Below, piece after piece: positions 1 through 50,208 of a stretch of 50,208 bases of DNA. The stretch is from Octopus bimaculoides (Eukaryota), in NCBI RefSeq assembly GCF_001194135.2, contig NC_068994.1, forward strand, positions 38,706,467-38,756,674, written 5' to 3'. The translations under genes were made by a program, and so were the position numbers. Each line of letters starts with the position of its first letter. The stretch's first letter is position 1. Below the pieces are notes generated by a model. The model was not told where the DNA came from. It did not search any database and worked only from the letters and a program-made list of their open reading frames with translations.

Positions 1-229
1 ATATATATATATATATATACACATATGTATATATATAACCATTCTTTTTGTCAGTGTAAGAATGTCTTCATTCATCTCTGCCTCTGTGGCTGTCTCTGAG
101 TGTGTGTGTGTGTGTGTGTGTGTGTTTGTTTGTGTGTGTATATATATATATATGTACATGTGCACATATGCATATATGCACATACATATATATGTCTATT
201 TTACTTAATTGTTGTTCAACTCTTTCTAA

Positions 230-292
230 TTCCATTTTCTCACTCTACTGTTCTTACTTTATCTCTCTCTTTTACCTATTCTTTAATTTTTC

Positions 293-331
<39 letters not shown>

Positions 332-750
332 TCTTTCTCTCGCTCTCTCCCCCTCTCTCACTCTTTCTCTGTCATTGTCTATCTTTCTCACCTTCCTTAC
401 TTCTCTCCTCCAAACTTCCTCTTCTAATCACTTATTCAAAAAGTCCTCACTTGTTTTCATTCACCTTCTCCATTTCCCCTTGTTTCTATTCTATTCTTAA
501 ACATTACTTCCTTCATTCTTCTTTCTTTAGATCTCATTCTTTTATTCAAATCTCCCCAACCATTCTTTTTTTTCACTGTCTCCATCTGTTTGTAAACTCT
601 TCCCCTTTTCAATCTCCTTCTCCCCACTTTCTCATTCTCTCCATCTTCTTCCACTCTTTCTGTTTCTTTTATCTCTGCAAGTTAACTCAAGCTTTTTTTC
701 CTTCTATATCTTTATCTACTAATCTATCTTGTTTCCCCTTTCTTTCTTCA
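230..750 (+). repeat. Pyrimidine-rich (CT)n low-complexity tract
   Basis: Strong C/T strand skew with a (CT)n core at about 295-360. Confidence 0.85.
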
Positions 751-1802
751 GTGTAAATACACAGTTTGAATCTCTGAAGAAATGATTTCTTGAATCATAA
801 CGCTCCAGTGGCTATCGCGTCTGCCACCATTGTAACAACTTGCTGTGCCAATTCATTAAGGTATTGGAAGTTTACTTCATTTTATGCTGTAATGAGCATT
901 TGTAATTAAGAAAGTAATTGCTTCTGCTGGTTTTGTCAGCCACGAGTGGGATTTATCTTGTCTTTACATCGCAGCAAGAAGCCTCTATTTATCTTACCGC
1001 AACTCGTTTTGGTATTAGAACAAAATAGTCAGATAAATGAATAGATAGATAAATAAATAAATAAATGAATAAATACATAAATAAAAAGTTTTTTTTTTAC
1101 AAAAACAAAAGAACAAAAAGATATAAATACTCTTTGTAGTATTTGTTGTAAAGAGAAATCAGAGTAAAAGAAAGTTAAGTCAATAATAAAATTTAAATAA
1201 GAAAAGCACAATAATGAAACAGTGATTTCTAGATAAGTGAATAATAATTTATTTTATGGTTCAAATTGTTACAGATGGTAGGGAACAAAATAACAGTGAA
1301 TAGAGAGAAGCAGTAAAGAAACAAACAAAAAAGAAAAAAAACGACAATGAGTAACTGATAGAACAAGATGGCAGCAATAAGATTTTCCAATATTAAATGG
1401 AAATTTCCAAAGAATGTGTTTGAAAGTAGAAGCATTTGTTTACTTAATTTGAAACCCTAATTTAATCTAGAGTTTGAAACAGAAGTAACAGCTATACCAA
1501 AGTTGCAAAAGTTTCTGCCCTCCAGAAAATATCTGCCAAAGATGGGTGAAAGGGGTAAAACTGGTACTGTGAAATGGGCCTGCACAAACTATGCCAGCTA
1601 TTGACTAGTGGCAAGATCAGAGAAAAGGCATTTGCCTTTGGTTTGGTATGTCTAAGTAATCTGGGGTTGGGAGTTGTGTGTGTGTGTTCTCAATTCACAA
1701 TATATCAGAGCCTTCTTTTCACCCCTACCATCATTTTGGAGATCCTTTTTCATTTATTTTAAAGATTTTACTGTTAATTCTATTTATTACCATCTATTTA
1801 TA

Positions 1803-2700
1803 AAGACGCTGAATTGGTAGAATCATGAGACCATTGGAAACTGCGTTTTGTAATATTTGTTCCAGCTCTTTACATTCTGAGTTCAAATCCTGCTGGAGTC
1901 AACTTAACTTTCCATTCTTTTGGAGATCAAGAAAATAAATTACTAATCGATAGTATCAACTAAACCTATCCCCTCAATCGATAGTATCAGCTATGCCAAC
2001 CCCCTCAATAATTACAGGCTCATGTGTCAAAATTACAAGCAATTATCTATTCATTTATTTGTCTTTATTGTCTGAACCAATGCCTCCATGGAAACACTTG
2101 AAGTAAAAACCAGACAAACTTATTGTTAACTCAGACTCGTATACATAATTAATCCCTCACTGTTTCTTGTTTGTCTCTTTCTGTGTATTTCCTTTTTGTA
2201 CTGTCTTCCATCAACTCGAGCTCTTGTGGAGTGTTAAACATCTTGAATTCTTGTTAAGAGTGTAGAACAAAATACCTTGCAGCATTAGACAGGTTTCTAA
2301 ACCATCCAAATTCAAATCTTATCAAGGCCAAACTTGCCTCTCTAAATTGCTACCCCTGGTGACAAAATTAGAAAGAATTATTATAATGCCTTCTAGAATT
2401 TGTTTTGGCCTTGTTATATTTTTTGTTAAAATTTAGAGGTTGACTTCACCATTCAAACTCTCTAGGGTTGATAAAGTAAAGTACCACTCAAGAACTGGGG
2501 TTGATGGTGTCAAATAACTCACACCTCCAAATTTCAGGCTTTGTGTTCATCATCATCATTGTCAGCTATGTTCTGAGTCCAAATTCGACTTTGCCTTTCA
2601 GGGTTGATAAATTAAGTACCAATGAAACACTAGGGTCGAATTAGTTAACTTATCCCCTCCCCTAAATTTCAAGCCTTGTGCCTTTAGTAGAAATCCTCTA
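1803..2700 (+). mobile_element. Several decayed family C SINE copies
   Basis: Recurrent TTCTGAGTTCAAATCC, GACTTTGCCTTTCA, GGGTTGATAAA.TAAGTACCA and CCAAATTTCAGGC.TTGTG at about 1870, 2300, 2450 and 2570. Confidence 0.65.
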
Positions 2701-5689
2701 GCAGAAAGAGTTACTATTGCTATTGTTGTTGTTGTTGATAGTGGTGGTGTTGTTATTGTTGTTGTTCAATAGGTTTGACATATGCTCAAAACAGATACTT
2801 CTAAAGATATACATGCATTATGTGTGTGTGTGTATCGGTGTGTATTTATATATGGATGTATTTCTGTTGTATCAATATATGTATATATATATATNNNNNN
2901 NNNNNNNNNNNNNNNNNNNNNNNNNNNNNNNNNNNNNNNNNNNNNNNNNNNNNNNNNNNNNNNNNNNNNNNNNNNNNNNNNNNNNNNNNNNNNNNNNNNN
3001 NNNNNNNNNNNNNNNNNNNNNNNNNNNNNNNNNNNNNNNNNNNNNNNNNNNNNNNNNNNNNNNNNNNNNNNNNNNNNNNNNNNNNNNNNNNNNNNNNNNN
3101 NNNNNNNNNNNNNNNNNNNNNNNNNNNNNNNNNNNNNNNNNNNNNNNNNNNNNNNNNNNNNNNNNNNNNNNNNNNNNNNNNNNNNNNNNNNNNNNNNNNN
3201 NNNNNNNNNNNNNNNNNNNNNNNNNNNNNNNNNNNNNNNNNNNNNNNNNNNNNNNNNNNNNNNNNNNNNNNNNNNNNNNNNNNNNNNNNNNNNNNNNNNN
3301 NNNNNNNNNNNNNNNNNNNNNNNNNNNNNNNNNNNNNNNNNNNNNNNNNNNNNNNNNNNNNNNNNNNNNNNNNNNNNNNNNNNNAATGCTAAATTTATTT
3401 CGAGGAAGATTTTAACTCTGAATACTTACTGATGGGTTTTTGATGAAGAACAAACCAAATCTAAGATATTTTATTGTTTACCAGATAATATAAACTGACA
3501 GGTAGACAAGAAAAAACATAAAAAATATATTAAAACCCCCGCCCCCCCAAAAAACCAACTAAAATTGATTTAAGCAAATAACAGGAATTGAACAAATATA
3601 TATAAAAAAAATTTCTACAGCTTTTAAAACCTAAAATTCTATGGAAAAAGGCTGCTACTATAACAATATCTTTTAAGAGATGTAGCTATAATTCTTGGGT
3701 TGTATTGAAAAGAATTTTAAGAGTTCTTTTTGTTTTTTGTTTTCTGGTTTTGAAAAAAAGATTTGTTGTAGGTTCAAAGACTCGATGCACAATACATGTG
3801 ATCATATAGGCAATAAAACATATGACATCTTTCAGAGAGTTAGCTATCTTTGTTGTTTTATTTTTGACTTAAAAGTGACCAAAGCTATAAAGTTAAAGAG
3901 GAGAGTAGAATAACTGTTTGGTTGATATATTCAACATTAAAAGGAATGCTCAGATATAATAGAGATAAAAGAGGTAGTTAATGATATAAACAATAGGACA
4001 GGGGGAAAAGAGAGAAAATGTGAGTGAAGTTTGACTAATTGGAAGGTAATGTGTGGAGACTAAAAGAGGAGACATACAGAACAGAAGACTCGAGGAAACA
4101 AAATTGATCTTTCACTGAATGATAATGATAAACTGGAAGATATCAAAATATCTGCCAAGCATTGAAACATGATAGCAATCATGACAGAAGCAAGAAAACT
4201 AGTTGGAAATATATAAATATAGCTAGAGGGAACATAATACCGATTTAATTCAGTGAATGGGAAAGAATTCAAAGTGAACAAATTTGGCAGATGCAAAGAT
4301 GGGAGGAAATAAGACAAGAAAAGACAGATGGAAAAAAAAAAAAATTGGAAGAATGAAAAATTTGTGTATCAAACATGTGTATCTTATAAAAGGTCTGGGT
4401 AATAACAATATCAATGGTCTAGCATCAACTAAGAAGTAGGTAGTAGACAATTTATATCAAGACTGAAAATTAGATGACTAAAAGTGATTATGTATATTAG
4501 ACCATTAATGGTAATTATGAAGTTTAGTCAGATGAAAGGGATGTGAGGTGTTGGAGAAATTAAGGCAATATTGAATAGTAGACAACTAATTTGATTTCAG
4601 ATTATTGACAGAAATGGTGAAAGATGTACATATAAGCTGTTAAGGCACTGATGGTAATGTTGAAATTAGCTTAAAGAGGAATTTTGACGTCTTATAACAA
4701 AGAATACTAATAGTAAAACAGAAAATATTTTGTTGAAAAGAAATAAAAATAGCAAAAAGAGAAAATTTAAACTAATGGCAACAATACTAAAACATTGACT
4801 GAATATATTCAGAGTAGATGTTTGGAATTTAAATATAATTGTGAGACAGCTAAAATAATGGGTTAATGGACACTGTGCTTTACAATATTTAGTTTCATCT
4901 ACCTCGGATCAGAGTTTAAATCCTATTAGAGTCAAACTTTACTTTTATTTTGCCTCCATTTGTTCAGTACTTACACATTATTTATTAGTAGTGTGCTGGA
5001 GTTAATTTAGGCAGCTACACCTAATTTTCAAACAAACCAAAAATAGGTATGTTGTTTGTCAAAGAAATTATCATTCTTAGCATTTTTGTATCTGTTTCCT
5101 AGGCAATAATATATTGTTGGAAAAATATGTTTTAGAATTTGGTGGTTCTTTTTTTTCTATCCTGGCAACCACTAAATTCTTTAGAAAAGGAAAAATTTGA
5201 TAGAAACGACCATTAAAGCCAGAAGAAACTTTTAACTCATTACCTATTTTAACTTTTTGTTTTTGTTTTTGTTTTTTTTTAACATTTAGTCTGAATAAAG
5301 CAGTTGTGAACATGACTTTGCAGCCCTTCCTTGACTGGTGAGGTTGGACATGAAGCAATTCCAGAGGGATGATATTATGGAGACAAAGGATTTGGAATAG
5401 GGTTTAGTACAGAGCCAAAAGAAGGTAGACTCAATATGGATGACGAGAGGAAAAGAGAGGAATGGGTTGGTAGAACCTTAGTGGATGCTACAGAGATCAT
5501 TCAGCAAACTGTGACAAGCTGACTGATTGCATTTTGATGTGGTTGAACAACTAATACCAACTAGTCAGGATTCACTGTATGAGTTGTACTATTCATCCTT
5601 TCAATCAGTGAATACAAAACGAGGCTCATGAGACCTCTGTTTGGGAGATTTCCTTGAATCAACATCACATCCTTGTATACCCATCCATT

Positions 5690-5822
5690 CATTTAAAGCT
5701 GAGTGGACTGGAATAATGTGAAAGGGGATGTCTAGCTCAAGAACATAGTGCACAACCTGTTTGGGAATCATAAACATGATCTTGCAATCATGTGTGCAGC
5801 ACCCTAACCACTAAGTCACACA
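5690..5822 (-). mobile_element. Partial SINE head, same type as 8565-8886
   Basis: GCTGAGTGGACTGGA and CACCCTAACCACTAAGTCAC match the inverted head and middle of that family. Confidence 0.6.
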
Positions 5823-6214
5823 AAAAATTAGCAACTACTGTAGTACAGTTGAAAAGTCTGAGAGAGGAGAAACAGAAGGTCTGTATGTCAGAGGTTAGAA
5901 CCTATTTGTGACTAACTCCATAACAATCAGTACAATTAGAATAGCTAAGCTGATATAATATTAATTTACAAGCTTACACATATTAGGTTTGTCTCTATTG
6001 AAGACATTGTCATGTATTAGTGTAATATATTAGACACTATATGTATCTGTTGTTGAGATTAAATGAAAAGACTTCTAGGAATACTCCATGAGATAGACAA
6101 GCATTCTATCCAGGAGAACATTTTGTATCATCTATTACATCAGAAAATCCAGAGCTGCACACTGGGTCTTAAAAACCTCTTCTACCACCACCACCACCAC
6201 CACCACCACTGTCA

Positions 6215-6325
6215 TAAAAAGCAAAGTTAACCTTAGCAGATATTGAACTCAGAACATAAAGAGCCAGAAGAAATGCTGCTAAGCATTTTGTTTAGTGTGG
6301 TAACGATTCTGCCAACTCGCTAACT
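6215..6325 (-). mobile_element. Family C SINE head, inverted
   Basis: GCAAAGTTAACC..TTGAACTCAGAAC..GAAATGCTGCTAAGCATTTTG..ACGATTCTGCCAACTCGC. Confidence 0.7.
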
Positions 6326-6811
6326 TCATAATGAAAATAATAATAATTCCATATTATAATGAATGTATTATTGTATTATCAACAGCGCTAGAATTGTAAT
6401 TGTTTTCCATTTATCTTCATTAACAAGTGCAGTTGCAAGTGCATAACATTAGCATAAAGTGGATTAATTCTCATAGCTATTAAAGTTAAGGGAATAATCT
6501 GAATTCTATTTGCTGGAATTATACAACCAGATGTCCTTCATAATGTCAATCACAAACTGGGGGCAGCATCTTAATTTATTTAAGTATACAGGGCATGCAC
6601 CTCAATGTGCCTTTTTCGAAGGACAGCTAATTAAAAAATTTGTAAAAGGATTTCAACTCATAGCCGATAGGTCAGCAGACAAAGATATTGACCACTCAGC
6701 CAGTATATACCACAACAGTATGATATTACTTATTCTTACCACTGGCTATTATACTGCACATTGGTGTCATTTCCAGAGTTGACAGCTTAGAAAAATTTCT
6801 GCCTGTTTGCT

Positions 6812-6877
<66 letters not shown>

Positions 6878-7299
6878 GATGGTGATGATGATGATGATGA
6901 TGATGATGATATTCTTTTATTTGCTTGATGAGTATCAGATGAGGGTGACATTTCAAGGAAAGTTTTATAATTTGTATAGGAATTTACATAAAAAGATGAA
7001 AGGGTAAAGGGAGTATGGAAGGTGGAGATGAAAAGTATACATAGCATACAAAATATGTGAACACATGGATAATGTAGTCCTTCTGATACAGGAGAACCTC
7101 TAACTAAGGCCCATTGAGAAACACCACAGATTCAGGATCATTTGATCACCAAGGGCACGTGCCCTTGTCCATCGACAAGTACACGCATCTCCAATCTGCA
7201 AGTACATGCATATAGTAATTCCATTCACCCTAACCATTTTCACCACAGTCGTCCAATTTTTGACAAATTTACTGCGTGAGAACTCCCCTAGATATCTTC

Positions 7300-7545
7300 A
7301 CTTTCTTTCCAAATGGAATTTTAAAAAAAACAGTCAATTTAAAAAAAAAAAAAACTGAATATAACAATGTCTGTACTCAACTGTTAAAATCGAACTGCAC
7401 TCTTCAAAACTTGCACTAAGAATAAGTGCAAGGAGAAATTAATACCTGCTTTTATAGTAAGTTGATGCAGGTAGTTTATCTCGCCCCACTCTGACTTTTA
7501 TTTCATGCAATTGAAAAAAACCACATTATTTATGGGATGATCCAA
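7300..7545 (-). mobile_element. Probable end of a mariner-family element (single TIR plus sub-terminal region)
   Basis: CATTATTTATGGGATGATCCAA-TA at 7524-7547 matches the TIR of the 22572 mini-element. No partner TIR was seen and the inner boundary is uncertain. Confidence 0.45.
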
Positions 7546-8147
7546 TATATACATATTTGTGTGTATTTTCAATGGTTGACAAGTTCAAAAACTGTTTTCT
7601 TGCCAATCAAAGAAAGATTATTCTAAGAGTGAATTAATATTCAATACATAATCATTAGTTCAACAGAATATATTTTGTTTCACCTGTGCTTCTTCTGGAA
7701 CCAGAGAGCAATACTTAGAGAAGCTAATTTTAAAGCTAAAATTAAACAAGTACCAGAAGTTGAAACCATTATTAAAGATGCATTGTGGCACATATATAAG
7801 GAAATTAATGATCAATGAAAGCAAATGCTAAAGATGAGAGTAAGACTGTAATAGAGATAGAAGCAGTAATTGTATGTGTGTGTGTGTGTGTGTGTGCATG
7901 CGCATCCTGTGGGTTAACAAGGCTACTATTGGTTTCATGCTGAGAGAAAATTTCTCAGCAATTATGAAGCCTGTCTCATGGGATGTTGATCGTCTCCAGG
8001 CCTGATAATTGTTGAGAAATATTATCTTGGTCTGAAAGTCTGAAACTAATGATAGCCTTGTTAAATGAGAAACGAAGAATGTTTATTCACCAATGCAGTG
8101 TTGAGCACTCATTTTTACTGTTTGATATTAGAATGTGTGCGTGTATG

Positions 8148-8266
<119 letters not shown>

Positions 8267-8274
8267 TTATGATG

Positions 8275-8496
8275 TGTGTGTCTGTGTTTTTCCTCTCCCT
8301 GCTGTCATCACTTGACAAGCAATTCTGGTGTGTTTATATCTCTGGAAGTTAGCTGTTCAGCAAAACAAACCAATAGAATAAGTACTAGGCTTATAAAGAA
8401 TAAGTCCTGGGGTCAATTTCTTCGACTAAAACCTTTTATGGAAGTGCTCCAGCATGGTCTCAGTCAAATGAACTGAAAAAACAAGTAAAAGATAAA

Positions 8497-8500
<4 letters not shown>
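8275..8500 (+). mobile_element. G-type SINE tail after (TA)n
   Basis: AATAGAATAAGTACTAGGCTTATAAAGAATAAGTCCTGGGGTCAATTTC..GTGCTCCAGCATGG..CAGTCAAATGAACTGAAA..AAGTAAAAG. Confidence 0.8.
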
Positions 8501-8539
<39 letters not shown>

Positions 8540-8564
8540 ATGTATATACATATATACTCTCTGA

Positions 8565-8886
8565 GAAGGTGCATGACTCAGTGGTTAGTGTAATCAGTTC
8601 ATGATCATAAAGACACGAGTTCAGTTCCCCATGGCACATTGTGTACTTTAAGCAGAGGCACTTTATTTCTCACTACTCCAGTCCACTCAGCTGGTAAAAA
8701 GGAGTTTTACCTGTATATCAAAAGACCAGCCTTGTCACCTTGTGTGTCACACTGAATCTCCTCAAGAACTGCATTAAGGATATGCATGTCTGTGGATTGC
8801 TCAGCCATTTGCACATTGATTTCACAAGCAGGCTGTTCTGTTAATTGGATCAACTGGAACCCTTGTCATCATAACTGACAATGTGC
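8565..8886 (+). mobile_element. tRNA-derived SINE sharing the family A 3' half but with a different head
   Basis: Head GCATGACTCAGTGGTTAG...GAGTTCAGTTCCC. The 3' part ACCTGTAT...CCAGCCTTGTC...GTCTGTGGA.TGCTCAGCCA.TTGCACATT...GGATCAACTGGAACCC aligns with 21820-21975. Confidence 0.82.
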
Positions 8887-9256
8887 TAGTTATTTTGTCT
8901 CCCCACCTATCCTTTTCAAAGAAAAGTGTATTAACAAAACATTAAAGACTTTTATTCTGAGCATAGACCTAATACTCCCCGTTTGCTTGTTTTTTGACTT
9001 TGTCTTCATATCCTTTTAATATTTTTGCATCATATGTATATACAGATATATAATTTCTTTCTTTCCTTTTCAGCAAATGTAACTTATAAATGAGGTTCTC
9101 TAAACATTGTTCTTTAGTTTCAAGATTCATATATAATTATTCTGGTAGCCATGGGTGAAGCATATATTTTGTCAAACTAATGATTATGGATTAAAAATTC
9201 ATACACACACACATACACACATGCACACACACATGTATATAATATATATTTATATA

Positions 9257-9487
9257 AAGCACCATCCGAATGTGGTCGATGCCAGCTCCCTCTGGCTCCT
9301 GTGCTGGTGGCATGTAAAAAGTACCCACTACACTCTTGGAGTGGTTGGTGTGAGGAAGGGCATCCAGCTGTAGAAACACTGCCAGATCATATTGGAGCCT
9401 GGTGCAACCTCCTGGCTTCCCAGACCCCCAGTTGAACCGTCCAACCCATGCTAGCATGGAAAACAGACGTTAAACGATGATGATGAT
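9257..9487 (+). mobile_element. 3' end of an RTE-like retroposon (family D), (GAT)n tail
   Basis: GCTGGTGGCATGTAAAAAG..GTGGTTGG.GT.AGGAAGGGCATCCAGCTGTAGAAA..CCAACCCATGCTAGCATGGAAAACAGACGTTAAACGATGATG, recurring at 35715, 36000 and 38295. The RTE assignment is recalled, not searched. Confidence 0.7.
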
Positions 9488-9766
9488 ATATATATATATA
9501 TATATATANNNNNNNNNNNNNNNNNNNNNNNNNNNNNNNNNNNNNNNNNNNNNNNNNNNNNNNNNNNNNNNNNNNNNNNNNNNNNNNNNNNNNNNNNNNN
9601 NNNNNNNNNNNNNNNNNNNNNNNNNNNNNNNNNNNNNNNNNNNNNNNNNNNNNNNNNNNNNNNNNNNNNNNNNNNNNNNNNNNNNNNNNNNNNNNNNNNN
9701 NNNNNNNNNNNNNNNNNNNNNNNNNNNNNNNNNNNNNNNNNNNNNNNNNNNNNNNNNNNNNNNNNN

Positions 9767-9813
<47 letters not shown>

Positions 9814-11254
9814 TGCACATGTGCACATGCATTTGTATGTGTGTGTGAGTGTGTGTGTGAGTGTGTGTGTGTGTATACAAAGCAAACCTCTGAAACACAC
9901 AGTCATGTTTTATCCATGGTCTTTCTATTTTTATTTCTGCTATATGATTGGTCAGTTACAAATATTATGAATACTATTAGAAACCATTGTTCACATTATT
10001 TTAATTAATCAAGGATAATGGTTTGGTGGAAGGCACTGGACAATGAACTAAGTAAACATCTTAACTGACATGGCTTTTCATCCCTCCAGAGTTAATAAAA
10101 TAATGTCTGGGTGTGTCCCAATGTCAACTCAATTGATTATATCTCTTCCCTATATATGTGTGTTTCTGAATCAATATGGAAAAATAAAATCTGATATGAC
10201 TGTGTCCTACTGTAAATGCCGTGTTGTATTTATTCTCATCCCTTTGTCAACGGTATTTAAAATATTTACAAATCCTTTGCCTTAGACCATTATTATTTTT
10301 CTTGTAAATATAATTCTAAGTGCATTGATGGGAAAAATGACCAGAACAGTTGGTAGAAATAGAACCATTAAATTAAATACCTTACAGGTTTGCTGATTTG
10401 TGTTCAGAGTAAATATCCTGACTATCAATAATAAGTGTGATTTCTACACTCGCTGCCACCGAGATGAGACAATCCAAAAACAACATTGCATTAGAAATCC
10501 AAATACTGTCACACCCTTAGAATAAATAACTGATGCAACAATCATCACTTCAATCAAGACTAAAATCAAAAAATAAAAGAAAATTGCAAAATCAAAGAAT
10601 CTTGGTGAAGCAAATGGAAGGAACACCCTCCCAATGATAGTTACCGGGTTGAAGATCACACTGAATCCCTGCTTGGTTTCTCTCCTCTAACCATAACATG
10701 TGAACATATACAGGTAGGTAGAATAGCAGCTAACTTACATGAATCCCTTATAAGTAAGTTATTCCCAGTAACTGGCTACCTTGACTCTATGCACATCCAG
10801 AACAATTCACCGAACTGGCGTAACATACATCAATTTGATTTCGATATAAATTTGGAAGTACGAGAGATGCTATATGAAACAACAACAATCTTATCATCAG
10901 GGCTAGTGCCAGGGTATTTACCACCCTAGGTAAGGACTACAATGCATGCATTATCTCTTTGTCCTGACTGTTAAATACAAGCAAGGAGCAGTACTTTATG
11001 ATATATTACTCATGGAAGTTGTCTCTATAGATCTTCCTTAGAAACTAGAGTCAGCAGTGGAAGTTACATCGTTTCATATATGAATACACTTATGAAAGCA
11101 ATGTGATCGAATACAGAAAAATAGGTAATGGACGTATATACATATTTCAGTCCTTGCTCCTTCTTCATTCAGCCCCACATCCAACCCATTAACCATCCAT
11201 GAACACATTGCTTAAATAACCATTAAAAATAGTGGTATAAGATAATTGGATATA

Positions 11255-11474
11255 CAGGGTGTCCACAAAGTCTTTAGACAACTTAACTTCAAAAAGTCAT
11301 TACAAAAATCATTGTTAAAATCTTAGAAGAGGAAGAAATAAATTTTTGTTGCATATAAATATGTTATAATTAAAGTTTTTATTAATGATTTTTAAAGTTT
11401 TATTAATGTTATCCAGTTTCCGTTGTTATTTTAATAAATTTTTCTTCTTGTCTAATGACTTTGTGGACACTCTG
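11255..11474. mobile_element. Tc1/mariner-type MITE (220 bp), 27-bp TIRs, TA target duplication
   Basis: CAGGGTGTCCACAAAGTCTTTAGACAA versus the right-end reverse complement CAGAGTGTCCACAAAGTCATTAGACAA (2 mismatches), with TA on both sides. Confidence 0.9.
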
Positions 11475-12259
11475 TATATAATGTACAATATCATGTTAGT
11501 TTAGTTTGTGATGATTCAGCTTTCTTCTACTGCTAAAACATTAGTCAAACAACTATAACAATTTTTCATTGTCAGATGTGAAAATTAGGGCAAAGGTTAA
11601 AAGAATATTTATCACCACCTAAACGTAGGAGTTCTATAAGAACAGATGGTACTGCAGAATTGTCTGCTCTTATAGAACACCTACTTTTAGGTGGTGAGAA
11701 ACATAACTTCTCAGTATAAATACAGATTTCATCTCTAATAGAGATATTCTTAACAAACTAGTTTACTTGGTTAAAAGTATGTATGCTGCATAATTTTTTC
11801 TGGTATCCCCATGTTTTGTGCCTTCTTTGCCTGATGGATAATGTTGGGTCTTCCAATTATTGGTGGTGGTTGTTACTGATGTACCACTCAAACCAAAGAA
11901 ACTGTTTCTATTGGTTATACTAATACTGATGCTATCTGTCACCCTTCTTTTTTCTGGTGACAAGAAGAATAATTGCACTCACAAAGCACAAATCTGGACC
12001 AGATTCTAAAGGTAACTTGTTCAGTGTCATTACAATTCCATCAATCTACCATCCTGGACTGGTATTTTATCTATCAACTCTGGAAGGAGGAAAAGCAAAG
12101 TTGACTCTGAGCACAAGGAATCAGAACAAATACTACAAAGCATTCTATCCTACATGTTAGTGACTCTGCCAATTCATTGTCTTTTATTCCAGAAAATTTA
12201 TCAGAACAAATGGAAGAAACAGTAATATTAAAATACATACTTTATTAGTCCATGTAGTG

Positions 12260-12550
12260 TCAGTATTGCTGAGTGACTAAGAAGTTTGGCTTGCAATTAT
12301 GAAGACCGAGGTTCAATCCCACAGTAAGATATATTGGGCAAATGTAATTTTCTATAATCTCATGTCAACCCATACCTTGCATGTGCAACTGAGTATATAG
12401 AAATTGTATGGAAGCCCTTTAAGTAGATTGTGCCTTGTTGCATACTGTATTATGCTGATTCTGCTTGAGACTTATGGTAAGAAAACATTTGTCAATGAAA
12501 TACTCACCCACTTAAATGTTGATTCAAGAGCAGCTAATTTAGGTGACTGA
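12260..12550 (+). mobile_element. Decayed SINE: B-like head joined to A-like tail
   Basis: GGTTCAATCCCAC..TTGGGCAAATG..TAGAAATTGTATGGAAGCCC, then GCCTTGTTGCATACTG..CTGATTC..GAGA.TTATG..ACTCACCCACTT. Confidence 0.55.
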
Positions 12551-12824
12551 ACAACTGAATATTCATTGTCAAATGATGGAGATACACCAGTACTACCACA
12601 TATCCTCCCTACTAATAATTATTACAATTTCTTCACTTCACCTTTATAAAGATATGACCGCTCAAAAGTAGTAACCTTGTATTACAAACACAAATATTAT
12701 ATCATATGAAAATAAGCACCAGATTTTAAAAACAAATCCTGACTAAAGCCTTGAAGATGGAGCCTCAGCATTCAAACTTACAACGTAAAGAGCTGGAAGA
12801 AAACACAGACACACAAACATACAC

Positions 12825-12891
<67 letters not shown>

Positions 12892-13778
12892 NNNNNNNNN
12901 NNNNNNNNNNNNNNNNNNNNNNNNNNNNNNNNNNNNNNNNNNNNNNNNNNNNNNNNNNNNNNNNNNNNNNNNNNNNNNNNNNNNNNNNNNNNNNNNNNNN
13001 NNNNNNNNNNNNNNNNNNNNNNNNNNNNNNNNNNNNNNNNNNNNNNNNNNNNNNNNNNNNNNNNNNNNNNNNNNNNNNNNNNNNNNNNNNNNNNNNNNNN
13101 NNNNNNNNNNNNNNNNNNNNNNNNNNNNNNNNNNNNNNNNNNNNNNNNNNNNNNNNNNNNNNNNNNNNNNNNNNNNNNNNNNNNNNNNNNNNNNNNNNNN
13201 NNNNNNNNNNNNNNNNNNNNNNNNNNNNNNNNNNNNNNNNNNNNNNNNNNNNNNNNNNNNNNNNNNNNNNNNNNNNNNNNNNNNNNNNNNNNNNNNNNNN
13301 NNNNNNNNNNNNNNNNNNNNNNNNNNNNNNNNNNNNNNNNNNNNNNNNNNNNNNNNNNNNNNNNNNNNNNNNNNNNNNNNNNNNNNNNNNNNNNNNNNNN
13401 NNNNNNNNNNNNNNNNNNNNNNNNNNNNNNNNNNNNNNNNNNNNNNNNNNNNNNNNNNNNNNNNNNNNNNNNNNNNNNNNNNNNNNNNNNNNNNNNNNNN
13501 NNNNNNNNNNNNNNNNNNNNNNNNNNNNNNNNNNNNNNNNNNNNNNNNNNNNNNNNNNNNNNNNNNNNNNNNNNNNNNNNNNNNNNNNNNNNNNNNNNNN
13601 NNNNNNNNNNNNNNNNNNNNNNNNNNNNNNNNNNNNNNNNNNNNNNNNNNNNNNNNNNNNNNNNNNNNNNNNNNNNNNNNNNNNNNNNNNNNNNNNNNNN
13701 NNNNNNNNNNNNNNNNNNNNNNNNNNNNNNNNNNNNNNNNNNNNNNNNNNNNNNNNNNNNNNNNNNNNNNNNNNNNNN

Positions 13779-13840
<62 letters not shown>

Positions 13841-13842
13841 TT

Positions 13843-13932
13843 GTAAGGCCTGGCACATATTCTATCAGTCTCTTTTGCAGAACTGCTGAGTTACAGGGGT
13901 GTAAATAAACCAGCACTAGTTATCAAGCAGTG

Positions 13933-13992
<60 letters not shown>

Positions 13993-14149
13993 CAAGCTTC
14001 TTTCAGTTTTTCTCTTCCAGATCCACTCACAAGACTTTGGCCAGCTCAAGGCTATAGTAGAATGTACTTGCCCAAAGTGTCACACAGTCAGACCGAACCC
14101 AGAAACATGTGGTTGGGAAGTAAACTTCTTACCACACACCCATGCCTGT
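13843..14149 (-). mobile_element. Family B SINE with (CA)n and G-type tail
   Basis: CTATAGTAGAA..ACTTGCCCAAAGTG..TGTGGTTGGGAAG..CTTCTTACCAC..CCATGCCTG is the inverted B head. The 5' side TATTCTATCAGTCTCTTTTGC.GAACTGCT.AGTTAC is the inverted tail also seen at 8340-8500. Confidence 0.8.
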
Positions 14150-14229
14150 ATCTACTCGATAAATATGACTATACTTCACACTGTTATATGAAAAACCTGT
14201 CGAATTCCATTCATTCTCTTAGTTACTAT

Positions 14230-14620
14230 AAGTATACTACATACAGAGAGGGAGAGAGAGACCTACTGCAGATGTTATTTAGCATTCCTTCTCTTCTCGC
14301 TGTACCAAAGTGAAACTATGTGTAAGAAGTGCAATGCAGTATGACAGTGAACATGGAGAGTATTTAGATTAATTGGAGAGGAAGGAACTTGGATATAGTG
14401 TGGTTTATGCTGGATATGTGATGTATGGTGATAACTGACAAGAAAGGCTGTGGGAAAGTAAGTTGAAAGAGCAGGTTGGATTTAAATGATGTTATCTGAT
14501 CTATAAAGGGAAGATGTTTTCTGCTGATAGGGTACAAATAAAGAGGGAATGGATAAATATAGCTGGGTGGTAAAATATGATGTGTGTTGATGGTTGGTGA
14601 ATGATAACATAAGCAGCGGT
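14230..14620 (+). pseudogene. Decayed RTE-like LINE fragment (post-RT region)
   Basis: About 14313-14360 translates as KLCVRSAMQYDSEH, resembling the RTE motif CVRSAMLYGSETW. It is purine-rich with stops. Confidence 0.5.
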
Positions 14621-14859
14621 AAGTGGGGAGAGAGGGGGAGAGAGTGAAGAGAGAGAGAAAGAAAGAGAAAGAGAAAGAGAGAGTGAAAAGGGGGAAATAT
14701 TTTGGAAGAATTAGTTAGGAGGACAGACCAGAGAATATATTTGGTGCTTAAGAATGAATTAATGAAGTTATTATTGATGTACGTGGAGACATGCCTGTAT
14801 TACCAATCAGCCTAAACTTAGGTAAGATTGAGGAAAATAAAAATATGTGCTTTAAAGTG

Positions 14860-15152
14860 ATGGTGATGCTGCTGCTACTACTGATGATGATGATGACGAT
14901 GATGATGGTGGTGGTGGTGCTTTGGTGGTGGTGCTTTGGTGGTGGTGGTGCTTTGGTGGTGGTGGTGCTTTGGTGGTGGTGGTGGTGCTGGCAGTGAAGA
15001 TAATGACAGTATTGGTGGTGGTTGTAGTGATGATGATGATGATGATGATGATGACGATGATGATGATGATGAGGATGGTATTGTGGTGTTGAAGGTAGTG
15101 GTGGTGTCGGCAATGAAGATGATGGCAGTATTGGTGGTGGTAGTAATGGCTG

Positions 15153-15190
<38 letters not shown>

Positions 15191-15300
15191 TTGACAAAGC
15201 GTTGGTAGTGGCTATAGTGATAGCAGAGGCAATGGTTATGATGATGCTGATGCTGCTGCTGCTGCTGCTGATGATGATGACGATGATGATGATGATGTGC
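14860..15300. repeat. Compound (GAT)/(GGT)/(GCT) trinucleotide microsatellite
   Basis: Read directly. Similar tracts occur at 6805-6910, 16110-16450, 18105-18235, 19600-19830, 20393-20490, 28670-28875, 41805-41990 and 50030-50155. Confidence 0.95.
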
Positions 15301-16688
15301 AGGATGAATGCGAGGACAAGAACAAGGATGGTAGTGTGGATGGAGAGAAAACCAAAGGAATGTCAGAGTAGATATAAAATAAACGAAAAGGTTAAATGAA
15401 TATTAAATTTATAATCTTCACTTCATATCATTATTCACTTTATACTAGAAAGCAAAAAACAAATAGAAAGGAAAAAAAATGCTTTCTTTCTACTTTGCTC
15501 TTTTTTTTTTTTTTTTTTTTAATTTCATAGCTTATCACTTCACGTTCATTAAAAGAGATTTTCTGGGTCAATAAAGGAAGTCTCAACTGTTTGACGGAAT
15601 TGAACTTGCCAATTTTCAGTTCTACATTTGAATATTGATTTAACTACATTGAAATATTGTAAAAACTATTTTCTTTTAGTTTACTACAGTAAAAATGTTT
15701 TTAAAAATATGGTAAATTATGTTTTATATTCCATCCTTGAAATTAGATACATCTAAAACACTTTAGCGGCCTCCATGTACATTTTTATCTTAATTTATTC
15801 CAAAATTCTATTTTCATTTACTGTTTATGTATTTCATTAATATTATTATTATATTTATTAATTTATTTGATTTTTTTTGCTTTTGTTTTTGTTTTTGTTT
15901 TTGTTTTCCTGCTGAAAATTCCAAAGTGTTACAAGAGAATTTTTCTGATAAAAGACATTGTAAGGATATGTAGAATTATTAAAGAATTATTATTTTAGGC
16001 AGTAAATGGCCTGACAGTGAAATAGAGGAAAGGAACAACCATAATTTCTTTAACAAAATCAGCCACGATAAGAAAAATAGCTGGAAAACACATGCACACA
16101 AAAGACCATATAACATCATCATCATCGTCGTCATCATTACTATCTTCAACACCACCACCACAACCTTCTTACTCACCATTTTCCTCATTACCACCACGAT
16201 GACAACAACGACGACAATGACGACGACCACCACCACTACCACCTCGACCAACACCACAACTACAACAGCTACAACAGCAACAAAATTCCTCCTTATCATT
16301 AATGTTATTACCACCACCACCACCACCACCACCACCAATACCACCACCACAACTACAACAACAACAACAACAACATTTTTCATCATCAATATCATTAACC
16401 CTCCCACTGTGATCATCATCATCATTATCACTATCACCACCACCACCACATGGTTGAGAAGCAAGTTTCTCAATCATATGGCCTTGGGTTCAATCCCATT
16501 ATGTGCGATCATGAGCAAGTGTCTTAATTGTCTTCTGCTATATGAGGGGGTAACCCAAAACATTCTCTGTGGAACGAACCCATTGTAGTTCAGGCTTCTG
16601 CCACTAGAAGCCACACATGTATAATCCACTGAATACACTTTGGAATTATTGTCAATTTGATTGAGATTTAAAACAAATACATGTATGC

Positions 16689-16741
<53 letters not shown>

Positions 16742-18120
16742 NNNNNNNNNNNNNNNNNNNNNNNNNNNNNNNNNNNNNNNNNNNNNNNNNNNNNNNNNNN
16801 NNNNNNNNNNNNNNNNNNNNNNNNNNNNNNNNNNNNNNNNNNNNNNNNNNNNNNNNNNNNNNNNNNNNNNNNNNNNNNNNNNNNNNNNNNNNNNNNNNNN
16901 NNNNNNNNNNNNNNNNNNNNNNNNNNNNNNNNNNNNNNNNNNNNNNNNNNNNNNNNNNNNNNNNNNNNNNNNNNNNNNNNNNNNNNNNNNNNNNNNNNNN
17001 NNNNNNNNNNNNNNNNNNNNNNNNNNNNNNNNNNNNNNNNNNNNNNNNNNNNNNNNNNNNNNNNNNNNNNNNNNNNNNNNNNNNNNNNNNNNNNNNNNNN
17101 NNNNNNNNNNNNNNNNNNNNNNNNNNNNNNNNNNNNNNNNNNNNNNNNNNNNNNNNNNNNNNNNNNNNNNNNNNNNNNNNNNNNNNNNNNNNNNNNNNNN
17201 NNNNNNNNNNNNNNNNNNNNNNNNNNNNNNNNNNNNNNNNNNNNNNNNNNNNNNNNNNNNNNNNNNNNNNNNNNNNNNNNNNNNNNNNNNNNNNNNNNNN
17301 NNNNNNNNNNNNNNNNNNNNNNNNNNNNNNNNNNNNNNNNNNNNNNNNNNNNNNNNNNNNNNNNNNNNNNNNNNNNNNNNNNNNNNNNNNNNNNNNNNNN
17401 NNNNNNNNNNNNNNNNNNNNNNNNNNNNNNNNNNNNNNNNNNNNNNNNNNNNNNNNNTTGGAATTATTGTCAATTTGATTGAGATTTAAAACAAATACAT
17501 GTATGCATGTATATATATATATGTATGCATGCATACATATATGTAGTTATATGTACATGCACAGGAAACAAGAGAACAATGGTTTAGCTCAAACTAGTCA
17601 AACAGCCTGTATTTTATTGTCTATAAATCCTTTTAAAAAGGCAGAAATAATAAGAATGCATGAGACGTCCACCGCAAATTTCTTTTAACCCTTTGATGAA
17701 TCTATTTCTAAAGAATAGAAAAGACTGTTATTGTGTTTCAATTAGTTTTCTACACATTCAAAGTTTCGTAGCAGTTTAGTAAAATATCTTTAACAGTATA
17801 CATTGGCCTTTGTTATCTTGATTGACTAAACACCCATGTTATTATATTTCATGAAGCAATGAGAGAGAGCCTGTATGTGGTTATTGAATAGCTAGAAATA
17901 GAAGCTAAATTCCCCACCACCACCACCACCACCACCACCCCACCTGTTATAAATCACACTCTACCATCTCAATAAGGAAGGACACATTTGATGCTGATAC
18001 ACAGGGGGGTAATTATGGGGATAACCATAGTCATGGTGAAATATTGAAGATCATGTCTTTCCAATCAAGGGTCACTTAGGACTGTAACATGATCATTACC
18101 ATGCTTATTGTTGTTGTTGT

Positions 18121-18155
<35 letters not shown>

Positions 18156-20090
18156 TTTCATCATTCATGTTATTTTCATCATTGTCATTGTCATTAATAT
18201 CGTCATCAACATCATCATCATCATCACCATTGTCATTTATGCTTTCATGAAATTTCTTACGAAGATGGTGATTCAAAAAGATTAGTTTCATATGAGTTAT
18301 CTTAAGTGATTTCAGGTAGTTTGGTATTTACTAAAAGAACTTTAACTAACAAATATTTTTAATCAATTTCTCTGTATAAGTTACCATAAGTTTCTCTGTT
18401 GCCTGTCTTCACAGTGATTCTGCTTTATAATTTCAGCAGATATCTTTTATATATATTTCCTTCAACATAAAACTATTTTTTTGGTTTTTGTTTTTGTTTT
18501 TAAACAAGTCAGCTGAAAGATCTTATGTATATCTATCAGGATTTACAGATCATTATCTTCACGAGAAAGACAAAGAAAATGTTCTGAAAATAAATATTTC
18601 TAATAAATATACATGACTGACCATCTCTACTACCTCTACTTGAAAATATTGAACCTTTGCAGCTTATCTTATTTATCATTTCCTGTGACTGATATTTTAA
18701 TAAATGGATGCATATGTATTGGCTATATCGATGAGGAATGACAGTACATTTAGTCAGACATGAAAGCTTGATCTACTGCTATATGGGAGATGTCATGCAG
18801 ATAATATTCCTGTTATATAAAATGGAAACACCTGCCTTATATCAATTTTTTAATTTTTTATATTTCTTTTTATTTCTTTTTATGTATTTACACTAATTAA
18901 CTAGTGCATTTATCATACATTATTTGAATGCATCATTAAAGCAATCAGTTCAAAGTAGTGCATTAAGTGAACAGATTAATCGACTGGAAATCCTTTTATC
19001 CTTCTTGATTACATGACAACATTAAAAGGGTTCTAACGATTATATTGCGTACTTAAGCATGTTGTTATATGTATTTGTGTATGTTTGTAAACTTTAGATG
19101 TCACTGATTAAATTGAAACTTTCCATGATATTTCCATGAAATTTACTTTTACAAAATTTTTCCTGATCAAGCTATAATTAATATGAGTCTTTAGATTCCT
19201 CTGATACCTATGACCTAACCAATATTCCTTCCAAGTAGTCTAAGTAATAAAACTTCCAAATTGCCAGTTACATTACTTGATTCGAGTTTCTGCAGCTTCC
19301 TTCCATCCAAATATACAGGATAGAAGAAGATAAGGCTGATGTTTACTATATGCCAGATATAATCCGATGATAAACCATTTTGAAGAAGACCAATTTAAAT
19401 CAAATATAATCTCAAATAAACCCAGGTTTCTTTTCCTGTTTTCTTTTTTATGAGTCACAAAGGTCCTATATTTCAGATGAATTGGGAAGTAGGATAACCT
19501 AATGTCAATACTTTTCCCAGATGTATATGAAAGATGACAGCTAATGCAGGATGAGACTTGTACTGCTTGTGTAAGCGTAGCAAAAGCAAAAAAAAATTCT
19601 GATTATGGTGACAATGATGACAACAGTGATGGTAATGATGATGATGACAACTATGATGATGATGATGACGACGACGACGATGACAACGACGATGATGGCA
19701 ACGACGATGATGATGCCAACAGAGATGAAAATAGTGATGGTGGTGATGATGATTGTGGTGATGATGATGATGATGATGATGATGATGAGGATGATGACGA
19801 CGATGACAATAATGTGATGGTAATGTGGTGAATTGGCAAAGTCATTAGAACCATAGATAGAACGCCTCATATTATTCATTCTAGTTCTCTGCACACAGAT
19901 TTCAAATCTTGCCAAGGTCATTTTGCCTTCCATTCTTTCAGGATTGGGGAAAAAATTATAGTGCCAATCTATGGTAGTGGACTGGTGGAACTCTAATGGA
20001 TGCCTTGTAATATTTGTTTCAGTTCTTTGTTTTTGAGATCAAATCCCAGATTGGCTTACATGGCTGATGCCTAGTTTCACTTTACCTCAC

Positions 20091-20213
20091 CAACCTTTGG
20101 TATTTTTAACAGGGTTCACACTGTTGCAAGCATTTGAATCAGGCTCCTGTTTGAGGATGCCCTTTAAAGGAGCAGGGTTATCACTTAAAATGTGTAACCT
20201 AACTGGAGGGGGT
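20091..20213 (-). CDS. Candidate 123-nt internal coding exon of an unidentified gene (PPPVRLHILSDNPAPLKGILKQEPDSNACNSVNPVKNTKG)
   Basis: Long pyrimidine tract and CTATTCCACAG acceptor upstream. Donor TG/GTGAGG (alternative AAG/GTTGGT 4 nt earlier). Only one frame is open and the length is divisible by 3. Unique sequence, no recognised homolog. Confidence 0.35.
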
Positions 20214-20391
20214 CTGTGGAATAGAATGACCAAGGAAACTATGGATTGGAAGGAGAGGTGAGGGAAAAGCAAATCTCAGAATGCAGAATCTCACAAAAGG
20301 AAAGAAGAAAGGACTGAAACAAGCAGCAAGGTGTTAAACTGGCAAAGACCCATCCAGCCCATGTATGTATACCAAAAGAAATGGATGCAAA

Positions 20392-20457
<66 letters not shown>

Positions 20458-21619
20458 TGAGGATGCTGATGATAGCCATGGTGGTGGTGGTGATTTTTAG
20501 ATACAAATGAAAAGTGTCAATTGAGAATGGCAATTAATTCATAGATTCATTGGACTTAACAGATTTCTTTATTCTATGATTAGTGCAATAAATACAATAG
20601 GGTGACTGCAAATTCCTCATCCCTTTTGTATTATTATATTCTAAAAATCTGGTATTTGCAAACCACGTATTAGATGCATACAATGCATGCACATGACATC
20701 GAGTGCATTACCAGAGTTGGCATTGGTTGGCATGGAATCATGCTAGGGAGATGAATACCTTCCAAATGTCATGATTGTTTATGTTCTTCTTTGTTTTAGA
20801 TAGATAAATTAAGATTTACTTAAGCTTTACATCAATATGAGAACAAAGAAAAGCATAAGTTGGTGTAGTTGTAGTAATAATATCAGGACAGGTGAAATGA
20901 TATGTTATGTGCAGGAAGAGAGATGAAAAGATACTGTCATCAAGTTTGATTACAGGAAATGATCTTACTGATAAGTTCTTCTGGAAAAGAAGTGGTGGTG
21001 TTGTTGGGGTTGGGTGGTGGATGTTAGATGTTGTCATGTTGTTGGCAGAAAGAGATGGACAGAGTAGACATTTCATAGAAAACGTGATAGAAAACTGGTT
21101 AAATTAGCTGTGTAGCCAATGTAACTGTAATTTTAGTGTCTGCAACATACTACCTCTGTTGTTGTTTTTAACACCAAATAGAACCTGGTTAAGTAGAGCT
21201 ATGATCAAAGGTATTCCATCCATGGCCAGCTCCTCTTTTTTTCTTCAACACACATGTTGCACTACGTTACAATAAATATATTTTTAATGTGATAACTTCT
21301 AATGTACTCTATGAGTTCCCTTATGGTGATTAGAAAGAATTATTAGGGATTCAGTAACATTATCCTTTGGCCCAGCAAGCAAAGGAGACAGCTCAAAACG
21401 TTTATGAATTATTACCTTTCATCAGCATAAGTATAGCTTTTGTCATTGCTTTCTGCTACTGCAATGACTGTTTACTGTATAAAAATGTTTCAGTGTATGA
21501 TCTGAGGGAGATTTGATTTCTAATTCTAAAGGGCTGAGACGCTAGTAGAATATCACCTGCTGGCTTGTAGTAGTACTCGTGGTAGCAGAATTGTTAATGG
21601 TAGTCATATATATAGTCGT

Positions 21620-22010
21620 GAGGAGACGCAATGGCCCAGTGGTTAGGGCAGCGGACTCGCAGTCATAGGATCGCGGTTTCTATTCCCAGACCGGGCGTTG
21701 TGAGTGTTTATTGAGCGAAAACACCTAAAGCTCCATGGCTCCAGCAGGGGATGGTGGCGAACCCTGCTGTACTCTTTCACCACAACCTTCTCTCACTCTT
21801 TCTTCCTGCTTCTGTTGTACCTGTATTTCAAAGGGCCAGCCTTGTTGCACTCTGTATCACGCTGAATATCCCCGAGAACTATGTTAAGGGTACACATGTC
21901 TGTGGAGTGCTCAGCCACTTGCACATTAATTTCATGAGCAAGCTGTTCCATTGATCGGATCAACTGGAACCCTCGATGTCGAAAGCGACGGAGTGCCAAC
22001 AACAACAACA
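21620..22010 (+). mobile_element. Full-length tRNA-derived SINE (family A) with 14-bp target-site duplication
   Basis: A-box TGGCCCAGTGG (21632-42), B-box-like GGTTTCTATTCCC (21675-87) and (CAA)n tail. TSD ATATATATAGTCGT at 21606-21619 and 22011-22024. Confidence 0.92.
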
Positions 22011-22571
22011 ATATATATAGTCGTATATATATTTATGATGATTGCAATGAAGTATAATACTGTAGTGTTATAGTTTAGCCCCAGGTTAGCTCTAATTGAG
22101 CCACCCTTTGAGTAAAGATGTTCAAGCCAGAAACATTCTGTCCTATTGTTTTAAGACTTAGCATATCTCGGGCTGTATCACTTAAGGTAAATTTGATTGC
22201 TAATTTCAAATAGATCAAGCAGCCATGCAAAGGTTCTCTCAAGTTAATGCAGTACATGAAATAAAGTATTGTTTTTACTAGTCTTTGTTGTATGAATCAT
22301 AACCCAGTTGAATACGTTGGTATTTCAAGGGGTGGGATGCAGAGGGTATCAGATGGTCATATCAGAGGTGGTGGTGGTGGGATAACACAAGAAATAGGTT
22401 TTAAATATACTATACTGTACTAATGCCAAGGATACCTCTGATGTCAAAATCACGTGAATTTGGGAAGAGGGGCCTTGCAAGTCTACCAGCTAGATGTAAG
22501 AACATTTAGAAAATGAAGGAGAATATGTTTTAGATTAAAAAAAACTTTGTAAATCATAATTTTGAAAAACA

Positions 22572-22632
22572 TAGGTCATCCTATAAATAATGACTTTTTA
22601 TAAAAAAAAGCATTATTTATGGGATGACCCAA
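22572..22632. mobile_element. Miniature mariner-like MITE (about 60 bp, essentially two TIRs)
   Basis: GGTCATCCTATAAATAATG ... CATTATTTATGGGATGACC inverted pair around a short T/A spacer. The right end is followed by TA. The same terminal sequence occurs at 7524-7545. Confidence 0.7.
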
Positions 22633-23632
22633 TATATATGCACACACACACACATATATACTGTATACAATGATACAATGGGATTCCTGACAGTCTCTGT
22701 CCACCAAATTTATTCCCAGGTATTGGTCAGCCTGAGGCTATAACAGAAGACACTTGCTCAATTTACTATGCAGTGAGACATGTAATTTTAATTTTCTTAG
22801 ATGTTTATGTCACTGTTATTGTCACTACATTCAGTAATATATTGGATTTATGGTTTATGAGTGATATTAATATAAACAATATTTTACTAAGGATTCTGCA
22901 TGGTCTGGTACAAGAGAAGATCCATAATGGGTAGATGGGAAGGAAGGGGCTTAATAGCATGATTTACTGCACTAAGTGACACCAACCTGTAGTGACGTCA
23001 CTGGGTGACTTAGAGTAGAAAGCACAATGATAGCTAACAAAGAAGACATAGCGTTTCTGGCTACAGCATAAATTGAAGCGATTGTATAATGCCAATAATT
23101 TTACTATTTGTTCAAGAAACTTCGGAAAGCCATTTAAGCAATTAGTTATATTCCAGTCATGTTGGATTGAAAGCAAATATTACTTTGACAGACAAATGTT
23201 TAAATTAACAAAGTATACCTATAAAGAGAACAGCACACTTCAGTATATTAGTGAGACGTAAGTTTAAAGTATGAACGAGAACTAAGAGACAACACTAATT
23301 TAGTGAGCCTAATTTTCACAGTGAGACTAAATACATATTTATATGAAATCATACATTTATTTATTTATTTATTCATCTATTCCTTTATTTATAATCTATA
23401 CTGTGAATGGCAAATTGGCAGTCATTAGCCTTCCGGATAACCTTCCTCATTGTATTTATTTTGACTTTCAGCACTCTGAGTTCAATTCATACCTAAGTCA
23501 ACCTTATCTTTCACTCTTTTGGAATTGATAAAATGTACCAAACCACGATGGTGGGTTATAGGAACTGTAAACAGCATCTATTGGGCTATCATATTCATGT
23601 TTATAGTTGACAGAATGTATAATCTATCTTTT

Positions 23633-24052
23633 AAATTTTACTTGTTTCAGTCATCGGACTGCAATCATGCTGGGGCACTACCTTAAAGAGCTGTAATCAA
23701 GCAAATTGACCCCAGTACCTTATTTCTTAAGATCTGCTACTTTATTTCTTAAGATCTGCTACCTACCTATTCTATCGTTCCTTTTTGTTGAACTGCTATG
23801 TTACAGGGACATAAACAAACTAACACCAACTGTCAAGCAATGGTGAGGAACCAACATGAATACAAACATGCAAGCTCTCTCACACACACACACACACACA
23901 TTTACAATGGGGTTTCACACAGTTTTCACCTTCCAATTCACTTGCAAGCCTGGAACTATAGTAGAAGACACATGCCTAAGGTGGCATGCTGTGGGACTGA
24001 AATCCACATCATGTGGCTGCAGAGTGAGCATCTTAACCACACAGCCATGTCT
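23633..24052 (-). mobile_element. Full-length family B SINE with G-type tail
   Basis: TTTTACTTGTTTCAGTCAT..CATGCTGGGGCACT..ATTGACCCCAGTAC..(CA)n..CTATAGTAGAAGACAC..CCTAAGGTGGC..AACCACACAGCCATGTCTAC. Includes a small internal tandem duplication of TTATTTCTTAAGATCTGCTAC. Confidence 0.82.
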
Positions 24053-24109
24053 ACATGGATGAAACATTGGAATCACAAGCAATTGTGTACTGACGTCTTT
24101 TAGTACTGA

Positions 24110-24420
24110 TGATGGTTAAAAAGTCCTCTTCAAAATCACAAGATTCCAGATTTGATCCTACTGCATAGTATCGTGGGCAAGTGTTATTTCTTCAGCCTTG
24201 ACTTGATCCATATCATGTGAATAAAACTGGATAGACAGAAACTGTTTAGAAGCTTGTCAGATGGATTTTAATTCTAATTCAAAGATCCAGCCTCATTACA
24301 CTATACCATACTGATTCCCTCTGAGAATGACATAAAGGCTACATATGCCTGTATAATACTCAGCTGCTTACATTATAACTCAATGAGTTTGGTAGTTAAG
24401 TTGATCAAACAACTGAAAAC
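24110..24420 (+). mobile_element. Decayed SINE: B-like head joined to A-like tail
   Basis: GTGGGCAAGTGTTATTTC..GGATAGACAGAAACTG..AGAAGC, then ATTCAAAGATCCAGCCTC..CTGATTCCCTCTGAGAATGAC..ATACTCAGCTGCTT. Confidence 0.55.
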
Positions 24421-25179
24421 ACATGACTGGAAATTCTGACCACGAGCCATATATAATTAGTCTGTTAACTGGTTGAAATTTATGGAACAGCAAACAATTG
24501 AGTAACGGTTCTATTTTATATAAAGGGTTTCATTAAGTGATAATATTCCTAGAAATATATAGACTCGACTCATTTGTTTTTATTCATAGTGAAGGGAATT
24601 GAACAAAGAAGTATCATTATGATTAAAAGAGGTTTGAGAGTGGAATAAAGAAATTTTACATTTTCTGGAGTAAGTAGGGGAATGGGTTGTTGATATTGGA
24701 TATGAGCAAGTTAAGTCAAATTTGAAGAATTTCAATGACAGTGTTTAAAGATGTGAAAGTATTTGAGTATGACAAGTCATTTATTGAGTGCAGAACATTA
24801 ATTTCCATTATTGGTAGAACATCTACATTGATTTCTAATATTGTTACAATGTTCACATATATGGTGGATGGTGTGGATACAGTCAATTAAATCAATCCCA
24901 GTACTTGGGGACTACTTAATTTTATTGACTCCAGAATTATGATGAAAGACAAATTTGACCTCAGTGGGATTTGAACTCAGAACACAAAGGGCAATAGCTA
25001 AATACCAATGGCCTTTCGTTTGACACTTTAATGATTCTGCCAATCCAATGCACTCTCATAGAATCAATAGTATTGACTAATATAAAGTAAAATACACTAA
25101 TAAGGGGCAAAATAGAGGAAAATTTAGCTAATTAATTATAGATTGAGAGTCAAAATGAAGTTAGTAACGGACAGAACTG

Positions 25180-25430
25180 AGAGAGAAGGATCACAATTTG
25201 GGTTTCAACTATAATGTGGTTGCTGTATTTCTTGTCAATCAGATATAACAGAAATCTTGGTAAAAAGGAAGAACTCTCTGGTTATTTTGTTGATGTAGAA
25301 ATGTCTCTTGATAGAGTTCCAAATTTTGAAGTCTGATAGGCAATAGCGAAGAGTTAACAGTTAAAATGATTCATTCAGGCTATGGTTAAACTGAAGAATA
25401 GCTTATGAGAATTATTCAGGTTCTGATTAA
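25180..25430 (+). pseudogene. Decayed non-LTR retrotransposon RT fragment (RTE-like)
   Basis: 25286-25321 translates as FVDVEMSLDRVP, matching the RT motif F(V/I)DLEKAFDRVP. It is flanked by in-frame stops. Confidence 0.6.
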
Positions 25431-25550
25431 GTTAATGTTAACATATTTAATTTAGTGAACATAAAAAACTTTAAAAATGGTGATTTTATAGTAAGTGAAA
25501 AACAACTATAAATGTATATATATATATATATATATATATACTATTGGTTC

Positions 25551-25649
25551 TTAATGCATCTCTGAAGAGTGGAATTACTGATAATAAGATGATCTTTAGA
25601 TCACTTTGTGATTATAGTAATATCCGCGAAACGATCGTAAGATATTTAA
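25551..25649 (+). ncRNA. Type I hammerhead ribozyme motif, minimal stem III (Penelope/retrozyme-like), long stem II
   Basis: ATCT(25558-61) pairs with AGAT(25640-43) as stem I. Core CTGAAGA at 25562-68. A 59-nt stem II hairpin (25569-25627, about 24 bp) is closed by G-C. GAAA at 25628-31, then AC-GATC-GT stem III, with a GUA cleavage triplet (cut predicted after 25639). All invariant core bases are present. Confidence 0.9.
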
Positions 25650-26386
25650 CTCTTTAAATTTTAGGTTCCTTTATATTTTATATTTTAGACTTTACAATAT
25701 TCATGCCTAATTACGCATAAATTTTTATACGTATATATATTCACACATATATTTATCTATATTCAGATTTTTATATATATTGATATTTATATTTCGTATA
25801 TTTATGTTTTAAATTTTAAATTTATTATGTTGCCGTGTCATGTTGGATGTATGTCTTTCAAAATATTAAATATTGATTTCCTGAGTATATTATTGATGAG
25901 TTTATGAATTTATTAATAATATAAAAACACATATATACACATTTATTTGCTCAAGATAATTGAGCACTCAACATAAGTTCAGTTATATATTCTTTTAGAA
26001 TATTACTTATAAAAGTTATATATATATATGATAAAGTCTGTAAAATATCAATTTACTAGTTTATTTCTCAATTCAGTAATTATACTTACATTTTCACAAT
26101 AAATATAATCATATTTTTCTCAACACTTGGTAGTTTTTTTCTTTAATGAAGTCTTACCAAATGAAACTTAGCTCAATGCTACCTATTGATATAAAAAAAA
26201 AATCTCCTCACCCAAGAACAAGACTATAAGTATGCAATAATGACAAAAACATGATTTTTTTGTTTTACAAATAAGACAACATACTCTATGCAGGCTTGGA
26301 AAGCAAGGCAAAGATGTGGACCATAGCCAAGACGAAAAGGAAAAAAAATTAGATTTATCATTATCAGTATTATTATTATTTTTATT

Positions 26387-26756
26387 ATTACCTTCGCCTT
26401 AGTGAAGGTGGAGGTATTTTTTTCAGTCATGTTTGTTTGTTTGTTTGTCCATAGACAACATATCTCAAGAACCGCTGGATGGATTCGGATGAAACTTTCA
26501 GGGATGTTTGACCTTGTAACTGGCACAAACTGATTTTGGGATTGATTCAGTACCAGACAAGGATTCTAGATTATTTTTCCGTTTTTTTTTTTACTTAAAT
26601 TTTGAGAGTGATCAGGTTCATTTTTAGTATTCTCATTTGTGAGAGCAGTCGAGTTTATTTTAGATATTCTCATTTTAAAAGTCATCTCTGGCTAATTGTT
26701 GAGAGGACATTGGTGTTGCCCTGGTGGAGGTTTGTGCTCTCTGAGTGCTCTTGTTA
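26387..26756 (+). mobile_element. Helentron/Helitron2-associated non-autonomous element (HINE/DINE-1-like)
   Basis: 5' ATTACCTTCGCCTTAGTGAAGGTGGAGGTA (sub-TIR plus local palindrome), then a (GTTT)n microsatellite. 3' GCCCTGGTGGAGGT sub-TIR followed by a short GTGCTC-TCT-GAGTGC hairpin and T-rich flank. This layout is typical of HINEs. Confidence 0.75.
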
Positions 26757-26764
26757 TTATTCTT

Positions 26765-27211
26765 TTCTATACTAGGCACAAAGCTCAAAATCTTTGGGGA
26801 GGGGGCCAGTTGATTAGATCGGCCCAGTACACAACTGGTACTTATTTTATTGACCCCCAAAAGAACGAAAGGTAAACTCGACCTCGGCAGAATTTGAACT
26901 CAGAACATAGACAGACGAAATACCACTAAGTATTTCATGCAGCATGCTAACGCTTCTGCCAGCTTGCTGCTCTTGTTATTAGGGTGACATAATGGCACAA
27001 TTGTTAGCAGGTCAGGCAAAATGTTTAGCGGCATTTCATCTGTCTTTATGTTCTGAGTTCGAATTCCGCTGAGATTGTCTTTACCTTTCATCCTTTCAGG
27101 GTTGATAAAATAAGTACCAGTTAAGTGCTGGGGTCAATGTAATCGACTGGCCTGCCCCCCGCAAAATTTCAGGCCTAGCACCTATACTAGAAAGGATTAT
27201 CATCATTATTA

Positions 27212-27249
<38 letters not shown>

Positions 27250-27292
27250 CATCATTATTATTATTATTATTATTATTATCATTATTATTATT

Positions 27293-27327
<35 letters not shown>

Positions 27328-27983
27328 TGAGGGCAGTAAGCAGGCAGAATCATTAGCATGCTGGGCAGAATGCTTAGCAGCATTTCGTCTGTCTTTATCT
27401 TCTGAGCTCAAATTCTGCTGAGGTTGACTTTGTCTTTCATACTTTCAGAGTCAATAAATTAAATACCAGTTAAGTACCGGAGTGGATGTGATTGAATCAT
27501 ACACTCCCCACAAATTCCAGACCTTGTACGGTGAGCTGGCAAAACCGTTAATACGCCAAGTGAAATGTTTATCTATATTTTGGTTGTCACTACCATCTGA
27601 GTTCAAATCCGTTGAGGTCGACTTTGCCTTCCATCCTTTCATGGTCAATAAAGTAAGTACCAGTCAAGTACTGGAATCGATGCGATCGACTAACCCCACC
27701 TCACCACAAATTCCAGGCCTTGTGCCTATAGAAGAAAGGATTATTATTATCATTATTGCTGGTGGTGAGCTGGCAGAATCATTAGCATGCTGGGCAAAAT
27801 GCTTAGCAGTATTTCGTCTACCGCTACATTCTGAGTTCAAATTCCACCATAGTTGATTTTATCGTTCATCCTTTCAGGTTAAATTAAATAAGTACCAGTT
27901 AGGCATAAGGGTTCGATGTAATCGACTTAATCCCTTCCCCCAGATTTGAGGCCTTGTGCTTACAGTAGAAAGGATTATTATTA

Positions 27984-28017
<34 letters not shown>

Positions 28018-28060
28018 CATTATTGTAATCATTATCATCATAATCATTACCATTATTATT
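26765..28060. mobile_element. Cluster of five family C SINEs (one inverted, four head-to-tail) with (ATT)n tails
   Basis: Copies at about 26765-26972 (-), 26981-27328, 27329-27529, 27530-27760 and 27761-28060 (+). Each has a GAGCTGGCAGAA-like head, TCTGAGTTC.AATTC, CTTTCATCCTTTC and AAGTACCAG core. Confidence 0.88.
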
Positions 28061-28835
28061 TATGATTTGAAAGATGCATCAGAGGTTTTCTTTCTTAAAT
28101 CACAAATAGTTCAGTTCAGCTTAGAATCCACGCATACAAAATATTCAAGATTAACAAGAGCCTTAGGAAAATCTTCTTACATCTACAAGGTCTTTACAAT
28201 TGATATTTTCTGGAACATGCCTATGTCTTTTCTTATTGGTAAATCTGTCAATGGCTTTATAGAAGTGATAGTGTGTCATTCCATTTATATCAATTACAAA
28301 TGGAATCATAGACAGATTTCTTACATGCCATAATGTTTTTCAAAATTGCTGCAAAGAGTCATTGTATGTCCTTAGCATTTCAGCAGCTCACCTCTTCATA
28401 ACATTACAGCCATTCAGGATTGCCATATCAATTATCAAACCACAATTGTCATTTATTATATGAAAAAAGAAAAAAAAAAAAAGAAGCACATTATGTTTAG
28501 AGTGTGGCAGCGAATCTTCAGTACAGTGTACAGGGTTGGGGTTGAGGTTGGGGTTGGGTCGGTGAACTATCTGTAATGTTGAAGTGCTATAGGGTTTTTA
28601 CATTGACATTTTCTAAGACTGATGCAGGTTTACATAAGTACCGAAAATAATTGAAATAGCATGCTCAGGTATCATCGTCATTGTCGTTGTCATCATCATC
28701 ATCATCATCATAATCATCATTGTTGTCATCATCGTCATTATTATCACGATCATTGTCATCATCAACATCACTATCACAACCACCACATCAAAACTTCTAT
28801 CTTCCTCCTCCTCCTCCTCCTCCTCCTCCTCCTCC

Positions 28836-28875
<40 letters not shown>

Positions 28876-29293
28876 GCCTATGTTTCAATGCTCGCTTGGG
28901 TCAGATGACATTTGTTGAGGCAGATTTTCTGTAGCTGATTGCAAGGTAATATTTTCCCTACTCATATAGTTGTGAACAGCACACAGGCTGGAGATGCTTT
29001 TGCAGAAGATTGCATATGAAAAGCACCGCTTGTATTATAGTGAGATTTATTCACAATCAGTGCATAATGTCTGTACAAGAGCATCACAAGCACACACACA
29101 CACACACAAACGAAACACTTCCAAGTATTTGGTGTTTGCAATACAAGGCAATGTATGTGTGCATGTACCCTCCCCCACACACACAGACACACACACACGG
29201 ACACACACACAGATACACAGACACAGACACACAGACACACAGACAGACACACACACAACACTCACATACAACACACATACAACACACACACAC

Positions 29294-29327
<34 letters not shown>

Positions 29328-29337
29328 NNNNNNNNNN

Positions 29338-29374
<37 letters not shown>

Positions 29375-29630
29375 CCCTGTTGACAGGGCCACAGATATTA
29401 AATAAAGTATTAAAACACTTCTGCAAATTAACAGCCCCAGTTCTGTGAAGCTACTGGATTTGTTGTGTATATAAACAGACTGGCTACTTATTTTTCTGGG
29501 ACTGGTCAAGTGAGTAAGAAACATTTGATGAGAACCCAGTAAGATTTAAAAATCTCTGAAAGCTGTTTATAATTTCTTTTCTCAAACTATGGAGAAATAT
29601 TTAAATTTGCTATCTTTGTATGCCTATTAC

Positions 29631-29792
29631 GTAGGCATGCTTGTATGGTAAGAAGCTGATTCCCAACCACGTGGTTTTGGGTTCACTCCAACTGAGTGGC
29701 ACCTTGGGCAAGTGTCTTCTACTATAGTCTTGAGCCAACCAAAGCCTTGTGTTTGGATTTGGTAAACAGGAACTGAAGGAAGCCCATTGTAC

Positions 29793-29836
<44 letters not shown>

Positions 29837-29868
29837 ATATCTATGTGTGTGTGTGTCTGTGTTTGTCT
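29631..29868 (+). mobile_element. tRNA-derived SINE (family B head) with (GT)n, abutting the mariner remnant
   Basis: GTAGGCATG..TGTATGGTAAGAAG..TTCCCAACCAC..GGGTTCA..GGCACCTTGGGCAAGTGTCTTCTACTATAG..GGATTTGGTA..AACTGAA.GAAGCCC, shared with 35541 and 37269. Confidence 0.85.
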
Positions 29869-30553
29869 CAAATGTAAAGAAATCAACCATTTTTGTGAAA
29901 TGCATCATCATTAGTGATGAAAAATGGATTGTCTACAATAACATCAGTCAAAAACAATCATTGTCCAAGTGTAATGAACCAGCACAAACCACATTGAAAG
30001 CTGAATTGCATAAAAAAAAGGTCATGCTGTCAATTTGGTGGGATTACAAAGGTGTTGTGTATTTTGAGCTGCTTCCAAGGAACCAAACGATTAATTCAGA
30101 TGTTTAATATCAACCTGGAGGAAGCAATCAGTGAAAAACAGCCAGAATTGGCAAATCGTAAAGGAATCATGTTCCACCAAGACAATACTAGACCACACAC
30201 GTCTTTGCTAACTTATGAAAAATTACTGGAGCTTGAATGGGAAGTGATGTCACACCTACCATATAGCTCTGACCTTGCACCATCAGATTACCATTTATTT
30301 CGAAGTTTGCAAAATTCTTTGAATAGTAAAACTTTCAATAATGATGGTTACCTGAAATCGCACTTGCTTCAGTTTTTCACTGATAAGGACCAGAAGTTCT
30401 ATGAGCATGGAATCATAAAGTTGCCAGAAAGATGGCAAAAGGTCATCGAACACAATAGAAGATATATAATTGATTAAAGTCACATTCTTTGTATGAAACA
30501 AAATAACTTTTATTTCACACCAAAGAACTGAAATTACTTTCTTGCCAAGCCAA
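29869..30553 (+). pseudogene. 5'-truncated mariner transposase remnant (D,D34D) with 3' TIR
   Basis: Translated pieces ISDEKWIVYNN, KKVMLSIWWDYKGVVYFELL, MFHQDNTRPH, YSSDLAPSDYHLF and KLPERWQKV are mariner motifs, with 34 residues between the 2nd and 3rd Asp. There is a frameshift or stop near 30105 and a frameshift near 29885. The end 30531-30553 reads TTGGCTTGGCAAGAAAGTAATTT on the minus strand, mariner-TIR-like and followed by TA. Confidence 0.93.
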
Positions 30554-30809
30554 TATATATATATATATATATATATATAATCATAAATATACAGGGATTA
30601 GCATTGAGTTGCTTCTCCAACATACTGAAAATTTAGAAATAGCAGTCAAAGAACCACTGATTCTAAACTACAAATTTTTCTCTAAACGGATGGCGATATT
30701 TATGGCACACATAGAACAAAAAACCGGAGGTTTTTTCATACTGAACTACTTGGCAAAATTGTTAATTATTAATTCTATTATTAATTGACGATTCCCTGCC
30801 CTTATTCTT

Positions 30810-30842
<33 letters not shown>

Positions 30843-31957
30843 ATTTAATTTATATAAGGGCATTATTATNNNNNNNNNNNNNNNNNNNNNNNNNNNNNNN
30901 NNNNNNNNNNNNNNNNNNNNNNNNNNNNNNNNNNNNNNNNNNNNNNNNNNNNNNNNNNNNNNNNNNNNNNNNNNNNNNNNNNNNNNNNNNNNNNNNNNNN
31001 NNNNNNNNNNNNNNNNNNNNNNNNNNNNNNNNNNNNNNNNNNNNNNNNNNNNNNNNNNNNNNNNNNNNNNNNNNNNNNNNNNNNNNNNNNNNNNNNNNNN
31101 NNNNNNNNNNNNNNNNNNNNNNNNNNNNNNNNNNNNNNNNNTATATATATATATATATATATGTACATAGATCAAATCTACTATCCATCAACGGGGGAAG
31201 TTCCTTCAACAGCATTCTATGCACTTTTCTGACTGCCAAATTTTATTTCCATCCCAAGACAATGGTAAAAAGATAGATTGACCCAGATGCCATATAAGTA
31301 GGAAGCAAATTTCTTGATCATGCAAAGTTTCCTGCTGCAGAGACTTAAAATCCCATTGAATTAGATATGTGAACATTTGATCCTTCAACCAACTGCTCAG
31401 CATGTTAACTACTCAACCAGATGCACCTTTCCTTTCAAAGTTATTTGAAATATAATGAAAGTGACTCTCTGTAAGGAGAGATACAGTTAGATAAGGACAT
31501 TATCTTTAACTTTGAAATAATAATTTCCTTACTTTCAGGGAGAGATCTAATTGCAACACCAGAATCAGCTTTTACAGACATATTTAGAATCTGCTATGAT
31601 TATAGATAATTGATGTGTGAATCTATAGAATTATTGCTCTAGCTACTTATGTATTTCAGACTTAAAACAGCATTTTGCATAAAGCTAAAGCTTAATGCTG
31701 AAGAAATGTAAGAATACTTTCACACATATTCGACAACATATATGTAGCTTGCAAAATATTTTTATTATTAGGAGTGTCATCATTTTCTTACCAATAACAA
31801 TGATAATAATAATTGTTTCAAATTTTGGCACAAGTACAGCAATTTCAGTGGGTGGGGATTAACCGATTATATCAACCCCGTACTTGAATGGTACTTTATT
31901 TAATCGACCTTTAAAGGATAAAAGGTTAACCTTAGTGGGATATATATTTTTAGATAT

Positions 31958-32026
<69 letters not shown>

Positions 32027-32953
32027 NNNNNNNNNNNNNNNNNNNNNNNNNNNNNNNNNNNNNNNNNNNNNNNNNNNNNNNNNNNNNNNNNNNNNNNNNN
32101 NNNNNNNNNNNNNNNNNNNNNNNNNNNNNNNNNNNNNNNNNNNNNNNNNNNNNNNNNNNNNNNNNNNNNNNNNNNNNNNNNNNNNNNNNNNNNNNNNNNN
32201 NNNNNNNNNNNNNNNNNNNNNNNNNNNNNNNNNNNNNNNNNNNNNNNNNNNNNNNNNNNNNNNNNNNNNNNNNNNNNNNNNNNNNNNNNNNNNNNNNNNN
32301 NNNNNNNNNNNNNNNNNNNNNNNNNNNNNNNNNNNNNNNNNNNNNNNNNNNNNNNNNNNNNNNNNNNNNNNNNNNNNNNNNNNNNNNNNNNNNNNNNNNN
32401 NNNNNNNNNNNNNNNNNNNNNNNNNNNNNNNNNNNNNNNNNNNNNNNNNNNNNNNNNNNNNNNNNNNNNNNNNNNNNNNNNNNNNNNNNNNNNNNNNNNN
32501 NNNNNNNNNNNNNNNNNNNNNNNNNNNNNNNNNNNNNNNNNNNNNNNNNNNNNNNNNNNNNNNNNNNNNNNNNNNNNNNNNNNNNNNNNNNNNNNNNNNN
32601 NNNNNNNNNNNNNNNNNNNNNNNNNNNNNNNNNNNNNNNNNNNNNNNNNNNNNNNNNNNNNNNNNNNNNNNNNNNNNNNNNNNNNNNNNNNNNNNNNNNN
32701 NNNNNNNNNNNNNNNNNNNNNNNNNNNNNNNNNNNNNNNNNNNNNNNNNNNNNNNNNNNNNNNNNNNNNNNNNNNNNNNNNNNNNNNNNNNNNNNNNNNN
32801 NNNNNNNNNNNNNNNNNNNNNNNNNNNNNNNNNNNNNNNNNNNNNNNNNNNNNNNNNNNNNNNNNNNNNNNNNNNNNNNNNNNNNNNNNNNNNNNNNNNN
32901 NNNNNNNNNNNNNNNNNNNNNNNNNNGATTCCTTAAGGATCGTTCCCATTGTT

Positions 32954-33185
32954 TATATTTCCAAAGTTTCAAATTTATACATTTAAAAAAGAGAAATTCA
33001 ACACCGGAGATTTATCCATTATTTTACATCCAATGTAAACATTTCTGTGTTTGACTATATTCAACCATCAATAGGTTAAATATATTAATCGTCTCACACG
33101 TCATCAGGAATGTAAAATAATGGATAAATCTCCGGTGTTGAATTTCTCTTTTTTAAATGTATAAACTTGAAACTTTGGAAATATA
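32954..33185 (-). ncRNA. Type I hammerhead ribozyme motif embedded in a 78-bp inverted repeat (stem I)
   Basis: Minus strand reads ...TTTTACATTC-CTGATGA(33107-33101)-CGTGT...hairpin...ACACA-GAAA(33045-33042)-TGT-TT-ACA-T-T/GGATGTAAAA... Arms 32954-33031 and 33108-33185 pair at 76 of 78 positions, and the other two are G-U on the minus strand. Cleavage triplet AUU (cut predicted between 33032 and 33031). The pair closing stem II is a C-A mismatch. Confidence 0.78.
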
Positions 33186-33225
33186 TATATATGTATGTAT
33201 GTATGTATGTATATATATACATATA

Positions 33226-33398
33226 CAGGGTGGCCCAAAAGTAGGTTTACAGTTATTCAACTATCTCTTTCACATTCATATATTTGTCAAGCTCCCTTTC
33301 CAGTTTGTAAGATAGAAATATTTAAATGTAATAAAATGTTTTAGAAGAAATTTATAGTGCCTATATGATAACTGTAAACCTACTTTTGGGCCACCCTG
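33226..33398. mobile_element. Tc1/mariner-type MITE (173 bp), perfect 31-bp TIRs, TA target duplication
   Basis: CAGGGTGGCCCAAAAGTAGGTTTACAGTTAT (33226-33256) and its exact reverse complement (33368-33398), each flanked by TA. The interior is AT-rich and non-coding. Confidence 0.93.
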
Positions 33399-33859
33399 TA
33401 TAATACATATATATATGCCTGTACTTATGTTTGTGAGTTGGTAAGCAAACTACTTACCACACAGCCATTTCTGCACCTTCTCACTAAATTATCTAAAAAA
33501 ATTTTTTTTTATAAAGCCATTAAACTTCAGTGGTTGCAGAAACCTCATTTCTGTGATATATAATGGGATTACAAAATAACTCAGATGTCTCATTTTCAGC
33601 TTATAGTTTTCCAATGGACAAAAATCTGAAACAAACTGCTATTTCTTTTTAGATGCTTATTGCTTGCTTTAAATTGTTGGTTCTCAACCCTTTTATGGTA
33701 CCCTTTGCTTCCTATTTTACTCAGATGGACCCTCCTAGCCATTCGATATTTTTTAAAATCCTATTTTTATTTTTAGAATTAAATATTAAGAATTTTATTT
33801 AAAAAATAGTAAAAATATTTTGTGCATTGTAGAAGTATGAACGGTTTACTCTTTTATTC

Positions 33860-34240
33860 TTTTATTCTTTTACCTGTTTCAGTCATTTGGCTGTGGCCAT
33901 GCTGGAGCACTGCCTATAGTTGAAAAAATCAACCCAAGTACTTATTCTTTGTAAGCCTAGTATTTATTCTATCAAACTGTTAAGTTATGGGGAGGTAACC
34001 ACACCAACATTGGTTGTCAAGCGATGGTGGAGGGACAAATACAGACACACAAATACATGACTTTGGCCATGCTGGAGCACCACCTTAACAAGTGTTAGCC
34101 GAAGAAATTGACCCTATTCTTTGTAAGCCTAGTACTTATTCTATTGGCCGCTTTTGCCAAACCGCTAAGTTACAGGTACATAAACACACCAGTATTAATT
34201 GTCAAGTGATGGTGGACATACACATACATGCATACACACA
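33860..34240 (-). mobile_element. G-type SINE tail present twice in tandem
   Basis: GGCCATGCTGGAGCAC..TTCTTTGTAAGCCTAGTA.TTATTCTAT..TAAGTTA..ACACCA..TTGTCAAG.GATGGTGG occurs at about 33897 and again at about 34066. Confidence 0.78.
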
Positions 34241-34316
34241 CACACACACACACATACGACATGTGTGTGTGTGTGTATGTGTGTGTGTGCGTGTGTGTGT
34301 TTCTCTCTCTCTCTCT

Positions 34317-34348
<32 letters not shown>

Positions 34349-35540
34349 TTCTGTGTGTCTATTACAAGTTTAAAAACTGATTTTCTACCAAAAAGAGTAA
34401 TTTAGCTATTAGATAAAACATAGAATGCTGAAATGCATACCAGACCAAAATATCTAGTGGAGTCGATATATTCAACTAAAACTTTTAAATACAATGCTGC
34501 TCTGGCATGAACATAGTCCAATGACTGAAAGCAGTAGAAGTATAAACAGAAACTTAAAAGAGCAAGTTTGATCTTCTTATTCAAATATGCCTTTGTTGTT
34601 GACAAAATCTTTAAAACTACATATGTTCTTGGAAAGGCATGAACAACATGCACTCTTGTTTCTCTTTCACTTTCTTCCATGATAAATATGAGTTTTTGTA
34701 TTTATATAATAAATCAATATTAGATGAAGCACACGTAATTCTGAACTTCAATTAAATTACATTATTCGATGATCACTGGATTGATTACAATTAAATATTA
34801 CTGGCTCTTCAATCAACGACAATCCCTAGGGTAAATACTTTGCCTGCCCTCCATCTTTTTTCAATGGTTGTCTTTCATGAAACTGATGTCATAAGAGCAG
34901 AGTTAATTTCCTGCCTATTTAGTTGATAATGCTTAACTGAAGCAATGTGGAACGTATAAATGGTTTTAAGGATAACTTAATTTGATCAGTTGTCTTAAAC
35001 ATCTCTTAAATATTCCACATTATGAGATGTGCCACAGGAAAATTTTATCAACTATACAATTTGGCAATTAGCTAGATGAATGGGTCATTCCCCATAGCAT
35101 TTTCTTATAAAAGGTCTTAATAGAATTGAATTTGGTAAGCTGTAGCTTGTTATATAACTGCACTTATCACTCCTATTCATATAAGATACACACAACCACA
35201 GGATGAAATAGCTTAATAAGAAGCCATCTTAATTAGATTAAGAGTTAAGTGCTATTTCTTTTAATTATCACCTGTTTTAGTCATCCCAGACCACCGTGAG
35301 CCAATGAGGAATCTTCTATGTGGTCGTTCAATTTGCTAAAAATAGCAGCCAAATCTTTTTCAAAATACACCTAAGACTTAAAATAATGTAGTCTATGGTG
35401 CACTCTAACTGAAAAAAATGATTGGATGGTCACAAATGGAATGTCTTTGATCACAGATATGTTCAGTCAGTGCCTGCTTGGGATTAAATAGTAACAATTT
35501 TAACTCTTCTGTCTTATTAATCAGTCTTAGAATAAACTTT

Positions 35541-35693
35541 GGCTGTATGGTAAGAAACTTGCTTCCCAACCACATGATTCTAGATTCAGTCTCACTGTGT
35601 GGCACCTTGGGCAAGTGTCTTTTACTATAGCCTTGGGTCAACCAAAGTCTTGAGAGTGGATTTGGTAGACGGAAACTGAAAGAAGCCCATCGT
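35541..35693 (+). mobile_element. Family B SINE head
   Basis: Same head and core as 29631 (GGCACCTTGGGCAAGTGTCTT, GGATTTGGTAGACGGAAACTGAAAGAAGCCC). Confidence 0.82.
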
Positions 35694-35714
35694 ATGTATG
35701 TATATATATATATA

Positions 35715-35910
35715 TACATATCATCATCATCATCTTCATCATCATCATTTAACGTCCATTTTCCATGCTGGCATGGGTTGGACGGTTTGACTGAGGTCTG
35801 GAGAGCCAGGAGCTGCACCAGGCTCCAATCTGATCTGGCAATGTTTCTACAGCTGGATGCCCTTCCTAATGCCAACCACTCCGATAGAGTAGTGGGTGAT
35901 TTTTACATGC
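35715..35910 (-). mobile_element. Family D 3' end, inverted
   Basis: CATCATCATTTAACGTCCATTTTCCATGCTGGCATGGGTTGGACGG..TTTCTACAGCTGGATGCCCTTCCTAATGCCAACCAC..TTTTACATGCCA. Confidence 0.8.
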
Positions 35911-35999
35911 CAATATATATATATATATATATATACATACACATATACAGACAGACACACACACATATATACATAAATATATACATGTATGTATATATA

Positions 36000-36300
36000 T
36001 TATCATCATTATCTTTAACGTCTATCTTCCATGCATGTATGGGTAGGATGGTTGACAGGAGCCAGCCAGGTAGAAGACTACCCCAGGTTACTGAGTTCTT
36101 TTTACATGGCACCAGCACAGGCAAGGTCAGTTTTGGCATGATTTTCACAACTAGGTGCCCTTCCAAATGCCAACCATTTTACAGCATGGACTGGATGCTT
36201 TTTATGTGACACCAGCACCAGCAGGGTCACCAAGTAGCTTGGAAGACAAGGAATTTTGAGAGGGGTGAGGGCATTGGAGGAAGTGATCTTGTGTCAGATG
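36000..36300 (-). mobile_element. Family D variant with duplicated internal block, inverted
   Basis: TTTAACGTCTATCTTCCATGC... and two blocks starting TTTT(T)ACATGGCACCAGCAC and TTTTATGTGACACCAGCAC about 100 bp apart. Confidence 0.7.
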
Positions 36301-37268
36301 ATGAAAGGTTAGAGTGTGACAGAGAAACAGAGAAGCAGAAATAAGTGTCTTCTTATAGAGGAGGTACATGGTTACCTGGCTAGAGAGAGAAAGAGAGAAA
36401 GAGAGAATAGAGAGAGAGAAGAGAAAGAGAAGGAGAGGATGAGAGAGAGAGAGAGGTGCAAGAAAGAGGACAAAAACAGTTGTGATCATGTAAAGAAGAT
36501 ACTTGGTTACCTAGCCAGAAGAAAAAGTATACATACATAACATACATACGTACATGTGTGTGTGGTTTTTATACCTACATACATACATACATACATACAT
36601 ACATACATACATACATACACATAGAAGCATGACAGAGTTTAGTAGTTTAACATAATTTCCATGAAATGTCACTCGCAGTGTATTGGTTAATCCTCGGCTG
36701 CAGTAGAAGGCACTTGTCCAAAATGCAGCAGAATAATGGGATCAAACCCCAAAAACTTACAACTTGCAAAGCTAACTTTATAACCATGTATTTCTGCTGC
36801 TTCTTTAATTCATATAATATTAACTTTGTATTATAGCTTTTTGCTTATGTTTAATGCCAATGACATTAAAACAAAGAGTTAGAACACAGTTATGTTGCAG
36901 CCATTATATTATCTTGATACCACAAGCTGTGACATAGAAATTTCTTTTATAGCAATCTACTTTTTGATTAAAGAAATCAAATCAAATCAAATCAAAAATG
37001 AACTGTTAAAAATAATTGCTACCCTAATTGAGATTTGATTAAAGTTTCATGCAGAATGTGGAGAGTTGGTGGTGGTGGTGGGGAGTCAACTGAATGGCAA
37101 CAAAAATATTTCCTTTTTATTTTGAAACTGATTAAGGATTGTTGTTGCTTAGCCCCAGGTCAACCCTGATCAAAGAAACCTATGATCAATGGTATTCTAT
37201 CTATTACCATGTTTTATGTTTTTTTTTTTATGAGAATTTCTATAACAATTATCTGTGTTTGTGTCTGG

Positions 37269-37975
37269 GTGCAGGCATGGGTGTGTGGTTAGAAATTTTC
37301 TTCCCAACCACATGGTCCCAGGTTCAATCCCATTGCATGGCACCTTGGGTAAGTGTCTTCTACTATAGTCTTGAGCCAACCAAAACCTTCTGAGTGGATT
37401 TGGTAGAGAGAAGCTAAAAGGTGGCGAGCTGGCAGAAACGTTAGCGTGCCGGGTGAAATGCTTGGCAGTATTTCGTCTGCCGCTACGTTCTAAGTTCAAA
37501 TTCCGCCGAGGTCAACTTTACCTTTCATCCTTTCGGGGTCGATTAAATAAGTACCAGTTACACACTGGGGTCGATATAATCGACTTAATCCGTTTGTCTG
37601 TCCTTGTTTGTCCCCTCTGTGTGTAGCCCCTTGTGGGCAGTAAAGAAATAAGAGAATAGCTAAAAGAAATCCATTGCATATAAATATGTGAAGGTATATG
37701 TGTATGTGTATGTGTATGTACTTCTGTGTTTGTGTCTCCTTGTCTTGACTTCTCATCAGAGTTGTAAATGAGTGTCGCAATCATACAAGTAGTGTCAATC
37801 AGTTTCAATACTCTGCAATACTCCATGTCTGGCCATGGAGAAATATTACTTTTGCTTGGAAACAGGTGAAGGTTGGCAACAGGAAGAGTATCCAGTCATT
37901 CAAAAACTGCTCAAACAAATTCCATCTGACACATGCAAACATGGAAAATTGGAAATTAAATGATGTTGATGGTCG
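37269..37975 (+). mobile_element. Family B SINE interrupted by a nested family C SINE
   Basis: Head 37269-37420, resuming after 37657 with AAGAAATCCATTG, a (GT)-like tract and a tail with TTGGCAACAGGAAGAGTATCCAG ending in ATTAAATGATG. Confidence 0.8.
37421..37657 (+). mobile_element. Young family C SINE nested in a family B SINE
   Basis: GGCGAGCTGGCAGAAACGTTAGC...GTTCAAATTCCGCCGAGGTCAACTTTACCTTTCATCCTTTCGGGGTCGATTAAATAAGTACCAG with CpGs retained. Flanked by AGCTAAAAG at 37412-20 and 37658-66. Confidence 0.88.
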
Positions 37976-38294
37976 TGATAATGACAATGATTTCTAACAG
38001 GTTGAATGATCACATTGTTCTTGATCAGAGTTTTTAGCTCATATATCCAAAAATGTCACTGAGAAAGGCATGAACATCACAGTTTCTTAAATATTCACTC
38101 CATTCAAAAACCCGTTTTGGTTGTCTTGTGGTACAGAGTCTCATAATCCACTGGTTCATAGGATACCAAAATCTGTTATGTGGATTGGGTGAACACTTTC
38201 TTCTCCGAGCTATAAAATAGGAGAAAAAGTTATGTTTGTCACTGAAAATAATTGACCACTCATCCATTTTTGACTGCTACTACTATCTACAGCA

Positions 38295-38597
38295 TTTTTG
38301 TGCTGGTCCCATGTGAAAGACGACCAGACCACTCTGTAAAGTGGTTGGCATTGGAAGGACATCCAGTGGCAAAAACCCAGTAGAAAGAGACCTCACCAGT
38401 GCTGGTGCCATGTGAAAAGCACTCAGTCCTCTCTGTAAGGTGGTTGGTGTTAGGAAGGCTATCCAGCCATAAAAAACATGCCAAAACAGACAGTGAAGCT
38501 GAACGCAGTTTTTTGGCTTACCAGCTTCTATCAGGCTGCCCAACCCATTCCAGCATGGAAAACAGATGTTAAGTGATGATGATGATGATGATGAAGA
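38295..38597 (+). mobile_element. Family D variant with duplicated internal block, (GAT)n tail
   Basis: GCTGGT.CCATGTGAAA..CTCTGTAA.GTGGTTGG..TT.GGAAGG..ATCCAG occurs twice (about 38302 and 38401), ending CCAACCCATTCCAGCATGGAAAACAGATGTTAAGTGATGATG. Confidence 0.75.
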
Positions 38598-40521
38598 TGT
38601 AGTAGTTGTCTATAGCAAGGAGATAAAGACCATTTGAGAATTATCTGGACATCTAAAATGACTGCATACAAATAGCCCACCCTTCCACAAGGGCTCCAAC
38701 CTTTTAGCTCTCTTCATACATTTACAAGAAACCAATAATGTATATGTAAACTACTTTGGAGTAAACTGAAAAGAATGCTCAAGTAATTATCTAAAAACTC
38801 CAAAGAGGAATTTTTTAGGTTGGTGATTAGATTCTTTACTAAGAAGCTAATTTTTGGCAATGTGTGTGTCTATCAAAACTAGTAGGTGTCTCAAAACTGC
38901 ATTTTTATTCTTTCTCACTACATTTCCCATCATGAAAACATGAAATTTTTTCTTATTATTCATTTGATAATATTATATATAAAACCTGATATTAATTCAG
39001 AACTACTAAACAATCTATTATTTTTAGAATACATTTTTTTTGTTCATCTCCCCATGGTATACATGAAAGCATGTTCAAACCCGATTACATTGTTCTACAT
39101 ATCTGCAATAAATTTAGTTGAAATTTCTCTCTTTCAACCACGTAACTCATCTGTTGATGTTAAAACAACCTTATTTCACTAATAGCACAGCTTGATGATT
39201 TTTCACTATTTCATCTGCTGCTATTATTTAGCATTAACTATATTTGACAACAAAAATTTCTCTCCTCTTTTTCATTTCATTCATTCATTAAGTAATGGCT
39301 CATTGTGCCAGCACCTTTGTATTGCATGTATTGCACGAAAAGTCACTTCAAGTAACCCTCCATGTCAATAATGTAAAATGTGATGGGAAGAGAAGAAAAG
39401 AGAGGAAAGAAAGAAAGGAACAAAAAAGAAACTCTGTTTATCATTCTTGAACACTTTTCTTGAAACATGCCTCTGATAAATAAATCAGAGATTTTTAGTG
39501 AATGGAAAAAGCTGAAGTTTGTTGTCTCCAAAACTGTTAGCGTAAGATTTCTTTTTAATTTCTTAATGGTGTTTGCTTGCTATCTTATGTATGCACTCAA
39601 ATATACCTCATTGTCCATTCTTTATAAATAAGGAATGGTGTTGGCCAGTTTAACTTGCCTTTAAATGTAATTCTCTTTGGAATGTTGCACCATTGATTGG
39701 TTACAAAGGTAATAGGGGTACAGCCTGGAGACATGTATCTTATTATAAAGAAATAAGGAAGTAGACAGTTTTTAAGACATCATGTTTTAGCAAATATTCT
39801 AATAAACAATGACTTTCATTGACCTCTTTCCTTTGTATCATTGCTTTATTTTTAAAAAAAATCACTTTAAATCAATGCAGAGTACATATACACTTCATAC
39901 TATATCTGTCACTGTTGTTTAGCCCCAGGTCAGCCCTGGTTGAGCAGACCTATAATCTAAAGAGTTCCAGCCATGACTACTCCAACTTTTTTCCAGGCCT
40001 CATATACCAAAGACTACATTGTCTAATATAGTCTTAAATAAATGTCTTCCTAAAGAAAGTAAGGAATAAGAATTGTCAACCACTTGAAAAATAGGCTACG
40101 TGTGCGTGATTTGAAGGAGATTGTTGTCTGCTATTTCTTGCAGGCAGAGTAACTATGCTGAGCAGTGGTTTCCAAAGTTTCTGTGACCTTGTCACCATAT
40201 CTCCATATGGTTAAAGTACACCACAACCTTGTTTTACCTCCAACAGAGAAAATATAAACTTGAACAGTAGCCTTCTCAAACTAATATTTAAGGCATGCTA
40301 AGGTATCATGAAACTCTAGAGGAAACCACAGATGTAGAAGCTTTCTCGTTTTACAGTTAAGAATGGTGGGAAACAATTATGAAATGACTTTTCATTATTT
40401 TGAGAATGTATTTGATTCAGGATATTTGTCAAATGTGTTGAGTTTGAAGATATCATTATATGATTATGGTATCTTGACTAATAATAATTCCCAATCATCT
40501 AATTCAGAGATATGTTAATGA

Positions 40522-40681
40522 GTGCAGGCATAGCTGTGTGTAACTTTGCTACAATATTGATCCAAGTTCAAATCTACTATATGGCATTTTGAGCAAATTA
40601 CCTCTACAATAATCTCATGTAGACCAATGACGCCTGAGCGGAAATTGGTAGACAGAAACTATGCAGAGGCCTGTCATATAT

Positions 40682-40751
<70 letters not shown>

Positions 40752-40810
40752 ATAAACATAACTACACACACTTTGCTTTTCATTCTTTCAGAGTTGATGA
40801 AAAAAGTACC
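40522..40810 (+). mobile_element. Decayed family B SINE with (TG)n and C-like core
   Basis: GCAGGCATAGCTGTGTG..GGTAGACAGAAACTATGCAGAGGCCTG, (TG)n, then CTTTGCTTTTCATTCTTTCAGAGTTGATGAAAAAAGTACC. Confidence 0.6.
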
Positions 40811-41584
40811 ATTTGAGCATGTGTGTGTGCATGTGCTTGCATGCATGCATATGTGTGTGTATGTGTGTGTGCACGCATGTGCGTGTGCTTTGTTAGAGCA
40901 TTAAATAAAATGCCTTATGATATTTGTTCGAACTCTGTGTTCTCATCTTTTTGGGGATCCATTTGGATCCATTGGATAAAATAAAATTGGGTACAATGGA
41001 TTTGTGGAACTGTAAGAGCATCAGATTTGAAGTATTTCTTCCACTTCATTCATTGTGTTTTGAGTTCAAATCCTGCCATGGTCAATTTGGATTGTGTAAT
41101 TAATCCAATATCCTAGATTAAACCCAACACCTGGCACTTTTGAGCCCTTTAGAAGAGTCTACTCTGTTGCAAGCATTCAGGTCTGATATCAGATTTGAAA
41201 ATACCATAATCTTTCCTTCCTAGCTGTCTAAAATGCTCAAATGGTGCTTATTTCATCAACCCTGAAAATATGAAAAGCAAAGTTGACCTCGGCGGAATTT
41301 GAACTCAGAACATAGTGTTAGTATATGTGTGTGTATGTAAAAGGGAGGTATGTGAATGTGTGTGTGTGTGTGTGTGTGTGTGTATGCAATGGAAGTGTGA
41401 CAATGAATATTCAAAACTGAAAAGAAAAATCAAACAGCGTTTCAACTCTGTGGGAGTATATGTGTGTATGTGAGTGTGTATACAAGGGAAGTATGTGAAT
41501 GTTTGTATCTGTGATTATTATGTACCTTATTTTGTACCTTATTTATATATAAAATACTACACTTAGCCATCATTTTTGACTGCA

Positions 41585-41797
41585 TGGGGCCAGCTAGTAA
41601 TGATAATAATTTTAAAACAAGGCCAGTAATTTTCAGTAGGGTGGGAAGCTGAGTACATTGAGCCCAGTACTTAACTGGTATTTATTTTATTGACCCTAAA
41701 ATGATTAAAGGCAAAGTCAACTTCTGTAGAAATTGAACTCAGAATGTAAAGTGCCTGAAGAAATGCTACAATGCATCTAGGATTCTGCCAGCTCACT
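41585..41797 (-). mobile_element. Family C SINE, inverted
   Basis: AACTGGTATTTATTTTATTGACCC..AAAGGCAAAGTCAAC..ATTGAACTCAGAATGTAAAG..GAAATGCTA..GATTCTGCCAGCTCAC. Confidence 0.78.
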
Positions 41798-41848
41798 GTG
41801 TTTATAATGATGATGGCGATGACGATGATGATGATGATGATGGTGATA

Positions 41849-41879
<31 letters not shown>

Positions 41880-41888
41880 CGATGATGG

Positions 41889-41935
<47 letters not shown>

Positions 41936-43178
41936 GTGATGGTGCTGACAACAACGACAATGACGGTAACTATGATGACGATGACAATGATAAATAATAT
42001 ATACAAGCAATATGTGTGTTTTTTTGTGGCAAAATGACCCTCCCAAGCATTTCACATCAAGAATCTTGTAGAAACAAATACAAAAACAAAATCTATTCAA
42101 ATACTGCAAAGAAGCATAATATTAAAAATATAATAATGCAGCATGTAAAATAAAATATAAAATTCACTACTTAATACTAAAATACAACTATGAAATGTGA
42201 TATAATCAGACGTCCATAGTTTTAATCCATGTAATCAATCTTCACTATCAACAAACATTACAAGAAATCCTCAAATTTATGCAGAAAAAAAGTAAAATTT
42301 TTCATGAGGAAATGTCTCATTATCCTTATTATTGTTTTTTCATCCATTTTTCAAGCATGCAATATGTTAGATTATCGTTTTTTTTTTTTTTTCCCAGTGA
42401 TTTCCTCTTTTCCCCATTTTCTACTGCATGAAGGAAATGACTAAGGTTTAGTTTGATGAAGTGAAGTGATCATACACTCTGTTCAACTCATATCAGAATA
42501 GAAAAACAAAATTTAGAAAAAACGTCTTTAATGATGATAATAAGCAGTTTCCTAAAAGATCATGTATTTTTGTATTTTATGTAATTCTTTTTACTGTAAC
42601 ATCGAAGAATAATATTCATGCTCTGTGTTTTTATGAGATTTATGTAAAAGAAAACCCTGTACATGTTGGTCACAAATTATTTATTGCCTTTTAAGCAAGT
42701 TATATATTATTCAAGATTTATTTTTATGACTACAAATTTAAACTCTATTAGAGATTTGAGAAATCCCACTTGAAAATGTGATTTAAGCAAATATGGAAAA
42801 TACTGCCTAAAATATCAACTTTTATTTTTACATTATATTGAAACATATTCATAGAAATATAACTGATATTTAAGAGGATTATTAATGTAAGAAATGTAAT
42901 AGTATGATGTTAATACAATGATATTGCATGCATTACATATAACATTATATAGTACACAGAAAAAAAAAAAAGTAATTTCAACAACGTGTGTGTAAGTTTA
43001 ACTAAAATATATAATTTTTTCTACTTAAATATCCCCGATGTAACCATCTCCTCTTATCACTTTAATATGTCTTAATGTGTCTTAGATAGGAAATGTTAGA
43101 GAGAGCACCCTGCCTCTACACTTCTTACTCAGAATTGCATCACTCTGAAACACCATTACTTGACAATATTTTAATCTC

Positions 43179-43417
43179 TGACAACAAATCTACAAGAATT
43201 CAGATGGAATATTAACTTCTTGCTTATTATATTTTCCTATATGATTATAAACCTGTATGAATTTAAGCAAAGTGTTAACTCTTTTTGTCTATTACTTGTT
43301 TATATTTTTCTGATTATAAACTTACAAGAATTGTAACAGGAGAGTATCTTTTTACTTGTCTATTGCTTGTCTATATTTTTCTATCTGACTATAAACCTGC
43401 AAGAATTCAAATGAGAG
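43179..43417 (+). repeat. Degenerate minisatellite, about 3.5 copies of a 63-75 bp unit
   Basis: Units start at 43179, 43242, 43311 and 43386 with TGA(C/T)TATAAAC(C/T)T(A/G)CAAGAATT and end in CTATT.CTTGT.TATATTTTTC. Confidence 0.7.
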
Positions 43418-43900
43418 AATAAAGAAAGCCTTTTCTATGGAATATCTTATTCTGTCATATCTTCATGAAAAAAAAAAAAAGGACAAATCTTAAGAAATGA
43501 GATGGACATTGGGTCACTGAACTGAAAGCTGTGACAAGATCATTAAAAACTGTGTATAGAGAATGACATTAGTTTGAATAAATTTTCTGGATCTAGCTTA
43601 AGACAAAGATCATATTGGTTATACCATTATCAGATTTAATGTCACAATGGCTTAACAGTAGTGTCCATTTAACAGTGGTAATCAGTTGAATATTTTTTGT
43701 AAGATTTTCTCCAGCAATGGTGAGAGGGCTAATAACATGGTAGTGTCAACACGTGTATTCTCCATTTTAAATATCAATATAACAACACTATCTTTCAAAT
43801 CTACCAATATATTGCCTTGTGACCAAACATGGAGGATGAGGTCATAACTCTTAGCTTGACTGTAGTTCTACTCCAGTTTCATAAATGGTCTGCCTCTTCA

Positions 43901-44205
43901 TTGGTTACAACAACAAGTGTTTCACTTGATACAATCAACCAAAGAGCCTGCTTCTGAAAATTAGCATGCAATAGGCTGAGCATTCCACAAATATGTATAC
44001 ACTTAACGTAGTTCTCAGATAGATTCATTGTGACACAGAAAATGTGACAAGGCTGACCCTTTGAATTACAGGTTCAACTTATTTTTGCTAGCTGAGTGGA
44101 CTGGAGCAATAAGAAATAAGGTGTCTTGTCAAGGACACAGGAACTGAAATTAGGACCTTATGACTGGAAGCCAAATACCCTAACCACTAAGCCATGTGCC
44201 TTCAC
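43901..44205 (-). mobile_element. SINE, same type as 8565-8886, inverted
   Basis: The reverse complement begins GTGAAGGCACATGGCTTAGTGGTTAGGG and contains CTCCAGTCCACTCAGCT, ACCTGTAATTCAAAGGGTCAGCCTTGTCAC and GGAATGCTCAGCC. Confidence 0.8.
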
Positions 44206-44554
44206 AGTTCCATGAATTCATCCAGAGATAAAACATCTGGTAAGGATTTACAACCAAACCTATCAAAATATGTATACATATGAATATCAAAACATTATTC
44301 ATCTATAAAGATAAAGGTCTTAGCCCTGAAAAATTATGATTGTGTGTATGTGTGTGCGTGCATAAACATACACAGAACACACACATATATACACAACTCT
44401 GCAATATATATACTCATGAAACTAATTTTTGTTGTAAATAATCGCAGGAGAATGGCTGTAGCAATGGCTGTAGCAGTCAATAAAGGGTGAAACTGCTACT
44501 AATCTCAGTTGTTAGCCATTTTAAATGAATATTAAAGGGACTTTTAAATCACCT

Positions 44555-44670
<116 letters not shown>

Positions 44671-45087
44671 TGTATGTATGTATACATGTGTGTGTGTGTT
44701 TTTCAGCAGTTAGAATTATTACAGTCCAGATATTGATTTGTTCCTAGTATATAGGGAGCCTTAGATATGGAATCTAATGGATAGTGCTGTTGCTGTTATT
44801 GTTACAATTAAAGTTCATCATCAACCTTTTTTAATTCAAGACCTATAGAAAATATATGAGGAAGGAGGAAGTTTAAAGGGCTGACATTCTGAGAAGGAAG
44901 GACTGAGTATACTGATTATTGCAGAGCCTGAGGTGTGATGTGGGTGGGATTTGCTATTGCTGGACCCCAAAAGTGTAATGAGAATAAAAGAAAAGAGTTG
45001 GGGTGGAATGCTTGAACCCAGCCGGAGCCTAGGAGCAGAGGACATTATACAAGTGGTAATAACAAGAGATAGGAGACAGAGCACCTA

Positions 45088-45205
45088 CAGGCCAGAGGTT
45101 AGAGGTGAGCCAAAGGCAGGAGGTGGGCCAGAGGTTGGCCAGAGGTGGACCAGAGGTGGGCTAGAGGTGGGCCAAAGGCTGGAGGTGGGTCAGAGGCTGG
45201 AGAGT
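45088..45205 (+). repeat. G-rich short tandem repeat (about 11-bp unit CCAGAGGTGGG-like)
   Basis: CCAGAGGTT, GCCAAAGGCAGGAGGTGGG, CCAGAGGTTGG, CCAGAGGTGGA, CTAGAGGTGGG, CCAAAGGCTGGAGGTGGG and TCAGAGGCTGGAG. Confidence 0.75.
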
Positions 45206-45536
45206 CTGTAAGTGAATTTATGCCAATGAATTAGATTGCCCTATTCTGAATGCAGTTTAGGATGTTGCCAAGTGTCGCAGACACAAGGTCTCCTTCAGGT
45301 ATAAGCCAGACATGAGTTTGGTTGAGTATCAATAATTATTGGAGGATTATGTATCTTTTGATTCTGATGAGAAAGGCTAATCATTTAGATGGTGATTTAG
45401 CTATGTTAAACATGTGCATGCGCTGATATAGATTCTCAGAAATAATGTGATCTGGTGTAAGATAAAATATGGAGTCTCAGAAAACAAATACAAAAAAATA
45501 TATATATGTATGTATGCATATATGTGTATATATATG

Positions 45537-45578
<42 letters not shown>

Positions 45579-46423
45579 NNNNNNNNNNNNNNNNNNNNNN
45601 NNNNNNNNNNNNNNNNNNNNNNNNNNNNNNNNNNNNNNNNNNNNNNNNNNNNNNNNNNNNNNNNNNNNNNNNNNNNNNNNNNNNNNNNNNNNNNNNNNNN
45701 NNNNNNNNNNNNNNNNNNNNNNNNNNNNNNNNNNNNNNNNNNNNNNNNNNNNNNNNNNNNNNNNNNNNNNNNNNNNNNNNNNNNNNNNNNNNNNNNNNNN
45801 NNNNNNNNNNNNNNNNNNNNNNNNNNNNNNNNNNNNNNNNNNNNNNNNNNNNNNNNNNNNNNNNNNNNNNNNNNNNNNNNNNNNNNNNNNNNNNNNNNNN
45901 NNNNNNNNNNNNNNNNNNNNNNNNNNNNNNNNNNNNNNNNNNNNNNNNNNNNNNNNNNNNNNNNNNNNNNNNNNNNNNNNNNNNNNNNNNNNNNNNNNNN
46001 NNNNNNNNNNNNNNNNNNNNNNNNNNNNNNNNNNNNNNNNNNNNNNNNNNNNNNNNNNNNNNNNNNNNNNNNNNNNNNNNNNNNNNNNNNNNNNNNNNNN
46101 NNNNNNNNNNNNNNNNNNNNNNNNNNNNNNNNNNNNNNNNNNNNNNNNNNNNNNNNNNNNNNNNNNNNNNNNNNNNNNNNNNNNNNNNNNNNNNNNNNNN
46201 NNNNNNNNNNNNNNNNNNNNNNNNNNNNNNNNNNNNNNNNNNNNNNNNNNNNNNNNNNNNNNNNNNNNNNNNNNNNNNNNNNNNNNNNNNNNNNNNNNNN
46301 NNNNNNNNNNNNNNNNNNNNNNNNNNNNNNNNNNNNNNNNNNNNNNNNNNNNNNNNNNNNNNNNNNNNNNNNNNNNNNNNNNNNNNNNNNNNNNNNNNNN
46401 NNNNNNNNNNNNNNNNNNNNNNN

Positions 46424-46456
<33 letters not shown>

Positions 46457-47059
46457 TATACATACATATATATTTGTTTGAAGCTGATAATTCGTGCCAT
46501 CTCTACTCAAAGTTCTTGCTGTCTGTGAACCTGCAGGCAACAATAAGATAAATACACACTCTCTATCTTTCTCCCTCAAACACACACACACACTTTTATG
46601 TACATGAATGTGTGTATGTGTGTGTGTGTGTGTGTGTGTCTGTGTGTGAGTGTATGTATGCATTTATGTAAACATATCTATATTCATTTATATACTTACA
46701 TACACAGAAGATTTTACAAATGTAATATTTCACTGCAATTTCATGTGTCTTCACTGACTATATATATTTGTGAAGATGTTGCTTTGTCTCTAATAACCAC
46801 AAAATTTATTGATGTAATGGTAGTCATGTTCAATACTTAATACGGTGATGACATTAGATATATACCTCTTGTACTGCTATCTCAAAGGAAATGCAAGATC
46901 TATAAGCAGTTTGGAACCCACCCCCTCAGGGTTTGAAAGATGTAAGATGTAAGCAACCAATTGAGGTAAGTTTCAGGTGATCAATACTTGTTTCAAATCT
47001 TTGAAGGTCAAGTATTGATGGGAAAACATCTCGAGGGAGATTATTTCTCTCTCTTTCGG

Positions 47060-47141
<82 letters not shown>

Positions 47142-47180
47142 CTCTCTCTCTCTCTATATATATATATACACACACAAACA

Positions 47181-47214
<34 letters not shown>

Positions 47215-47534
47215 NNNNNNNNNNNNNNNNNNNNNNNNNNNNNNNNNNNNNNNNNNNNNNNNNNNNNNNNNNNNNNNNNNNNNNNNNNNNNNNNNNNNNN
47301 NNNNNNNNNNNNNNNNNNNNNNNNNNNNNNNNNNNNNNNNNNNNNNNNNNNNNNNNNNNNNNNNNNNNNNNNNNNNNNNNNNNNNNNNNNNNNNNNNNNN
47401 NNNNNNNNNNNNNNNNNNNNNNNNNNNNNNNNNNNNNNNNNNNNNNNNNNNNNNNNNNNNNNNNNNNNNNNNNNNNNNNNNNNNNNNNNNNNNNNNNNNN
47501 NNNNNNNNNNNNNNNNNNNNNNNNNNNNNNNNNN

Positions 47535-47572
<38 letters not shown>

Positions 47573-48186
47573 TATATGTGTGTGCGATCATGTGAGTATA
47601 TGAGTGTGTGTACGTATTGTCTCTTTAAGTGCTGAAGGAGAAAGAAATTGCATAGATATTTAAACTACACATACAAGCATTACAAAACATGGTGAGTATT
47701 ATAGCTTAGCCTGAGAGGAAGGAGATATTGTGATAAATTAAGAGAGGCCACTAAAGTGTAGGCCTAGAGAACAGAGATAGCTAGGCCAATGTACTGAGGC
47801 AGTTTTGTAGCATTAATCATTGATTTATGGAGAGACATTGAAGAAAAATTAAACCTCTTTATCTGAATGGAATTGCGATGCGTTTCTTTGCACTGAAGTC
47901 AACTTCTTAGACCTCGGTTAGACATTTAAATTACTGATAACTCTTTGGATAAAGTTAATCTTAGCTTGAACCTTGCATTTACTTGAAGGTTTCTTTTGCA
48001 TTTTATCTAGCTTTGCTTCATATTAAAAATTGTACTATCTTAAGAATCATACTGACATGATTACTCTAGAATACACACATGTGTATGTGTATACACACAC
48101 ACACACACATATGTGTACACTATAAATCTGTGTGTGTATACATATTATGATATCGATATATATATGCTGTTGTATGTGAATATATG

Positions 48187-48222
<36 letters not shown>

Positions 48223-48336
48223 TATAAAAATTTTATGCAGAGCTAAATTCATACACACATAAACACACTTAGAAGTATATAGATACATATGAGTATGTGT
48301 GTGTTAGTGTGTGTGCATATACATACATATGCACAT

Positions 48337-48435
<99 letters not shown>

Positions 48436-48458
48436 TGTGTGTGCATATNNNNNNNNNN

Positions 48459-48491
<33 letters not shown>

Positions 48492-49879
48492 TGTGTGTGC
48501 ATATATATGTACTTTTATATATATGAATATTTCCATCCTCTGTGGTTAGTGGTGATATTATTCTTAGTAGTGATTAATAAATACACACTTCTCCACATTG
48601 CTTATAAACATGCACAAACATCTGTATGTATAACTGCCTATATACTTATCTACCTATCTCTTTACCTCAATATATACATACATATGTATGTAATACATAC
48701 ATACATACATACATACATACATACATACATACATGCATATATATGCAGAAGCTGCAAAGACAGACATGCAAGTTGGGCCAAAAGTGATGCACAAAATAAG
48801 TTCAATACTCTCTGGATTTGTCTCAGATATGCTTCAATTTTTCTAAAATTGAATAAAATAAATAAAAATAATGATGAAGACACACATACTTGTCCATGAT
48901 GAACAAAATGAATAATGATAATAACAATAACATAACATGTAAAATGTCAAATGTTTTGGTGCATGACTTTTAGCCCACCTTTCATGTACATACACAAGTA
49001 TTTATGTTTCAATATATGTGTAAACTGTATATATTTCTGTGTGTACAAACTGTATATACTTACTTTTACAGTGAAGAATTTTTTTTTTCCACTCCTAAAC
49101 TATATTGAAATGCAAAGCTGTAGCAGTATAAAATAAAAGCTGAAGATGTTCACTGTGAAGAGACTATTCCAATAGTTATTAAAGCCAAAGCTAAGTGATC
49201 CTCGCAGGAGTAAAATATATAAAATTTCACCAATAACATTACTCAGTGGGAATGCTTTTTCATCAAATCTAAACACCAGAGACATACAGGAACAGAAACT
49301 TTACAAACAACTCAAATCATAGCAAATATTTTGAATGAGGTGAACAATTGTAGCAACTCTATGTTGATGTGTTGCTGGTTTCTTACTAAGACAATGCAAA
49401 TATTTATTCAAATATTCAATTTAACTGATCCTAGATGACTCATAGATATACATATATACATATATATATACACACACACAAATACACACATACACACACA
49501 TATATATATATGGACATATATATATATATGTTTGTATGTATAGACATAGTAATTATTTAGACTTTGGGTAGGCCGATACGTTTTATCTGTCTGCCTCTAA
49601 TATGACAATCTAAGCTGTTTATGTCCATATACAGTGACATCTTTTTAACGGCAGGAGTGGGCGGGGTGTGTGTGTACATCTATCTATGTATCAAGACATG
49701 TATACATTCCTTCTTTATTTTATCTTTTAATTTGTATCCTTTGTCATGTTTTATTCTCTATCTCTAATTACTTTACTTTATGTCATGTATTCACTGTAAA
49801 CTATAGCCAGATTCCTTTGCAAGATATGACCCCAAAATGTTTTCTATCTTCTGTTAGTATAACCAACATCCTATGGATG

Positions 49880-50028
49880 ACCACAACAGTGTTTAACTGG
49901 TACTTATTTTATCAATCCTGAAAGGATGAAAGGTAAAGTCAACCCAGCTGCATTTGAACTCAGAATGTAAAGCTGGAAGAAATGCTGCTAAGCATTTTTG
50001 TCTGGTAGGATAACAATTCTGCCAGCTC

Positions 50029-50030
<2 letters not shown>
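49880..50030 (-). mobile_element. Family C SINE, inverted
   Basis: AACTGGTACTTATTTTATCAATCCTGAAAGGATGAAAGGTAAAGTCAACC..ATTTGAACTCAGAATG..GAAATGCTGCTAAGCATTT..ATTCTGCCAGCTC. Confidence 0.82.
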
Positions 50031-50099
<69 letters not shown>

Positions 50100-50208
50100 T
50101 GATGATGATGATGATGATAATAAAAATAATAATAATGATAATAAAAATAATAATAGGATTTTTGAGCAGGATGGGCTACTCAACCTGAAGAAAATTCTAA
50201 TTGGGCCC

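What the first reader, a model, noticed from the sequence alone, without database searches (positions are those of the whole stretch)
32954..33185. Hammerhead ribozyme whose stem I is a 78-bp near-perfect inverted repeat
Seen: what looks like a foldback or MITE has a 76-nt spacer that, on the minus strand, is exactly a hammerhead core: CUGAUGA, a bulged stem II (GUGU/ACAC, GAC/GUC, UAUAUUUAACC/GGUUGAAUAUA), GAAA, stem III AUGU-UU-ACAU and an AUU site. Both arms start precisely at the core. The two non-Watson-Crick positions in stem I and one in stem II are G-U on the minus strand but A-C on the plus strand, which points to the minus strand as the functional RNA. The C-A mismatch closing stem II could be a single CG-to-CA change. 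Established: natural type I hammerheads normally have a short stem I. Inference: a ribozyme locked by a long duplex, either a distinct mobile RNA design or an inverted pLTR junction of a Penelope-like element. After cleavage the products would stay annealed as long dsRNA (a Dicer or ADAR substrate). The left arm starts 28 bp after a 900-N gap, so the parent element may be hidden.
Basis: partly seen in the sequence, partly recalled or inferred. Interest (0 to 1): 0.88.

Follow-up and report, generated by a model that had tools for sequence, protein, structure and literature searches.

The report
Hammerhead ribozyme inside an inverted-repeat retroelement scar
A 232-bp hairpin in an animal-type genome carries a real hammerhead ribozyme core at its tip, but the long "stem I" is most likely a by-product of how a Penelope-like retroelement fragment inserted (two short inverted copies joined at the ribozyme), not a new ribozyme design.

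Summary
Arms 32954-33031 and 33108-33185 are 78 nt with two mismatches. On the minus strand the 76-nt spacer reads CUGAUGA / 55-nt helix II / GAA / AUGUUUACAU / U, in exact register with the arms. Shuffles reproduce this about 1-2 times per million.

Rfam's hammerhead models do not recognise it: a C and an A flank helix II. No second copy could be found in the window or in any collection.

A second, unrelated hammerhead with the same layout lies at 25562-25639(+). It has a 59-nt helix II and about 90 nt from the cut site to a TA-rich flank, and it scores 18 bits against Rfam Hammerhead_1.

Both sit in (TA)n microsatellites. Their geometry matches published Penelope-like element (PLE) insertions: reverse transcription starts 85-92 nt past the hammerhead cut, a 30-40-nt tail occurs at one end, targets are AT-rich, both DNA strands are primed, and inverted 5'-truncated twins are common.

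Best reading (about 0.5): a dead, severely truncated PLE- or retrozyme-type insertion. Its inverted twin ends at the ribozyme's stem I or cleavage site.

Rivals: a propagating hairpin-ribozyme element, an assembly artefact, or chance. Genome-wide copies would decide.

The parts
33108..33185 (-). 5' arm, the 5' strand of 'stem I' (positions 2.1 to 2.78). Interpreted as the inverted 5'-truncated twin, i.e. the reverse complement of the 78 nt that follow the cleavage site. The innermost few nt may be the native stem I strand (U2.2 pairs with G1.2 as a wobble).
   Evidence: 78 nt, 76/78 complementary to 32954-33031; fully paired in the MFE.
33101..33107 (-). Hammerhead core box C3-A9: CUGAUGA
   Evidence: starts immediately after the 5' arm.
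33046..33100 (-). Helix II domain, 55 nt. From the core outward: an unpaired or mismatched C (33100) and A (33046); GUGU/ACAC (G10.1-C11.1); internal loop GA/AA; GAC/GUC; a 6-nt bulge GAUUAA; an 11-bp helix with one U.G; a 7-nt loop UAUUGAU.
   Evidence: MFE and target structure; parsing.
33043..33045 (-). Core box G12 A13 A14 (GAA)
33033..33042 (-). Helix III, AUGUUUACAU: A15.1-U16.1, U-A, G-C plus loop UUUA. It is quasi-palindromic. The self-duplex of two copies is -8.6 kcal/mol, as in dimer-acting metazoan type I hammerheads.
   Evidence: PMC4209133 for short palindromic helix III.
33032..33032 (-). H17 = U. The predicted self-cleavage site is 3' of this base, between 33032 and 33031.
   Evidence: position in the motif; cleavage itself is not tested.
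32954..33031 (-). 3' arm, the 3' strand of 'stem I' (positions 1.1 to 1.78). Interpreted as the 78 nt between the ribozyme cut site and the proximal reverse-transcription start (3' end) of the element.
   Evidence: The published distance in the Anolis PLE is 85-92 nt (PMC11167929).
32927..32953 (-). 27 nt (AACAAUGGGAACGAUCCUUAAGGAAUC on the minus strand) that continue the sense copy past the arm and run into the 900-N gap. They are present on this side only. Candidate PLE 'tail' (30-40 nt between two RT start sites), or else host flank.
   Evidence: The tail concept comes from PMC8557442 and PMC11167929. The assignment is an inference.
33186..33221 (.). (TA)n/(TATG)n microsatellite abutting the 5' arm. 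Candidate AT-rich target of the insertion.
31996..32026 (.). (TA)n run at the left edge of the gap 32027-32926. With 33186-33221 it may be the two halves of one microsatellite split by the insertion.
   Evidence: 8 of 10 gaps in the window break in microsatellites.

Best explanation
The locus is a short, dead insertion of a hammerhead-bearing retroelement of the Penelope-like (PLE) or PLE-derived 'non-LTR retrozyme' kind, sitting in a (TA)n microsatellite.

Composition. The sense copy, on the minus strand, is severely 5'-truncated. It runs from the ribozyme core (33107) through helix II, helix III and the cut site, then 78 nt further (to 32954), plus a tail of at least 27 nt that disappears into the gap. 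The 5' arm (33185-33108) is a second, shorter, inverted 5'-truncated copy of the same 3'-terminal 78 nt.

How it would arise. Both 3' ends of the broken target prime reverse transcription. This is shown in vitro for an Anolis PLE and is analogous to L1 twin priming. The two cDNAs have the same polarity, so they can only be joined where the RNA is self-complementary. The short native stem I of the ribozyme supplies exactly that microhomology. The inverted copy therefore ends at or within a few nt of position 1.1, either because it ran off a self-cleaved RNA or because its end annealed through stem I. The result looks like a 78-bp stem I.

Consequence. The ribozyme is a real descendant of a type I hammerhead of the PLE style: an extra base after A9, G10.1-C11.1, a long helix II, and a short quasi-palindromic helix III. 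In this copy it is probably weak or inactive, because of the extra A before G12 and the lack of loop-loop contacts.

What is shown and what is inferred. Shown: the anatomy, its non-random nature, the flanks, and the sister motif. Inferred: the PLE or retrozyme parentage, the twin-priming origin, and the tail.
For: 1. The core, helices and register are real and non-random.
2. A second, sequence-unrelated hammerhead lies in the same window at 25562-25639(+). It has the same unusual layout: 59-nt helix II, palindromic helix III ACGAUCGU, 4-bp stem I, and about 90 nt from the cut to a TA-rich flank, with (TA)n immediately upstream. It hits Rfam Hammerhead_1 over the full model (18 bits, E 0.045). 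This shows that short solo hammerhead insertions in (TA)n exist in this genome, and that the normal stem I is short.
3. Published PLE features match quantitatively. RT starts 111-118 nt into the ORF with the hammerhead cut at +26, which is 85-92 nt downstream of the cut. An optional 30-40-nt tail lies between two RT start sites. Targets are AT-rich. The protein cleaves and extends both DNA strands (PMC11167929). Here the values are 78 nt, at least 27 nt on one side only, and (TA)n.
4. PLE insertions are highly 5'-truncated. They 'often' carry an inverted 5'-truncated copy at the 5' end, prefer (TA)n, and break short-read assemblies (PMC8557442).
5. PLE hammerhead hallmarks are a nucleotide between 9 and 10.1, a conserved G10.1-C11.1, a large helix II that may carry a bulged base, and a palindromic helix III. 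Most copies are solo and truncated, and some pairs lie on opposite strands 100-700 bp apart (PMC4209133).
6. One of the two arm mismatches is the G1.2.U2.2 pair next to the core, as expected if the innermost pairs are the native stem I.
7. Solo monomers of PLE-derived retrozymes are common (bioRxiv 10.64898/2026.07.22.740005).
Against: - No homologous copy, parent element or consensus could be obtained, so parentage rests on architecture alone.
- No RT or GIY-YIG open frame was found in the window. Only a mariner transposase remnant was seen among the 20 longest clean open frames.
- Rfam does not score this motif as a hammerhead at all.
- The left boundary is hidden by the 900-N gap, so the 'tail' and the second (TA)n flank are conjecture.
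- The 3'-terminal sequences of HHR-1 and HHR-2 share no significant similarity.
- The published PLE geometry comes from one vertebrate element.
- A junction exactly at the core could also be a selected design.
Confidence: 0.5

Rival explanations
1. A propagating hairpin-ribozyme element. The 232-nt unit is itself the mobile RNA: either a small retrozyme-like RNA, linear or circular, whose rod is the 78-bp helix I capped by the hammerhead, or a MITE-like family built this way. The ribozyme opens the hairpin tip, and the element is copied as a unit, starting at its UAUA end in (TA)n targets.
For: Metazoan non-LTR retrozymes are 170-400 nt, have low GC, carry a type I hammerhead, and form 'highly self-paired' circRNAs (PMC7229834). 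This unit is 232 nt, 26% GC and almost fully paired. Its two outer ends, if joined, would give a self-complementary UAUAUAUA that could close a circle. Both arms begin exactly at the core. The three wobbles are G.U on the ribozyme strand.
Against: The locus holds a single unit with no tandem neighbour on the visible side. A 78-bp duplex with no bulges is unlike selected RNA rods and leaves no loop 1 for the usual helix I-II contact. The sister motif HHR-2 has an ordinary 4-bp stem I. The wobble asymmetry has p of about 0.25. No other copy was found anywhere that could be searched. A DNA transposon has no known use for a ribozyme.
Confidence: 0.22
2. An assembly artefact. The inverted left arm next to the gap is a fold-back error at a contig end, and the real locus holds only one arm plus the ribozyme.
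For: The left arm lies 27 nt from a 900-N gap. The scaffold has 10 gaps, mostly in microsatellites. PLE structures are known to upset short-read assemblies (PMC8557442).
Against: The arms differ at two positions, whereas a fold-back copy would be identical. The repeat stops cleanly at 32954 and continues into unique sequence rather than mirroring the (TA)n flank on the other side. The native stem I complementarity is far shorter than any assembler k-mer.
Confidence: 0.07
3. An ordinary foldback or MITE whose loop resembles a hammerhead core by chance.
For: Rfam sees only generic miRNA-like hairpins here. The crude pattern CTGATGA...GAAA is not enriched in the window (3 hits against 1.5 expected). 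A TA target duplication cannot be excluded, because the arm ends in the palindrome TATA. A mariner-type MITE lies 37 bp away.
Against: The in-register motif occurs in about 1.3-1.7 per million shuffles of the same spacer, even with a lax descriptor. There are two descriptor hits in the window against 0.0067 expected. Helix II is far stronger than the descriptor demands.
Confidence: 0.05

Closest known systems
Hammerheads in the pseudo-LTRs of Penelope-like elements (Cervera & de la Pena 2014, PMC4209133)
   Same: Type I topology and the full CUGANGA...GAAA...UH core. An extra nucleotide after A9 followed by G10.1-C11.1. An enlarged helix II that may carry a bulged base. A short quasi-palindromic helix III. 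Mostly solo, truncated genomic copies, some in opposite orientation close together.
   Different: Helix II is 55 nt here, against 6-8 bp. There is an additional A between C11.1 and G12. Helix I is 78 bp here, against 2-6 bp. No PLE ORF or pLTR homology could be shown.
PLE insertion architecture: 5' truncation, inverted 5'-truncated twin, one-sided 30-40-nt tail, AT-rich/(TA)n targets, priming on both DNA strands (Craig et al. 2021, PMC8557442; PMC11167929, 2024)
   Same: An inverted repeat with the element's 3' ends pointing outward. The distance from cut site to element end is 78 nt, against 85-92 nt published. An extra stretch of at least 27 nt is present on one side only. (TA)n lies at the visible flank and at the far side of the gap.
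   Different: The copies are extremely short (154+ and 78 nt). The junction coincides with the ribozyme's stem I or cut site, which I did not find described in the papers read here. The left boundary is hidden.
Metazoan non-LTR retrozymes (Cervera & de la Pena 2020, PMC7229834; bioRxiv 10.64898/2026.07.22.740005)
   Same: Size (232 nt), low GC, type I hammerhead, high self-pairing. Solo monomers are known, and the elements derive from PLE pLTRs.
   Different: There is no tandem repeat at this locus. The duplex is perfect rather than an imperfect rod. There are no loop 1/loop 2 contacts. CircRNA formation is untested.
L1 twin-priming inversions (Ostertag & Kazazian 2001; from my own knowledge, not checked here)
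   Same: Two cDNAs are primed from both ends of the target break and joined by microhomology, giving an inverted 5' segment.
   Different: A different retroelement class. Here the microhomology would be supplied by a ribozyme helix.
Rfam Hammerhead_1 (RF00163)
   Same: The core bases and the order of the helices.
   Different: No hit even at E<=10. The neighbouring HHR-2 scores 18 bits against a gathering score of 34.

Membership tests
Hammerhead ribozyme, type I | Invariant core: C3 U4 G5 A6 N7 G8 A9, G12 A13 A14, A15.1-U16.1, H17 not G | tested here: met
   Read directly on the minus strand 33107-33032.
Hammerhead ribozyme, type I | Three helices meeting at the core, with helix I open-ended | tested here: met
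   The MFE is a three-way junction. The hammerhead structure is 1.3 kcal/mol above the MFE. Helix III is weak (pair probability about 0.12).
Hammerhead ribozyme, type I | G10.1-C11.1 pair stacked directly on the A9/G12 core | tested here: inconclusive
   The sequence is CUGAUGA-C-GUGU...ACAC-A-GAAA. G-C is present only if the C and the A are treated as extra bases. The C has precedent in PLE hammerheads. I found none for the A.
Hammerhead ribozyme, type I | Score at or above the Rfam gathering threshold for a hammerhead model | tested here: not met
   No hammerhead hit at gathering score or at E<=10 in 524-nt and 116-nt stretches.
Hammerhead ribozyme, type I | Helix I / helix II tertiary contacts (loop 1 - loop 2) | tested here: not met
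   Helix I is an uninterrupted duplex with no internal loop.
Hammerhead ribozyme, type I | Self-cleavage 3' of H17 | not testable with these tools
   Needs in vitro transcription or end-specific RNA-seq.
Hammerhead ribozyme, type I | Covariation in helices across homologues | not testable with these tools
   No homologue was found.
Penelope-like element (insertion or fragment) | RT plus GIY-YIG ORF, or sequence homology to a PLE pLTR | tested here: not met
   Only mariner PF01359 was found among the 20 longest clean open frames. No eukaryotic repeat library was available. This feature is not required of a truncated copy.
Penelope-like element (insertion or fragment) | Hammerhead a fixed short distance upstream of the element's 3' end (RT start) | tested here: met
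   78 nt here and about 90 nt for HHR-2, against 85-92 nt in the Anolis PLE. This is resemblance in geometry only.
Penelope-like element (insertion or fragment) | Insertion into an AT-rich / (TA)n target | tested here: inconclusive
   (TA)n abuts the right end, and (TA)n lies left of the gap. The left junction itself is hidden.
Penelope-like element (insertion or fragment) | Inverted 5'-truncated copy adjacent to the 5' end; optional one-sided 30-40-nt tail | tested here: inconclusive
   The inverted-repeat layout fits, and at least 27 nt are present on one side only. Without a consensus the tail cannot be told from host flank.
Metazoan non-LTR retrozyme | Tandem repeats of 170-400 bp, each carrying a type I hammerhead | tested here: not met
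   There is a single unit and no second copy in the window. Solo monomers do exist in the family.
Metazoan non-LTR retrozyme | Low GC, highly self-paired unit RNA | tested here: met
   GC 26%. 78-bp stem, z = -24.
MITE / foldback DNA transposon | Terminal inverted repeats with a target-site duplication, and many dispersed copies | tested here: inconclusive
   The inverted repeat is present. A TA duplication cannot be told from the palindromic TATA ends. No other copy lies in the window, and the genome was not searchable.

The most novel reading that the evidence does not exclude
The inverted twin may end at position 1.1 because it was reverse-transcribed from an RNA that the hammerhead had already cut in vivo (run-off at the 5'-OH end) and was then joined through stem I. 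If inversion junctions of this family pile up at the cleavage site genome-wide, they would be a genomic footprint of in vivo ribozyme processing during PLE or retrozyme retrotransposition. The role of the ribozyme in these elements is still described as unclear (PMC8557442). RNA ends at the presumptive cut site were not detected in public Anolis RNA-seq (PMC11167929).

Alternatively, the hairpin could be a self-propagating 'hairpin-capped ribozyme' element of a new design.
Probability: 0.2. Interest if true: 0.65.

Novelty: new member of a known kind. Interest (0 to 1): 0.4.

Why it matters
If the best reading is right, the locus is an ordinary retroelement scar and matters in three ways.
- It is a worked example showing that a 'giant stem I' can be an insertion by-product.
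- It shows that this genome holds hammerheads with 55-59-nt helix II. Rfam's hammerhead models miss one of them and score the other below threshold, so standard annotation would undercount them.
- It gives a concrete, cheap test: the distribution of inversion junctions relative to the cut site. That test bears on whether PLE-type hammerheads cleave in vivo and whether stem I guides cDNA joining, an open point in PLE biology.

Any transcript through the locus would carry 78 bp of near-perfect dsRNA. That is a plausible siRNA or editing substrate, whether or not the ribozyme works.

Tried and rejected
**Rfam**
- All families at gathering score on the whole window: nothing.
- Permissive scans of 524 nt and 116 nt around the motif: only generic miRNA-hairpin matches and no hammerhead.

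**Other copies**
- Arm with up to 3 mismatches in the window, and blastn with short words: only the two arms themselves.
- Exact-pattern scans for the arm and for the core+helices in viral contigs and metagenome contigs: zero hits.
- A chimeric query of every open frame through the arms and core against the 5.8-billion-protein collection: no hit at E<=10.
- Exact look-ups of the mariner ORF, to reach the source assembly: not on record.
- The bacterial/archaeal genome collection was not scanned, because it is irrelevant for a eukaryotic repeat.

**Supplements and parent ORF**
- Supplementary files of PMC8557442, which hold PLE consensus sequences: not held.
They were replaced by scans of the 20 longest clean open frames, which gave only mariner PF01359.

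**HHR-1 versus HHR-2**
- Homology outside the core: the best local alignment (helix II of HHR-1 against the 3' core and stem I of HHR-2, 23 columns) is reached by 38 of 500 shuffles. Rejected as chance.
- A relaxed scan allowing one core mismatch found no further remnants.

**Ideas considered and set aside**
- Tandem retrozyme array at this locus: there is no second unit.
- Two full inverted pLTRs each with a ribozyme: there is only one core.
- A plus-strand ribozyme: none.

Full report
**What is there.** The window is eukaryotic and animal-like. It has ten runs of N, eight of which break in microsatellites. It carries a mariner transposase remnant (PF01359, 4.6e-19) and a mariner-type MITE. 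From memory the dispersed SINE-like repeats look cephalopod, but no tool here could confirm the species.

At 32954-33185 there is a 232-bp inverted repeat. The arms are 32954-33031 and 33108-33185, 78 nt each, and they differ at two positions: 32973/33166 and 33030/33109. Both are A.C on the plus strand and G.U on the minus strand.

The 76-nt spacer, read on the minus strand, is CUGAUGA, then 55 nt that fold into a bulged hairpin, then GAA, then AUGUUUACAU, then U. Every invariant hammerhead position is therefore present. Helix I starts at the first base outside the core on both sides (C2.1-G1.1). H17 is the U at 33032, which puts the predicted cut between 33032 and 33031.

The strict hammerhead secondary structure lies 1.3 kcal/mol above the MFE. 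Two details differ from the finding. Helix III can only be 3 bp with a UUUA loop. It is also poorly populated in the ensemble (pair probability about 0.12).

**Is it chance?** No.
- Shuffling the spacer 3,000,000 times gave four sequences that satisfy a lax descriptor in register with the arms on either strand. The descriptor required CUGANGA at the junction, helix II of at least 3 bp, GAAA, helix III of at least 2 bp, and UH at the other junction. The factorised estimate is 1.7e-6.
- A window-wide scan with a similar descriptor gave two hits, against 0.0067 per shuffled window (300 shuffles).
- The crude string pattern alone is not enriched (3 against 1.5 expected). The signal lies in the register and the helices.

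**Is it a textbook hammerhead?** Not quite. Rfam finds no hammerhead here at gathering score, or at E<=10 in stretches of 524 nt and 116 nt. It reports only generic miRNA-like hairpins.

The deviations are as follows:
- a C between A9 and the first G of helix II;
- an A between the last C of helix II and G12;
- a 55-nt helix II;
- a helix I with no internal loop, so the usual loop 1-loop 2 contact is absent.

The first deviation is a described hallmark of hammerheads in Penelope-like elements. There, a nucleotide between 9 and 10.1 is conserved, followed by a conserved G10.1-C11.1, with an enlarged helix II that can carry a bulged base and a short palindromic helix III (PMC4209133). Read this way the motif has G10.1-C11.1 and U10.2-A11.2, like the Rfam consensus shown, and only the A before G12 is anomalous. 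Either way this copy is probably a weak ribozyme.

**A sister motif.** The descriptor's other hit, at 25562-25639 on the plus strand, has these parts:
- CUGAAGA;
- a 59-nt helix II closed by G10.1-C11.1;
- GAA;
- the perfect palindrome ACGAUCGU as helix III;
- A17;
- a 4-bp stem I.

Rfam aligns it to Hammerhead_1 over the whole model with a 55-nt insertion in helix II (18 bits, E 0.045, gathering score 34). It lies in a segment of about 190 bp bounded by (TA)n on the left and TA-rich DNA on the right. There are 22 nt upstream of the core and about 90 nt downstream of the cut. It shares no significant sequence with the first motif outside the core.

This sister motif shows three things:
- this genome holds solo hammerhead fragments with very long helix II;
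- they sit in (TA)n;
- their ordinary stem I is short.

**No parent, no siblings.** I found no second copy of the 232-bp unit in the window, in viral contigs, in metagenome contigs, or through its open frames in the protein collection. Exact look-ups to reach the source assembly failed. The 20 longest clean open frames contain no reverse transcriptase or GIY-YIG domain.

**What the literature adds.**
- PLE insertions are strongly 5'-truncated and often carry an inverted 5'-truncated copy at the 5' end. They often have a 30-40-bp tail at one end only, prefer microsatellites such as (TA)n, and commonly break short-read assemblies. Their hammerheads lie in the pseudo-LTR near the 3' end (PMC8557442).
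- For the Anolis element PAc, the purified protein cleaves and extends both DNA strands at AT-rich sites. Reverse transcription starts 111-118 nt into the ORF, and the hammerhead cut is at +26, so the start lies 85-92 nt downstream of the cut. The tail is the stretch between two RT start sites. RNA ends at the presumptive hammerhead cut site were not detected in public RNA-seq (PMC11167929).
- Metazoan non-LTR retrozymes are 170-400-nt, low-GC, highly self-paired units with type I hammerheads (PMC7229834). They derive from PLE pseudo-LTRs and often occur as solo monomers (bioRxiv 10.64898/2026.07.22.740005).

**Best explanation.** The numbers at this locus fit that picture. There are 78 nt from the cut to the end of the arm, at least 27 further nt on one side only that run into the gap, (TA)n directly at the other end, and (TA)n again on the far side of the gap.

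I therefore read the minus strand as follows:
- (TA)n;
- the inverted copy of +78..+1;
- the sense copy: core, helix II, helix III, cut site, +1..+78, tail;
- the gap, probably (TA)n.

Two cDNAs primed from the two ends of the break have the same polarity, so they can be joined only where the template is self-complementary. The cDNA that stops after copying the 3' strand of native stem I ends in the sequence of the 5' strand. It can anneal to the other cDNA just beyond the core. Extension then gives exactly arm - core - arm. The stop could be run-off on a self-cleaved RNA or a microhomology join. A single-cDNA snap-back at stem I gives the same product.

This account explains four things:
- the arms begin precisely at the core;
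- they are near-perfect, as a recent templated copy would be;
- only one core is present;
- one of the two mismatches is the G1.2.U2.2 pair beside the core, as expected if the innermost pairs are the native helix.

The steps from 'fits PLE geometry' to 'is a PLE or retrozyme fragment made by twin priming' are inference. I put the whole reading at about 0.5.

**Rivals.**
- A self-propagating hairpin-ribozyme element, either a retrozyme-like rod or circle or a MITE-like family, is not excluded (0.22). Size, GC and self-pairing fit, and joining the outer ends would give a self-complementary UAUAUAUA. Against it, the locus holds one unit, the duplex is unnaturally perfect, and the sister motif has a short stem I.
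- An assembly fold-back next to the gap is unlikely (0.07). The arms differ at two sites, and the repeat ends cleanly in unique sequence.
- Chance is very unlikely (0.05).

**Function.** If the minus strand is transcribed, the RNA would form a 78-bp duplex capped by a minimal-type hammerhead. Cleavage, if any, would open the tip and leave the two products annealed, so re-ligation and recognition as double-stranded RNA are both plausible. None of this was testable here.

**Verdict.**
- The 'new locked-ribozyme design' reading is not supported.
- The finding is a new member of a known kind.
- Its most interesting aspect is the coincidence of the inversion junction with the ribozyme's stem I and cut site. 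That turns the question of whether these ribozymes act in vivo into a simple genome-wide count.

Noticed in passing
window 25562-25639 (+), element about 25542-25730: Second hammerhead motif: CUGAAGA, a 59-nt helix II with G10.1-C11.1, GAA, palindromic helix III ACGAUCGU, A17, and a 4-bp stem I. Rfam Hammerhead_1 scores 18 bits (E 0.045, below the gathering score of 34). It is flanked by (TA)n on the left and TA-rich DNA on the right, about 90 nt from cut site to flank. It is unrelated in sequence to the first motif.
   Followed up: yes
window 33222-33402: A 181-bp mariner-type MITE with perfect 35-bp terminal inverted repeats (TATACAGGGTGGCCCAAAAGTAGGTTTACAGTTAT), set in the same microsatellite 37 bp from the hairpin. 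It gives a mir-548-like Rfam match of 44 bits, below the gathering score of 90.
   Followed up: partly
window 29766-30477 (+): Frameshifted mariner transposase remnant: Pfam Transposase_1 PF01359, E 4.6e-19 in 29766-30104. The C-terminal part, with ...YSSDLAPSDYHLF..., lies in the next frame (29998-30474).
   Followed up: partly
window gaps at 2895, 9509, 12892, 16742, 29328, 30870, 32027, 45579, 47215, 48449: Eight of the ten N runs begin or end in (TA)n, (CA)n or similar microsatellites. The gap beside the finding probably hides microsatellite rather than a large element. The stated 900 N is a scaffold estimate.
   Followed up: partly
window about 13909-14310 (+), 29613-29932 (-), 35408-35902 (-), 37200-37511 (-): A dispersed SINE-like repeat with at least four copies, recognisable from a shared open frame (...LPNPLxRLWLxQGYSxRHLPKVxxSxxEPxxMWLGxKFLT...). 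Each copy lies next to a microsatellite. From memory it resembles cephalopod SINEs; this was not tested.
   Followed up: no
window 33075-33095 (-) versus 25627-25649 (+): The 5' strand of helix II of the first hammerhead (GAGACGAUUAAUAUAUUUAAC) resembles the GAAA-helix III-stem I stretch of the second (GAAACGAUCGUAAGAUAUUUAAC). The local score is reached by 38 of 500 shuffles, so it is probably chance.
   Followed up: yes
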